Source of the DNA: an uncultured Methanospirillum sp.
GTDB lineage: Archaea; Halobacteriota; Methanomicrobia; Methanomicrobiales; Methanospirillaceae
NCBI GenBank assembly: GCA_964637135.1
Contig: CAZWTX010000005.1
Span: 62,001-124,087, forward strand
Direction of reading: 5' to 3'
DNA length: 62,087 nucleotides
This document shows positions 1-62,087 of this stretch, piece after piece. Below the pieces are notes generated by a model. It ran no database searches, was not told where the DNA came from, and worked only from the letters and a program-made list of their open reading frames with translations. How positions within the stretch are numbered: position 1 is the stretch's first letter; each line of letters starts with the position of its first letter. The translations under genes were made by a program, and so were the position numbers.

Positions 1-54
1 CGGATTTTCAGATCGTATTTTCACGAGCTCTGAGCAGATGGTGACAACATCCAT
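1..54 (-). CDS. N-terminal fragment of a probable M20 family (ArgE/DapE-like) metallohydrolase, runs off the window
   Basis: Minus-strand ATG at 54 gives MDVVTICSELVKIRSENP, matching the typical 'L..LV.I.S.NP' start of M20 enzymes; starts 8 nt after the stop of the upstream gene. Confidence 0.55.
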   Translation of the reverse strand, partial: MDVVTICSELVKIRSENP

Positions 55-62
55 GGATATGC

Positions 63-566
63 CTACCGGGATGCCTTGTATTCTTCAAAGAGATCGCATA
101 CACGGGAACCCGAGTACATGGCAGAGAGATATGTCTTGTCAAACAGTTCATCGATCATGATCCTGAAGGTTTGTGCAGGAAACGGACGGGTCTCATCGGG
201 ATTAAGAATAATCCGGAATGATCGGTACTGTGCCGGATCATCAGGGCTGTAAATTTTCTGGATAAACAACGGGAATTTTTCAAACTCTGCCGGTTCGGTA
301 ACCTGAAGCCAGGCCATGTATCCGGAAAATAATGCATTATCACCGGATCCTGCCTCATCCACACGGGTTCGCAGGTATTCACGGGAAAGAATATTGCGGG
401 GAGAATCTGCAGAATAAGCAAGCATGGAGATCGAAAAATCGAGATGAGCCATCGCATCAAAATACCAGAATTTCATGACCGGGTGAAATCCGGATAAATC
501 TTCGAGAATAAGAGATCGTCCATATAAATGCTGAAGAACGTGAACATATTCATTGATCTCTGACAT
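63..566 (-). CDS. Hypothetical protein (167 aa)
   Basis: Clean ORF co-oriented with moaA/rlmE, protein-like composition, no motif recognised. Confidence 0.75.
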   Translation of the reverse strand: MSEINEYVHVLQHLYGRSLILEDLSGFHPVMKFWYFDAMAHLDFSISMLAYSADSPRNILSREYLRTRVDEAGSGDNALFSGYMAWLQVTEPAEFEKFPLFIQKIYSPDDPAQYRSFRIILNPDETRPFPAQTFRIMIDELFDKTYLSAMYSGSRVCDLFEEYKASR

Positions 567-606
567 ACTGAAATGTCACCCTGAACACTTAAAAAGGAGG
601 GGGCGG

Positions 607-1488
607 TCAGATATTAAACGGTTCCCGAAGCCGGACCGCTTCCCGGATTGCTTCCAGAAGATCATCACCCCGTTTTCCCCTGATATCGATGAGGTTATCG
701 TCCCTGAGAAGACATGGTTTGAGTTTACCGTCTGAGGTCACCCTGAGACGGTTACAGAATTTACAGAATTCTGAATTGTGCCAGGGCCTGACAAACTCAA
801 CTTCAGCCCCTTCATAACAGTATTTTTTCCGGTGATGCATCCGGCGGGTGATGACCCGTTTGGCATGAGTGGCAATCTTCTCTTCAACCGGGCCCAGATC
901 AGCATGGTATGGGCAGTTGCCAAGATCCATCAGTTCGATGACCTGAAGGATGAGCCGGTGATCACGTGCGGTAAATGCAATAAAATCATCTATCTCATCC
1001 TCGTTGAATCCCTTGAGAAGAACCATGTTAATCTTGATTGGAACGAGTCCTGCGTCAAGGGACGCATTGATGCCATCCAATGCATCTTCCAGGGCATCGA
1101 CCCCGGTGATGCTCTGGTATGTATCACGGTTGAGGCTGTCGATACTGATATTGACCCGTGAAAGTCCGGCTTTCCTGAGATCATGAGCCATCTTGCCAAG
1201 AAGGGTGCCGTTTGTAGTGATGGAACTCTCAATCCCTTTAGGGACACTTTGAATGATATCAATGATATCCGGACGAAGTAAGGGTTCCCCTCCGGTAAAT
1301 TTCACCGACCGGATACCAATATCTCCGGCAACCTGAAGAATTGCCTTGATATCATCCGAAGACATTCGCTTTTCCGGTTTGCATTCACCCTCGCGATGGC
1401 AATAGATACAGCGAAGATTGCATCCTGAATTAAGACTTATCCGGATGTTACTCACCGGACGATCAAACCGGTCGTATAATGCCGTCAT
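607..1488 (-). CDS. moaA: GTP 3',8-cyclase MoaA (radical SAM)
   Basis: LYDRFDRP...RISL, CNLRCIYC motif, KFTGGEPLLR, C-terminal FCKFCNRLRVTSDGKLKPCL. Confidence 0.95.
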   Translation of the reverse strand: MTALYDRFDRPVSNIRISLNSGCNLRCIYCHREGECKPEKRMSSDDIKAILQVAGDIGIRSVKFTGGEPLLRPDIIDIIQSVPKGIESSITTNGTLLGKMAHDLRKAGLSRVNISIDSLNRDTYQSITGVDALEDALDGINASLDAGLVPIKINMVLLKGFNEDEIDDFIAFTARDHRLILQVIELMDLGNCPYHADLGPVEEKIATHAKRVITRRMHHRKKYCYEGAEVEFVRPWHNSEFCKFCNRLRVTSDGKLKPCLLRDDNLIDIRGKRGDDLLEAIREAVRLREPFNI

Positions 1489-1500
1489 CCTGCTCCCTTC

Positions 1501-2094
1501 TCAATTCTCCCGATCACCGATAAAATTCCGGGCTATGATGTATATCTCCGTACTTCCCTTCCGGCTGTTGCGCGTTTTATAGGTTCTTACCGCATAAAAA
1601 TAATCTTTGACTTTCTGGTAAATCCAACTGAATTCTTCTCCCTGGAATGATTTCATCACGAAATTTCCTCCCGGTTTGAGTACATTCACGGCAAAGTCAA
1701 GGGCCTTCTCATTCAGTTCGATAGACCGTGCCTGGTCGTAGGAACGTTGTCCGGATAATTTCGGAGCTGCATCGCAGACGACCACATTGACGGGATCCAT
1801 CAGTCCTCTGATCCGGGCGATAAGAACCGGATCGGTAAAATCCCCGGTAATCGTTGTTACGCCTGAAACCGCCTGGATCGGATTGAGATCAATCCCGACG
1901 ATGGTTCCTGAGGTCTCTGATCTGAGTACCTGTAGCCAGGAACCAGGTGCTGCTCCAAGATCCACGACATTATCATCAGGCCTGAGAATAAGATTGTTCT
2001 GAAGAATTTCCTTGAGTTTAAAGGCAGCACGTGAGCGGTATCCAGCCTGTTTAGCCTTTTGATATACCTTGTCCCTACCCCATTGTGACCCCAT
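1501..2094 (-). CDS. rlmE: 23S rRNA 2'-O-methyltransferase RlmE/FtsJ
   Basis: GYRSRAAFKL, VVDLGAAPGSW, SRKGSTEIYIIA; start reassigned to ATG at 2094 (MGSQWGRD) because the track start overlaps pcn. Confidence 0.93.
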   Translation of the reverse strand: MGSQWGRDKVYQKAKQAGYRSRAAFKLKEILQNNLILRPDDNVVDLGAAPGSWLQVLRSETSGTIVGIDLNPIQAVSGVTTITGDFTDPVLIARIRGLMDPVNVVVCDAAPKLSGQRSYDQARSIELNEKALDFAVNVLKPGGNFVMKSFQGEEFSWIYQKVKDYFYAVRTYKTRNSRKGSTEIYIIARNFIGDREN

Positions 2095-2183
2095 AATCTG
2101 AGTTCCCGCTCTTCGCTCTCTATACATTTCTCCTTCCGGCACATATATCTGTTTAAAACCAAAACCTACTGATGGGAGCGTAG

Positions 2184-2927
2184 ATGCTGAAAGCAACCTT
2201 AAATGCCGATACCTTTCGGGAGACCATTGATGCGATCTCAGCCCTGGTTACTGAATGCCGCCTCCATATTGGAGAAGGAGAGATCTGGACCCGGGCAGTA
2301 GATACTGCAAATGTGGCTATGATTAACCTCACTCTGCAGAAAAGTGCATTCTCCTCGTTTGAAGGAAACCCGGGAGAGATCGGGATTGACATCGCAAAGA
2401 TGAAGAATATCTTCACGATGATGGGCAAAGCAGCAGATGTCTCACTCGAACACCCAGAAGGGGCCAACAAGATCGAAGTCACCTTTGAGGGCTACCATTA
2501 TTCTGTAACCCTTCTCGATTCAAACACCATCAAGAAGGATCCAAATACTCCCAATATCCAGCTTCCCGGCCAGGTGAAAATTTCAGGTTCAGAACTGTAC
2601 AATGTCATAAAATCGGCTGCCATTGTATCAGACAAGATCTGGTTCATCATCGACCAGGATGCAAAGATATTTGCCCTGTATGCCGAGGGGGATTCTGACA
2701 ATATAAGGCGTGAATTCAGCCCGGCAGAATTGATTGATTGTAACTGGCAGCAGGCGAAATCCCTCTTCTCCATCGATTACCTCAAGGACATGGGGAAGGT
2801 AATGAGCCATGCATCATCAGTATCAATCGATCTCGGCAGTGATCACCCGGTAAAATTCTCCTTTGATATTGCGGGTGGCGAAGGGCATGTCGAGTTTCTC
2901 CTCGCTCCCCGTATTGAAGCCGATTGA
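2184..2927 (+). CDS. pcn: DNA polymerase sliding clamp PCNA
   Basis: RAVDTANVAM, SLFSIDYL, C-terminal FLLAPRIE; 247 aa. Confidence 0.96.
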   Translation: MLKATLNADTFRETIDAISALVTECRLHIGEGEIWTRAVDTANVAMINLTLQKSAFSSFEGNPGEIGIDIAKMKNIFTMMGKAADVSLEHPEGANKIEVTFEGYHYSVTLLDSNTIKKDPNTPNIQLPGQVKISGSELYNVIKSAAIVSDKIWFIIDQDAKIFALYAEGDSDNIRREFSPAELIDCNWQQAKSLFSIDYLKDMGKVMSHASSVSIDLGSDHPVKFSFDIAGGEGHVEFLLAPRIEAD

Positions 2928-2930
2928 TGA

Positions 2931-4109
2931 ATGGTCTCCCTTGATCGAAAGGATCTCATAAAATATCCTTTTTTAAAAGAAGCCCAGCAGTTCATTCTCG
3001 AAAAGACATCCTCGCTTGATCAGTTTCTTGATTCCATGTCGGGACGACTGGCGGTCAGGGAAGCTGCCGGGATCATCGAGACATCAATACAGTTCTCACC
3101 GAAAAACCCCCCCGTTATCCCAGAAATCCAATCTGACCCGGAATCTTCGGTTATCTACATCGCAGCCTACCCGGTTACCCGGGTTCTCTTATCCTGTCTG
3201 AATGATCGTTCACTGATTGAGAAAACATCCCGGTACCAGGCCTGGATTGCGTATAATCGTCTTATTGAAGAGGAAGAGGAGAAAAAGGAGTACATACGCC
3301 GTTCGCTGGATCTTCCCGGTACCGCAGGAGTGATTCCGGTGACCCTGTACCTGGAGATCGCTTCCAGAATGCCGGAGAGCAGGTGGAGGCTGATCAACAG
3401 GGTGGTTGAGCAGGGTCAGGTATACATCAGAAGTGAAGAGATCGACGAACTGGCAAGGGAACGGCTCAGGGTTATCATGAACACCCATCTTCCCATGAAA
3501 ATTCCGTTATCCATCTGTACGATCCTACAACCGGTGATCGATCGGCTCTCGACGCTCTGGCAGGAAAAGATCCTGGAGGAATTTGGATCCGTGGAGGAAT
3601 CTGCGTTCCCTCCTTGTATCCAGTCGATCATCCAGGCACTTGCTGCCCATACTCATCTGTCACATATGGGTAGGTTTGCCATAACGGCCTTTCTTCACAA
3701 TATCGGGATGGAAAATACGAGAATTGTAGAAATTTACGGAAGGGTGCCTGATTTCGACCTGCAGAAAACGATGTACCAGGTCGATCATATCTCCGGACGA
3801 GGCGGAGCGGGAACAGAATACACTTCTCCGCAGTGTTCAACCATGAAGACCCATTCGCTCTGTATTCATCGGGATTCATTCTGCGATGGGATTAACCACC
3901 CTCTCCAGTATTATAAATACAAGAAACGGTTGATTGAAGGAGATAAACGGAAAAAAGATCAACCCGGAAAAAAAACGGATAAAATCCGGTCAGGCAGTAT
4001 TCCTGATTATGTACCCGCCGATACTGATAACTCCCACAAAGAGCAGCAGAGCAATGAGATAGGCAATATCTCCCGGAATGATCATCGGAATGACAATAAC
4101 AAGGCCTAG
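2931..4109 (+). CDS. priL: DNA primase large subunit PriL
   Basis: KYPFL start, AFPPCI, HMGRF, YTSPQCSTMK...C...C...HPLQYY Fe-S domain; directly follows pcn. Confidence 0.92.
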   Translation: MVSLDRKDLIKYPFLKEAQQFILEKTSSLDQFLDSMSGRLAVREAAGIIETSIQFSPKNPPVIPEIQSDPESSVIYIAAYPVTRVLLSCLNDRSLIEKTSRYQAWIAYNRLIEEEEEKKEYIRRSLDLPGTAGVIPVTLYLEIASRMPESRWRLINRVVEQGQVYIRSEEIDELARERLRVIMNTHLPMKIPLSICTILQPVIDRLSTLWQEKILEEFGSVEESAFPPCIQSIIQALAAHTHLSHMGRFAITAFLHNIGMENTRIVEIYGRVPDFDLQKTMYQVDHISGRGGAGTEYTSPQCSTMKTHSLCIHRDSFCDGINHPLQYYKYKKRLIEGDKRKKDQPGKKTDKIRSGSIPDYVPADTDNSHKEQQSNEIGNISRNDHRNDNNKA

Positions 4110-4193
4110 AAAGATGAAAAGACTCCCCAGTCCGACGACAGCATCGAGCATCCAGCGTTTCATATCAATGTACATATGTCCTCCTGCCTTCAT
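3990..4193 (-). CDS. Small two-TM membrane protein
   Basis: Two strongly hydrophobic segments; GGAGG upstream of internal ATGs, so the true start may be slightly downstream; overlaps the priL tail. Confidence 0.6.
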   Translation of the reverse strand: MKAGGHMYIDMKRWMLDAVVGLGSLFIFLGLVIVIPMIIPGDIAYLIALLLFVGVISIGGYIIRNTA

Positions 4194-4240
4194 TAATGAT
4201 AATGACCCGGAATGGATGATTGGTGAGTGAGGATGATTCC

Positions 4241-4807
4241 ATGAATGAGGAACAGGAACTGGTTCTCCGTGAACTCAGCACAGCAGTCGGCCATCTGGTG
4301 CAGGAAATGTCTCCTTCACTCATCCCGGAAGTCGGATCAAACATTGTCTACGCCCTTCAGAGAGCACAAAAGCCCGAAGATGTTGCTGCTGTCAGCGGCC
4401 GGATCGTGATTGTGAAAGGAGCAGTCCATCCGGTCGGCCCGGTTGAATTCGGCGCGAGCAGTCATATTGCACGGGTCGTACTGACCGCGATGCGATTTGA
4501 TCCCACCATCAGATCAGCTGCGAATATCAGATACATTCCTGAGATCATCGATATCTGCGAAGATCTTCTCCTTGAAATCAGGTCGTTTGACCGCTCACGG
4601 GAACCTCCGGGGGTTGCAACCATGGACTGGGGCGTTGCATTCTGCTGCCAGGATGAGGAAGGTATTCCTGACATCATCTATGACACCGGTTCAATGGGAA
4701 AAGAACCGATGATCCGGATTCTTGCAGAGAATCCGGGCCGGGTTGCAACAAGAGTTTATAAGATATCCGAGCGCATAATAGATACAAACCCTTCGAGGAT
4801 TCGATAA
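4241..4807 (+). CDS. Thiamine-phosphate synthase (ThiN-domain) family protein
   Basis: LIPEVGSNIVYAL, DVAAVSGRIV, FGASSHIAR, RSAANIRY, GKEPMIRIL; ATG at 4241 preferred over TTG at 4220. Confidence 0.85.
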   Translation: MNEEQELVLRELSTAVGHLVQEMSPSLIPEVGSNIVYALQRAQKPEDVAAVSGRIVIVKGAVHPVGPVEFGASSHIARVVLTAMRFDPTIRSAANIRYIPEIIDICEDLLLEIRSFDRSREPPGVATMDWGVAFCCQDEEGIPDIIYDTGSMGKEPMIRILAENPGRVATRVYKISERIIDTNPSRIR

Positions 4808-4998
4808 TGGGAATTAAACCAAGCTATATCAAGAACATTGGCACGGAACTTCTGGAGTATCACCGGGAAAAATTCTCCAACGATTTTGACGAGAACAAGA
4901 AGGTTGTCCAGACCGCAACCAATATTCCAAGTAAGCGTGTCCGAAACCGCGTTGCAGGATTCATCACAAGAAAGATAAATACCGGAAGACTGGTATAG
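4807..4998 (+). CDS. rps17e: 30S ribosomal protein S17e
   Basis: MGIKPSYIK...FDENKK...SKRVRNRVAGFIT. Confidence 0.95.
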   Translation: MGIKPSYIKNIGTELLEYHREKFSNDFDENKKVVQTATNIPSKRVRNRVAGFITRKINTGRLV

Positions 4999-5006
4999 AT
5001 AAGCGT

Positions 5007-5882
5007 ATGTTTGAGGGAATTTTTCCCGCACTAATTACCCCTTTTCAACGAAACGCTAACAAAGACCTGGATTTGGACGGATTACGTTCAAATATTTCTT
5101 TTCTGCTCAAGGCTGGTGTTCACGGGGTTGTCCCCTGTGGTTCAACTGGTGAATCAGCAACCCTGAGTTTTGCCGAACATGAAAAAGTCATAGAGGTCAC
5201 TATTGACGAAGTCGGGGGAAAAGTCCCGGTGCTTGCAGGAACCGGATCAAACAATACTTCCGAGGCACTCCGGTTCACGAGGGCGGCAAAGGATGCCGGC
5301 GCTGACGGCGTCCTCGTCATCAGCCCGTATTATAACAAACCGAACCGCCCGGGGCTTGTCAAACATTACTCAGCGCTTGCTGACCTTGACATCCCGGTGG
5401 TCATTTACAACGTCCCGGGACGAACCGGGCAGAACCTCGCCCCCGAACTGATTGCCGAACTCGCAACCAACCCAAACATCGTCGGGATCAAGGAGGCAAG
5501 CGGGGATATCAACCAGATCTCGATGATTGCAGAACTGACCAGGGACGAAGATTTCACCGTCATATCAGGTGACGACGGACTGACACTCCCCATTCTGGCG
5601 CTCGGAGGAGGGGGGGTTATATCCGTTGTCGCGAATATTGCACCTAAGCCGATGATTGAGATGTACGATGCGGTTCAGAACGGTGATTTCGCGACAGCAC
5701 GGAACATCCATTTTGCACTCGCTCCGCTCTGCCGTGCCATGTTCATCGAAAGTAACCCGATCCCGGTGAAGAAGGCAGCAGAACTCTGCGGACTGGCATC
5801 CGGTCCGCTCAGACTGCCGCTTGATGAGGCATCAGAAACGACCACAACCAGACTATCGGAGATCGTGAACAGGTATGATTAA
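5007..5882 (+). CDS. dapA: 4-hydroxy-tetrahydrodipicolinate synthase
   Basis: PALITPF, GSTGES, SPYYNKP, YNVPGRTG, GIKEASG. Confidence 0.96.
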   Translation: MFEGIFPALITPFQRNANKDLDLDGLRSNISFLLKAGVHGVVPCGSTGESATLSFAEHEKVIEVTIDEVGGKVPVLAGTGSNNTSEALRFTRAAKDAGADGVLVISPYYNKPNRPGLVKHYSALADLDIPVVIYNVPGRTGQNLAPELIAELATNPNIVGIKEASGDINQISMIAELTRDEDFTVISGDDGLTLPILALGGGGVISVVANIAPKPMIEMYDAVQNGDFATARNIHFALAPLCRAMFIESNPIPVKKAAELCGLASGPLRLPLDEASETTTTRLSEIVNRYD

Positions 5883-6636
5883 AGTAGCAATTTGCGGCGC
5901 CCTTGGCCGGATGGGGACGATTATCGGAGGAATCGTCGAAAAGGATCCTGAACTAAAACTGGTTGGCGGTGTTGATATCAAGCCGGGAGAGTTTTATGGT
6001 GTACCGGTGGTCACTTCAGACCGGTTTAAGGATTTCCTGGCAGAGAAAAAACCTGATGTGGTCATCGACTTTACCATTGCCGCTGCCTCTGTTGTCAATG
6101 TCCCGATAGCCGCACGGGCAGGGGCAGCTATCATTCTCGGAACAACCGGGCTCTCCCCTGACCAGCAGGCACTGATACACCAGGCAATCGGCGAGGGAAA
6201 AGTACCCGCAGTTATAACAACAAATTTCTCCATCGGCATGAACACGTTCTGGATGCTCATCCGGGAAGCAGCACGCAGACTTGGGGAATATGATATCGAA
6301 CTGACAGAAGCACATCACCGGTACAAGAAAGACTCCCCAAGCGGAACGGCACGAACGATTCTCCAGATCCTTCAGGAAGAAGTCGGACCCCGGGAAGAGA
6401 TGTTCGGCAGGGAGGGAATGATGGACAGGGGCAATGAAATCGGGGTACATGTTCTGCGTGGAGGGGACATCGTCGGAGATCATGAAGTGATGTTTGCCGG
6501 AAACTATGAGACCATCACCCTCAGTCACCGGGCATATGATCGGGCGGTATTTGCAGAAGGAGCAGTCCGGGCGACACGGTGGGTGGCAGGAAAGAACCCG
6601 GGAATCTACACAATGAAAGATGTCCTTCAGCTCTGA
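5875..6636 (+). CDS. dapB: 4-hydroxy-tetrahydrodipicolinate reductase
   Basis: GALGRMG, GTTG, EAHHRYKKDSPSGTA, RGGDIVGDHEV. Confidence 0.96.
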   Translation: MIKVAICGALGRMGTIIGGIVEKDPELKLVGGVDIKPGEFYGVPVVTSDRFKDFLAEKKPDVVIDFTIAAASVVNVPIAARAGAAIILGTTGLSPDQQALIHQAIGEGKVPAVITTNFSIGMNTFWMLIREAARRLGEYDIELTEAHHRYKKDSPSGTARTILQILQEEVGPREEMFGREGMMDRGNEIGVHVLRGGDIVGDHEVMFAGNYETITLSHRAYDRAVFAEGAVRATRWVAGKNPGIYTMKDVLQL

Positions 6637-6657
6637 TACCGGCCTCTTACGAAACCT

Positions 6658-6671
6658 ATTTTTCTCTTTTT
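6658..6671 (+). terminator. T-rich tract after dapB, possible archaeal terminator
   Basis: ATTTTTCTCTTTTT about 20 nt after the dapB stop. Confidence 0.35.
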
Positions 6672-6693
6672 GAGTACCTTATAACAGATATCA

Positions 6694-6867
6694 ATGACGG
6701 CAATTGTAGATAAGAATGCCTGTACCGGCTGTGAAACCTGCGTAGATGATTGTCCGGCCGCGGCTATCAAAATGGAGAATGAAAAGGCATCAGTAAATGC
6801 CGACCTTTGTGTAGACTGTGGTTCCTGCGTGGATGTTTGTCCTGCAGAAGCCATTTCCATGGAATAA
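6694..6867 (+). CDS. 2x[4Fe-4S] ferredoxin (57 aa), not in the ORF track
   Basis: Hand translation MTAIVDKNACTGCETCVDDCPAAAIKMENEKASVNADLCVDCGSCVDVCPAEAISME with two CxxCxxCxxxCP motifs. Confidence 0.95.
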   Translation: MTAIVDKNACTGCETCVDDCPAAAIKMENEKASVNADLCVDCGSCVDVCPAEAISME

Positions 6868-6908
6868 AACCCTCATTTTTATTACCGGGTCGGTTCCATC
6901 TATCCGGT

Positions 6909-7925
6909 ATGATCAGTGTAGGAGTGCTCGGTGCAACCGGTGCGGTTGGCCAGCGATTTGTACAGCTCCTTGCAGATCACCCGTTCTTTGATCTCTCGGT
7001 TCTGACTGCCTCTTCCCGGAGTGCCGGTAAAAAATACCGGGATGCTGTGAACTGGCGACTGGATGCTCCCTTTCCTGAAGAGACAGGAGAGATAGTAGTA
7101 TCTGATACCTCTATCGAAAGTCTGAAGAAGGTTGATCTGGTGTTCTCTGCTCTTCCCGCAGATCTGGCTGGCGAAGTGGAGATGCAGTGTGCCAAGGCCG
7201 GTATCGGTGTATGTAGCAATGCATCCACCTATCGGATGGAGGAGAACGTCCCTCTCGTGGTTCCGGAACTGAATGCCGATCATCTCGGACTGATCGACCT
7301 GCAGCATGATTCAGGAATGGACGGGTTCATTGTGACCAACCCGAACTGCTCCACCATCATGCTCACCGTTTCACTTGCACCACTCAGGAAATTTGCATTT
7401 TCCGACCTGAGGGTTGCCACGATGCAGGCAATATCGGGAGCAGGATTTGAAGGAATCGCAGCGATGTCCATCTTCGATAACATGGTGCCATATATCGCCA
7501 ATGAAGAAGAAAAGATGGAGCGGGAGACCCTCAAAATTCTGGGAACCTTCGACGGGGCGGAGATACAAAAGGCATCCTTCTCAATGAGTGCCAGCTGCCA
7601 CCGCATACCGGTTATAGACGGCCATTCAATGGCAGTCTGGCTCGATATCAAAGAACCGGTCGAAGTAATAGCGGATGCGTTCAGAACCTGGCGATGTCCG
7701 CTCTCTGATCTCCCCACCCTTCCGAAGAAATCAGTTGAATACATGGAGCAGCCCGACCGTCCGCAGCCCCGTCTCGACAGGATGAAAGGAAACGGGATGA
7801 CCGTCTCGGTCGGGAGAATCAGACCACAGATCAGGTATGTCTGCTCTGGGCATAACACGATTCGGGGAGCAGCAGGGGCTTCTGTCCTGAATGCCGAAGT
7901 AATCCATGACAGGGGTTTCATCTAG
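6909..7925 (+). CDS. asd: Aspartate-semialdehyde dehydrogenase
   Basis: VGVLGATGAVGQRF, TNPNCST, QAISGAG, HNTIRGAAGAS; start reassigned to ATG at 6909. Confidence 0.96.
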   Translation: MISVGVLGATGAVGQRFVQLLADHPFFDLSVLTASSRSAGKKYRDAVNWRLDAPFPEETGEIVVSDTSIESLKKVDLVFSALPADLAGEVEMQCAKAGIGVCSNASTYRMEENVPLVVPELNADHLGLIDLQHDSGMDGFIVTNPNCSTIMLTVSLAPLRKFAFSDLRVATMQAISGAGFEGIAAMSIFDNMVPYIANEEEKMERETLKILGTFDGAEIQKASFSMSASCHRIPVIDGHSMAVWLDIKEPVEVIADAFRTWRCPLSDLPTLPKKSVEYMEQPDRPQPRLDRMKGNGMTVSVGRIRPQIRYVCSGHNTIRGAAGASVLNAEVIHDRGFI

Positions 7926-7934
7926 GTTCGCTTC

Positions 7935-8207
7935 ATGCAGGACGATAACATCATCTTTGTCGGGAATAAGCCGGTCATGAATTATGTTCTGGCGGTGGTT
8001 ACCCAGTTTGGCAACGGAGCCAGGGAGGTAGCGGTAAAAGCCCGGGGCAAGGCCATATCACGGGCTGTCGATACCGCTGAGATTGCGCTGAACCGGTTCC
8101 TTCACAATGTTGAGAAACAATCAATCACTACTTCCACCGAACTGGTTGATACGGAAAACGGAAAAACGAATGTTTCATCAATCGAGATAGTTCTTGTAAC
8201 CCGGTAA
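7935..8207 (+). CDS. albA: DNA/RNA-binding protein Alba
   Basis: [34 protein letters not shown]. Confidence 0.96.
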
Positions 8208-8261
8208 TCCATCCCTTTTTATACCGAAGGTATATATCACTCTGTTTCGTACCCTATACGA

Positions 8262-8702
8262 ATGAATACCAGCTGCTGGCTCGTATGGTTCGGGCTGCTC
8301 ATGGTTTGTACCGTTCAGGCGCAGGCAGCTGTTCCCGATTCGCATGGGTATATCGGTATCAGGTCACTCCAGATTAACCTGAGCGATGGTTATGCGGACG
8401 CCCATGTGGAGTACGAAATTGACGAGGCATTCCGCGTCATCATGCTTGTTTTCGGGGAGAACGATGCAAAGGACAAACTCAGAGAACTGCTTGCCTTTGA
8501 GAATGCCACGATAACCGGGATGTCCTTCAGTTCCGCTGACCTGCGGATTTTTGATGTAAAACAGGTGTATGGAGATGGCCTGTACTGGTTCCCGGCTCAT
8601 TCATTCAATACCGTGATACCCAATCTTACGATCTGTTCAAACCAGGGATGCACGGGATGGAATAATGTCACATCTCTTGACGAAGGTATCGCATATTATT
8701 GA
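8262..8702 (+). CDS. Hypothetical secreted protein
   Basis: Signal-peptide-like N-terminus ending AQA; TATA-like element upstream. Confidence 0.7.
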   Translation: MNTSCWLVWFGLLMVCTVQAQAAVPDSHGYIGIRSLQINLSDGYADAHVEYEIDEAFRVIMLVFGENDAKDKLRELLAFENATITGMSFSSADLRIFDVKQVYGDGLYWFPAHSFNTVIPNLTICSNQGCTGWNNVTSLDEGIAYY

Positions 8703-8760
8703 TCTGATTTTTGAAACGATCCGGATGGATACAGCCATCGCGTAGTGAAAAAGGGGGGGG

Positions 8761-8994
8761 TTATCCCGGATGTTCTTCCATGGCCGCATAGCACTGTCTG
8801 AATAACTCCCTCGTTTCAAGAGCTTCGTCCCGGTTTAATTTCTGTATCGCAAAACCGACATGCACGAGAACGAATTCACCAGGAACCACATCTACGAGAT
8901 CAATCCTGATATCCTGTTGTAACTCTCCAAAATCTACAAGGGCAATATTATTCTCTCTTATTTCGATTATTTCTGCAGGGATGGCAATACACAT
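8761..8994 (-). CDS. hypC: Hydrogenase maturation chaperone HypC/HupF
   Basis: MCIAIPAEI start, FVLVHVGFAI. Confidence 0.95.
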   Translation of the reverse strand: MCIAIPAEIIEIRENNIALVDFGELQQDIRIDLVDVVPGEFVLVHVGFAIQKLNRDEALETRELFRQCYAAMEEHPG

Positions 8995-9108
8995 ACAACT
9001 GGCTCCGGGTCCGGAGAATGATTCTCCGGATGATATAGTTTCGTTCGATCTTCAATGATATATCTCTGTTCCCGTCTGGAACAGGAACGGAAATGGGGTT
9101 GGAAGAGG

Positions 9109-9501
9109 TCAGATTCTCTCAATACTGATGATAGTGACCGGGGTACCCCACATCATCACTGACATTCTCCCGGGATCTTGCCGGGCAGTATAGCGGACAG
9201 ACAACCCGTCTATTTTATATTCTCCAGGGAGAACATTCGGGAGGAGTGATTGACCGTCAGCGGACAGAATTCCGAAAAAGCCCCCTTCGAGATCGATGTA
9301 GGTGATGGTCCCGGTCCCGGATACCAGGTCATCCTCAGGCGCAGCCGGTTGTGGAGGTTCAGGGGATAAATTCTCCGGATCTGGAGATGAGTCAGGATCC
9401 AAAGGTCCGTCATGAGAAACCTTTTCAGTACAACCGGGGATAAAAAAACCGGTTATCAGAAGCAATCCGATCAAAATCACCAGGAATGAGGGTGTTGCCA
9501 T
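9109..9501 (-). CDS. Hypothetical lipoprotein
   Basis: Hydrophobic stretch then PGC lipobox-like site, Pro-rich linker, GTITYIDLEGGFFGI domain; start set at MATPSF (9501). Confidence 0.7.
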   Translation of the reverse strand: MATPSFLVILIGLLLITGFFIPGCTEKVSHDGPLDPDSSPDPENLSPEPPQPAAPEDDLVSGTGTITYIDLEGGFFGILSADGQSLLPNVLPGEYKIDGLSVRYTARQDPGRMSVMMWGTPVTIISIERI

Positions 9502-9635
9502 AGTACTGAAATATTTTTCCCGCATGTCATTATGATACCTTCCCAAAATACCTCAATCAGGCAGAACTATTCACGTATGTTCAAAAACCCTAAACCCAGA
9601 CATAATTTTATGGATACAGATAGAGATTATGATAC

Positions 9636-10043
9636 ATGATCTCTCCATTGCCTGGCGGGATGTCATTCCTCACCGATATAACAATATTCATCGTGTTCAT
9701 CCTTTTTTTCAGGCTTAATGATGATCATCCCCGGGAGCATGAAAAAATATCCTGGATGGTGCCGATACCCACCGATCTGCTCCAACGCCTGCGAGGTTTT
9801 TCTCCGGTAGCAGTAGCAAAGGCTACCGGAATGAATCTGGATGATGTGTTTGACCTCCTAAAAGGCAATAAGACCCGTACGGCACCAGAAATTGTTGAAA
9901 TACTGGAATGTGCACTGAAAAAACTCGAAGATGATGATGAGCGGATGGAGAAGGAAGCAGCGAAGATCTGTTTCATGATACGGGGTCTTGATTCAATAGA
10001 AAAGAAGGAAAAACACAAGCAATTAAAAGATCCCGGAAAATAA
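9636..10043 (+). CDS. Hypothetical protein with possible XRE-like HTH
   Basis: FSPVAVAKATGMNLDDVFDLLKG resembles a Cro/XRE HTH; hydrophobic N-terminal part; alternative start at 9756. Confidence 0.55.
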   Translation: MISPLPGGMSFLTDITIFIVFILFFRLNDDHPREHEKISWMVPIPTDLLQRLRGFSPVAVAKATGMNLDDVFDLLKGNKTRTAPEIVEILECALKKLEDDDERMEKEAAKICFMIRGLDSIEKKEKHKQLKDPGK

Positions 10044-10048
10044 TCCCG

Positions 10049-10315
10049 TCATCTTCCTTTTTTCTGCAGATATACAAGATAGAGGGTATATACAGCGCTC
10101 ATCAGACCGACGAGACTGAACAGCACCATGAATGGTTCTAGACAGGGGATGGCAAGAATACCAATAAGATGGGAGATCAGCAGGGTGGCAAATGTCAGTC
10201 CGATCCAGAACAGAAAGGGGATTGCCTTCCGGTAAAATTCGACAAAAAAATAGACAGAAATACAAAAGAAAAGAATAATCGCGATAATTGAAAAATAGGA
10301 TATTTCGGCCGCCAT
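10049..10315 (-). CDS. Small multi-TM membrane protein
   Basis: Three hydrophobic segments starting at MAAEISYF; track start at 10465 overlaps the next gene. Confidence 0.55.
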   Translation of the reverse strand: MAAEISYFSIIAIILFFCISVYFFVEFYRKAIPFLFWIGLTFATLLISHLIGILAIPCLEPFMVLFSLVGLMSAVYTLYLVYLQKKGR

Positions 10316-10397
10316 ATATACCATATCCCTCCTGATGATATTTCCATTCTTGGAAAATGTGGATATACTCTTAACGTTCTGCATCAACTGATCCCAT

Positions 10398-10910
10398 ATG
10401 AAACGGACTGGCGGGCCGGTGATAGATACCATTACCCGGGATTTCCATATCACTCCCGTATCCATCTCACGGATTTTGCCGGAATCTCTGCGATCAGGAG
10501 TCCCGGTTGCATTCTATCCCTGGGAACGCTTCCCGAATCGCCAGGGACTGTCCCTGCACATATGGGGAGAGGGACCATTCTGCAGGTTCAGGATCCCGGA
10601 ACGGTACCGGAAACATACTGGCGCTTATCTTTTTACCATGAACCGCCGGATCGTCTTCATCGGGTGGTGCCAGGATCTAGCGAGGCGGATAAACCAGCAT
10701 TATGGAACCATCTCTCCCCGGCGATGCTTCGAAGAGAGGGATATTGAAAACTGTTATATCAACACCTCGATTTACCATGCAATCAATGACGGGCTCCAGC
10801 TGACCCTGTATTTTATTCCTGATGTTCCCGAAGAGACGGTTCAGGAGATGATCTCCCGCTATTCCCCTGAATGGAACAAGGAACTCACTGACACACTCAA
10901 TCACGTCTGA
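10398..10910 (+). CDS. Hypothetical protein with degenerate GIY-YIG-like motif
   Basis: GAYLF-x6-VFIG-x4-LARRINQHY pattern. Confidence 0.6.
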   Translation: MKRTGGPVIDTITRDFHITPVSISRILPESLRSGVPVAFYPWERFPNRQGLSLHIWGEGPFCRFRIPERYRKHTGAYLFTMNRRIVFIGWCQDLARRINQHYGTISPRRCFEERDIENCYINTSIYHAINDGLQLTLYFIPDVPEETVQEMISRYSPEWNKELTDTLNHV

Positions 10911-10965
10911 ATCCTTTTTCCCAACTAAGAAAGTATATCTTCTTAATTTTCGTGATATATATGGC

Positions 10966-12912
10966 ATGAAGATCGGCTTGATCTTACCGGTCCTTGTTGC
11001 ACTCTTTCTCACTCTTTCGGGAGCAGGGATGGTTGCAGCAGAGAATACAACCGAAACGACCGGTTTATACGAACAGGGTGTCCAGACCCTTGAAGCAGGA
11101 AATTACGACGAGGCCATCTCGGCCCTGACCACGGTTATTGAAGAAAACCCGGAGGATGCCGATGCCTGGTTCAAACTTGGCGGTGCATACTTCCTTTCTG
11201 ACCGTCCGGTTGAAGCATTTGCTGCATACGAAAACGCAACCACCATCGATCCGAACCAGGGTGGTGCCTGGGCACAGATTGGGAACATGGATCTCTTCTA
11301 TGCTGTTCCTCCTAACCCGACAGGGGCAGTGGATGCATATGAGAAAGCAGTTGGAATCATCACCGACGATGCAGGGATCTACATCAACAAGGGGATAGCC
11401 CATCTTCTTGCCAACGATTCAGAACAGGCCATCAGTTCCTTTGATCAGGCACTCTCCCTTGAGGCCGATTCACCCCGGGCATTATACTGGAAAGGTGTAA
11501 CCCTTTCTGACTCCGGGAACATGGAGGAGGGTCTTGACCTCTTCGTTCAGGCAACCGAAGTCAAGCCTGATTATAAGGATGCATGGTACGCACGGGCTGA
11601 TACAGAAACACGGCTTGGACAGTTTGAAGAAGCTGAACAAAGTCTTCAGAAAACCCTTGAAATTGAAGGAGATTGCGCTGAACCCTTCAACTACGGTACA
11701 GCGAACGATGCTGATGTCTGGTACCGTCTTGGGGTGATCAAATTCGAGATCGGCGATAACGGCGAAGAAGCCCTAAAAGACTTTGACAAGGCGCTCGAAC
11801 TGGATCCCGAGAACCACAATGCCTGGTATTACAAGGGTGTCATCCAGTATACCCAGGATGACCGGGAAGGATCCCGCACCTCACTTGACGAGGCAATCAG
11901 ACTGAAGGAAGACTTCGCCCGTGCCTGGTACTGGAAAGGACGGCTCGACCTTGGCGATGAGCAGCTGGAATCCGCAGCTGACAATCTCTACAAGGCAACC
12001 GAGATCGATCCAGAGTTGACTGATGCCTGGTATTACCTCGGCGGCGTGCTTGGTGAAGGGAAGGACTACGAGGGTGCCGTCATCGCATTTGACGAAGTCA
12101 CTCAGAGGAGCCCTGATTTCGCCGATGCATGGTACTTCAAGGGAATGAATCTCTACCAGTCTCAGCTCTATCAGGATGCCATCGATTCCATGGAACAGGC
12201 GTTGAGCCTCACCTCTGATACATTCACCGAGGATCTCCAGGCAAACGCCTACCATGTGATCGGACTCTCCCGGGTAAACCTTGATGACAACGAAGGTGCC
12301 TCAGAGGCATTTGCAAAATCCGTTGAGATTAACGCGACAAACGCTATAGTCTGGAATGACTACGGAGCAGTCCTGAACGATCTCTCCAAGTTTGACGAGG
12401 CATTATCTGCTTTTGACAAAGCTATCGAATCTGATGACTCCTCTGCAGAGTACTGGCTGAACAAAGGAAATACCCTTACCAACCTTGAACAATTCGGAGA
12501 TGCTGTCTCTGCCTATGACAAGGCAATCGAGATCGAACCCGCTCCGAGGGCTTACAATGCCAAGGGCAAGGCTCTCGTAAAACAGGATGAGAATGAAAAG
12601 GCCATTGAGGCATTCGATGCCGGCATTGCCCTTGATGAGGGAATCGCTGACCTCTATGCAAACAAGGCAGTCGCCCTTATGAACCTGAAGCGGTATGATG
12701 AAGCGATAGCGGCAATCGACAAGGCACTTGAACTTGATCCTGAGTGGGACATCGCGATCACGCTTAAATCAACCATCGAAGAGGCCATGCAGTCCGAAGG
12801 TTCAGGAACTGCAGAAAACACCTCACCTTCCGGTGAACCAGAAGAACCAGCCCAGGAATCAGAAGAGACTGATGCGGTGAACAACACCTCTTCACTTTCA
12901 GAATCTGCATAA
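10966..12912 (+). CDS. Secreted tetratricopeptide repeat protein
   Basis: Signal peptide, many AW..KG/LG...A...F..A.E.DP repeats, acidic low-complexity tail. Confidence 0.92.
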   Translation: MKIGLILPVLVALFLTLSGAGMVAAENTTETTGLYEQGVQTLEAGNYDEAISALTTVIEENPEDADAWFKLGGAYFLSDRPVEAFAAYENATTIDPNQGGAWAQIGNMDLFYAVPPNPTGAVDAYEKAVGIITDDAGIYINKGIAHLLANDSEQAISSFDQALSLEADSPRALYWKGVTLSDSGNMEEGLDLFVQATEVKPDYKDAWYARADTETRLGQFEEAEQSLQKTLEIEGDCAEPFNYGTANDADVWYRLGVIKFEIGDNGEEALKDFDKALELDPENHNAWYYKGVIQYTQDDREGSRTSLDEAIRLKEDFARAWYWKGRLDLGDEQLESAADNLYKATEIDPELTDAWYYLGGVLGEGKDYEGAVIAFDEVTQRSPDFADAWYFKGMNLYQSQLYQDAIDSMEQALSLTSDTFTEDLQANAYHVIGLSRVNLDDNEGASEAFAKSVEINATNAIVWNDYGAVLNDLSKFDEALSAFDKAIESDDSSAEYWLNKGNTLTNLEQFGDAVSAYDKAIEIEPAPRAYNAKGKALVKQDENEKAIEAFDAGIALDEGIADLYANKAVALMNLKRYDEAIAAIDKALELDPEWDIAITLKSTIEEAMQSEGSGTAENTSPSGEPEEPAQESEETDAVNNTSSLSESA

Positions 12913-12913
12913 T

Positions 12914-12945
12914 CTTCTTTTTCCCGGCATTCTTCCCCTTTTTTT
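12914..12945 (+). terminator. T-rich tracts after the TPR gene
   Basis: TCTTCTTTTT and CTTTTTTT directly after the stop. Confidence 0.45.
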
Positions 12946-13093
12946 CATAGCCCGCCGGCTGCTGTCACCACCTGATAAACGGTATCCGGGAGGCATTCAG
13001 GTACAAAATTTCCCAGGATACGCCAGCCGGGATCAACCCAGTTCCTTGATAAGGAGAGCAGTTCAGTACTGAAGGGAGGAGCTGCACGTCAAT

Positions 13094-14062
13094 ATGGATA
13101 CCGACCATGCAATATGGATAGAAAAATACCGGCCACGAAAACTCGAGGATATCATCGGCCAGCCGGACATTATTGAGCGACTCCGCTCCTATGTTGCAAA
13201 AGGAGAGATGCCACATCTCCTTTTTACCGGAAGTGCAGGAGTGGGCAAGACCACCGCCGCGGTCGCCCTTGCCAGGCAATTCTTTGGTGAAGACTGGCAG
13301 ATGAACTTCCGTGAGTTGAATGCATCAGACGAACGTGGCATAGACGTCGTCAGGAACCAGATAAAACAGTTCGCCAGGACATCACCTTTTGGCGGTTCAT
13401 CGTTCAAGATCCTCTTCCTCGACGAAGCTGATGCCCTGACTTCTGATGCACAGTCAGCACTCCGTCGGACAATGGAAACATATGCACAGACCTGCCGGTT
13501 CATTCTCTCCTGCAATTACTCTTCAAAGATCATCGATCCCATCCAGTCCAGGTGTGCAATATACCGATTCCGCCCGCTCGGGAAGAAGGCAATCGCCGAG
13601 ATGGTTCAGAGGATCGCCGCAGATCAGGAAATATCTGTGACCGGGGAGATCATTGATGCCATTTACTATGTGGCACAGGGGGACATGCGCAAGGCGATCA
13701 ACGCCCTCCAGGGTGCTGCAATTCTTGACCGGGAGATCAAGGCAGATATGATCTATGCCATCGCGGCGACGGCAAAACCGGAAGAGATCGAAGACCTCAT
13801 CGATCTCTGCATCAATGGCAACTTTGAACAGGCAACCGGAACGCTCGATCATCTTCTCCATGAACGGGGAATCGCACCACTTGAGATCATCGGACAGTTG
13901 TACCGGGCGATCACAAAAAGGGATCTTCCGGAAGGAATTAAGGTTCGGTTGATCGATCATCTCGGAGAAACTGATTTCAGGCTCTCCGAGGGGGCATCAA
14001 GCGACATCCAGATGGAGGCACTCATCGCGAAGTTTGTCCTCTCCTCTGGTAAACCGATCTGA
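13094..14062 (+). CDS. rfcS: Replication factor C small subunit (canonical copy)
   Basis: [45 protein letters not shown]. Confidence 0.96.
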
Positions 14063-14239
14063 CGGCACAATCCTGACACCGGCAACACCCCTGATGATCC
14101 ACCCGGTTTCGGGATTGCCAGATTACCCCCGTGAAATATCATCGTCAGATCTCCGCCATCCTGCCCGGGGGATCTGATGCATGTTTCGATTACTTTCTGA
14201 ACCTGTCTGAACAATCTATACCTGACACTGATACCATCC

Positions 14240-16357
14240 ATGACATCACCGGAGACCGAAGAGGTTGAGATAACCGATCGCGATGCAGACTGGCACCGGT
14301 TTTTAAAGACACGATACCGGAAGGAACTTGATGAAATATCTCGTGAATACCCGTTCCGCCATTCCCTGTACATCAACTACCATGACATTGAGAGCTTTGG
14401 ACGAATCGGAACCCAGCTGGCAGATGAACTCCTCGAAAATCCAGGAAAAGTCATCGGTGATATCAGGGATGCAATAAGGAATCACCGCCTGATCAAACCA
14501 AAGAAGGAGAAGGATCTCCAGGAGGTGAACATCAGGTTTCTCAACCTCCCCCGAAAGATCGCCATACGCGACATCAGGTCAGATCATATCGGGAAACTCC
14601 TCAGTGTTGAGGGTATCCTCAGGAAGACCACCGAGGTGAGACCGAGGATAGTCCTTGCGGTTTTCAGGTGCCCGTCCGGACACCGGACCCTGAAAGCCCA
14701 GGGATACGGCCCGTTTATTGAACCTGACGGATGTGGAACTGACGGGTGTACCCATAAAAAACTCGAACTTATCCCGAGGTTCTCACGGTTCGTGGATTCG
14801 CAGAAACTCCGTATCCAGGAGTCACCTGAAGGCCTCCGGGGCGGGGAGCAGCCCCAGACAATTGACGTTGATGTGACCGATGACATCGCCGGAATCGTGG
14901 CCCCCGGGGACCGGATCGTGGTAAACGGGATCCTCCGATCCATCCAGCGGAACAGTTACGGTACCAAGTCAACGATCTTTGACATCTACCTTGAATGCAA
15001 CTCGATAGAAGTCGCAGAGAAAGAGTTCGAGGAGGTGGAGATCAGCGAGGAGGACGAGGCGATGATCACCTCGCTCTCTCAGGATCCGATGATCTACCGC
15101 AAGATCGCCCACTCTATCGCGCCGACGATCTACGGGGTAGACGATGTCAAGGATGCCATTGCTCTGGCCCTTTTTGGAGGGATCGCAAAAGAGATGCCTG
15201 ACGGCAGCCGGCTCCGTGGAGATATCCACGTCCTGATGATTGGGGATCCTGGTATCGCCAAGTCCCAGATGCTCAGGTACGTCGTCCGGCTCTCCCCCCG
15301 GGCAATTTACACGTCAGGCCAGTCAACAACCTCAGCCGGCCTGACCGCCACCGCGGTTAAGGACGAATTCGGAGATGGCCGGTGGACACTTGAAGCAGGT
15401 GCGCTTGTCCTTGCCGACATGGGTCTTGCCTGTGTCGATGAGATGGACAAGATGGACAAGCATGACAGGAGTGCCCTCCACGAAGCAATGGAACAGCAGT
15501 CGATTTCGGTAGCAAAAGCCGGGATCACGGCCACCCTGAAATCCCGGTGTGCCCTCCTTGGTGCTGCCAATCCCAAGTATGGCAGGTTTGATGACTTCGC
15601 CCCGATCGGGGATCAGATCAACATGCCGCCATCACTCCTCTCACGGTTTGACCTGATCTTTGTCCTGACCGATAAACCGGAACATGAACGCGATCTCGCC
15701 ATTGCCGAGCATATCATCAAGGCACACAGTGTGGGAGAACTGATTGCCCAGCATGCGAGGAGTCCAATGGACGGGGTGAACGAGGAGTATATCCAATCCC
15801 AGCTCAAGCCGGTGACCCCTGAGATCGATCCGGTCATCTTCAGGAAATATGTCGCGTATGCCAAGCGGAACTGTTTTCCCCGGCTTTCTGAAGACGCCCG
15901 CGGGGCACTGATCGCATACTACATGAAACTGCGTGATCTCGCCGATGCAAACAAACCGGTTCCGGTCACTGCACGTCAGCTGGAAGCGATCGTACGTCTT
16001 GCCGAAGCAAGTGCACGGATCCGGCTCTCACAGGTGATCGAGAAGACTGATGCAGAACGGGTCATCAGGATCATCGATACCTGTCTGCGCCAGGTAGCAT
16101 ACGATCCCTCGAGCGGGACTTTTGACATAGACATGCTTGCAACCGGTGTTTCAAAGAGCAAGCGTGATCTGATCAGATCGATTAAACAGGCCATCCGGGA
16201 TAATGCTGATGAGAACGGCCGGGCACATATCGAGGATATTATGGAGATTGTCAGGCAGATGGGCTTTGACCGGGAGGAGGTCGACCGTCAGATCAAGGCA
16301 ATGCTCAGGTCAGGCGAGGCAATGGAGCCAAAACACGGGGTTATCAAACTTATCTGA
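14240..16357 (+). CDS. mcm: Replicative helicase MCM
   Basis: GDPGIAKSQ, AGLTA, GALVLAD, VDEMDKM, LLSRFD, TARQLE; no intein evident at 705 aa. Confidence 0.97.
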   Translation: MTSPETEEVEITDRDADWHRFLKTRYRKELDEISREYPFRHSLYINYHDIESFGRIGTQLADELLENPGKVIGDIRDAIRNHRLIKPKKEKDLQEVNIRFLNLPRKIAIRDIRSDHIGKLLSVEGILRKTTEVRPRIVLAVFRCPSGHRTLKAQGYGPFIEPDGCGTDGCTHKKLELIPRFSRFVDSQKLRIQESPEGLRGGEQPQTIDVDVTDDIAGIVAPGDRIVVNGILRSIQRNSYGTKSTIFDIYLECNSIEVAEKEFEEVEISEEDEAMITSLSQDPMIYRKIAHSIAPTIYGVDDVKDAIALALFGGIAKEMPDGSRLRGDIHVLMIGDPGIAKSQMLRYVVRLSPRAIYTSGQSTTSAGLTATAVKDEFGDGRWTLEAGALVLADMGLACVDEMDKMDKHDRSALHEAMEQQSISVAKAGITATLKSRCALLGAANPKYGRFDDFAPIGDQINMPPSLLSRFDLIFVLTDKPEHERDLAIAEHIIKAHSVGELIAQHARSPMDGVNEEYIQSQLKPVTPEIDPVIFRKYVAYAKRNCFPRLSEDARGALIAYYMKLRDLADANKPVPVTARQLEAIVRLAEASARIRLSQVIEKTDAERVIRIIDTCLRQVAYDPSSGTFDIDMLATGVSKSKRDLIRSIKQAIRDNADENGRAHIEDIMEIVRQMGFDREEVDRQIKAMLRSGEAMEPKHGVIKLI

Positions 16358-16433
16358 ACCGGGTGTATCAGGGATCTGATATCAGGGAAAACGATTCCAG
16401 TACATTATCTTCATCCGGTGAGAACCTGAAGGT

Positions 16434-16787
16434 ATGATTACTGACCGGGAGCGGGCTGCATTTGAAGCCGGGATCAAACTCGGGGCACTCTACCACCAGT
16501 GGGTGGGAACCCCGGTATCCCGTGAATCGGCCGAATCCCTAGAGAAGGCAATAGAAAATGCCCACATCCAGCAACCGTATGTCACTGACATCTCGGTAAC
16601 CCTGAACCGTGAACTGATGGTTCCCAATACGTTTGGATACTGTGAATTATCAGGAATAATGTTTGACGTGGAACTTGTCGTACGGGTAAACCAGGCATCC
16701 TGTCATGCCTGTCTCTCCCCTGAAGGAGAATACCCGATGATGCGGATAGAAGATATTGATGAAGAAGCCGAAGTTTCCGATTCTTGA
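16434..16787 (+). CDS. Archaeal dihydroneopterin aldolase family protein (MptD-like)
   Basis: TDRERAAFEAGIKLGALYHQWVGTPV, QPYV, YPMM. Confidence 0.85.
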   Translation: MITDRERAAFEAGIKLGALYHQWVGTPVSRESAESLEKAIENAHIQQPYVTDISVTLNRELMVPNTFGYCELSGIMFDVELVVRVNQASCHACLSPEGEYPMMRIEDIDEEAEVSDS

Positions 16788-17586
16788 TGATCATATCCAT
16801 ATTGATCCGCGGAACGGCAGGGGGATCGAAGCAGCCAAGGATTTTCTCCGCTCTGGCGGTACGCATCTCTGTCTGGTCAGCAAACCATCCTGGTCACTCG
16901 GCATCCATCCGATAAATGGAACAGAGTTTACCCGGGTTTTTGATGAGACGATACGGGTTGCAGAAGAGATTCGGAGCATCGGGATCATCGTCTTCCCCAT
17001 CCTTGGCGTTCACCCGGCTGAACTGACGATGCTCATGGAACGGATGGATATGGAGGCGGCAGTCAGGGTGATGAAGACCGGCCTTACCATAGCATCCCGG
17101 TATGTCATGGAAGGGAAAGCCATCGGACTGAAATCCGGCCGTCCACACTATGAGATCACAGATGATCTCAGGGAAGCATCCAACGATGTTCTCAGCCATG
17201 CCCTGACCCTTGCCGGGGAAACCGGCTGTTCACTCCAGATACATGCCGAATCGGGTCCGTGCAGCGATATCCCGGATCGTGCACGGGCGTGTGGAATGGA
17301 TCCGTCACGGATTATCAAACATTACGCAACCCCTGATACCCCGCTTCATCCCTCGTTCATCGCAAAACACGAATCAGTTCCTGTGTTCTGCAGCGAGAAA
17401 CGGCCGTTTACCATGGAAAGCGACTACATGGACGAGAACACGCGGCCGGGGGCAGTCATGGGCCCGAAGTCGGTACCACGAAATACCCTGAAACTCCATG
17501 AAGAGGGGCTGATGAGCGAGGAAGATATCTACCGCATTCATGCCGATGTTCCCATGCGTCTGTACGGATGCGATATCTCGTTGTAA
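16759..17586 (+). CDS. TatD-family metal-dependent hydrolase
   Basis: DDHIH, LGVHPAE, SGRPHY, QIHAE, MESDY, GPKSVPR. Confidence 0.88.
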   Translation: MKKPKFPILDDHIHIDPRNGRGIEAAKDFLRSGGTHLCLVSKPSWSLGIHPINGTEFTRVFDETIRVAEEIRSIGIIVFPILGVHPAELTMLMERMDMEAAVRVMKTGLTIASRYVMEGKAIGLKSGRPHYEITDDLREASNDVLSHALTLAGETGCSLQIHAESGPCSDIPDRARACGMDPSRIIKHYATPDTPLHPSFIAKHESVPVFCSEKRPFTMESDYMDENTRPGAVMGPKSVPRNTLKLHEEGLMSEEDIYRIHADVPMRLYGCDISL

Positions 17587-17631
17587 GGCGCGGTGATACT
17601 TTTTTCTTCCCAGATGACGCGATATGATCAG

Positions 17632-17925
17632 ATGTTACTCAGGATTCACCGCTCTGCTGACAACCATGAAGTCATCGCGATCTGCGACCGGGAACTTCTC
17701 GGCAGGACACTTGAGGAAGGAGACCTTACGGTGAAGATCAGTGAACCCTTCTTTGGCGGAGATGAGATAAGGGAGGAGAAACTGCTTGAGGTTCTCCGGA
17801 CCTGTGGAAATATCAACATGTTCGGAAAAAAGTGCGTGGAGATAGCAGTCAGGAACGGATTTATCGCGGAAGAATCCTGCCGCGAGATCGCCGGTGTCCA
17901 CCATGTCACCATCCTTGGGCTCTGA
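17632..17925 (+). CDS. DUF424 family protein
   Basis: VIAICDRELLG, ISEPFFGG, NMFGKKCV; start set at MLLRIH. Confidence 0.8.
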   Translation: MLLRIHRSADNHEVIAICDRELLGRTLEEGDLTVKISEPFFGGDEIREEKLLEVLRTCGNINMFGKKCVEIAVRNGFIAEESCREIAGVHHVTILGL

Positions 17926-17926
17926 A

Positions 17927-18964
17927 ATGGATTTGCAGGAAGCTATCTGCCCGAAGTGTGGAAAGCCCTCACCCACGGGAGGAATTTGTGCGAAGTGTCG
18001 TCTTGGCGAGACACCCTGGTACCAGTGCGAGCCACGCGTCCAGATTACGAGATGCCCGTGTTGCGGATCGCTCCGGGATACCGGAGGATGGACTGACAGC
18101 ATCAGAACCCGTGATGATCTCGAGTACGATGCAATCGGGTCAGCCATCAGTATCAGGAAAGAAGTACAGAGACCGGATCTTCAGATAAAACTCAACCAGT
18201 ACAGTACAAACCGGACTCATGCCCAGGTTACCCTGAGCGGGAAACTCTTCGATAAACCGGTCGAAGATACCTGTTCCATCGAGATCATCTGGATCAACGA
18301 GTCATGTGACCGGTGTAACCGGCAGCACGGGAATTACTGGGAAGGTGTTGTCCAGGTCAGGGCAGACGGCCGTAAAGCAACCCTTGAGGAGCAGGAAGAG
18401 GCACAGCGGATCGCATGCTCTGTTGAAGAGAATATGCAGTCGAACGGGGATCGACTCTCCTTCATCACAAATTTCGATGAAAATCGGGAGGGACTTGATA
18501 TTATAGTCGGTTCCCAGGCTCTTGGAGAACAGATCTCCAGGGAGATCACCCGGAGGCTGGGAGGGAAATTCACGCTTCATCCCACCCTTGTCGGAGAGAA
18601 GGATGGAAGAAAACTTTTCAGAATAACATATGCGCTACGTCTTCCCCGATACCGGAAAGGAGATGTCCTTGCGGTCAGGGGCACCTATGGTGAGATTCTC
18701 GGTGCCGATGCGAAGACCTATACCTATCTCGATCTTGGCACCGGCACGGCAAAGACGGTACCTGACAATACTGCCGCCCGGCATATCGGCCATATCCGGG
18801 ATGCGGAACCGGTGATGGTCATCTACCGCGACGGCGATACCATCGGGGTAATGAATGCCATCTCAGGAGTCAGCGAAGAGGTAAAAGGACTTACCTGGAA
18901 GAACATCGATGTCGGGGAGGAGATCCGGATCATCAGGGATGAGGATCGGATCATCGTGGTCTGA
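17927..18964 (+). CDS. NMD3-family ribosome biogenesis protein
   Basis: CPKCG..CAKC, CPCCG, SCDRC Zn motifs, YWEGVVQVRA, LVGEKDGRKLFRITY; start MDLQEA at 17927. Confidence 0.9.
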   Translation: MDLQEAICPKCGKPSPTGGICAKCRLGETPWYQCEPRVQITRCPCCGSLRDTGGWTDSIRTRDDLEYDAIGSAISIRKEVQRPDLQIKLNQYSTNRTHAQVTLSGKLFDKPVEDTCSIEIIWINESCDRCNRQHGNYWEGVVQVRADGRKATLEEQEEAQRIACSVEENMQSNGDRLSFITNFDENREGLDIIVGSQALGEQISREITRRLGGKFTLHPTLVGEKDGRKLFRITYALRLPRYRKGDVLAVRGTYGEILGADAKTYTYLDLGTGTAKTVPDNTAARHIGHIRDAEPVMVIYRDGDTIGVMNAISGVSEEVKGLTWKNIDVGEEIRIIRDEDRIIVV

Positions 18965-18967
18965 ATC

Positions 18968-19834
18968 ATGAACGTCCGCGTTGTCCCGGAACAGGATATG
19001 CCTTCCATTCTCGCCGAACCATGGGTTGATTCTTCGAGAAAACCATTTGTTTCTGGCGGAAAGGGATATGTTCCGGTGAAAGGCGGATACCCGTATGAAG
19101 AAGAACTCCCTGAACGAAAGCGGACGGGACGGGGATTCCAGCAACTTGGCGACGTGATACTCATCCACGGTAAGCCCCCGTCTGACGGGGAACTGGATGA
19201 GATCACCACCAGGTATCATCCCCGTGCGGTACTGCACCTCGCGTCCCACGAAGGACTAATCCGCAGACCCCGGGTCCATCTCCTCTCCGGAACACCGGGA
19301 GAAGTCTTTCATCGGGAAGCAGGAATCATCTACCACCTGAACCCGGCAGAGGTGATGTTCTCCCAGGGGAACCGTGGTGAGAAAGAACGGGTTTCTTCGC
19401 AGGTCATGCCGGAAGAGGATATCTGCGATATGTTTGCAGGGATCGGATATTTTTCCCTCCCGCTGGCCAAGGCCGGGGGCCGGGTATTCTCCTGCGAAAT
19501 TAACCCGGCTGCCTACCGGTACCTGCTCTCGAACAGAATCCTGAACCATCTTGAAGACCGGATCGTTCCGGCACTCGGTGACTGCCGGGATCTTATTTCA
19601 GGATTCTTTGACCGGATTCACATGGGTCATTTTGAATCGGTTTCATTTCTCTCCCTCGCTCTAGAGCATCTCAGGCCGGGAGGGACTATTCATCTCCATA
19701 CCCTTGGGGACCGGGAGCGGGAAATCCATGAGATTCTCAATAACTCTGGATACCATGCGGAGATATCCCTGCACCGGGTAAAGAAAGCCGGCCCCCGCCT
19801 CTGGCATCTCGTATATGATCTGGAGATACCATGA
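18968..19834 (+). CDS. Trm5/Taw2-like (Met-10+) SAM-dependent tRNA-modifying enzyme
   Basis: VMFSQGNRGEKER, DMFAGIGYFSLP, EINP, DRIHMG. Confidence 0.85.
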   Translation: MNVRVVPEQDMPSILAEPWVDSSRKPFVSGGKGYVPVKGGYPYEEELPERKRTGRGFQQLGDVILIHGKPPSDGELDEITTRYHPRAVLHLASHEGLIRRPRVHLLSGTPGEVFHREAGIIYHLNPAEVMFSQGNRGEKERVSSQVMPEEDICDMFAGIGYFSLPLAKAGGRVFSCEINPAAYRYLLSNRILNHLEDRIVPALGDCRDLISGFFDRIHMGHFESVSFLSLALEHLRPGGTIHLHTLGDREREIHEILNNSGYHAEISLHRVKKAGPRLWHLVYDLEIP

Positions 19835-20970
19835 ACCACCTCAGTGGAAAACAGATCGTGCTGGCCGTAACGGGGAGCATTGCCGCAGTTGAGACGGTTC
19901 GGCTCATCCATGCGCTCAGGCGTGACGGTGCCGTCGTCCAGCCGGTAATGAGCGCTGCAGCAACCGGGATCCTTCATCCGGATGCACTCACGTATGCTGC
20001 CGGACGGGAGACAATCACCCGGATTGGCGGTCTCGTTGAGCATGTGGCATGGTGTGGGGATAACGGAATAGCGGATCTTCTCATCATTGCCCCATGCACG
20101 GCCAATACTATCGGTAAGATTGCACATGGGATTGACGACACCCCGCCCACCACCTTTGCCACCACCGCTCTTGGACGAAGGATGCCGATCCTTGTTGTCC
20201 CCGCGATGCATCATGCGATGTTTCGTCATGACGCCGTGATGGAAAACCTGGACCGGCTCCGTTCGTGGGGAATAGAGATAGCCGGCCCACGAATCGAGGA
20301 AGGAAAGGCAAAAATTGCAGATATCCCGGAGATCGTACGAACCGCTGAACGGATGCTGTCAGGTTTGCCTCTTGGCGGAACGAGGGTACTGATAACGTCG
20401 GGCCGATGCGAGGAACCGGTTGATAACGTCCGCGTTCTGACCACCCGGTCATCGGGAACCATGGGAAAAGCCCTTGCCGCTGAAGCATACCGTCTCGGTG
20501 CTGACGTGACCATCATCCACCGGGACAATCTTCCCTTTGGAACCAACATCAGGATCAGCACGGCTGCTTCCATGAAGGCAGCCGTAGAGCGTGAATTATC
20601 CCAATCCGCTTACGACCTCTACATCGGGGCAGCCGCGGTCTCTGATTTTGCACCGGAGCCGGTCTTCGGAAAGATCCCCAGCGGAACCCCCTGTTCAGTG
20701 ACCCTCCACCCGCTCCCAAAGATCCTTGATCTCGTCAAAGGGAAGGTCAGGCATATCATCGCCTTTAAGATAGGTGAGACCAGCGTGTCTGACGGGGAAG
20801 CAATGCTGAATGATGGGATCGATATCGTTCTTGCAAACCGCCCGGAAACCATGGGCTCATCTGAGGGGATATACCTGCTCCTCGATCGCCTCGGGAGGGA
20901 GGAGCTGGCAGGACAAAAGGATCAGATCGCAACAGGGATCTTTTCCCGGTACCTATCCAGGCACTTCTGA
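19831..20970 (+). CDS. coaBC: Bifunctional phosphopantothenoylcysteine decarboxylase/synthetase
   Basis: VTGSIAAV, APCTANTIGKIA, VPAMH, EPVDNVRVLTTRSSGTMG, AAVSDF. Confidence 0.95.
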   Translation: MNHLSGKQIVLAVTGSIAAVETVRLIHALRRDGAVVQPVMSAAATGILHPDALTYAAGRETITRIGGLVEHVAWCGDNGIADLLIIAPCTANTIGKIAHGIDDTPPTTFATTALGRRMPILVVPAMHHAMFRHDAVMENLDRLRSWGIEIAGPRIEEGKAKIADIPEIVRTAERMLSGLPLGGTRVLITSGRCEEPVDNVRVLTTRSSGTMGKALAAEAYRLGADVTIIHRDNLPFGTNIRISTAASMKAAVERELSQSAYDLYIGAAAVSDFAPEPVFGKIPSGTPCSVTLHPLPKILDLVKGKVRHIIAFKIGETSVSDGEAMLNDGIDIVLANRPETMGSSEGIYLLLDRLGREELAGQKDQIATGIFSRYLSRHF

Positions 20971-20983
20971 GGGATCTCATCGT

Positions 20984-21838
20984 ATGCAGTCAGTTACCGC
21001 TTTTTGTCCCGGACATATATCAGGATACTTCAGGACCTGTCCGGATCCCAATCCCCGCAATGCCGGAAGTATCGGTGGAGGGATCGTGATCGATGCCGGT
21101 GTGACACTTACCATCGCCCCGGCCCCGGAAACATCGATCAGGATTTTTCTCACCCGGCCTGACGGGACCGGTTCCCTGGTGGCCAGGGTATCTCCTGCAC
21201 TCTTCCTCCTCCTTGAGAGACTCGGCGTCACTGCACAGGTATCCTCATCATCACCCCTCCCCCCCGGATGCGGGTATGGGCTTTCTGCAGCCGCACTCCT
21301 TGCAGCGGCTCATGCAGCAAACCGGCTCTTCTCCCTTGGGCTATCAGATGCCGAATGCACTATGCATGCCCATATCTGTGATGTTCTGAACCGGTCAGGG
21401 CTTGGCGACGTATCAGCTTCACAGGGAGGCGGATGGGTCGTGCGCACGTCTCCCGGTCCAAAGGGGATCATCAGGCGAAGAGATGATAGAAGGAAGATCC
21501 ATGCGATATCCTTCAGCCCCATCCCTACCAGAGAGATTCTTGATGCTGGTGACCTGATCCAGAACATCGCACAGGCATATCCCGAGCAGGAACCGGAGAC
21601 ACTTGACGAGTTCTTCAGGTATGCACGGAATTTTACCGATCAGAGCGGGCTTGCTACCGAGCGGATAAGAAAAGTCCTAACCGCATGTGAAGATAATGAT
21701 ATTCCGGCAAGCATGACCATGCTGGGGGAAGGCGTTTTCACGCTCGGAGAAGAAGGGGCAGATATCCTGAAATCGTTCGGGGAGGTATTCTCATTCTCCA
21801 TCTCCCGCCATGGCCCGGAAATCATCGAGGAGACATGA
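20984..21838 (+). CDS. Pantoate kinase (GHMP family)
   Basis: AFCPGHISGYF, GSIGGG, PPGCGYGLSAA, SGLGDV, SMTMLGEGVF; between coaBC and PPS; start at 20984. Confidence 0.9.
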   Translation: MQSVTAFCPGHISGYFRTCPDPNPRNAGSIGGGIVIDAGVTLTIAPAPETSIRIFLTRPDGTGSLVARVSPALFLLLERLGVTAQVSSSSPLPPGCGYGLSAAALLAAAHAANRLFSLGLSDAECTMHAHICDVLNRSGLGDVSASQGGGWVVRTSPGPKGIIRRRDDRRKIHAISFSPIPTREILDAGDLIQNIAQAYPEQEPETLDEFFRYARNFTDQSGLATERIRKVLTACEDNDIPASMTMLGEGVFTLGEEGADILKSFGEVFSFSISRHGPEIIEET

Positions 21839-22566
21839 TCCCGGAGAGTCATCCCAGGTACCGCTCCCTGCTCACCAGAGAGCGGATGGCCGGATTTGCA
21901 CAGGAAGGAATTGTTGCCATGGAAGGGCTCACGGCCCACGGAAGGGGCGAGGCATTTGATTACCTGCTCGGGGAAGTCACCACGCCATCTGCACGTGAGG
22001 CTGAGATGATAGCGGCAGCCATGCTGCTGAGTGCCGCTCACCCGGTCATTTCGGTGAACGGAAACACGGCAGCCCTTGCAGCGACAGAGATCGCCGATCT
22101 CCAGGACGCGAGCGGGGCCCGGGTCGAGGTGAATCTCTTCCATCGGACTGATATCAGGGTCAGGCAGATCGAGACCCTCCTCTCTGATACCGGGGTGAAA
22201 CTGGTAACCGGTCCGGTTGATCGGTTCATTCCGCTCGACCATGACCGCGGACTCTGCCACAAAGACGGGATCGCTGGTGCCGATGTGGTGCTGGTTCCGC
22301 TTGAGGATGGTGACCGGGCCGAGGCGCTTATAAATATGGGAAAACACGTCATTGCCATCGACCTCAATCCGCTTTCCCGGACGGCACGAACAGCTACGCT
22401 TCCGGTTATTGACGAGGTCACCAGGGCTATCCCGGTTATAGCCGGTTATTGCAGAACGCTTTCACGGGAGCAGGCTATAAATCTCACCCGGACTATAGAC
22501 GGGAGAAAATTCCTGCAGGATGCCTGTACAATCATCAGGGAGAGACTCGATAATGTTCTGGATTGA
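21835..22566 (+). CDS. Phosphopantothenate synthetase (4-phosphopantoate--beta-alanine ligase)
   Basis: IPESHPRYRSL, AHGRGEAFDYLLGE, ISVNGN, VPLEDGDR, IDLNPLSRT. Confidence 0.93.
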   Translation: MIPESHPRYRSLLTRERMAGFAQEGIVAMEGLTAHGRGEAFDYLLGEVTTPSAREAEMIAAAMLLSAAHPVISVNGNTAALAATEIADLQDASGARVEVNLFHRTDIRVRQIETLLSDTGVKLVTGPVDRFIPLDHDRGLCHKDGIAGADVVLVPLEDGDRAEALINMGKHVIAIDLNPLSRTARTATLPVIDEVTRAIPVIAGYCRTLSREQAINLTRTIDGRKFLQDACTIIRERLDNVLD

Positions 22567-23548
22567 AAAATACCGACCACGGCAGCCTGAGGACATCCTC
22601 GGGCAGGAGGAGGTATGCCGGGTGCTCATGCAGTGCGCCCATCAGAAGAACCTCCCTCACCTCCTTGTCTCCGGCGTTCACGGGACCGGGAAGTCATCGG
22701 CGGTTGAAGTGATGCTCCGGACCATGTACGGAGAATCCTGGCAGGATAATACAACCATCTTTCACACAGCCGACCTGATGGACCGGGGCAGGACATACCT
22801 TGAGAACGAGGAGCATTTCATGCACCTATACCACCCTGAGCTCTCGTTCCTGGCAAACCTGAAACACATCATCTCTTCGTATGCCGCAATAAAACCGATA
22901 AACGCAGATTTCAAGATCCTTCTCTTCGAGGATGCCTACGCGCTCTCCCACGATATCCAGCACTCCCTCCGTCGCACTATGGAGCGGTTCAGTACTACCT
23001 GCCGGTTCATCTTCGTCTCGACGCACACATCATCGATCATTCCCCCCATCTCTTCACGCTGTCTTCCGCTCTTCTTCACCCCGCTCCCCCGGGAGATCAT
23101 CAGAACCCGGCTGAAAGAGATCCTCATCGCGGAACAGGTTCAGGATGCCCTGGATGACGAGGAACTCGGGCTCATCGTTGCTGCCTCATCAGGTGATCTC
23201 AGGAAAGCAATCATGTATCTCCAGATCAGGGTGAGTACCAAAAAGCCGTTCGATCCGGATACCCTGAACGAGAGTGAAACACGAATCATCGGCACCGCGG
23301 CATTCAGGGCGATGCAGGCAAAGGATGTACGTACTGCACAAACCCGGCTGGAAACGCTCATGATAGAATACGGTCTTTCCGGACAGGAAGTAATGATGCA
23401 GCTTCGGGATGCAGCCCACCGTGAATTCAACCATCCACGAATCCTCTCCTGTATCGCGGATACCGACCATATCCTGACCCATGCCGGGAATGAGTACATC
23501 CAGGTGAATGCACTTGCTGCACGAATCGTCTCCGAGGTGTTTCTCTGA
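22553..23548 (+). CDS. Second, divergent replication factor C small subunit
   Basis: WIEKYRP, GVHGTGKS, QHSLRRTME, ISSRC, GDLRKAI; Walker B altered to FEDAY; start at 22553. Confidence 0.9.
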   Translation: MFWIEKYRPRQPEDILGQEEVCRVLMQCAHQKNLPHLLVSGVHGTGKSSAVEVMLRTMYGESWQDNTTIFHTADLMDRGRTYLENEEHFMHLYHPELSFLANLKHIISSYAAIKPINADFKILLFEDAYALSHDIQHSLRRTMERFSTTCRFIFVSTHTSSIIPPISSRCLPLFFTPLPREIIRTRLKEILIAEQVQDALDDEELGLIVAASSGDLRKAIMYLQIRVSTKKPFDPDTLNESETRIIGTAAFRAMQAKDVRTAQTRLETLMIEYGLSGQEVMMQLRDAAHREFNHPRILSCIADTDHILTHAGNEYIQVNALAARIVSEVFL

Positions 23549-24282
23549 CCCGGAAACTGGAAAATGAGAACAAGGTAATCTCACATTACGACGATATTGC
23601 CGATGTATATGACCAGCGGTACGATCACCGGGACCGGGGAAAGATCTATTATGATCACATCTCCCAAGCAGTTCTTTCAAACCTGAATCACTCAGGAAAA
23701 CTCCTGGATATCGGGTGTGGAACCGGGCTCTTCTTTGAAAAGTACCTCAGGGGTGGCGGTGAGGCAACCGGGATAGATATCAGCCCGGGCATGATCAGGA
23801 AAGCACGAATCAAGCATCCGATGAACAAGAATCTGCTCGTCGGAAACGCGGAATATCTGCCGTTCAAAACAGATTCATTTGATGCCATATCAAGCCTGCT
23901 CGCCTTCTCGTACCTTCAGCAGCCAGAACAGATGCTTCGTGACTGTATCAGGGTTCTTGTTCCCGGGGGCAGGATCGCTCTGTGTACCCTTGGAAAAAAC
24001 GTATTTACATCAGGGCTCCCGGTCATTTACCGGCTGGGAGAGAAGATGCGAATCCGCCGGGTGGGGATTGGAAGTTTTGTGGAGCATTATTACTCGGCTG
24101 ACGAGATGTATCTCCTCATGCAGAAGGCCGGTTACACGGATATCGAGATTTTCCGATGTTCATTTGCCCATTTTACCATGAGCGGGCCCCTTTACTGTAT
24201 GGCAAAAAAAGTTGAGCCATTTATCGAGGAAAAGATACCATACCTCGCATACAACCTGATCGCGAGCGGAAAAAAACCATAA
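23545..24282 (+). CDS. Class I SAM-dependent methyltransferase, probable CTG start
   Basis: Frame open from 23494; motif LLDIGCGTG lies upstream of the track ATG (23791); GAGGTG SD at 23534-23539 precedes CTG at 23545. Confidence 0.8.
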   Translation: MTRKLENENKVISHYDDIADVYDQRYDHRDRGKIYYDHISQAVLSNLNHSGKLLDIGCGTGLFFEKYLRGGGEATGIDISPGMIRKARIKHPMNKNLLVGNAEYLPFKTDSFDAISSLLAFSYLQQPEQMLRDCIRVLVPGGRIALCTLGKNVFTSGLPVIYRLGEKMRIRRVGIGSFVEHYYSADEMYLLMQKAGYTDIEIFRCSFAHFTMSGPLYCMAKKVEPFIEEKIPYLAYNLIASGKKP

Positions 24283-24287
24283 CACGG

Positions 24288-25769
24288 CTATCTTCTTCCC
24301 CCTTTGGTAAGGGAACCAAGGATCCCGCGAACGAGTTCCCTGCTGACCGATCGCCCGATCTGAATGGCAACGTCGGCTGCAAGATCGCCGGCGACTGCTG
24401 CAGGCTGGCGGGTCTTTCTCTTTGACACCGGAGCTTCTCTCGTCGTCCCTGCCGGGACACGCTTCTCAGGTTTCTTCTCAGGTATCTCCTCAGGTTTCAT
24501 GCTCTTTAAGGCTTCATACGCAGAATGACGATCCATTCGTTCACGATACCTTGAATACCGGGTCATGTTCCCGATGATCGCCTGGATATCACCGGATTCA
24601 AGCGGGGCAAGGTTGCTTTTCGGCGGGTACACGAATGCCCGTTCCACGGGAGAAGGAACACCGTTCTGGTCAAGGAGGGACATGAGAACTTCCCCAATTC
24701 CAAGTTCAATCAGGGCTTTTTTTGTATCGAGACCCGGATTTTCCCTGAACGATTTGGCTGCCGCCTGAACGGCTTTCTGTTCGGCAGGAGTCGTTGCACG
24801 GAGTGCATGAAGGAACCGGTTGCCAAGTTGCCCGAGAACATCATCAGGAATATCAGACGGGTTCTGGGTCACGAAAAAAACCCCGATTCCTTTCGATCTG
24901 ATTAGGCGGATGATCTGGATGATCTTCTCCTTCAGGACAGCCTGGGACTTGTCAAAGAGAAGATGGGCTTCATCAAAGAAGAAAACCATCACCGGCTTGT
25001 CACGGTCTCCTACTTCCGGGAGATTCTCATAGAGTTCAGAGAGCAGCCAGAGAAGAAACGTGGAGTACAAACGGGGTGACTGAAAGAGCCGCGATGCCGA
25101 GAGGATATGGACCATCCCAGATCCCGCTTCTTCAGCGAATAGATCTCCGATCTCAAGTTCAGGTTCTCCAAAGAGATCGTCGCCGCCCTGCTCTTCCAGA
25201 TCAAGCAGGGATCTCTGTATCGTTGCCAGGGAATTCCTGCTCATCATCCCGTATTCTCCCTTGAATTCATCGGTATGATCAGCGACGTACGTGATCATTG
25301 CCCTGAGATCCTTGATATCAATGAGAAGCAGTTTCTGATCATCGGCAATCCTGAAAACAGCAGAGAGATTTCCAGCCTGGGTATCGTTCAGATTGAGGAT
25401 CCTGCTGAGGAGAAGCGGTCCGAGCGACGAGATCGTTGCCCGCATGGGAATACCGGATACACCAAAGATATCCCAGAATGCAACCGGGAGACCGGCATAT
25501 GAAAAAGAATCAAGATGCAGTTCCTCCACCCGTTTCTCAATCCTCGGATTATTTCCTCCGGGCCGGGCAATGCCACTCAGGTCACCCTTGATGTCTGCAA
25601 GAAATACAGGAATCCCTGCAGAACTGAAACCCTCGGTAAGAACCCTGAGTGTTACCGTTTTTCCGGTCCCGGTGGAACCGGCAATGAGACCGTGCCGGTT
25701 ACACATGGAGGGAATGAGGGCAAGATCAATCTTACCACGGGCTACCGGGATAGGAGGTATTGATGTCAT
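24288..25769 (-). CDS. HerA-like DUF853 (YjgR family) ATPase
   Basis: NRHGLIAGSTGTGKT, DIKGDLSG, FFDEAHLLF, RSKGIG, TQNP, QLGNR. Confidence 0.92.
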   Translation of the reverse strand: MTSIPPIPVARGKIDLALIPSMCNRHGLIAGSTGTGKTVTLRVLTEGFSSAGIPVFLADIKGDLSGIARPGGNNPRIEKRVEELHLDSFSYAGLPVAFWDIFGVSGIPMRATISSLGPLLLSRILNLNDTQAGNLSAVFRIADDQKLLLIDIKDLRAMITYVADHTDEFKGEYGMMSRNSLATIQRSLLDLEEQGGDDLFGEPELEIGDLFAEEAGSGMVHILSASRLFQSPRLYSTFLLWLLSELYENLPEVGDRDKPVMVFFFDEAHLLFDKSQAVLKEKIIQIIRLIRSKGIGVFFVTQNPSDIPDDVLGQLGNRFLHALRATTPAEQKAVQAAAKSFRENPGLDTKKALIELGIGEVLMSLLDQNGVPSPVERAFVYPPKSNLAPLESGDIQAIIGNMTRYSRYRERMDRHSAYEALKSMKPEEIPEKKPEKRVPAGTTREAPVSKRKTRQPAAVAGDLAADVAIQIGRSVSRELVRGILGSLTKGGRR

Positions 25770-25818
25770 GATTATTACCTCCTTCAGGGGGGAGAGATGA
25801 TAAATCTGACCGGGGTAT

Positions 25819-27138
25819 TTACCGGGACAATCGATGGATCATCCGTTCTTTCTTCTCCATGGCAGCTTTCGCTGCCCGGTCAACTGCTCTCTTCATCCCT
25901 TCAAAATCGGGCACCTGTTTCTCGACGAGTTTCTTTAAGGGGGTATATGCGGCCTCACGGAACTTTGGCTGGAAATCAGTCTCAACGCCGTTCCTCATGA
26001 GGACCGGCTCAGGAGCTCCTTTCTCAACCCTTCCGATAACCGCTGATTTTACTCCGGTATGCGATATAAGAGACATAACCGGGCCTGCTGCTGCTTCAGG
26101 GATGACAATCAGGAGGGCATCCAGCGAGACACCGAGCGGATCGATCTCCAGTTCATCAAGCATCGTTCCTACTGACGGGTTTACCAGCCCGAGTACTGCT
26201 TCTTCCTCGACAACGAACCGTGCCCTGGCCGTCTCGGCCATCTCGTGGATATCACCCCTGAGCCCCCCGTTCGTGACATCGGTCATGGCATGTACCGAGG
26301 TCAGAACCGGATCATTCACCAGGGCATCTGCCGATCTCAGGAAAGAGAGATTTATCGTCTGATCAACGACTCCGGTGTACCCGTAATACAGGGCGGTGGT
26401 TGCGATGGTACCTCCTCCAGCCCCCTCGGTCATAATAAGGAGGTCACCCGGTGCAGCCGAACGCCGGGCGGTGATGTGGTCTCCGACTCCGACGGCACCG
26501 ACACAACCAGTCATCCGCTCACCGATCACCATGTCTCCTCCGATCCGGAGAGTTGACCCGGCCACCAGGGGTACCTCCATTATCTCTGAAATGGTAGTCA
26601 CCCCGGCAGTGTAATCGAAAATCTTTGCAACATCCCCGTCATCTGCAACATGGATATCTGAAAAGAGCATGACCGGCCGTGCCCCCATCACATAACAGTC
26701 ACGCAGGGTTGCCCTGGTAACATGAAACCCGGCGAGATAGGGAAAATCAGAGAGACGTGAATGCATCCCGTCGACGGTGCAGATGATATAATTCCCTCCT
26801 GCCTTAACGACTCCGGCATCATCCATCTGGTCGACACCGACATCGGCACCAGTGGAGCCGATGATCTCGGCAATCTTCCGGTGAGCGTAAAAATCACCGG
26901 TACCCCGTGATCCGACACCGAACTCACCCATAGAAACTCCTGCAGGGCTGAACGTGAAGAGATCACCGGAGAGATTGCTTGTATTTCTGACCTCCTCAAG
27001 GACGGCACGGGCAAATGTCTCGGCATACGGGATCGAGACATCCTTTATATCCTGTATCCGGAGGGCTAACTCATGAATTATTTCATCTTCCGGCTTGTTC
27101 CGGGAGATGCTACGCCGGACATAGCCTTCCACATCCAT
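25819..27138 (-). CDS. AIR synthase-related (PurM/HypE-like) protein
   Basis: GVGSRGTGDF, DDAGVV, VDGMHSRLS, AMTDVTNGGLRGD. Confidence 0.85.
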   Translation of the reverse strand: MDVEGYVRRSISRNKPEDEIIHELALRIQDIKDVSIPYAETFARAVLEEVRNTSNLSGDLFTFSPAGVSMGEFGVGSRGTGDFYAHRKIAEIIGSTGADVGVDQMDDAGVVKAGGNYIICTVDGMHSRLSDFPYLAGFHVTRATLRDCYVMGARPVMLFSDIHVADDGDVAKIFDYTAGVTTISEIMEVPLVAGSTLRIGGDMVIGERMTGCVGAVGVGDHITARRSAAPGDLLIMTEGAGGGTIATTALYYGYTGVVDQTINLSFLRSADALVNDPVLTSVHAMTDVTNGGLRGDIHEMAETARARFVVEEEAVLGLVNPSVGTMLDELEIDPLGVSLDALLIVIPEAAAGPVMSLISHTGVKSAVIGRVEKGAPEPVLMRNGVETDFQPKFREAAYTPLKKLVEKQVPDFEGMKRAVDRAAKAAMEKKERMIHRLSR

Positions 27139-27278
27139 GGCAACAGCGTTCGTCGGACACCCATAAAATCAAACCGTATCTCCCGGGGGGGTGCACCAGT
27201 CAGGCTTCTTGGAAGGTTTCATAGAGACTGGATATAAATAACTGTTCATATAAAAAGAAAGAAGGTTTCGGGGGGAGA

Positions 27279-29912
27279 ATGGAGCGAAGAGAATACCGGT
27301 TTTGCCTGCTGATCTTTTTTGTCTCCTGTCTGCTCTGCGTGGCCGGGGTATCAGATAAGATCACGGCTGAAATACCGGAAGATATCCCGGACACGACGCA
27401 GATCGAAGATAAAATATCGACAGATCTCCTTCAGTTGCTCGATCCTGCGTACTGTTCGCCGGGTGCATCTCCCGGCACCGCCTTTGAGGAGATGGAGGTG
27501 TTCGGACAGACGCGGATAACACCGGCAGGTGAGAGAGAGGCTCACGTTTCGGTCATGATCTCAAATACCACCGCATTACCGGCGATCAGACCGCTTCTTT
27601 CCGGGTATTCGGAAGACCTCGCCACCGGCATGATCCACGGATGGACACCCCTGTTTAATCTCAGGATCCTGGCCGGCATGGATGCCGTCAGTTCTGTTGA
27701 GAGTATTCTCCCCCCGGTAACATCGGGATCGATTATTCCTCTGGAGGAGAAGGAGAGTTCACCTCCCGAACCCTCCGGCTCTGAAACATGGAAACAGAAG
27801 ATTTCAACCGATCTTCTTCAGCTCGTCGATGAAACCACGCTCTCCCCCGGACAGGACCGTGAGGATATCAGGACCCTTCTGACCACGACCGGAGAGATGA
27901 AGACCGAAAACGGGACTGAGTATGTTCTCGTTTCGGCACGAACCACCAGAAATACGTCAACAGCACTGAACTCTTTTTTTCAATTTTCCGTTACCGATAC
28001 GGCGTACCAGCGGATGGCGGGATGGATACCGGTTGAAAATCTAACGAAGATCGCCATGGAACCGGCTCTGGTATCCCTGATGATCCAGTTACCACCGCAT
28101 GTTTCCGCCATCAGTACGGAAGGGGAACTTCTCATGAATACCGCCCCGTTCAGGACCATTAACGGGATGAATGGACAGGGCATAAGAATAGGTGTCATCT
28201 CTGACGGTGTTGCTTCTCTGGAAAAGATGAAAGCCGCCGGAGAAGTGCCCGAAGATCTCACCGTACTCAGCAACACCATCGGAGGCAATGAAGGAACCGC
28301 CATGCTTCAGATCATCCACGATATTGCACCGGAAGCCTCCCTCTACTTTCATGACCGCGGTGCAAGCCAGATAGAGTATATCCATGCCATCGATGCCCTG
28401 ATCAGATCCGGTTGCCGGATCATCTGTGATGATATCACCTATGTTGAACCGTTCTTTGAAGACGGATATGTGGCGGAGAATATCAGGGACCGGATACTCT
28501 CCTACGGGATCGTGTACATCACGTCTGCGGGTAATTTCGCCGGCGAACATTACCAGGGAGCATTCTCAGGGATACAGAAGGACGGGTATCTCTGGCATAA
28601 TTTCAGGGGTTCCGGCAATGAGACCGATCTTGTGTTCACTGCTCCTGCCGGGTGCGCCGGACATGTTATCCTCCAGTGGGACGATCCCCAGGGCAAATCA
28701 GCGAATAATTATGATCTTTTCCTGTATGATTCATCGGGCCATGAGATTGGCAGAAGTGTGAACATGCAGGACGGGGATGATGATCCGATGGAATGGGTCA
28801 GATTTATGAACATGGGTTCAGAATCAGCCGGTTATCGGGTCGGAGTGGTGAGTGTGGCAGCTGAAAACAGAACCATGGAGGTATATGTTCTTCCAATCGG
28901 GGGGAAATCGGTTACAGTTGAACCGAACATCCCCGAAGATTCGGTATTCGGGCAACAGGCCGTTCCCGAGTGTATCAGTGTTGCAGCGGTTGCGGCAGGA
29001 TCAGATCCCATATCTGCAGAACCATTCTCGTCACGCGGACCGGTGACCATCCGGTTTCCCGCCGAAGAACAACGGCAGAAACCGGACATTGCTGCCCCTG
29101 ACCGGGTCACCATAGCCCTTGACGGAAACAGGACGGCCATCTTTTCAGGCACCAGTGCCTCAGCACCCCATATCGGGGGACTTGCAGCCCTCATATGGGG
29201 TGCTGAACCCAACCTTACCCCCTCTGAGCTGAAAACCCTCCTCCTCTCTTCAGGGACCGGAACCAACAGTACCTGGGACAACGCCCTTGGATACGGGATA
29301 CCTGATGCCATGAGCATTAATATTAGTGGTATCCTGACGAGCGGATCTATCGCGGCGTCAGTATCAGATTCCCTCATTCCGGATTATACACCGAGAGAAC
29401 AGGATTCGCCAGAAACCCTCATCCTTTACCCGGGATGGAACATGATGGCCGTTCCCTCTCCCCTGAAAAGCGGACATGACACCGGATCCATCTTCTCCCC
29501 GGTCGACACGGACGGGCACACGATATGGCGGTACCATGCGGAAGAGAGACGGTGGGCTTCTCTCCAGCCAGGAGATCTGCTCTTCCAGATGGATGTAATC
29601 TGGGTGTATGCCCGGGAAAAAAGTGAAATCACGCTCACCTATGAGGACGGGTTTCAGAACTGTACATCGCGATCCCTCTATCCCGGGTGGAACCCGCTCG
29701 GCATTCCCGGCAAAAACCCGGTGACTGCCCGCTCTCTCATGTCACCGCTCGGAACGGCGTGGACATACATCCTTGTCTTCGATCCATTGACCCAGTCATA
29801 CCGTCCATCCATCATCAATGGTGGAAACGGCATCTTCTCTCCTGAACGGATAATATATCCAACAGAAGGATTCTGGGTATATATGAACAATCCGGCAGTC
29901 CTGATGGAATGA
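27279..29912 (+). CDS. Secreted subtilase-superfamily peptidase, S53-like (Glu in place of catalytic His)
   Basis: Signal peptide, GVISDG, NEGTAMLQIIHDIAP, SAGN, KPDIAAPD, FSGTSASAPH; C-terminal GWN domain. Confidence 0.88.
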   Translation: MERREYRFCLLIFFVSCLLCVAGVSDKITAEIPEDIPDTTQIEDKISTDLLQLLDPAYCSPGASPGTAFEEMEVFGQTRITPAGEREAHVSVMISNTTALPAIRPLLSGYSEDLATGMIHGWTPLFNLRILAGMDAVSSVESILPPVTSGSIIPLEEKESSPPEPSGSETWKQKISTDLLQLVDETTLSPGQDREDIRTLLTTTGEMKTENGTEYVLVSARTTRNTSTALNSFFQFSVTDTAYQRMAGWIPVENLTKIAMEPALVSLMIQLPPHVSAISTEGELLMNTAPFRTINGMNGQGIRIGVISDGVASLEKMKAAGEVPEDLTVLSNTIGGNEGTAMLQIIHDIAPEASLYFHDRGASQIEYIHAIDALIRSGCRIICDDITYVEPFFEDGYVAENIRDRILSYGIVYITSAGNFAGEHYQGAFSGIQKDGYLWHNFRGSGNETDLVFTAPAGCAGHVILQWDDPQGKSANNYDLFLYDSSGHEIGRSVNMQDGDDDPMEWVRFMNMGSESAGYRVGVVSVAAENRTMEVYVLPIGGKSVTVEPNIPEDSVFGQQAVPECISVAAVAAGSDPISAEPFSSRGPVTIRFPAEEQRQKPDIAAPDRVTIALDGNRTAIFSGTSASAPHIGGLAALIWGAEPNLTPSELKTLLLSSGTGTNSTWDNALGYGIPDAMSINISGILTSGSIAASVSDSLIPDYTPREQDSPETLILYPGWNMMAVPSPLKSGHDTGSIFSPVDTDGHTIWRYHAEERRWASLQPGDLLFQMDVIWVYAREKSEITLTYEDGFQNCTSRSLYPGWNPLGIPGKNPVTARSLMSPLGTAWTYILVFDPLTQSYRPSIINGGNGIFSPERIIYPTEGFWVYMNNPAVLME

Positions 29913-29973
29913 CCGGGATCAAACGGCAGATTATTTAGGTTGTCAAGCGGATAGAAGAGTACTTGGTCGATAT

Positions 29974-31788
29974 ATGGTGGGGTCATATCGGACAGGTGAT
30001 CAGGGTAGATGCGTCTCTCCCCTGGTGCCCGTTCTCATAATTACGGTACTACTGCTTTTTCTCGTACAGACCGGGACGGCAGAATCAGAAGATATCAGGA
30101 TCGTAGTCTATGGAAAGGAGGATCCGGTAACCGGCGGGTACTCATATCCTTCTGATAATCTTACGCTTCCATCTCATGTTTCCCTGATACTCACATCGCC
30201 CTCACTTGGTTTTATCGCGGTGGATGTTCCTGCAGATAATGAGACCTATTACACGAATGAACTGCTCAGGCTTCCCGGGGTCTCTCATGCAGAACGGGAT
30301 ACACCCCGGAGGACAGCATCAGGTACCAGCACCATTCCGGATGATCCCTGCTACCCGGAACAGTGGGGCCTGAACCGGACTGATGTATCGCTGGCCTGGG
30401 ATCTTCTCCAGCCAAAGAGAAACATCAGTATCGGACTGATTGACACCGGCGTGGCACGCCATGAAGATCTCTATGGGATCCTCTCCGCAGGGTATGACTG
30501 GACTGACCAGGATTCAGTTCCTGAAGATACTGATGGACATGGAACCCATCTGGCCGGGATCATTGCTGCAGCAACAAACAACAGCATCGGCATATCCGGC
30601 ATAGCACCGGTACGGATCATTCCCGAACGGATCGCACGGAATGGAACAGAGATCCTGGGATCCTATTCTGCAGTCGCCATTCATGATGCAGTGACCAGGG
30701 GAGCAGACATCATTCTCTGCGGGTACGGCGGGAACAGTCCTTCACTTGCAGAAGAACGGGCCATCAGGGACGCAGCACGGAACGGAGTCATGATTATTGC
30801 TCCTGCAGGGAACAACGACTCTAACGTGGCACATTACCCATCAGACTACCTGGAAGTCATCTCGGTGGGATCCATCGCCAGGAACAACGGCCTCTCATAT
30901 TTCTCGAACTACGGGATCTTTACCGAACTTGTGGCACCAGGTGAAGATATCCTCTCGACCGGCCTGAACAATACCTATGAACTCAGGACAGGAACGAGTC
31001 AGGCTGCAGCAATGGTATGCGGGATTGCATCATTGATTGCATCATCCCATCCCACCCTCTCAGAAGAGGAGGTACGATCGCTTCTTTCAGAAGGAGCTGT
31101 TGATTTGGGAAGATCGGGGCGTGATATGTATTACGGGTACGGGATCGTTAATGCCGGGAAAACGGCAGAGATTCTGCTCAACCGGCGTGCTCCCCTGAAC
31201 AGGCAGATCACGAACAATCTTTCCGGAGAGAACGTCCCGTTCATGAAACGGTCCGAGGATCTCGCAGGGAACGGAGCATTCCAGATACCCCTTCATCAGG
31301 GATGGAATTTCATCTCTCTTCCCGGGTACCTCCAGTCCGGGAGAACGCTGTCAGAATTCATCGGGACGGTGAATACGAACGGACATACCCTCTGGTCATA
31401 CCATGCTGAGAACGGGGACTGGAGGGCACTCAGTCCTGACCAGACACCGTATCCCAGGACCGGTATCCTCGTGTACTCTGCCGGGGAGACGTCTATCCCG
31501 GTTGTCTGTAAAATACCTGATGACCGGGCATTTACCCTTCCCCTGAAACCGGGATGGAATCTTGTAGGATCGCTCACCGGCAATACCTCACCGGTATCAG
31601 TAACCCTTCATCCCGTAATTGACACCTGGGTGAGTCTGCTCAGGTATAATGCCAGTGCACAACAGTATGATCCCGCCATTATCAATGGGGCAGGGGGAAT
31701 CTACGGAAAGGATCCTGCCTTATCCCCGTATGAAGCCTACTGGGTGTATATGAGAGATAACGTCACATATACCGGTATCCTCTCCTGA
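29974..31788 (+). CDS. Secreted S8 (thermitase-like) serine peptidase
   Basis: LIDTG, HGTHLAG, PAGN, FSNYG, GTSQAA triad; C-terminal GWN domain. Confidence 0.92.
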   Translation: MVGSYRTGDQGRCVSPLVPVLIITVLLLFLVQTGTAESEDIRIVVYGKEDPVTGGYSYPSDNLTLPSHVSLILTSPSLGFIAVDVPADNETYYTNELLRLPGVSHAERDTPRRTASGTSTIPDDPCYPEQWGLNRTDVSLAWDLLQPKRNISIGLIDTGVARHEDLYGILSAGYDWTDQDSVPEDTDGHGTHLAGIIAAATNNSIGISGIAPVRIIPERIARNGTEILGSYSAVAIHDAVTRGADIILCGYGGNSPSLAEERAIRDAARNGVMIIAPAGNNDSNVAHYPSDYLEVISVGSIARNNGLSYFSNYGIFTELVAPGEDILSTGLNNTYELRTGTSQAAAMVCGIASLIASSHPTLSEEEVRSLLSEGAVDLGRSGRDMYYGYGIVNAGKTAEILLNRRAPLNRQITNNLSGENVPFMKRSEDLAGNGAFQIPLHQGWNFISLPGYLQSGRTLSEFIGTVNTNGHTLWSYHAENGDWRALSPDQTPYPRTGILVYSAGETSIPVVCKIPDDRAFTLPLKPGWNLVGSLTGNTSPVSVTLHPVIDTWVSLLRYNASAQQYDPAIINGAGGIYGKDPALSPYEAYWVYMRDNVTYTGILS

Positions 31789-31835
31789 CCGGGATCGGAT
31801 ATCATATATATCGATGGATCTAACAGAAAACCACC

Positions 31836-33947
<2,112 letters not shown>

Positions 33948-34024
33948 CAATTCAACTCCTTTTCAATAAATGCACATAGATATTGATTAAAAATTCTATA
34001 TATATTTATCCCATCGTCTCGAAT

Positions 34025-34047
34025 TGATATCAATAATATTGATATCA
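34025..34047. promoter_or_regulatory. Perfect inverted repeat TGATATCAATA-A-TATTGATATCA, candidate operator
   Basis: 11-bp arms with 1-nt spacer in the AT-rich divergent promoter region between groES and the wHTH regulator. Confidence 0.6.
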
Positions 34048-34067
34048 TATCCATTCGATAATCTACG

Positions 34068-34559
34068 GTGATGACTACGACTCAGCGTATCTCGCTCCAG
34101 AATATTCGCCATCCTCCAGGGCGGGATTTTATTACAAATACCCACTGGTTATGCGATACGCTCGGCCTTTCTTCGGGGAGGGATACGGAAAAACTTGCCA
34201 CGGAAATTATCCTTTCGATCCTTGAAGAGACCGGAAACCACCAACCGGTCACATCTGAATCACTCTCAGAATTACTTGATATTTCGGTCGGACGGGTCAA
34301 CCACCATCTCAGGAATCTGCACCGTTCAGGAGTGGTGTACCGGGACAAGAAGATCATCAGGATGCGGGGAAATACCCTTCTTGATTCGGTCCGGGAAGTC
34401 AGGAAGGACATCAACAGGATCCTTGACGAACTTGAGGCGGTTGCATCCGATATTGATACGCATCTTGGATTAACCACCGAAAATCCGGTTGACAACTCAG
34501 GGCATGCCCTGATCATCCCTGATCTCACTCATCCAAATCCACGGGTATTCAGAAGGTAG
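34068..34559 (+). CDS. Winged-helix (ArsR/MarR-like) transcriptional regulator
   Basis: TSESLSELLDISVGRVNHHLRNLHRSGVV HTH, followed by a coiled-coil-like helix. Confidence 0.8.
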   Translation: MMTTTQRISLQNIRHPPGRDFITNTHWLCDTLGLSSGRDTEKLATEIILSILEETGNHQPVTSESLSELLDISVGRVNHHLRNLHRSGVVYRDKKIIRMRGNTLLDSVREVRKDINRILDELEAVASDIDTHLGLTTENPVDNSGHALIIPDLTHPNPRVFRR

Positions 34560-34584
34560 GAGACCCAGGTTCCTTTGAGAATGA

Positions 34585-35088
34585 TCAATCGTGCTGCAGG
34601 ATATCAGCAAGACGGATCCGTACCTGCCGGGTATGCGATCCTTCCCAGTACTCTTTCCTGCAGACCGGACACCAGGTGTGGCTGTCTGTTCCACCTGGTA
34701 CCTTCGTGAGAAGAGAATTGCACAGAGAACACCGGATCATCCGTATCTGCGGATTGATGAGGTCCATTCCGGCCAATTGCCGGATTTGTGTGTCAATCCG
34801 TTCAGATGCAAGATAGATCACGAAGAGATCATCCCGACCGGCGAGATCGCGATCCCGCGTAAGCAGATACCGGTTTTGTTCTTTTGCCATCCGGAGAAGA
34901 TGGGTATCTTCCTGCGGGGTACCTGAACCGATATCATTGGCAGAAAGAGTGTCATACCCCATAAACCGGAGATATTTACAGAGAGTTCCTGCCATCCGGT
35001 CACAGATAAACGCCGGCTCATGAGGAGATTCAGACTGATCTGATAACGGCAATGTCAGCTCCGCAATGAAGACAGGTAGTTCCGTCAA
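34585..35088 (-). CDS. Mut7-C RNase (PIN-like) domain protein
   Basis: FICDRMAGTLCKYLRFMGYD, LLTRDRDL, RCSLCN...CPVCRKEYWEGSH; start uncertain. Confidence 0.85.
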   Translation of the reverse strand: MTELPVFIAELTLPLSDQSESPHEPAFICDRMAGTLCKYLRFMGYDTLSANDIGSGTPQEDTHLLRMAKEQNRYLLTRDRDLAGRDDLFVIYLASERIDTQIRQLAGMDLINPQIRMIRCSLCNSLLTKVPGGTDSHTWCPVCRKEYWEGSHTRQVRIRLADILQHD

Positions 35089-36067
35089 GCTGAATGGGAT
35101 ACGCCGTGAAACCGGATCGGTTAATCACTTTTTTTCCGCATTCAGGACAGTAGGTATGTTCATAGGGGTGGTTCGCCACATTCCCGATGTACGGATAACG
35201 GATACCCATCTCCCTGGCCATGGTGTACGCTTTTTCCAGTACCGGTACAGGAGTTGATGGGTATTCCTGCATCCGGTAATCCGGATGAAACCGGGTAAAA
35301 TGCATCGGGGTGTCTGGACCGAGTTCGGTGAATACCCAGGAGATGAGATCACGAAGTTCTTCTTCTGAATCATTAACACCGGGAATGAGGAGGGTGACCG
35401 TCTCGATATGCAGTCCCAGTTCACCGGCAAGACGGGTTGTTTCCAGAACAGGATCTAACCGTGCATGGCAGATTTCACGGTAAAAAGTATCCCGCATTGC
35501 CTTGATGTCGACCCGCCAGGCATTCAGATAGGGGGCAATGGCTTTCAGGGCTTCTCCGGTCATGTACCCGTTTGTCACGTACACCGTCCCAAGCCCTGCA
35601 GCCCGGGCTGATACAGCCATGTCACAGGTATATTCATACCAGATTGTCGGTTCATTGTATGTCCAGGAGATACTGGCACACCGGTTCCTGACTGCCCGGT
35701 GTATTCCTTCTTCAGGCGGTATCTCCTGGAGGGAAACCCGACCCGTCTCCGCCTGTGAGATATGCCAGTTCTGACAGTGACTACAGGAGAAATTACACCC
35801 GATACTTCCGAGTGAATATGAGGTAGTTCCGGGAAGGAAATGATACAGCGGTTTCTTCTCGATGGGATCTACCGCTTCTGCCGAGACCAGACCATAGGTA
35901 CCTGCGATCAGTGTACCGTTACATACGCGCCTTACCCCGCACCGGCCGGTTTTTCCTTCTGCGATGTGACAATGGTGATTGCAGAGATCACAAACGATTG
36001 ATCCATCGGAGGAATGGAAGAATTTCGCCGGAATTGAACCTAAATCCGGGGAAGATATCATGTGCAC
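35030..36067 (-). CDS. amrS: AmmeMemoRadiSam-system radical SAM enzyme
   Basis: CDLCNHHC, VDPIEKKPLYHFLPG, GCNFSCSHCQNW, YNEPT, HFTRFHPDY. Confidence 0.88.
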   Translation of the reverse strand: MHMISSPDLGSIPAKFFHSSDGSIVCDLCNHHCHIAEGKTGRCGVRRVCNGTLIAGTYGLVSAEAVDPIEKKPLYHFLPGTTSYSLGSIGCNFSCSHCQNWHISQAETGRVSLQEIPPEEGIHRAVRNRCASISWTYNEPTIWYEYTCDMAVSARAAGLGTVYVTNGYMTGEALKAIAPYLNAWRVDIKAMRDTFYREICHARLDPVLETTRLAGELGLHIETVTLLIPGVNDSEEELRDLISWVFTELGPDTPMHFTRFHPDYRMQEYPSTPVPVLEKAYTMAREMGIRYPYIGNVANHPYEHTYCPECGKKVINRSGFTAYPIQLDGTTCLHCGADIAVIRSV

Positions 36068-36166
36068 ACTCCCGGATGATACGTACTGTTCCTGTCAGGA
36101 ACCTGCATGATCCGGTAATTCGGGTGACAACCTATATGCCCTTTTTCATGCAATCAATTAGGTTGA

Positions 36167-36871
36167 ATGCCCTCGATAGTTCTTTCACTCGGCGGATCGA
36201 TCCTTCTTCCAAGCCTGGATTGCCCCAATATATCCCCGTATATTCCGGTTCTGAAAAAAATAGCCTTGAAACATCGCCTCTTTATCGTAGTCGGGGGTGG
36301 AGGTGAGGCCCGGAAATATATTACAATTGCCCGTGATTTTGAAGTCGATGAGGCATCAGCTGACGAAATTGGCATCATGGTCACGAGGATCAATGCCCAG
36401 TTGCTTGTCAGTGCCCTGGGAGACGCTGCGTGGCCAAAGGTGGCAGAAAACCATACTGAAGCATTATGTGCTGCTGAAAGCGGAAAGATCGTGGTGATGG
36501 GTGGAATCACCCCCGGCCAGACAACCGATGCAGTTGCTGCAGTACTTGCCGAACGGGTAAAAGCTTCACTTTTCGTAAACCTAACCTCTGTTGATGGTAT
36601 CTATTCGGCAGACCCAAGAAAAGATCCAGATGCAAAAAAATTCAGAACAATTACCCCATCCGAACTGCTCAGTATCATCGTCCTCCAGCAGACTTCTGCC
36701 GGGATGAACACGGTGATGGATATCGTGGCAGTCAAGATGATCGAACGGTGCAACATTCCGCTCGTGGTAATCGATGGAAGAGATCCTGATAATCTGTATG
36801 ATACCATATCTGGAGATACCTGTCCGGGAACTATCGTAACCGCAGATGGCAGAAGCCCGTTCCCTCTCTGA
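36167..36871 (+). CDS. pyrH: UMP kinase
   Basis: VLSLGGS, VVGGGGEARKYI, PGQTTDAVAA, VDGIYSADP. Confidence 0.95.
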   Translation: MPSIVLSLGGSILLPSLDCPNISPYIPVLKKIALKHRLFIVVGGGGEARKYITIARDFEVDEASADEIGIMVTRINAQLLVSALGDAAWPKVAENHTEALCAAESGKIVVMGGITPGQTTDAVAAVLAERVKASLFVNLTSVDGIYSADPRKDPDAKKFRTITPSELLSIIVLQQTSAGMNTVMDIVAVKMIERCNIPLVVIDGRDPDNLYDTISGDTCPGTIVTADGRSPFPL

Positions 36872-36915
36872 ATCGAAGATTATATATGAAAAGCCACCCT
36901 ATTTTGTTACCTCAC

Positions 36916-36990
36916 GGGGTAATAGGGTAGCCTGGTCCATCCTAGAGCGTTTGGGACGCTTTGACCGCAGTTCAAATCTGCGTTACCCCA
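36916..36990 (+). tRNA. tRNA-Pro (anticodon UGG)
   Basis: GGGGTAA/TTACCCC acceptor stem, GAGCG-TTTGGGA-CGCTT anticodon arm, CGCAG-TTCAAAT-CTGCG T arm; no intron, CCA not encoded. Confidence 0.95.
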
Positions 36991-36998
36991 TTGGATGA

Positions 36999-37655
36999 AT
37001 GAACCATTCATTACCATCTCTTGTCCTTACCCGCCTGCAGGCCAGGTATGATCTTTCTGCATCAGCGACAGAATTTCTTCACTATGAAAATCCCTATCAG
37101 ATCCTGATTGCAACCATTCTTTCTGCACAGACCACTGATAAAACGGTAAACCTGGTCACCAGGGAACTCTTTTTCCGGTACCCGGATCCCCTGACCCTTG
37201 CCGCTGCACCGGTCTGCGATGTGGAGAAGATCATCAGGAAGACTGGGTTTTACCACGTTAAGGCGAGAAACATCATCGCTGCTGCACAGGTACTCATATC
37301 ACGATACAATGGGATCGTACCTGATACGATTCAAGACCTTCAGACCCTTCCGGGTGTCGGACGAAAAACGGCAAATATCGTCCTTCACCATGCCTTCGGA
37401 ATAACAGAGGGGATTGCCGTGGACACCCATGTCAGCCGTCTCTCAAACCGGCTGGGACTGTCCGGATCATCAGACCCGCTGAAAATTGAACAGGATCTGC
37501 TCACACAGTATGACCAGAAAGACTGGGGAGAGATTAACGGGCTTTTCATTCTTCATGGGAGGAAGGTATGTACTGCACGTCGCCCTGCATGTCATGATTG
37601 CATCCTCAAAGATATCTGCAGATACCCGGAAAAAACCGACCATAGCCACATTTAA
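36999..37655 (+). CDS. nth: Endonuclease III
   Basis: ILSAQTTD, LPGVGRKTANIVL HhH, IAVDTHV, C-x6-C-x2-C-x5-C Fe-S motif. Confidence 0.96.
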   Translation: MNHSLPSLVLTRLQARYDLSASATEFLHYENPYQILIATILSAQTTDKTVNLVTRELFFRYPDPLTLAAAPVCDVEKIIRKTGFYHVKARNIIAAAQVLISRYNGIVPDTIQDLQTLPGVGRKTANIVLHHAFGITEGIAVDTHVSRLSNRLGLSGSSDPLKIEQDLLTQYDQKDWGEINGLFILHGRKVCTARRPACHDCILKDICRYPEKTDHSHI

Positions 37656-37703
37656 AGGTTGGAAAAAATATGCGCTGCAAAATTGGATTTTTTTTGCGGT
37701 TTA

Positions 37704-37775
37704 TGGACCGAGCGGGAATTGAACCCGCGGCCTCTACCATGCCAAGGTAGCGATCTACCACTGATCTACCGGCCC
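37704..37775 (-). tRNA. tRNA-Ala (anticodon GGC)
   Basis: Reverse complement GGGCCGGTAGATCAGTGGTAGATCGCTACCTTGGCATGGTAGAGGCCGCGGGTTCAATTCCCGCTCGGTCCA; G3:U70 Ala identity pair. Confidence 0.95.
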
Positions 37776-37892
37776 GCCATACTAGGTTGTCATTCGGGAT
37801 ATTTATACTTCTCGAATTATCTGAACAACACACAAAAAAGGAGTACCGGTTATACCAGAATATCCCACATATATACGGGAACGCGAACTATT

Positions 37893-38597
37893 ATGCTTGG
37901 CATCATCGGGGGTACCTCTTTACTTGACTATTGCGGATCAGGAACAGAAAAAAAGACCATCCACACCCCGTATGGTTCATCTGACCTCTTTATCTCTGAT
38001 ACCTGTTGCATCCTGCTCAGGCACCAGCATCGTACAGCACCCCATCGTCTCAATTACCGGTCTCACCTGGCTGCAATGATCATTGCCGGGGTCACAAGGA
38101 TCGTATCCATCGGATCGGTCGGATCACTTAAAGTATCCATACCACCCGGATCCCTCCTCATCCCTGACGATTTTATATCATATGCACCCATTCCGACCAT
38201 TTATGATCACTCCATCGGTCATGATACCCCTGAGATTGATCAGGAACTCGCCGATTGTCTCATCAAAGCAATTCCCGGAGCAATACGGGGAGGCGTGTAT
38301 ATCCAGACATCCGGGCCGAGACTGGAGACGAAATCGGAGATCAAATGGTTTACAGAGATTGCAGATGTAATCGGGATGACACTGGCAAGCGAAGCCACAA
38401 TAGCATCTGAGATGAAAATACCGTTCTGTTCAATCTGCACGGTGGACAATTATGCAAACGGAATCTCAAACGAAGAGATATCATACGAGTCTATCATCTC
38501 ACGTGCCAGATCCTATCACGATCGGACCATTGACATGGTTCATCAGATCATCAGTTCATGTGCCTCCGGTGATTCAGGCAGGAACAGAGAGGGGTAG
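37893..38597 (+). CDS. MTAP-family purine nucleoside phosphorylase
   Basis: LGIIGGTS, TPYG, APHRLNY, SVGSL, GPRLET, DVIGMT, TVDNYA; start at 37893 (track start runs through the tRNA). Confidence 0.92.
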   Translation: MLGIIGGTSLLDYCGSGTEKKTIHTPYGSSDLFISDTCCILLRHQHRTAPHRLNYRSHLAAMIIAGVTRIVSIGSVGSLKVSIPPGSLLIPDDFISYAPIPTIYDHSIGHDTPEIDQELADCLIKAIPGAIRGGVYIQTSGPRLETKSEIKWFTEIADVIGMTLASEATIASEMKIPFCSICTVDNYANGISNEEISYESIISRARSYHDRTIDMVHQIISSCASGDSGRNREG

Positions 38598-38665
38598 AGG
38601 TATAAATACTGATTTATGTACGGATGCATAATCATACATAAGGGGCAGAAGGGGAGGTTTGGAGA

Positions 38666-41569
38666 ATGGCGCAGATTACGTTACTGATTATTGGCGATCC
38701 AAAGCAGTTTTCATTCATTACAACCCTGTTCTCTGAATGTGGAGCAAAAACAAATATCCTCACCGCCCAGACCTCACAGGAATGCCTGCAGAAACTTCAG
38801 TCAACTCCTGCTGATGTCATAATCGCTTCATTCATACTTGATAACCAGAACGGCATTGACTTCGTTAACCGTCTGAAAAAACAAGCTCAATCAAACCCGA
38901 TTACCATTTTTGTCGGAGAACAGGAAGAACGGACAGTAAAGGATGCCCTGAAAGCCGGAATAGACTGCTATTACTCCCTTAACGGCGACCAGGAACTCGA
39001 ATCTGCCCGGATTCGGCAGTTCATCAGGTTGATCATCAAGATAAAACAGACCGATGAAGCACTGGCATACGCAGATACGAATTTCCGGACGATCATCGAG
39101 GCAACGGAAGACTCAATCTACATGATTGATCGTCACTACCGGTACCTGTACATCAATACCCCTCATCTGCGAAGGCTTGGAATAGAAGGGCAGGATTATG
39201 AATCCAAGATGTACCGCGATATCCATACCGAAGAAGACAGCCGCCGGTTTATCGCAGCATTTAATCAGGTCGTGGCGAACAAGAACCTCTATATCGAAGA
39301 ATATGAAAAAGAGGACCGGTATTACTACCGGAAATTCATCCCGGTAAAATATCCGTCATCACCACAGATCCTTGCCGTCACCGTTGTTTCAACAGATGTC
39401 ACCGACCGGGTACGGCTTGAGAACGAAGTTGAACGGAGTGCTTCACTTGTTTCAGCAACCATGGAGACCACTTCCGATGGTCTCTTCGTCGTGGACCGGG
39501 CAGGGAAGATCATCAGTTACAACCAGAAGTTCCTCGACATGTGGTTTATTCCGGAGACAGTGATTGAGGAACGTGATGAGGAAGTCCTCATGGCCTACAT
39601 CGAGGACCAACTCGAAAACAGGGAAGAATTTATCCAGAAACTAAATTCTATCAAATCAACCCCGGAGAAAGAATCCTTTGATGTTCTTGAATTCCGTGAC
39701 GGACGGGTATTCGAGCGTCTCACCCTCCCCCAACGGATCGGAGGGACCATCATCGGGAGGGTCTGGAGTTTCCGCGATGTCACTTCCCAACGCAAGACCA
39801 TTTCATCACTGCACCTGACCCAGGCAAATTACCGGAGTGTTGTTGAATCAACCGGCGATTCAGTCTTCATGGTCGACCGGGAATGTTGCTACATCTTCAT
39901 GAACTCCTATCACAAGCAGAAGATAGGAGATCTTGCCGATAAATACCTTGAGCAGCGGATGAGGGTGATGCTGCCGCCTGGGGAGGAGAAACGGTTCGAA
40001 GAAGGGGTGAAACGGATCTTCCTTACGAAAAAATCCTTCAACGATGAATTTAACTGGAACGGGAAGGATTACATCAGGCGGTTTACCCCGGTCCTCGATC
40101 CTGAAACAGACGAGGTTCGATCTGTCACGGTTGTTCTCACCGATATCACCGAGCATAAAGCCGCAGAAACGGAAGTGAAGAACTCGGAGGAACGGCTCAA
40201 AATACTCTTTGACTATGCCCCCGAGGCGTACTTCCTCACTGACATCAAAGGGACCTTTATCGATTCCAACAAGGCAGCAACTTCCCTTTCAGGGTTTTTA
40301 AAAGAGGATCTGAAAGGAAAAAATATCTTCACGATGGGACTGATCGGATCGATGCACATTACCAAGACTGCGGTCCTCTTTGCAAAGAACGCACTTGGCA
40401 AGCCGACCGGACCGGATGAAGTGGTTATCTCCCGCAAGGACGGAAAAGAGGTTTATGCCGAGGTTATGACCTACCCGATTCGGATCAGGGACAAGAGTCT
40501 TGTGATGACGATTGCACGGGATATCACCGACCGGCGACTGGCAGAAGAAGCCCTCCGTCAGCGTGAAGAACAATACCGGCTTCTCGTTACAAATGCAAAT
40601 GAAGGAATCTTTGTCCTGCAGGAATACTCAATTCTCTTTGTAAATACCAAAGGGGCTTCTGTTCTGAACCAGCGTGATGAAGACTGCATCGGGATGAATC
40701 TGCTCAGCCTGGTTCATCCCGATGACCAGGAACGCTTTTCCAGCCTCATCCTGCAGGCTGCAGCCGGGGGAGAGATCCATGCCGGATCAGAGATCCGTCT
40801 CCTCACCCCGTCAGGTGATATCAGGTGGCTTGAGATTGCTCTTGTGTATGTCTCATGGCATGGGACACCTGCTGTGCTGGTTATGGGTAATGATGTCACT
40901 GAGCGGAAACAGGCACAGGACGCCCTCGTCCAGACAAACAAGAAGCTGAACCTCCTCTCGAGTATCACCCGGCATGATGTCCTCAACCAGATTACAATCG
41001 TCCTCGCATACCTCGATCTCCTCAAGAAAAAGAATACCGATACTGAACTTCTTCCCTTTATCGAGAAACAGGTGGATGCCACCCAGACCATCCGGAACCA
41101 GATCGTATTTACCAAGGAATATCAGGATATTGGGGTGGTTGCCCCACAATGGCAGATTCCCGGGGAAAAGATCAGGATTGCACGAGATATAAAGAAAGGT
41201 ACTATGGTCTCCTGGTCAGAGGAACTCAATAAAGTCGAGATATATGCCGACCCGCTCCTTGAAAAAGTCTTCTCCAATCTCATCTCGAATTCACTCATGC
41301 ACGGGGGCACATTAACGAAGATCACGTTCAGCCTCAGGGAGGAGGCAGACCAGGTTATCCTTCTGTATGAAGACGACGGGGTTGGCATTCCGGATAAAGA
41401 AAAGAAGAAGATATTCGGTCACGGGTATGGAAAGAATACCGGTTTTGGGTTATTCCTCTCCCGCGAGATTCTTGCTATCACCGGACTGACGATATCAGAA
41501 ACCGGTACGGAAGGAAAAGGGGTCCGGTTCGAGATTAACATTCCCCTTCATGCGTTCAGGCGGATATAA
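38666..41569 (+). CDS. Cytoplasmic sensor histidine kinase: REC-like domain, about five PAS domains, HisKA/HATPase
   Basis: Repeated ...DVT/DIT-R PAC ends, SSITRHDVLNQ H-box, NLISNS, DDGVGI, TGFGLFL. Confidence 0.92.
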   Translation: MAQITLLIIGDPKQFSFITTLFSECGAKTNILTAQTSQECLQKLQSTPADVIIASFILDNQNGIDFVNRLKKQAQSNPITIFVGEQEERTVKDALKAGIDCYYSLNGDQELESARIRQFIRLIIKIKQTDEALAYADTNFRTIIEATEDSIYMIDRHYRYLYINTPHLRRLGIEGQDYESKMYRDIHTEEDSRRFIAAFNQVVANKNLYIEEYEKEDRYYYRKFIPVKYPSSPQILAVTVVSTDVTDRVRLENEVERSASLVSATMETTSDGLFVVDRAGKIISYNQKFLDMWFIPETVIEERDEEVLMAYIEDQLENREEFIQKLNSIKSTPEKESFDVLEFRDGRVFERLTLPQRIGGTIIGRVWSFRDVTSQRKTISSLHLTQANYRSVVESTGDSVFMVDRECCYIFMNSYHKQKIGDLADKYLEQRMRVMLPPGEEKRFEEGVKRIFLTKKSFNDEFNWNGKDYIRRFTPVLDPETDEVRSVTVVLTDITEHKAAETEVKNSEERLKILFDYAPEAYFLTDIKGTFIDSNKAATSLSGFLKEDLKGKNIFTMGLIGSMHITKTAVLFAKNALGKPTGPDEVVISRKDGKEVYAEVMTYPIRIRDKSLVMTIARDITDRRLAEEALRQREEQYRLLVTNANEGIFVLQEYSILFVNTKGASVLNQRDEDCIGMNLLSLVHPDDQERFSSLILQAAAGGEIHAGSEIRLLTPSGDIRWLEIALVYVSWHGTPAVLVMGNDVTERKQAQDALVQTNKKLNLLSSITRHDVLNQITIVLAYLDLLKKKNTDTELLPFIEKQVDATQTIRNQIVFTKEYQDIGVVAPQWQIPGEKIRIARDIKKGTMVSWSEELNKVEIYADPLLEKVFSNLISNSLMHGGTLTKITFSLREEADQVILLYEDDGVGIPDKEKKKIFGHGYGKNTGFGLFLSREILAITGLTISETGTEGKGVRFEINIPLHAFRRI

Positions 41570-41602
41570 CCGTCGTCCTGTTCTTTTATCAAGAAGAAGG
41601 GA

Positions 41603-46205
<4,603 letters not shown>

Positions 46206-46229
46206 CTATTACCAAAAAAAGAGGAAAAT

Positions 46230-47168
46230 TTACTTAGGGGATGAAAGGCCGGCTTCTTCGATCCGGTTCACTGAGATAGATTTATATAAGAAATATCCTA
46301 CCACTCCGAAGGTTATCACGGGAGAAACCCATGTCGGAATGTGGTATCCGAAGCTGTCTATCAGCATGATGCATCCGAGACAAAAAATCGAATACATCGC
46401 ACCATTTTTCAGATACCGGTAATGTTTGATCCGGTCGATATTGCTCACCGTGATCTGCCTGACCGCGATTGCCCCGAGAGCATTTCCGACGAGAATCAGG
46501 GGAACGGAGAGGGTGAATGCAAAAGCACCAAGCACCCCGTCGATCGAGAACGTGGCATCGATAACCTCAAGGTACATGATCTTGCTGATATCCGAGAGAT
46601 CCCCTCCAAGTAGTTTCTGTTCCTGGAGTTCGGCATTCTGCCTAAACCCATGAACGATGAAGAATGCCGTGGACCCGACCACGGCTCCAAATGCCATCAT
46701 CGGCTCTCTCTGGATGGCAAGCCAGACAATCGTCGTGAGCAGGATGGAGACGACGGCAAAGAACCAGATCCCTTTTGACTGAATGTACCGCTCCCCACGG
46801 ATTCCAAAGGTCTTTTCTTCAAGGAATATCCAGTGACAGAAGAGAAACAGGAGGAATGTTCCGCCTCCGATGAGCAGCATCGGAGACGAGGCTTCAACTG
46901 CCTCCCGGATCTCGGGCCGGTCGCTAAACATCGCGGTAAATGCCTCCCATGGAGTGAGATCAGGAGTTGAAAGCCAGACAAGCAGTAACGGAAGCAGGCC
47001 CCTGACCAGAAATACGGCGATAAGGATTCCCCAGATTAAAAACCATCTCCGGAATTTCGGCTTCATCGTGGAGAGCACTTCGGCATTAATGATGGCGTTG
47101 TCAATACTGCAGATGATCTCAAACAGGCAGAGACCTGCAATGATCATGAGAATAGAAAATATATCCAC
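46230..47168 (-). CDS. DUF475 / TerC-like membrane protein
   Basis: EIICSIDNAIINA, YLEVIDATFSIDGVLGAFA, YLKNGA; many TMs. Confidence 0.88.
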   Translation of the reverse strand: MDIFSILMIIAGLCLFEIICSIDNAIINAEVLSTMKPKFRRWFLIWGILIAVFLVRGLLPLLLVWLSTPDLTPWEAFTAMFSDRPEIREAVEASSPMLLIGGGTFLLFLFCHWIFLEEKTFGIRGERYIQSKGIWFFAVVSILLTTIVWLAIQREPMMAFGAVVGSTAFFIVHGFRQNAELQEQKLLGGDLSDISKIMYLEVIDATFSIDGVLGAFAFTLSVPLILVGNALGAIAVRQITVSNIDRIKHYRYLKNGAMYSIFCLGCIMLIDSFGYHIPTWVSPVITFGVVGYFLYKSISVNRIEEAGLSSPK

Positions 47169-47338
47169 AAATCATGTGTGTTTTCAAAAATAATGAATGA
47201 TAGGGTAACAGGGGTTGCAGGAAATAAAACCGGATTCCGGAGTCCGGCTGTCAGGGTTCCACATCTCGCCCTTATCCGCTCTTAGAGCCCGGTCAGATCA
47301 CCAGTAAGATTATTGCCGGTACATGAGTTTATTCTTGC

Positions 47339-47986
47339 ATGGAATACTCACCCGGAGCCATGATCATCGGAATAATACTCATTCTTCTCCTCATTTCGGC
47401 AGGGTGTATTACGCATGAATCACCGGAGGCATCCGGGACACTCACCGCAACACCTGCTCCGGATACCGGAGATGAGGCAGACGGTCCAGTCAGCGGTCCT
47501 AATGATTTGACCGGAGAAAAAACCCTGAAAGGATTTATCGAGGCTACATTCCCTGAACTGACAACCCTCTATAACGGGATTCAGATGAGAAGAGTGGCGC
47601 TTGACTGGACCGGTGTCCAGTCCGGAGCCCACGATCTTGAAATCCGGACCAGTGAGATCATCCAGGAATTCGGCCTTGATCAGCCGCTGCCGGAGAAAAA
47701 GGTATTCCATGTTGAAAACGCACGGGAAGAGATTATCCTGAAGAAATATATCGGCTATATCATGGATACAAACCAGTTTGCCGCGAACCTGAAAGAGGCG
47801 GTATACTGGCAGGAGAAACCGGGAGACCGGCAAGCAGAACTGAATGTGAAACGGTTTCAGGACCTGGCTGATGAATTTGAGAAGAAGATGACTGCCGATA
47901 TCAAGAGTGTCTATGAGTACGGGGAGGATTTCGGATACCAGTATCTCGGGAAAAAAGATGCAGATATATATTCTTTTATCCGGTAA
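47339..47986 (+). CDS. Hypothetical lipoprotein
   Basis: ISAGC lipobox after hydrophobic stretch, Thr/Pro linker. Confidence 0.75.
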   Translation: MEYSPGAMIIGIILILLLISAGCITHESPEASGTLTATPAPDTGDEADGPVSGPNDLTGEKTLKGFIEATFPELTTLYNGIQMRRVALDWTGVQSGAHDLEIRTSEIIQEFGLDQPLPEKKVFHVENAREEIILKKYIGYIMDTNQFAANLKEAVYWQEKPGDRQAELNVKRFQDLADEFEKKMTADIKSVYEYGEDFGYQYLGKKDADIYSFIR

Positions 47987-47998
47987 TCCATTCGTTTT

Positions 47999-48397
47999 TC
48001 AGGATGCGATGACCAGTTCCCCGGTATCCCCGTCTACCTCCGCGAGTGCCCCCCGGGGAAGATCAACCAGAGAAATCCCCGGCCGATCAATCATCGGGAT
48101 CTTTGCAAGGATAGCACCTACTGCGATGATTGTCTCGGCCTCTGTATTAATGATGGCAGCGGGTGCGTGTCCGTTCCGTGCAAGGGCATAGAGAATATAA
48201 CTCCCAACCGTTGACCCTTTTCCGAATTCAAAGGCAAGCACTGAACCGGTAATATCCACTCCCTCAAGGGGATGCCCTTTCTCAATCACAATTCCGGTTT
48301 CCGGATCGACGCCTGACAAAAAGGAGATGGGATCTGGTCCGATAAGAAGTGGCCCCTTCGCCTTTCCACGGGATATTCCGCGACCCTTCAGTCTCAT
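47999..48397 (-). CDS. DUF126 aconitase-X swivel subunit (phosphomevalonate dehydratase small subunit-like)
   Basis: GRGISRG, ISFLSGVDPETG, GKGSTVGSY, APAAII, IPMID. Confidence 0.88.
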   Translation of the reverse strand: MRLKGRGISRGKAKGPLLIGPDPISFLSGVDPETGIVIEKGHPLEGVDITGSVLAFEFGKGSTVGSYILYALARNGHAPAAIINTEAETIIAVGAILAKIPMIDRPGISLVDLPRGALAEVDGDTGELVIAS

Positions 48398-48559
48398 ACC
48401 CAATTGTTACCTGTTGTTCGTATTGAGGTTGTTCATCGAAAGGATAATCCCGGGATGTATCATCAGCCATCACGGACAGCAGGGTCGGCTGAAAGGGAGT
48501 ATGCCGACGACCCAGTATGAGCTGCCTGCTTTATTGCTTCGGAGGTCAATTTCTATTGC

Positions 48560-49720
48560 ATGGACTCTTTAGAGAGTCATATGATATCGGAGCAGTGTCT
48601 GCAGTACCAGATCCGGATACAGGATCTCGAATCACAGAACCTTGAGCTCTCGATTCGTGCAGAAGAACTGATAAAAGAAAATACCGTTCTCAAACGGGAG
48701 AATAATCAGCTGAAGCGAATGCCGCTCTTTGTCGCTTCAGTGGTGGATGTCTTCTCCAATGGCGAAATTTACCTCCGCCAGATGGGGAACAACCAGGAGT
48801 ACATCACAATTATCGCAGATGAACTGCGTCCGCTCATCAAGGCAGGCTCAAAAGTTGCCGTAAACAATGCCCTCTCCGTGGTTAAGGTTCTTGAAGAGAC
48901 ATATGATACCCGGGTGAGAGTGATGGAGCTGGAAGAGTCACCGGAAGTCACCTTTGAACATATCGGGGGTCTTTCCAACGAAATCGAGGAAGTTCGCGAG
49001 GCAGTCGAGTACCCCCTCACCAGACCTGAGGTATTCGAACGGATCGGCGTCGAACCTCCCAAAGGGATTCTTCTCTTTGGTCCGCCGGGTACTGGAAAAA
49101 CCCTCATCGCGAAGGCAGTCGCGCATAATGCAAAAGCAACATTCATCAGGATGAGCGGGAGTGAACTGGTCCACAAATACATCGGAGAAGGGGCACAGAT
49201 GGTCAGGGAACTCTTCACCCTTGCACGGGACCGGGCTCCTTCCATTGTCTTCATCGACGAGATCGACGCCATCGGATCGACCCGGACAAATGACGGAACC
49301 TCAGGCAGTGCCGAAGTACAGCGAACCCTGATGCAACTCCTGGCCGAGATGGACGGGTTTGACAACCGGGGAGATGTCAGGATCATGGCTGCAACAAACC
49401 GGGTTGACATGCTTGATGCCGCCCTGCTCAGGCCCGGACGGTTTGACCGGGTCATTGAGATACCGCTCCCTGACGAATCTTCACGGCTTGAAATCCTGAA
49501 GATCCATACCAGGCGGATGTCACTTGATGAAGTCAACCTTGATACACTGAAAGACCAGACCGCAGAACTGACTGGCGCCCAAATCCAGGCGGTCTGCAGA
49601 GAAGCAGGTATGTTTGCGGTCAGGAAGAATGCATTCCATGTTGCGATGAACGACTTTACCGACGCCATCGCCAAGATCCGGCGTGCGGGTCCGGAATCTG
49701 AAGAGAGGATGTTCCTGTAA
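48560..49720 (+). CDS. pan: Proteasome-activating nucleotidase (copy 1)
   Basis: N-terminal coiled coil, [26 protein letters not shown]-terminus MFL. Confidence 0.92.
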   Translation: MDSLESHMISEQCLQYQIRIQDLESQNLELSIRAEELIKENTVLKRENNQLKRMPLFVASVVDVFSNGEIYLRQMGNNQEYITIIADELRPLIKAGSKVAVNNALSVVKVLEETYDTRVRVMELEESPEVTFEHIGGLSNEIEEVREAVEYPLTRPEVFERIGVEPPKGILLFGPPGTGKTLIAKAVAHNAKATFIRMSGSELVHKYIGEGAQMVRELFTLARDRAPSIVFIDEIDAIGSTRTNDGTSGSAEVQRTLMQLLAEMDGFDNRGDVRIMAATNRVDMLDAALLRPGRFDRVIEIPLPDESSRLEILKIHTRRMSLDEVNLDTLKDQTAELTGAQIQAVCREAGMFAVRKNAFHVAMNDFTDAIAKIRRAGPESEERMFL

Positions 49721-49742
49721 ACCAGGGCATTCCCCGGAAATA

Positions 49743-50183
49743 ATGAAACTCCTGATAATTGGAAAACCAGGGATCAGGATCTTTTCAGAATTTCGTCAGT
49801 CTGAAACCGCATGGCATGCTATCCGTTTTTATGAGCCCGTTGACAGCGGGGAGTATATTTCTCTTATCGTTCCCGGAATCGCCAATGCACTCTCCCTCAT
49901 CGCTGACCTGAAATACTTCATCAGAAAGTATGCAGCAGATACCTTCTATGAATTCAAGACCGGGACCTACTGCACGGTCGGACTAGCCAAGAGTTGGTAC
50001 CAGTCCAGGCACCTGAAATATGATGATACCTGGAAATGGGTACTCATTTATTCGTTTTTCAATGACGGAACCAGTTCAATCGGGATTGCCGGATCAGAAG
50101 AGGGGGAAGGACCGGGAGAGGATCCTGCCGGATTGCGGCTTGAAGTCTGGTGCACCCCTGCCGAGTACGAAGTATTCAGGTAG
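49743..50183 (+). CDS. Conserved hypothetical protein (DUF5804-like)
   Basis: SETAWHAIRFYEP and final LEVWCTPAEY resemble a Methanomicrobia family found next to pan; start at 49743. Confidence 0.65.
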   Translation: MKLLIIGKPGIRIFSEFRQSETAWHAIRFYEPVDSGEYISLIVPGIANALSLIADLKYFIRKYAADTFYEFKTGTYCTVGLAKSWYQSRHLKYDDTWKWVLIYSFFNDGTSSIGIAGSEEGEGPGEDPAGLRLEVWCTPAEYEVFR

Positions 50184-51114
50184 AAAGGTCTTCCTTCAAA
50201 TCGAGTGCGATCTCTGCCGCATCCATGTCCATCCCATCGGTAATCCTGCCGCCGTACATCATCATGATTGCCTGTCGGTCGAGATCTGAAAGGTTTGGTT
50301 TTTCATTTGTTCTCTCAAAGAAAGACTTCGGATCTTCACTTTCTCCGTGGAATCCCATGCTGAAAAGAAGTCCTTTCAGGATGTAGTAATCATACTCCTC
50401 CCGGGAAAGCAGCTCTGAGAGCCAGAGATGATCCTGGTTCACCATTCCGATTAATTTCCCGGATTTCGCTTTCAGAAGATGATCCTGGTCTTTATTTCTA
50501 TCTTCTTCCAGATCTTTTAGCATTTCGTCTGATATGACGCTTATCGTGTAATAGTGATACGGAAGGGGATCATAGTTCTGTGTCAGGAAGGTGAGTCCGA
50601 TTTCTTCCTCTTCGAATTCCATTGTTGCACTGAGATTATTCAGCTCCTGGAGGTACTTCCTGGTCACCGCAATGTCATCGGAAGAATAGGCACGGTCAAA
50701 CCAGACATAATACGGAAGATCAGATTTGAAGAGGGTTATTTTCGGGTTATCAGAACCAAATACAATATCCAGAAGATGGTTTGCAATCCGGATTTTCGTA
50801 TCATCTTCTACAATATTTTCAAGGGGGAAATCATCCTCGTTGAGATCACCCCGGATATAAAGACTTGTTCCGGCGATTACCCCGATAACAACTCCACGAT
50901 CTGCTTTTAAGACCTGGCCCTGCTGACCCATGTTACTTCGAATGGTATCGAGCATTTCAGGTGAGACGATCTTAACATCAAAAAAGGAATCTGGATGAAC
51001 ATCCCCTTCAAATGAGTCGTTTTCTTTCGATATCGCCTCTTCTGCGCCGACAGAAACAATGGCAGCAGAGATGAGAATTACGATACTGATCAGGATTGGA
51101 AACCTGCAGTTCAT
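50176..51114 (-). CDS. Hypothetical secreted protein
   Basis: Signal peptide, acidic 312-aa ORF; C-terminal LLFSMGFHGES...SFF...LSDLDRQAIMMMY is reminiscent of a degenerate zincin-like tail. Confidence 0.75.
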   Translation of the reverse strand: MNCRFPILISIVILISAAIVSVGAEEAISKENDSFEGDVHPDSFFDVKIVSPEMLDTIRSNMGQQGQVLKADRGVVIGVIAGTSLYIRGDLNEDDFPLENIVEDDTKIRIANHLLDIVFGSDNPKITLFKSDLPYYVWFDRAYSSDDIAVTRKYLQELNNLSATMEFEEEEIGLTFLTQNYDPLPYHYYTISVISDEMLKDLEEDRNKDQDHLLKAKSGKLIGMVNQDHLWLSELLSREEYDYYILKGLLFSMGFHGESEDPKSFFERTNEKPNLSDLDRQAIMMMYGGRITDGMDMDAAEIALDLKEDLST

Positions 51115-51191
51115 GGTAGTACCGGTATTACTTCAAAGGTTACAAAAGATGTAGGTTTGCTATTGAGGATATTACCGGTAGCACCCAGTAC

Positions 51192-52430
51192 TCATGCAAA
51201 CATCTCTGATGCCGTGGTAAGACGGTGATCCCGCTCGAAATCTAGACGGAATTTATCAAGGGCCATCATGAAATCCGCGTGGCTGATCTTGGGATGCTCC
51301 TGTCTGATTGCAAACATACCGGCTTCCATGCATATTGCATTGAGATCAGCCCCGTTTCTTCCTTCTGTCAGCCGGGCCACCTCCATCATGTCAGCATCAT
51401 CGGCAAGATTCATTCCGCGGGTATGCACCTTCAGAATAGCATAACGCCCTTCAGTATCCGGCAGGGGTATCTCGATGATGCGATCAAACCGGCCTGGCCT
51501 GAGCAGGGCAGCATCAAGAATATCAATCCGGTTGGTGGCTCCGATGATCTTGACATCACCACGCTGTTCAAATCCATCCATCGCAGCAAGCAGCTGCATC
51601 AATGTCCGTTGCACCTCGCGATCGCCGGATGTCATGGCCTCGGTTCGTGATGCACCAATTGCATCGATCTCGTCGATAAAAACAATGGATGGTGCCTTGT
51701 CTTTCGCCAGGTCGAACAGTTCACGCACCAGCCGGGCTCCCTCACCGATGTATTTCTGGACGAGTTCTGATCCGACCGTGTGAAGGAAACAGGCATGGGT
51801 TTCATGTGCAACCGCCTTTGCGAGGAGGGTCTTCCCGGTACCGGGCGGACCAAAGAGGAGAACACCTTTTGGCGGACTGATCCCGATATTCTCGAAGAGT
51901 TCGGGTCGTGTCATCGGGAGTTCTACAGCCTCCCTGATCTCGAGGATCTGCTTCTCAAGTCCGCCAATATCTTCGTAGGTCTCGGTTGGGAGTTCTTCAA
52001 CCTCCATGCCGTATACCTGGGAGTCGTAACTGCTCGGGAGAACCTCAACAATGGCAAGTGACTGTTGGTTGAGGGTACATCTGACACCTGCCTTGATCTG
52101 GTCAGGATTGACTGACTGGGAGACCCGTACGAGGAACCGGGGTCCGGCACTTGATCTCACGACTACCCGGCTCGTATCAATGATGTCAGTGATGGTTCCG
52201 ACAATCAACGGAGGGGTCTTCAGATGTTCGATCTCACTCTTCAGCTTCCTGACTTCCCGCTCGTATCGGATCTTCTGGGTTTCAATATATCGCTTGTCAG
52301 ATTCCAGTTGCCGTATCTGCTCTTTTAATTCCTGATTCTGGGACTCCATCCCGGACACCCGTTCTATCAGGTACCGGTAGAGTTCTTCAGGCGTTTTCGG
52401 GTCCTCTGGCTGTCGCACTGTATCTGACAT
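51192..52430 (-). CDS. pan: Proteasome-activating nucleotidase (copy 2, more canonical)
   Basis: Coiled coil, [38 protein letters not shown]-terminus MFA. Confidence 0.95.
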
Positions 52431-52479
52431 CGGTCAATTAGTTATATAGGGGTAAGTGACTATATGATGATTGCGAAAA

Positions 52480-52980
52480 ATGCAATGTGAAATGTGTGGG
52501 GCCGATATTAAAGGGCCTGTCAGACGTATCCGTACAGAAGGCACCGAGTTATCTGTCTGTAATAATTGTGTTAAATTCGGTGTTGAAATTCATGCTGCAC
52601 CAAAGACGCCATCAGGCGCAGCAGGCAGAATATCTCCATCCCATGCATCGGCAGTTCCCCCGGCAAGAAAACCAAGGGATTTCTTTGACCAGATGGGTGG
52701 TGAACTCGCTGAAGATTATGCAGAGCGGATCCGGACAGCCAGGATGAAACTCGGGATGACCCAGAAGGATCTCGCACTGGCAATGATGGAAAAAGAACTC
52801 CTCATAAAAAAACTGGAAAAAGGAGAACTGATTCCTGAAGATGATGTCCGGAAAAAACTTGAAAAAGCACTCAGTATATCCCTGCTGGAGAGTACTGACA
52901 TGGACGTTCAGGATCTCCATCACACCCGTCTGACCACGACGATGGGCGATGTGATCAAGATCAAGAAGGCAAAGAAGTAA
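52480..52980 (+). CDS. Archaeal multiprotein bridging factor 1 (Zn ribbon + HTH)
   Basis: MQCEMCG...VCNNCVKFG, IRTARMKLGMTQKDLA, TMGDVIKIK; divergent from pan as is typical. Confidence 0.93.
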   Translation: MQCEMCGADIKGPVRRIRTEGTELSVCNNCVKFGVEIHAAPKTPSGAAGRISPSHASAVPPARKPRDFFDQMGGELAEDYAERIRTARMKLGMTQKDLALAMMEKELLIKKLEKGELIPEDDVRKKLEKALSISLLESTDMDVQDLHHTRLTTTMGDVIKIKKAKK

Positions 52981-53060
52981 TCTTTTTTTCTGCGTGAGCA
53001 GAGATTGATTTATAAAGGGATAAAGAATGCCATGCCATATCATGGCACGGGAACATAACC

Positions 53061-53069
53061 CTTATATTA
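53061..53069 (+). promoter_or_regulatory. Candidate TATA box of the aromatic operon leader
   Basis: CTTATATTA about 24 nt upstream of the leader ATG at 53091, consistent with a nearly leaderless transcript; a second TTTATAAA lies at 53009-53016. Confidence 0.5.
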
Positions 53070-53090
53070 TCATCAGTAGACCTCTGGAAC

Positions 53091-53282
53091 ATGAATATCT
53101 CCCGGATTAACCGGCCTGCGGGTATGCCTGCATGGAGCGGAGCGGACGGGTGTCATTCAGTACCAGGGGATTTGCCCATGCAGAAGACGGACCATAGTCT
53201 GTTGGGGATTAATCCGGATATTTCTGTACGGTTTTTCTTTTTCCTGTTTTTCTTTTCGTATTTTACGTATTTCTGGTGCTAA
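53091..53282 (+). CDS. Putative aromatic-amino-acid leader peptide (63 aa; 34 aa if started at 53178)
   Basis: Ends VRFFFFLFFFSYFTYFWC-stop, 35 nt before the first aromatic biosynthesis gene. Confidence 0.7.
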   Translation: MNISRINRPAGMPAWSGADGCHSVPGDLPMQKTDHSLLGINPDISVRFFFFLFFFSYFTYFWC

Positions 53283-53315
53283 TCGGATCATCCGACACCA
53301 GATTGGAGTGATCTG
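53272..53315 (+). promoter_or_regulatory. Alternative hairpins (SD sequestrator vs anti-sequestrator)
   Basis: TCTGGTG(53272-78)/CACCAGA(53296-302) with inner TCGGA/TCCGA competes with CGGATCATCCGA(53284-95)/TTGGAGTGATCTG(53303-15), which covers the SD GGAGTGA. Confidence 0.6.
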
Positions 53316-53317
53316 TT

Positions 53318-54118
53318 ATGAGAGGTAAAGATATCAGACTTGAAAGAATCATGAACCGGAACACGAAAAAGACCATCATCGTCCCGATGGATCACGGCGT
53401 CAGCTCAGGACCTATCGACGGCCTGATCAACATGGGGGAAGCCGTGAATGCGGTGGCTGAAGGGGGAGCAAATGCCGTGATCGGTCATGTCGGACTTGCC
53501 CTGCACGGGCACCGGCAACAGGGCCACGATATCGGACTAATCCTGCACCTTTCGGCATCAACTGCCATCAGTCCCGATCCAAACGAGAAGGTCCTCGTGA
53601 ATACAGTCACCAATGCAATTAAAATGGGGGCCGATGCCATCTCCATGCATGTAAATATCGGGGCGGATTCCGAGGCACAGATGCTTTCAGATCTCGGCAG
53701 GGTTGCCATCGAGTGCATGGAATGGGGGATGCCGCTCCTCGCAATGATGTACCCGAGAGGGAGAAAAATCACCGATGAACATGACGTCGATCAGGTAAAA
53801 CTTGCCGCACGGGTTGCTGCTGAACTCGGGGCAGATCTCGTGAAGACAAATTACACCGGGGACCCGGACTCGTTCAGGATTGTTACGAAGGGATGTCCGG
53901 TTCCGGTGGTGGTAGCGGGGGGTTCCAAGACCGATGATCTGACCACCCTGACCCTTATCGAAGGAGCAATGGAGGGCGGTGCAGCCGGAATATCCATCGG
54001 ACGCAATGCCTTCCAGCATCCGAACCCTGCTGCATTCGTGCGTGCATGTGCCAGGATCATCCATGAAGGGATGACCGCAGAAGAATCAGTTGAGATACTC
54101 AGGAGTGAAGGATTATGA
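53318..54118 (+). CDS. 2-amino-3,7-dideoxy-D-threo-hept-6-ulosonate (ADH) synthase / DhnA-type class I aldolase, copy 1
   Basis: [40 protein letters not shown]. Confidence 0.9.
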
Positions 54119-54891
54119 TCGGAAAAGAGATTCGGATTGAGCGGATTATGGACCGGAACACCGGCAAGACGGTGATTATTCCCATGGACCACGGGATGAC
54201 CCTTGGTCAGATAGACGGATTGCTGAACATGAACGAGACGATCTCCGATGTATCAGACGGGGGAGCAAATGCCATCATCCTCCACAAGGGTCTGGTAAAA
54301 CGCGGACACCGGCGAAAAGGGCGTGATATCGGATTGATAATTCACCTTTCTACCGGAACAAGCATGAATCCGGATCCCAACGACAAGGTACTTACCTGTA
54401 CGGTCGAGGAAGCAATATCCCTCGGTGCCGACGCGGTATCCATTCACATCAACCTCGGGGCAGCACAGGAGTCACGGATGCTTGAATCAGCTGGAAGGGT
54501 TGTTCATGACTGTAACCGGTGGGGAATTCCGCTCCTGGCAATGGTTTACCCGCGGGGCAACGGGATAAATCCGACCGATCCGAGGCATGTTGGTCATGCG
54601 GTCAGGGTAGCCGAGGAACTTGGGGCAGATCTCGTGAAGACGAATTACACCGGGGATCCCGAATCGTTCAGGAAGATCGTTCAGGCATCTTCGATTCCGG
54701 TTCTGATCGCCGGAGGAGAGAAGGCCGGGGATCTCGAAACCCTTCAGACCATTCGAGATGCTGCCCACGTATCCTTGTGCTCGGGCGTATGTATGGGAAG
54801 AAATGCCTTCCAGCGGAACGATGTTGCAGCCTTCGTATCAAAGGTCTGCAGGGTCGTTCATGAAGGAACCGATCCGGAGTCGCTTGCATGA
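54115..54891 (+). CDS. ADH synthase / DhnA-type class I aldolase, copy 2
   Basis: [40 protein letters not shown]. Confidence 0.9.
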
Positions 54892-55874
54892 AAAAACTCT
54901 TTGTGGATGCACGACCATGGGACAAGGAACTCGTGGTAACCGCCCTTGAATCAGGGGCAGACGGAGTATTCGTAGAATCCGCAGAACCGGTGAGTGATCT
55001 CGGGAAGATCCTGACCATTGCTCCGGACGGGGATCTCATCCCCGGAACAGATATCCACGAGATAACCATCTCGTCAACAGAGGAGCAGGAAATTGCGATG
55101 GAACTCGCAAAAAGAGGTGCCATCATCGTTCATACCCCTGACTGGACGATCATCCCGCTTGAAAACCTCGTAGCCGTCGGAAGAGAAGTCATTGCATCGG
55201 TAACAACCCGTGAAGAGGCAGTAACAGCACTCACCATTCTTGAGCACGGGGTATCCGGCGTTCTCGTGAAAACGAGTGATCCGGATGTTATCCGGGATAT
55301 TGCCAGCCTTATCCAGCAGGAGACCTGCCGGATCCCTCTTGTTCCGCTGACAGTCCGTTCTGTTCAGCCTGCCGGGATGGGAGACCGGGTCTGCGTTGAT
55401 ACCTGCACGATGATGCAGGATGGCGATGGGATGCTCGTTGGAAACACCTCATCCGGGCTTGTCCTGGTCCATGCAGAGACCCTCGACAACCCGTATGTCG
55501 CATCCCGTCCCTTCAGGGTGAATGCCGGGGCTGTTCATTCATATCTCCAGGTTCCTGACGGAAAAACAGCATACCTGGCAGACATCAGGACCGGGAACAA
55601 GACCCTCATCATCCATGCTGACGGATCCTGCCGGATCAGCACGGTCGGACGGGTGAAGATAGAACGGCGACCCCTCCTCCTTGTTGAAGCGGAATACCAG
55701 GGCAGGCAGGTCTCGGCAATCCTTCAGAATGCCGAGACAATACGGGTGGCCCAGCCGGGAGGAGGAGCACTCCCGGTAACGAAACTCTCCCCGGGAGACA
55801 CCATTCTCGGGCTTGTCATGGAGGGTGGCCGGCATTTCGGAATGGCAGTCAGGGAGACCATTCTCGAGAAATGA
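54888..55874 (+). CDS. 3-dehydroquinate synthase II (archaeal type)
   Basis: DWTIIPLENL, GDRVCVD, RPFRVNAGAVHSY, GRVKIERRPL, LQNAETIR, RHFGMAVRETILEK. Confidence 0.95.
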   Translation: MKKLFVDARPWDKELVVTALESGADGVFVESAEPVSDLGKILTIAPDGDLIPGTDIHEITISSTEEQEIAMELAKRGAIIVHTPDWTIIPLENLVAVGREVIASVTTREEAVTALTILEHGVSGVLVKTSDPDVIRDIASLIQQETCRIPLVPLTVRSVQPAGMGDRVCVDTCTMMQDGDGMLVGNTSSGLVLVHAETLDNPYVASRPFRVNAGAVHSYLQVPDGKTAYLADIRTGNKTLIIHADGSCRISTVGRVKIERRPLLLVEAEYQGRQVSAILQNAETIRVAQPGGGALPVTKLSPGDTILGLVMEGGRHFGMAVRETILEK

Positions 55875-56698
55875 TGATAGCAGGAATTATCGGGGGAACC
55901 GGCGGGATGGGCAGTTTTTTCGCCGATGTATTTAAAAAAGCAGGGTGGGAGGTACTCATCTCCGGAAGAAAAACAGAACTGACCACCGAAGATCTGGTTT
56001 CGCAGGCAGATCTTGTTATGATCTCGGTCCCGATCCGTGAGACCGTCCGGGTAATCGAATCGGTTATTCCGTACCTCCGCAGAGATCAGATCCTCACTGA
56101 TCTCACATCCATGAAGATAGAACCGGTCAGAGCGATGCTTCAATCGCCTGCCGAGGTCATTGGTCTTCACCCCATGTTCGGTCCGTCGGTATCCTCCCTT
56201 GCCGGGCAGACAATTGTTGCCACACCGGTCAGGGCGAAACCGGAGACATTCACCCGGATAATGAATGTGTTTGAACACCAGGGGGCCAGGATTACCGTAT
56301 CAACACCGGAAGAACATGACCGGATGATGGCAGTAATCCAGGGGCTGACACATTTCAAGGCCATCGTTCTTGCAGGGGCGATGAGACGGCTCGGTGTTTC
56401 TCCGGCAGAAACCGAACCGTTCATGAGTCCGGTGTACCGGATAGAGACGGGTATTGCCGGAAGACTGCTGGCACAAAGCCCTGAACTCTATGCAGATATC
56501 CTGACTAATAACCCGGAAGTCCCGAAAACACTCAGAACATGTATTCAGGCAGCAGAAGAACTCCTTTCCATCATTGAGACGAAGAACGTTCCAGGATTTG
56601 AACATGAATTCCTTCTGAACCGGGAATGGTTCGGTGATTATTGCAGGCGATCCCTTGATGAGACAAACCATATCATCGATCGGATGGTGAAGGAGTGA
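55871..56698 (+). CDS. tyrA: Prephenate dehydrogenase
   Basis: GIIGGTGGMG, DLTSMK, HPMFGP, EEHDRMMAVIQGLTH. Confidence 0.93.
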   Translation: MMIAGIIGGTGGMGSFFADVFKKAGWEVLISGRKTELTTEDLVSQADLVMISVPIRETVRVIESVIPYLRRDQILTDLTSMKIEPVRAMLQSPAEVIGLHPMFGPSVSSLAGQTIVATPVRAKPETFTRIMNVFEHQGARITVSTPEEHDRMMAVIQGLTHFKAIVLAGAMRRLGVSPAETEPFMSPVYRIETGIAGRLLAQSPELYADILTNNPEVPKTLRTCIQAAEELLSIIETKNVPGFEHEFLLNREWFGDYCRRSLDETNHIIDRMVKE

Positions 56699-57489
56699 CC
56701 CTGATCACCCTTGGTCCCGAAGGGACGTTTTCCCATATCCTCGCAGAAATGATCGATGAGGAAGTCATTCTCGTTCCGACCATCGGACAGGTATTCAGGG
56801 AAGTTGTGAATACCGGAATCCCCGGGCTCGTTCCCCTAGAGAACATCGAAGCCGGAAGCGTTGCAGCAACCCTTGACGGTTTGCTTCAGTATGAGGTCTC
56901 AATCACCCGTGATGCATACCTGCCGGTTCATCATACTCTGGCCTCAGAGGGTCAGTTCAACGAGATCAGGGTAATCTATGCCCATCCACAGAGCCATGAA
57001 CAATGCAGCAGGAAGATAGAGGAACTCGGGATACCGGTTATTCACACCGTGAGTAATGCGGCGAGTGCGGCTGAAGCAGCAAAAAACCCGGATTCAGGCG
57101 CAATCATTTCATCACTGCTTGCCGAAAAGTACCATCTCACCGTTCATGAGGACCGGATCGAGAATAATCCTGCCAACCAGACACGGTTCATCATCATTGA
57201 AAAAGAGCCGGCAGTCATGGATAATCCGCAAAAATGCAGTCTCATTGTCGATCCCGGGGAGAATCGTGCAGGCCTTCTTTACGATCTTCTCCTTCCCTTC
57301 AAGGAAGGAAATGTCAACCTGGCGAGAATTGAATCACGACCCTCAAAACGAAGCATGGGTAGTTACATATTTTTCCTTGACCTGAACTGTGCCGGGGAAT
57401 GGACCCGGGCAATAGATCAACTCTCACAGCTGACCACGGTCAGGCACCTCGGATGTTACCGGACCTGGGAAGGTGAGAGATGGAAGTAA
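56695..57489 (+). CDS. pheA: Prephenate dehydratase (with ACT domain, no chorismate mutase domain)
   Basis: LGPEGTFS, VPLEN, HPQ...QC, NQTRF, NLARIESRPS. Confidence 0.94.
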   Translation: MTLITLGPEGTFSHILAEMIDEEVILVPTIGQVFREVVNTGIPGLVPLENIEAGSVAATLDGLLQYEVSITRDAYLPVHHTLASEGQFNEIRVIYAHPQSHEQCSRKIEELGIPVIHTVSNAASAAEAAKNPDSGAIISSLLAEKYHLTVHEDRIENNPANQTRFIIIEKEPAVMDNPQKCSLIVDPGENRAGLLYDLLLPFKEGNVNLARIESRPSKRSMGSYIFFLDLNCAGEWTRAIDQLSQLTTVRHLGCYRTWEGERWK

Positions 57490-58754
57490 CCATGGGTAAG
57501 TGCCGGCCGGTCCGGGGGACCATCCGGGCTCCCCCTTCAAAAAGTTACACCCACCGGGCACTCATTCTTGCCGGCCTTGCAGACGGACCTTCATGCATCA
57601 CCGGTCAGCTTGATGCAGATGATACCCGGATGACGGCACGTGCGCTCATGTCACTCGGGGTCAGGATCGACTGGTCGCAGGATACTATAATGGTTCATGG
57701 CAGGGGGAACCATCTCACCAGTCCTGCATCAGCGATTGATACCGGTGATTCCGGAACGACAATGCGGCTGATGACTGCGGTATCACTCCTCGCCGATCAA
57801 CCGGTTATTCTGACCGGGAGTTCCCGGATGAAAGAGCGTCCGATTGGGACACTGGTAAATGCGCTGAACCAGTCCGGTGCAGAGATAACGTTTCTGGAAA
57901 ATGAGGGATTCCCGCCGATCCGGATCTCTGGACACCTTACTGGAGGCGTGATCACCATCGACGGAAGTATCTCAAGCCAGTTCATATCCTCACTTCTCAT
58001 CGCTTCTCCGTATGCCAGCAATGATACTGAGATTCGAATCACCGGTAACCCGGTCTCCACCCCATACATCTGCCTGACACTCCGGATGATGGAAGTGTTC
58101 GGGGTTGGGGTCAGGAATGATTCGGATACCCGGTTCCTGATCAGTGCAGGACAGCATTACCAGCCGGTATCATACCGGGTTGAAGGAGATTATTCTTCGG
58201 TATCCTACTGGCTGGCTCTTGCTGCCGTTACCGGGGGATCAATCCGGGTGACCGGCCTGAATCAGGATTCCCTCCAGGGAGATCGCCGGATCCTCGACAT
58301 CCTTGTCGCCATGGGCTGCCATGCTGACTGGGACGGGGAGGATCTCCTCTTCTCAGGGGGAAACCTGACCGGGATCGAGGTTTCCATGGATGATTGTCCG
58401 GATATCATCCAGACCATCAGTATCGTTGCCGCCTGTGCAACCGGCCCGTCCACGATTCGCGGGATCCACCATCTTCGATCAAAAGAGAGTGACCGGGTTG
58501 AAGCGATCCGAAAAGGTCTATCTGATCTCGGGGGTGAAGTTATGGTATCTCAGGACTGGCTGACCGTTCAACCACGACCACTTCACGGAGGGGTGATCCA
58601 TGCCCGGAACGATCACCGGACTGCCATGAGTTTCGCAATACTCGGCTGTGCCATCGGTGGTGTTACGATCCTTGATGCCGGATGTGTATCCAAATCATAC
58701 CCTGAATTCTGGAAGGAGCTGAACAAGATATGGCAGACCGCCGAATCGTGCTGA
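57480..58754 (+). CDS. aroA: 3-phosphoshikimate 1-carboxyvinyltransferase (EPSP synthase)
   Basis: PPSKSYTHRA, SGTTMR, SSQFISSLL, KESDR, DHRTAMS, KSYPEF. Confidence 0.96.
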   Translation: MEVTMGKCRPVRGTIRAPPSKSYTHRALILAGLADGPSCITGQLDADDTRMTARALMSLGVRIDWSQDTIMVHGRGNHLTSPASAIDTGDSGTTMRLMTAVSLLADQPVILTGSSRMKERPIGTLVNALNQSGAEITFLENEGFPPIRISGHLTGGVITIDGSISSQFISSLLIASPYASNDTEIRITGNPVSTPYICLTLRMMEVFGVGVRNDSDTRFLISAGQHYQPVSYRVEGDYSSVSYWLALAAVTGGSIRVTGLNQDSLQGDRRILDILVAMGCHADWDGEDLLFSGGNLTGIEVSMDDCPDIIQTISIVAACATGPSTIRGIHHLRSKESDRVEAIRKGLSDLGGEVMVSQDWLTVQPRPLHGGVIHARNDHRTAMSFAILGCAIGGVTILDAGCVSKSYPEFWKELNKIWQTAESC

Positions 58755-60112
58755 TCGGGTACCGGGGGACCGGAAAAACCACCTTGTCAGCTCTCCTCCA
58801 GGAGCGGCTTGGCAGAACTGGTACAGATACCGATCACCTCATAGAAGAGAAAGCAGGGCGGGCCATTGCAGATATTTTTTCAGAATATGGTGAGCAGCGG
58901 TTCAGGGAGATGGAGGAAGAGGTCATCAGAACCCTTCCCGGAGATATGATGATTATCAGCACGGGAGGCGGGGCAGTACTGAACCCGGTAAATGTCGCTT
59001 CCCTGAGAAGAGACAGCCTGATGATCTACCTCGATGCTGATCCAGGGGTCATTGCGGAGAGAATTTCCGGATCAGGCAGACCATCCCTGACCGGCAGACC
59101 TCCCGAAGAGGAAGTGAGATCAGTCCTTGCAGACCGCCTTTCGGCATACCGGAGTGCTGCTGATGTGAGGGTAGACACTTCCGCAGCCTCCCCGGATGAG
59201 AGCGTCATAGAGATCATGGCGTACCTCACCCATGGCCCTGGGAAGGCAGATGCACGATCTGATCTCATATCAGCCGTACAAAATACCCAAATACCCCAAA
59301 CCGAACAGCAGATCCTTGATATAATAAAGGCCCGGAATGATATCATCCTGTACGGTATTCTGGGAAACCCATGCATGCACAGCCTTTCCCCACGAATCTG
59401 GAATCGTCTCTTCCATGAATACCGGATGCCTGCTCATTACACCTGGTTTGAAATGCCTGATCCGGGTGTTTTTCTGGAACGCGCCTCTGATGCAGGAATA
59501 CGCGGACTTTCCGTGACCATCCCCCATAAGGAGACAATCATACCATATTTATCTGAAGTCAGGCATGATGCATCAACGATCGGGGCAGTAAACACGGTAC
59601 TCATCCAGGACGGGAAAACATTCGGGTACAATACCGACTGGAAGGGGGTATACCGGCCACTCGAAGGTGCCGGAGGAGAGAAGGCGGTAATTATCGGGGC
59701 AGGAGGGGGTGCAGCCGCTGCAGCATATGCACTGGACATGCGGGGATATTCGACGTACATCCTGAACCGGACGGTGGAACGGGCAGAGAACCTTGCTGCA
59801 CGATTTGGTGCTGAAGCCGGTCCGGTATCGCTTGTTGAATCACTCCGTCCCGATCTGATCGTCAATACGACACCGATCGGCATGGGAAATGACTCGAGGA
59901 TTCCCGTACCGCTTTCAGTCCTGAAACCAGGAGTCAGGGTCTTTGATTTCGTATACACCCCGGCAGATACTCCCCTCCTCAGGGCAGCCCTTGAGCGGGG
60001 ATGTTTCGTTATCCCGGGTACCGAGATGTTCATCCACCAGCTTGCTGAACAGTTTAAAATCCTCACTGGGATCGAGGTTCCGACCAACCATATCAGGGAA
60101 ATGATGTCATGA
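58730..60112 (+). CDS. Bifunctional shikimate kinase (bacterial AroK type) - shikimate dehydrogenase (AroE) fusion
   Basis: N-part LIGYRGTGKTT, FREME, STGGG, GRPSL; C-part GNPCMHSLSP, SVTIPHKE, GAVNT, YNTDW, GAGG, NRT, NTTPIGM. Confidence 0.93.
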   Translation: MADRRIVLIGYRGTGKTTLSALLQERLGRTGTDTDHLIEEKAGRAIADIFSEYGEQRFREMEEEVIRTLPGDMMIISTGGGAVLNPVNVASLRRDSLMIYLDADPGVIAERISGSGRPSLTGRPPEEEVRSVLADRLSAYRSAADVRVDTSAASPDESVIEIMAYLTHGPGKADARSDLISAVQNTQIPQTEQQILDIIKARNDIILYGILGNPCMHSLSPRIWNRLFHEYRMPAHYTWFEMPDPGVFLERASDAGIRGLSVTIPHKETIIPYLSEVRHDASTIGAVNTVLIQDGKTFGYNTDWKGVYRPLEGAGGEKAVIIGAGGGAAAAAYALDMRGYSTYILNRTVERAENLAARFGAEAGPVSLVESLRPDLIVNTTPIGMGNDSRIPVPLSVLKPGVRVFDFVYTPADTPLLRAALERGCFVIPGTEMFIHQLAEQFKILTGIEVPTNHIREMMS

Positions 60113-61116
60113 ACACCTTCGGTTCACGATTCAGGATCACCACCTTTGGTGAAAGCCATGGTAAGGCAATTGGAGTGGTCATCGACGGATGCCCTGCCGG
60201 CATACCCCTTACTCCTGCAGATATCCAGCCGTTCCTGGATCGACGCCGACCGGGTTCATCAGACCTGGTAACCCCGCGTAAGGAAGCAGACCGGGTAGAG
60301 ATTATGAGCGGAGTTTTTGAGGATACCACCATCGGAACTCCGGTTGCCCTGCTGATAGCAAATACCTCGATGCAATCAGGTGATTACGAGGCATTCAGAT
60401 CTGTTTTCCGCCCTGGACATGCTGATTTCACGTACCAGGCAAGATACGGAATCCGTGACCACCGTGGAGGTGGACGCAGTTCAGGACGTGAGACTGCTGC
60501 CCGGGTCGCGGCAGGAGCCGTTGCCATATCATGTCTCAACCGGCGGGGTATTACTCTGTCCGGCAGGATTACAGAGATCCATGGCATCCGGGAACCCGCC
60601 CGGTATGAAGATGAGATACGCCAGGCAATCGCAGACGGGGACTCGGTCGGGGGTATTATTGAGATCAGGATCGCCGGATGTCCGCCGGGAATCGGGGATC
60701 CGGTCTTTGGAAAACTCGATGCCCTGTTTGCGTATGCCATGATGAGTGTCGGGGGAGTAAAAGGGATCGGGATCGGAAGCGGGTTTGATGCAGCACGGAT
60801 GCGGGGATCAGAACACAACGATCCCATTCTCCCGGACGGTTTCGGATCAAACCATGCAGGGGGGATTCTCGGGGGGATATCCACGGGCCAGGATATCATC
60901 ATAACCCTTGCTGTAAAACCCACGCCATCTATCAGAAAAGAACAGCAGACCATTGACCGGGCAAAAAACCCGGTGACAATATCGGTGAACGGACGGCACG
61001 ATCCCTGCATCGCCCTGAGAATCGTCCCGGTTGCCGAAGCAATGGCAGCCCTCGTCCTCATGGACGCCATCATGCAGTACGATGCAGACATCCCCTGGAG
61101 AGAGGAAGGAACCTGA
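60109..61116 (+). CDS. aroC: Chorismate synthase
   Basis: TTFGESHG, RPGHAD, GGGRSSGRET, NHAGGILGGIS, GRHDPC. Confidence 0.97.
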   Translation: MNTFGSRFRITTFGESHGKAIGVVIDGCPAGIPLTPADIQPFLDRRRPGSSDLVTPRKEADRVEIMSGVFEDTTIGTPVALLIANTSMQSGDYEAFRSVFRPGHADFTYQARYGIRDHRGGGRSSGRETAARVAAGAVAISCLNRRGITLSGRITEIHGIREPARYEDEIRQAIADGDSVGGIIEIRIAGCPPGIGDPVFGKLDALFAYAMMSVGGVKGIGIGSGFDAARMRGSEHNDPILPDGFGSNHAGGILGGISTGQDIIITLAVKPTPSIRKEQQTIDRAKNPVTISVNGRHDPCIALRIVPVAEAMAALVLMDAIMQYDADIPWREEGT

Positions 61117-61129
61117 TCGGACAGGCCAT

Positions 61130-62087
61130 ATGAAACCCTGCCCTATTCATCTCCCTGAGCTGCTCTCACCAGCGGGTTCTTTTGATGCACTCTGCATGGC
61201 TATTGCAGCCGGGGCAGATGCGGTGTACCTCGGAGGCCGGGCATTCGGTGCACGGCAGTATGCAAAAAACTTTTCCGATGAGGAACTTCGTGAGGCCGTC
61301 AATCATGCACACCTCAGGGGAGTGAAGGTATACGTCACCATCAATACTCTGGTTCATGATACTGAAATTTCCGGCATCATCGGGTTCATCAGATATCTGC
61401 ATTCAATCCGGGTGGATGCAGTCCTTGTACAGGACAGGGGCCTGTTATCGGTCATCAGAAACACCTGTCCTGATCTCGAAATTCATGCTTCGACCCAGAT
61501 GGGGATCCATAATATTCCTGGAGCAGTTCTTGCCGCACACTCCGGCTGCCGCAGGATAGTACCGGCCCGGGAACTCCGGGAAGAAGAGATCAGGTCTCTT
61601 GCCAAAGCCCTGAACCCATATGGCACTGAACTTGAGGTCTTTATCCATGGTGCCCTCTGTTACGGGTATTCCGGGTACTGCCTTCTTTCTTCATTCATCG
61701 GGGGTCGTTCCGGGAACCGGGGGATGTGCGCACAACCCTGCAGGAAGTTATACCATCTCGTCGCCGGAACCAGCGATAATTATGGCCGCATTACCGATCA
61801 TCACCAGGTACCGCAAGGGAATGCATTCCTTATGTCAACCAGGGATCTCTGTCTCTATCCCGTGCTTCCCTCCATCATCTCTCTCCCGGTGGCTTCCCTG
61901 AAGATAGAGGGGAGAATGCGATCCCCCCGATATGTGGCCACTGTCACCGCCATCTATCGCCATGCCCTGGATCAGATTAGGTCTGGCTCCTTCTCTCCTG
62001 TTCAGGATGATATCCAGGATCTTCTCCTGGCTTTTTCCCGTGATTTCACAACCGGGTATATCTCGGGGAACACCTCCGGTGATGTGA
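61130..62087 (+). CDS. U32 family peptidase-like protein (partial, runs off the window; not in the ORF track)
   Basis: Hand translation from ATG 61130: MKPCPIHLPELLSPAGS...GADAVYLGG..FGAR...HASTQ...HGALCYGYSG.C...SGNRGMCAQPCR...LKIEGRMR. Confidence 0.9.
   Translation, partial: MKPCPIHLPELLSPAGSFDALCMAIAAGADAVYLGGRAFGARQYAKNFSDEELREAVNHAHLRGVKVYVTINTLVHDTEISGIIGFIRYLHSIRVDAVLVQDRGLLSVIRNTCPDLEIHASTQMGIHNIPGAVLAAHSGCRRIVPARELREEEIRSLAKALNPYGTELEVFIHGALCYGYSGYCLLSSFIGGRSGNRGMCAQPCRKLYHLVAGTSDNYGRITDHHQVPQGNAFLMSTRDLCLYPVLPSIISLPVASLKIEGRMRSPRYVATVTAIYRHALDQIRSGSFSPVQDDIQDLLLAFSRDFTTGYISGNTSGDV

Follow-up and report, generated by a model that had tools for sequence, protein, structure and literature searches.

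Does the short open reading frame (ORF) in front of the aromatic amino-acid operon of an uncultured Methanospirillum sp. report on the supply of aromatic amino acids and, if so, how does the signal reach the operon? We examined this question in a window of 62,087 nucleotides (the whole stretch of DNA that was analysed); by ADH synthase, its nearest named relatives are Methanospirillum, at 82–84% identity. The first-pass annotation of this DNA had read the ORF as a ribosome-stalling sensor of Phe, Tyr and Trp. That reading is supported, with refinements: sensing of Phe and Tyr is well supported by a conserved frame and conserved codons, we infer the stalling and the regulation, and sensing of Trp is doubtful. 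The locus very probably carries a codon-level aromatic sensor of some kind. We prefer, with a probability of about 70%, a more specific reading, in which the leader is conserved and its Phe/Tyr-rich tail senses supply through ribosome stalling and controls translation of the first operon gene.

An aromatic-rich leader precedes the operon

The features of the leader and its surroundings are as follows.
52471–52980, plus strand: aMBF1, the upstream gene (context); TIGR00270, above cut-off
53062–53069, plus strand: TATA-like box, with a spacing compatible with a leaderless or nearly leaderless mRNA
53091–53282, plus strand: leader ORF of 63 codons, from the ORF list; its peptide has no NCBIfam match
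53232–53276, plus strand: aromatic codon tract, the predicted sensor, with 9 Phe, 2 Tyr and 1 Trp in 15 codons
53305–53311, plus strand: site read from the sequence, which from general knowledge of archaeal sites we take to be the Shine–Dalgarno (SD)-like site of the first operon gene
53318–61116, plus strand: aromatic amino-acid operon (two ADH synthases, DHQ synthase II, tyrA, pheA, aroA, aroK-aroE and aroC), from ORFs and NCBIfam

The sequence confirmed the leader as first annotated, with its aromatic codons in one frame and 35 nt between its stop and the operon start codon, ATG 53318. Among 9,261 intergenic ATG frames of the genome, ranked on the basis of crude gene calls, the tract came first, with 12 of 15 codons aromatic against 8 for the runner-up. 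Its last 12 codons include 8 aromatic ones, compared with 4.6 for the best frame of base shuffles (p = 0.004). None of 60 TATA-led upstream ORFs (uORFs) in the genome, again from crude gene calls, was a comparable codon-specific leader. A profile search with the leader peptide found just two further copies of the same leader, called as proteins in public collections, and an Rfam search gave a single chance-level match (16 bits against a cut-off of 60); no curated leader family fits.

The operon, too, was borne out as running from ADH synthase to aroC with pheA and tyrA. NCBIfam assigned its eight ORFs to two ADH synthases, DHQ synthase II, prephenate dehydrogenase, prephenate dehydratase, AroA, a shikimate kinase–AroE fusion and AroC, the dehydrogenase and dehydratase being best matches under the curated cut-offs. 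Neither dehydroquinate dehydratase nor chorismate mutase was among these eight by NCBIfam. The genes overlap one another by 4–23 nt, and the tandem ADH synthase paralogs are 56% identical.

A TATA-like box had been placed about 24 nt before the leader ATG. The box is present, but its position is corrected to 53062–53069, with its first T 29 nt and its last base about 21 nt upstream. The distance from first T to ATG is 29–31 nt in 26 of 27 leaders of relatives that have the same in-frame layout (below), and the called genes of the genome show a modest TATA-like peak at 27–31 nt. This spacing would fit an mRNA start at or just before ATG 53091. The second in-frame ATG that had been noted, at 53178, exists but is unconserved, an internal ATG being absent from 12 of the 27 in-frame leaders; we rejected it as the true start, and comparison of the sequences suggests that it is probably irrelevant.

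Six metatranscriptome runs, stored as contigs, contained 8–15% of the window's words. A 152-nt contig of X6 matches 53180–53331 exactly; such contigs give no ends, strand or level, and could originate from DNA. For the relative L010, contigs of X1 and X4, both from L010:1390, run from the leader interior through the tract into ADH synthase, and another contig crosses the promoter. We count none of these contigs in favour of the leader.

Conservation in two architectures across Methanomicrobiales

Of 148 ADH synthase loci gathered, 126 were unique; without L022 and L082, whose sequences were too short, 124 remained. Adding 20 from genera that were unsampled or did not have the slip-site pattern described below gave 144 testable loci. 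A leader start near a TATA-like box was found at all 144. A clear aromatic-rich frame, ending 32–230 nt before the gene, was present at 143; the tract of L052 is weak or unclear. Twenty ADH synthase loci outside the order had no such leader, with at most 6 of 15 codons aromatic.

Two architectures account for these loci. In 42, including the window (27, L035 and 14 added loci), the TATA-proximal ATG is in the frame of the tract, which in L035 lies 206 nt upstream of the gene. In the other 102 (96 and 6 added), the first ATG opens a frame of 14–26 codons and the tract is in the +1 frame. The first-pass annotation had proposed looking in this order for a conserved in-frame aromatic ORF with synonymous variation upstream of ADH synthase; the aromatic tract, with synonymous and Phe/Tyr variation, is in frame with the start in one group and in the +1 frame in the other. 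When the ATG was chosen blindly by its distance from the TATA-like box, the 101 of 124 loci with a single candidate gave frame 0 in 24 cases, +1 in 73 and +2 in 4. The phase of the tract relative to the start is kept over 8 lengths of in-frame leaders and 23 lengths of two-frame leaders, although kin are not independent. In the stretch from start region to tract, stops are absent from the tract frame of the 27 in-frame leaders and number 38 and 21 in the other two frames, which is partly so by construction; in 95 two-frame leaders, from which L052 was left out for its unclear tract, the counts are 0 versus 128 and 95, and here not by construction.

Two loci from records labelled as bacteria, L059 and L090, have both operon and leader; the tree places them within Methanomicrobiales, and they are probably mis-binned contigs. 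The ADH synthase and leader end (F-W-F-R-Q-stop) of genus g23 (L236 and L237) group with those of genus g10 (L035, L242 and L243), which belongs to another family, while the rest of g23's family is placed elsewhere on the tree; transfer of operon and leader is possible.

A putative +1 frameshift in the two-frame relatives

How would ribosomes reach a tract that is out of frame with the first ATG? The short first frame has YUU-UUY at 96 of 96 loci; YUU-UAY, which 95 of the 96 also have, is six codons away. At these sites the A-site codons vary synonymously, and the P-site codon is always YUU, never UUC. The pattern of the two sites occurs in 72 of 89 genomes of the order, once per genome but for one, and a reversed control never matches; searches of 311 other genomes in the phylum and of viral contigs found none. 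The window's own leader and genome do not have it. The checked genera without this module have in-frame leaders, several of which still start with MCGE or MRGEC. On an ADH synthase tree of 59 rows, the architecture changes six times, five of them forced by strong branches, and placing all in-frame rows in a single clade is rejected (p-AU 2e-32). Single-frame versions such as that of the window may therefore have been gained or lost in at least five lineage switches. We rejected an outgroup rooting of this tree; the distant outgroup landed inside the window's genus, and the root is unreliable.

CUU_U and UUU_U are known +1 sites, and ermCL frameshifting opens a sequestered start, according to the available text of PMC5009743. 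Because of these known sites, the YUU-U conservation, the in-frame leaders where the sites are lost and the repeated switches, we favour a +1 shift triggered by starvation: in most other Methanomicrobiales the tract is most likely reached only in the +1 frame, by slipping at hungry Phe or Tyr codons. Taken together, we lean, if only slightly, towards a ribosome-based aromatic switch that most often takes the form of a programmed +1 frameshift, set off by starvation at one of two tandem YUU-U sites. In the usual course, translation would end after about 15 codons; if Phe- or Tyr-tRNA ran short, ribosomes would slip at either site, enter the second frame and stall on the aromatic tract, and the operon start would be opened.

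The +1 frame of the two-frame relatives might instead be entered by an internal GUG or AUG start, a less likely but real rival. All 96 loci do have an RTG in the +1 frame, three codons upstream of the first slippery site. However, the GTG of the 15-codon type is about 7 nt from the predicted 5' end, has no SD before it and lies inside a predicted hairpin, and the unvarying YUU at the P site also speaks against an internal start. Moreover, where the slip sites are lost, it is the first ATG, often the old MCGE or MRGEC start, that is in the tract frame, at least five times on the tree.

A GUGA-like word precedes both slip sites by 4 nt; it also fits a start codon or a hairpin arm, and is presumably about 4 nt further off than the prfB stimulator. 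The 5' hairpin of two-frame leaders showed no two-sided change among 10 rows, one of which was on the wrong strand. Loci with first frames of 20–22 codons (L053, L060, L063 and L098–L142) have an extra 18-nt unit resembling the two slip modules, which suggests tandem module duplication.

Competing helices over the start of the operon

Three helices were predicted between tract and operon start.
53245–53333, plus strand: predicted OFF duplex of ribosome-free RNA, in which the tract (53245–53266) pairs with the SD/start region (53308–53333) and encloses hairpin A; from folding, z −2.9
53272–53302, plus strand: hairpin A, the last codons and stop paired with the spacer, which keeps the anti-SD off the SD; from folding and covariation
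53284–53315, plus strand: hairpin B, the anti-SD paired with the SD, mutually exclusive with A; from folding and covariation

We assessed hairpins A and B in alignment A1, which holds 24 distinct sequences (L026 and L027 excluded, the window row off by one column). For hairpin A, 90.7% of cells were paired, against 20–55% in slid controls, and 21 cells showed two-sided changes against 7.6 in shuffles; for hairpin B, 89.9% were paired, against 30–49%, and two-sided changes fell in 5 of 8 pairs. These counts include related sequences, which inflates them. The OFF duplex comes from folding rather than covariation, because both its strands are coding. Folding gave three states: the tract:SD/start duplex with A; A alone, with the start largely open; and B once A is unzipped. 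It is covariation and modelling that support a structure burying the SD and start and freed by ribosome position. The two-hairpin switch is absent from 3 of the 27 in-frame loci (L026, L027 and L045).

The position of a ribosome on the tract changed the modelled cost of opening the ribosome-binding site (RBS), calculated with 37 °C parameters and an assumed footprint, here 9 nt, in modelling that covered the in-frame loci other than L026 and L027. For the window, this cost is about 11 kcal/mol in ribosome-free RNA, 4.7–6.8 when codons −12 to −6 (counted from the stop) occupy the A site, 9–10.8 at codons −5 to −2 and about 6–6.7 at the stop. The rise from −7 to −3 exceeds that of spacer shuffles in 24 of 27 in-frame loci; in the window it is 4.3 against −1.3 ± 1.8 kcal/mol. 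Availability of the tract adds more than 1 kcal/mol to the modelled opening cost in 26 of 27 loci, and 6.7 in the window. For two-frame leaders the modelled opening is mixed, the median falling from about 10 to 6.4–7.6 kcal/mol at the last two or three codons and only there.

These data suggest the following sequence of events. The mRNA would begin at or just before ATG 53091, as its TATA spacing indicates, and ribosomes would load there. When Phe and Tyr are plentiful, they would pass through the tract, unzip hairpin A and leave, so that the SD and start codon would be buried by hairpin B and then by the tract:start duplex; covariation shows hairpins A and B, and the dynamics are our proposal. 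When charged tRNA-Phe or tRNA-Tyr is short, a ribosome would dwell at codons about −12 to −6, mask the tract and leave hairpin A in place, lowering the computed opening cost from about 11 to about 5 kcal/mol and allowing ADH synthase to be translated. The downstream genes may follow through translational coupling and FttA polarity, to judge from the available parts of PMC12548453 and PMC13681488. The output is thus most likely, on modelling, control of translation initiation by competing helices rather than a terminator of the pheL or trpL type. No plus-strand terminator-like site (hairpin plus U-run) was found in 53091–53318, where the U-run precedes the hairpin and is inside the ORF; we accordingly rejected a pheL-type terminator.

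The same codon sensor could have a transcriptional output, an unlikely alternative in which the U-rich tract is a loading site for FttA (aCPSF1) that a stalled ribosome would cover, letting RNA polymerase continue into the operon. FttA prefers U-rich nascent RNA and is described as analogous to Rho in the available text of PMC13681488; the tract prefers UUU to UUC by 109 to 28, and some two-frame leaders show little modelled SD sequestration. Such loading would leave two covarying, SD-targeting helices unexplained, although FttA may act additionally, as polarity. Much less probable is constitutive translational coupling, whereby the leader would only deliver ribosomes, or melt hairpin B at its stop, and sense nothing. 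A ribosome at the stop does also cut the opening cost, to about 6 kcal/mol, and delivery by uORFs is a proposed mechanism (PMC12548453, available text). Coupling of this kind needs no aromatic codons, however, and the gaps of 32–230 nt exceed the re-initiation limit of about 30 nt given in the part of that review available.

Selection on frame and codons

The tract itself fits codon-level sensing. Changes at its aromatic positions are mostly synonymous or exchange Phe and Tyr. In the last 12 codons of in-frame leaders, 8 aromatic codons were observed against a median of 4.7 for the best of three frames in base shuffles (p < 0.01 in 27 of 27), and in two-frame leaders 7 against 3.7 (p < 0.05 in 90 of 95), in a control that leaves out selection of the best stop among several. 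Tyr and Trp together have a median of 3 in these codons and 1.3 in shuffles. By contrast with the conserved tail, the peptide body varies equally at all three codon positions, with 18–29% identity, and all three stop codons are in use. Selection is on the frame and the codons, to judge from these sequences, not on the peptide or on U-richness alone; the leader peptide is probably a by-product. A T-tract conserved in relatives without a frame or start, which would have told against the first-pass reading, is not what we see, since frame, start position, stop and aromatic codons are all kept.

It is therefore hard to credit that the product works as a small peptide through an aromatic C terminus that binds membranes or an enzyme. 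Its C-terminal F-W is invariant in 14 aligned in-frame peptides, where M, F and W alone do not vary, and two copies have been called as proteins in public collections; yet the body is poorly conserved and has no codon-position bias, hairpin A constrains the W-Y-stop codons, and the tail is out of frame with the first ATG in 102 loci. Least probable of all is a non-coding element with incidental Phe codons, whether a structural RNA or a U-tract that terminates the aMBF1 transcript: U-rich DNA does give Phe codons by default (4–5 of 12 in the best shuffled frame), but this would not account for the frame, the stop avoidance, the Tyr/Trp enrichment or the phase kept over 31 lengths, and aMBF1 already has a T-run of its own immediately 3' of its stop.

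Trp and the trpE upstream ORF

The leader contains a Trp codon, but whether it senses Trp is doubtful, for four reasons: this codon lies within hairpin A; what a Trp stall would do in the model varies with the assumed footprint; among 95 two-frame leaders, 39 lack Trp throughout the final 20 codons; and a separate uORF with a Trp codon is conserved at trpE. For a 9-nt footprint, the model predicts that ribosomes stalled at codons −5 to −2 leave the switch OFF, so the single Trp codon may not give an ON state; with a 15-nt footprint, a Trp (−2) stall in the window is modelled as partly open, at 6.7 kcal/mol.

The trpE uORF, with its single Trp codon (M-P-V/L-E/D-W, then 0–6 codons), runs across the start of trpE at 26 of 30 trpE loci, and TrpE is read in the −1 frame relative to it. 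It is found at about 1490–1560 of L154 (G000:C4 near 118898–118945, minus strand) and in L155–L182. A TATA-led ATG lies in frame 8–14 codons upstream in 19 of the 26, and the stop overlaps an ATG or GTG in 17 of the 26. On this sequence evidence it is a candidate for a separate Trp sensor; the genome holds no second credible case of the motif.

A candidate operator upstream of the promoter

One further feature lies upstream of the TATA-like box.
53028–53047, no strand: inverted repeat with 6-bp arms and an 8-bp spacer; candidate operator for a DNA-binding regulator, a putative function

Of the 27 in-frame loci, 19 have a repeat of this kind, placed −62 to −65 (or −20) relative to the leader ATG; none of the 96 two-frame loci has one. 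The copy in the window has a 5-nt periodicity; in L026 and L027 the repeat lies between TATA and ATG. Loosely similar palindromes occur upstream of ADH synthase in L200, L202 and L203, outside the order. The genome has no second close copy, the remaining matches being at control level. Because the candidate operator adjoins the promoter, part of any response could lie at transcription initiation. Upstream of aMBF1, two genes close to each other (48560–49720 and 51192–52430) encode AAA ATPases, which we take to be proteasome-activating nucleotidase-like.

Relation to known systems

The E. coli trpL leader is a transcription attenuator that combines end-product codons in a leader ORF with alternative hairpins. 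E. coli pheL-pheA likewise has runs of end-product codons in a leader ORF before a biosynthetic operon and alternative hairpins, and frameshifting in pheL is reported as incidental (PMC3082878, available text). The locus described here shares with this class the codon-rich leader and the mutually exclusive hairpins, and differs in having no hairpin-plus-U terminator after the ORF, no Rfam match, helices that target the SD and a leader of 41–73 codons rather than about 15.

A closer likeness is to the mycobacterial poly-Cys leaderless short-ORF attenuators, for example Ms5788A (described in the available text of 10.1101/834739). These are uORFs with end-product codons at the 3' end, and their tract is predicted to form base pairs with the SD region of the gene that follows, with a translational output and downstream polarity; the leaderless start is a prediction in our case, and regulation has been demonstrated there and is proposed here. 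Our leader differs in its archaeal host, in using Phe/Tyr/Trp rather than Cys codons, in its extra competing hairpin pair and in its longer, unconserved body, and we claim no sequence relationship. Of the hallmarks of the poly-Cys and ermCL class, it has 3' sensor codons in a conserved frame and, by covariation and modelling, a releasable structure that buries the SD. The two-frame relatives have some of those of programmed +1 shifts, namely a shift-prone P-site codon followed by U and then a slow codon, an open +1 frame and in-frame relatives. Unlike ermCL and the +1 shifts of the prfB and Ty1 type (PMC5009743, available text), the proposed trigger is amino-acid limitation rather than an antibiotic or a release factor, and there are two tandem sites, for Phe and for Tyr; the window leader has no such site.

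The archaeal TrpY and Tar are DNA-binding regulators of aromatic or trp genes (PMC6737238, available text). They act on the same pathway as the leader, and the candidate operator shares the geometry of Tar sites (a 6-8-6 palindrome upstream of TATA); its arms differ from the Tar consensus. In Methanothermobacter, a Met-Trp minigene has reportedly been proposed before trpY; it has two codons and controls a regulator gene, unlike the operon leader here.

Implications

A literature search, mainly of titles and abstract openings in the open literature, returned no description of this element or of an archaeal amino-acid leader attenuator. Papers on archaeal Ribo-seq and uORFs mention uORFs without an assigned sensing role in their main text as available (PMC7261190, PMC11456600 and PMC11549558), and their supplements may list candidates. 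The element is a real, order-wide one and an archaeal variant of leader-peptide attenuation, with a frameshift-gated form that is likely in relatives. An order-wide codon-sensing leader, if true, would extend leader-peptide attenuation to the third domain. It also offers a natural test bed for transcription–translation coupling and FttA polarity; the available text of PMC13681488 describes direct evidence from archaea here as scarce. The available text of a 2016 review knew of no example of starvation-specific trans-frame products with a novel function (PMC5009743). The two-frame form, if true, would put hungry-codon frameshifting to productive use in sensing a nutrient and would make such frameshifting testable as a regulatory device, for which the paired single-frame and two-frame versions are ready-made controls.

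Follow-up and report, generated by a model that had tools for sequence, protein, structure and literature searches.

A predicted ribosome-sensed translational attenuator in the leader of an aromatic amino acid operon of Methanospirillum

The aromatic amino acid operon of an uncultured Methanospirillum sp. is headed by an open reading frame (ORF) that ends in a run of phenylalanine and tyrosine codons, and this is followed by two alternative RNA hairpins, one of which buries the Shine–Dalgarno (SD) sequence of the first biosynthetic gene, aroA'. Both pairings are real and under selection. As a class, the element is probably a ribosome-sensed translational attenuator; the specific form that masked-ribosome folding points to, and which we favour with less assurance, is a switch set by ribosome position whose polarity is such that a stall at codons −12 to −6, counted from the leader stop, would be the ON state. 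The window referred to below is the whole stretch of DNA analysed, 62,087 nucleotides of contig CAZWTX010000005.1, and its genome is denoted G000.

The leader and the operon that it precedes

The 5' boundary of the locus is marked by an aMBF1 gene (52471–52980, plus strand, as are all features of the leader and operon given here; NCBIfam TIGR00270, above cut-off), directly 3' of which lies a run of seven T (52983–52989), from its sequence the likely aMBF1 terminator. A TGCGTG motif after this T-run (52990–52998) is repeated in most loci of the genus and, further upstream, two proteasome-ATPase-like genes, judged from their translations only, lie close together on opposite strands (48560–49720 and 51192–52430). 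A TATA-like box at 53062–53069 places the predicted transcription start at or beside the leader ATG. Just 5' of this promoter, and outside the switch, is a palindrome (53033–53047, no strand assigned) found as a relaxed pattern in 17 of 22 genus loci and as a strict pattern three times in G000; as a putative transcription-factor site, it could possibly supply a second control layer. Similar palindromes sit between TATA and ATG in the genera g19, g12 and g14.

The first regulated gene, aroA' (53318–54118, with its ATG at 53318), encodes ADH synthase and scores above the cut-off of TIGR01949. The rest of the overlapping operon (54115–61116) holds, in order, a second aroA', aroB' (DHQ synthase II), tyrA-like and pheA-like genes, aroA (EPSP synthase), an aroK–aroE fusion and aroC; in the NCBIfam profile search the tyrA, pheA and kinase assignments fell below the curated cut-offs, with E-values of 2e-63, 9e-54 and 1e-40, respectively. 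The switch occupies the 35 nt separating the leader ORF stop from aroA'. Rfam at its gathering threshold gave nothing at the leader, its sole match in the whole window being one tRNA, and the NCBIfam profile search gave no match for the leader ORF.

The leader ORF (53091–53282) comprises 63 codons and a TAA, and its last 16 codons (53232–53279), the presumptive sensor, include 12 aromatic ones: nine Phe, two Tyr and one Trp. This run was the top-scoring amino-acid-rich leader among the seven matches of a scan of G000, and it contains five runs of 4 to 5 U. For comparison within the genus (g1), 25 genomes were used, of which 23 gave the region 5' of the first aroA' (L001–L022 and L031, with L022 ending at a contig edge), one gave no full match, and one (L058, genome G011) had neither the leader nor the first gene. 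In L058 both appear to have been lost, and promoter and palindrome stand directly before the second paralogue, which is apparently leaderless.

Across 22 genus loci the leader has 47, 60, 62 or 63 codons, its length changing by whole codons only, and the other two reading frames are closed in all 22. With the leader ATG chosen as one in frame with the aromatic run, the TATA-like box starts 29 nt before it in 21 of the 22 loci and 31 nt before it in the other; because this distance is fixed across the genus, the leader is probably translated from the very 5' end of the transcript, i.e. leaderless. A later start, ATG 53178, was set aside as it lacks the TATA spacing kept genus-wide. The N-terminal two thirds of the leader are poorly conserved in the genus. 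In its aromatic run, codon −4 is Phe or Tyr and codon −2 is Trp in 22/22 loci, codon −3 is Phe in 21/22, codons −6, −7 and −9 are aromatic in 21 to 22, and codon −5, the predicted switch point, is non-aromatic in 21; Phe and Tyr swap for each other inside the run, which ends 32 to 37 nt 5' of the aroA' ATG in all 23 genus regions. The RNA data for one genus member (L008) consist of assembled contigs from 8 of 21 runs, and have no bearing on transcription start, level or termination; three of eight contigs (X10, X14 and X12) reach the leader with the promoter uncovered, their ends differing (2405, 2337 and 2445), and of the other five, three run through and two are probably DNA.

Two alternative folds and the position of the ribosome

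An earlier note, made by inspection of the window's letters, had proposed two mutually exclusive hairpins that control access to the aroA' SD, and the base pairs that it drew are all there. In structure A (53272–53302), TCTGGTG (53272–53278) is the exact reverse complement of CACCAGA (53296–53302), and an inner stem of TCGGA with TCCGA (53283–53287 with 53291–53295) closes a 3-nt loop, so that the anti-SD strand is held within A. In structure B (53284–53315), the anti-SD at 53284–53295 pairs with 53303–53315 through 12 pairs, two of them G–U and with G53308 bulged, burying the SD. The SD itself, GGAGTGA at 53305–53311, extends to 53313, and its duplex with a general archaeal 16S 3' end has an energy of −12.5 kcal/mol. 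Two of the claims hold in part. It is the inner stem of A that excludes B, whereas the outer 7-bp helix shares no nucleotide with B; the 3' arm of A is the loop of B, and outer A plus B has the topology of a pseudoknot. Similarly, the SD is free in A in the local fold, but longer naked RNA is predicted to pair the U-rich Phe codons over the SD and start region (53245–53266 with 53308–53333).

Structure A is the minimum-energy fold of 53272–53320 at about −15 kcal/mol (−15.0 to −15.2), and B, at about −12.2 to −12.8 kcal/mol, replaces it as the best fold when a mask over the 5' end reaches at least 53276; with A slightly the more stable on these calculations, B may not persist after ribosome release. 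When the 22 nt separating the stop codon from the SD were permuted, 3 of 10,000 shuffles of the window matched the stability of A, 217 that of B and none both, and in each of the remaining 22 genus loci both folds turned up in at most one of 1,500 shuffles.

The stems were also followed through the genus, where they proved conserved and covarying, so that the refutation which the earlier note had offered failed. With the last codons free, A folds in 23/23 genus regions, one of which (L012) folds as B in longer context, and B, which begins 2 to 6 nt 3' of the leader stop, folds after the stop in 23/23. In a sequence-only alignment of 22 genus loci and L023 (21 distinct rows, in which the window's own row is out of register and its compensatory pair left uncounted), 87.8% of the cells of A are paired and 22 cells changed on both sides, against 90.4% and 11 cells for B; none of 500 shuffles reached any of these values, and slid-partner controls gave at most 54% paired for A and 46% for B. 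Other scores separate less sharply, the overall covariation score of B being equalled by 21/500 shuffles and the pairs-with-change figure by 34/500 for A and 28/500 for B. All of these values are to be read with the caveats that the structures were named from the same sequences and that related loci are not independent, the gene tree used for counting independent changes being too weak for this, with support for 5 of its 22 branches. On inspection by eye, both folds are preserved through four separate remodellings, namely in the window (A–U to G–C in the outer helix plus a new inner register), in the L013 group of seven loci (three inner pairs and the SD pairing), in L020, where a single anti-SD base is altered together with its A partner and its SD partner, and in L031. 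The switch segment shows 79% pairwise identity, compared to 35% at four-fold sites of aroA'.

To model ribosome position, the RNA was masked up to a point 8 or 11 nt beyond the A site, the 11-nt mask being based on the 27-nt ribosome footprint reported for H. volcanii (PMC7261190), and the cost of opening positions −14 to +3 of aroA' was computed. For the window the predicted cost is 9.5 kcal/mol in naked RNA, about 5 kcal/mol with the ribosome at codons −12 to −6, 8 to 9 at −5 to −2 and about 6 kcal/mol at the stop. Codon −3 costs more than codon −7 in 22/22 genus loci with either mask, and naked RNA is costlier than −7 in 18 to 19 of these loci, with genus medians of 6.7 (naked) vs 4.8 kcal/mol (open), a contrast of only about 2. 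Both masks reach the anti-SD only from codon −1 or 0. The suggestion that a ribosome in the Phe run leaves the switch open is supported by masked folding; naked RNA is predicted to be closed by a third pairing, the U-rich run over the SD, so that a stall would be needed to open it. The question of Tyr and Trp stalls, which the earlier note had left aside, receives a predicted answer: the upstream Tyr codon (−7) would be ON, a ribosome halted on the final Tyr, Phe or Trp codon would be OFF, with Trp stalls non-inducing, and a ribosome at the stop would partly melt B and give partial opening.

The mechanism that we favour would therefore run as follows, and remains a model at each of its steps. 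Shortage of Phe or Tyr would stall the ribosome 6 to 12 codons before the stop, where it would hide the U-rich strand and spare A, so that the ribosome-binding site of aroA' would stay accessible; a ribosome moving through the last codons would let B form and close the site, and B would presumably keep passing and terminating ribosomes from leaking initiation. That the downstream genes make Phe and Tyr is a point in favour of sensing these two amino acids. Control at translation, and not at a terminator, is consistent with a two-state fold tied to the leader end and with the region after B, which offers no terminator U-tract: from the leader stop through the first 15 aroA' codons of the window there is no run of three or more T. 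Some effect on the transcript may nonetheless follow, as aroA' left unloaded might secondarily end transcription by polarity, and loss of transcription through FttA would be plausible (PMC11616081). What sits badly with the simple model is the retention of aromatic codons at −4 to −1, in the closed zone.

Tryptophan would presumably be sensed elsewhere, at a separate mini-ORF of trpE. In 28 of the best 30 loci (L283–L310), a conserved mini-ORF reading M–P–(V/L)–(E/D)–W has an SD of its own and runs across the trpE start in the −1 frame, as at L297:3008–2991 on the minus strand of contig C4 in G000. The overlapped trpE codon is ATG in 20 loci and CTG in eight, and the mini-ORF stop often overlaps a second ATG or GTG; L287 has no standard trpE start within 40 codons. 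This mini-ORF is a candidate Trp sensor and may explain why the aro leader needs no response to Trp. The trpE promoter is also overlapped by TGTACA-like boxes, which we take to be TrpY sites. By eye, no leader was found in G000 before three leuA-like genes, one separately placed ilvB or hisG.

Frameshift-type leaders in the Methanomicrobiales

Beyond the genus, 136 upstream regions of aroA' from the Methanomicrobiales were collected by protein match and not by motif (56 from a first set and 80 chosen for genus spread, with three second-paralogue matches and L022 left out). Thirty-two have an in-frame leader, with a median of 10 aromatic codons in the last 16, five are unclassified, and 99, from 28 genera, are of a frameshift type, recognised at the peptide level by xF....xY in a short frame-0 ORF that opens with a 5' ATG. 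In these 99 loci, which fall within L024–L056 and L181–L260, two tandem sites, YUU-UUY and YUU-UAY, precede an aromatic run that lies in the +1 frame. Counted from site 1, the +1 frame has no stop for 34 to 81 codons, and in 99/99 frame 0 is closed, its stop, for which all three stop codons occur, following 1 to 2 codons after the Tyr in 84. The codon before Phe at site 1 is TTT in 84 loci and CTT in 15, never TTC, and that before Tyr at site 2 is TTT in 55, CTT in 42 and CGT in two. Judged on codon identity, this pattern has what ribosomes would need to slip by +1 at a hungry Phe or Tyr codon, and the placing of the aromatic run behind the slip sites suggests starvation-gated frameshifting.

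Programmed +1 frameshifting in prfB, the gene for RF2, relies on CUU or UUU in the P site with a U next to it, on an A-site codon that is decoded slowly and on an SD-like stretch upstream. The 99 relatives share with it a P-site codon able to re-pair at +1 and a presumably slow A site, may share the SD-like stretch, and differ in that the A-site codon is a Phe or Tyr sense codon, that there are two tandem sites and that the product is a leader peptide; the arrangement is absent from the window's genus. The upstream stretch is ambiguous, since GGTGR stands 4 nt 5' of site 1 in 69/99 loci and the same letters give a GTG or ATG in the +1 frame in 99/99. The main rival explanation of these relatives is that ribosomes may start at this +1-frame GTG or ATG, three codons before site 1, instead of slipping; the regulation would then have the wrong sign, as frame-0 stalls would block it. 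The relatives cannot be accounted for by ribosomes that re-initiate after the frame-0 stop, as a start in the +1 frame lies nearby in about 21/99 only, and slippage of RNA polymerase is unlikely where the run has only four T, as in the CTT variants. By eye, the cassette can also fold a small hairpin around its U-run.

The cassette was absent from the window leader, whose run is in frame with its ATG, and from the scan of G000. A scan for the cassette motif in named genomes, about half of the collection, gave at least 120 loci, of which at least 79 adjoin aroA', four of these 79 having a short, cut or fused +1 frame; leader motif matches include records of Methanoculleus, Methanoregula, Methanolinea and Methanocalculus. 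In L159 the +1 frame runs without a stop from the cassette into aroA' and the aromatic run is missing, which may be an assembly error or a direct frameshift fusion. L069 and L093 are bacteria-labelled records that carry the archaeal leader and aroA', and are probably misbinned contigs. Outside the order, 20 loci, from 20 of 85 matching genomes and some perhaps not heading an operon, had no aromatic leader (0/20).

Some in-frame leaders look as if derived from the frameshift type. Those of L239 (g30) and L250 (g31) resemble 1-nt deletions exactly at the slip sites with the frame-0 start kept, and L245 and L248 also resemble hard-wired frameshifts; for g30 and g31 an origin by 1-nt deletion fits the sequences, with the reservation that U-runs are indel hot spots and single genomes are error-prone. 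The A-type fold is found in 19/22 genus loci, 3/11 other in-frame loci and 6/88 frameshift-type loci. As 8 of the 11 in-frame leaders outside the genus are without it, A is not required for an in-frame leader, and the idea that every in-frame leader gains the A fold was rejected. A joint reading, which seems to us evenly poised between belief and doubt, would be that leaderless ORFs of 14–22 codons carry tandem slip sites that send starved ribosomes into a +1 run whose translation opens the aroA' SD hairpin, that the shift was hard-wired in several lineages through the loss of 1 nt, and that the window's genus then evolved the A/B switch, because every ribosome now reaches the run, restoring discrimination.

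Alternative readings and known systems

The same sensor might work with another geometry, in which a ribosome that lingers at the last codon or at the stop would melt the foot of B and allow coupled initiation, with A reduced to a refolding aid or a setter of basal level. The conserved aromatic codons at −4 to −1 and the predicted drop in opening cost at −1 and 0 agree with such near-stop geometry, as do the 30 sampled frameshift-type loci, most of which have one SD hairpin, predicted to stay shut until the ribosome is at the last codons, close to the stop (median 8.7 falling to 5.4–5.8), and the genera g19, g30 and g31, whose in-frame leaders have one hairpin. We nevertheless consider it rather unlikely, as stalls at −4 to −2 do not extend to B under the 8- or 11-nt mask, every ribosome gets to the stop when amino acids are plentiful, and there is covariation in the inner stem of A, which would be superfluous in a mere by-product. 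A pseudoknot, with the outer helix of A and B combined as the resting OFF state and full A only transient, is suggested by two helices that share no nucleotide and stand in H-type order in all six loci drawn; the connecting loops would be 0 nt at full length, the inner A stem that excludes B is conserved with compensation, and upstream stalls would have nothing to act upon, all of which make it highly improbable.

Control might instead be transcriptional, the U-rich Phe codons loading the termination factor FttA (aCPSF1) and ribosome position together with the hairpins deciding termination. The five runs of 4 to 5 U, the bias of the genus runs to TTT (109 vs 23 TTC) against a TTC share of 58% of Phe codons in long frames of G000, and the preference of FttA for U-rich RNA 30 to 36 nt from the 3' end (PMC11616081) fit this proposal, but U-richness is also explained by pairing over the SD, B pairs specifically and covaries with the SD, and an early stall would expose the remaining U-run and favour termination in starvation, which is the wrong sign; we regard it as distinctly improbable. 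Scarcely credible, in our estimate, is a small hydrophobic peptide acting in trans, with the hairpins only fixing the level of translation: the aromatic C-terminus is indeed hydrophobic and 47 to 63 codons are long for an attenuator, yet conservation is poor over the N-terminal two thirds, Phe and Tyr replace each other along the run, both alternative folds have been kept side by side and, in most of the order, frame 0 offers no route into the run. A DNA operator fails to explain the fixed frame-0 stop of the relatives and was set aside.

In the enterobacterial leaders pheL–pheA and trpL, cognate codons and alternative hairpins are combined such that ribosome position chooses between the folds and a stall turns expression on. 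The window shares with them the codon run, the overlapping hairpins and, by prediction, the stall as ON state, and differs in having no hairpin-plus-U-tract terminator after B, in that the SD is the switched element, in its archaeal promoter and in an ORF 3 to 4 times longer; pheL is mentioned in passing in PMC5009743. Another parallel is the mycobacterial poly-Cys leader Ms5788A described by Canestrari et al. (bioRxiv 10.1101/834739), which resembles the window in its short ORF with a cognate codon run heading a biosynthetic operon, leaderless there and predicted to be so here, and in an SD-sequestering duplex giving translational and not terminator control. As described there, the stalled ribosome directly blocks the sequestering structure; in the window a ribosome stalled in the run does not cover the anti-SD, which starts after the stop and is held by the competing fold A. 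The mycobacterial case is also bacterial, specific for Cys and shown by mutation, that of the window archaeal, specific for Phe/Tyr and predicted. For ermCL/ermC, a review describes leader translation that likewise unfolds an SD-burying structure and, with ketolides, a frameshift by which ribosomes enter the spacer (PMC5009743), much as we propose for the relatives of the frameshift type; in that account the signal is an antibiotic and not a shortage of aminoacyl-tRNA, and conserved tandem slip sites do not feature, while the window leader needs no shift.

According to a 2021 paper, archaea had no known mechanism of transcription attenuation or antitermination (PMC8448881), and according to the 2016 review no starvation-specific example of regulatory hungry-codon frameshifting was known (PMC5009743). 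Upstream ORFs are noted, with no mechanism given, in three further papers (PMC1854888, PMC11456600 and PMC10117724). An archaeal leader-peptide attenuator, a form of control in the bacterial style, was not found in the literature surveyed, which lay mostly outside the subscription journals; the M. mazei list of 5'UTR ORFs may be relevant here.

The 60-nt element allows archaeal ribosomes to be tested as sensors of amino acids, with the natural compensatory alleles as a guide to mutations, and the wider family adds candidate regulatory hungry-codon frameshifting together with natural transitions between the two designs. Should the joint reading be true, the Methanomicrobiales would show that attenuation by way of the ribosome occurs in Archaea and that frameshifting on starvation can serve regulation.
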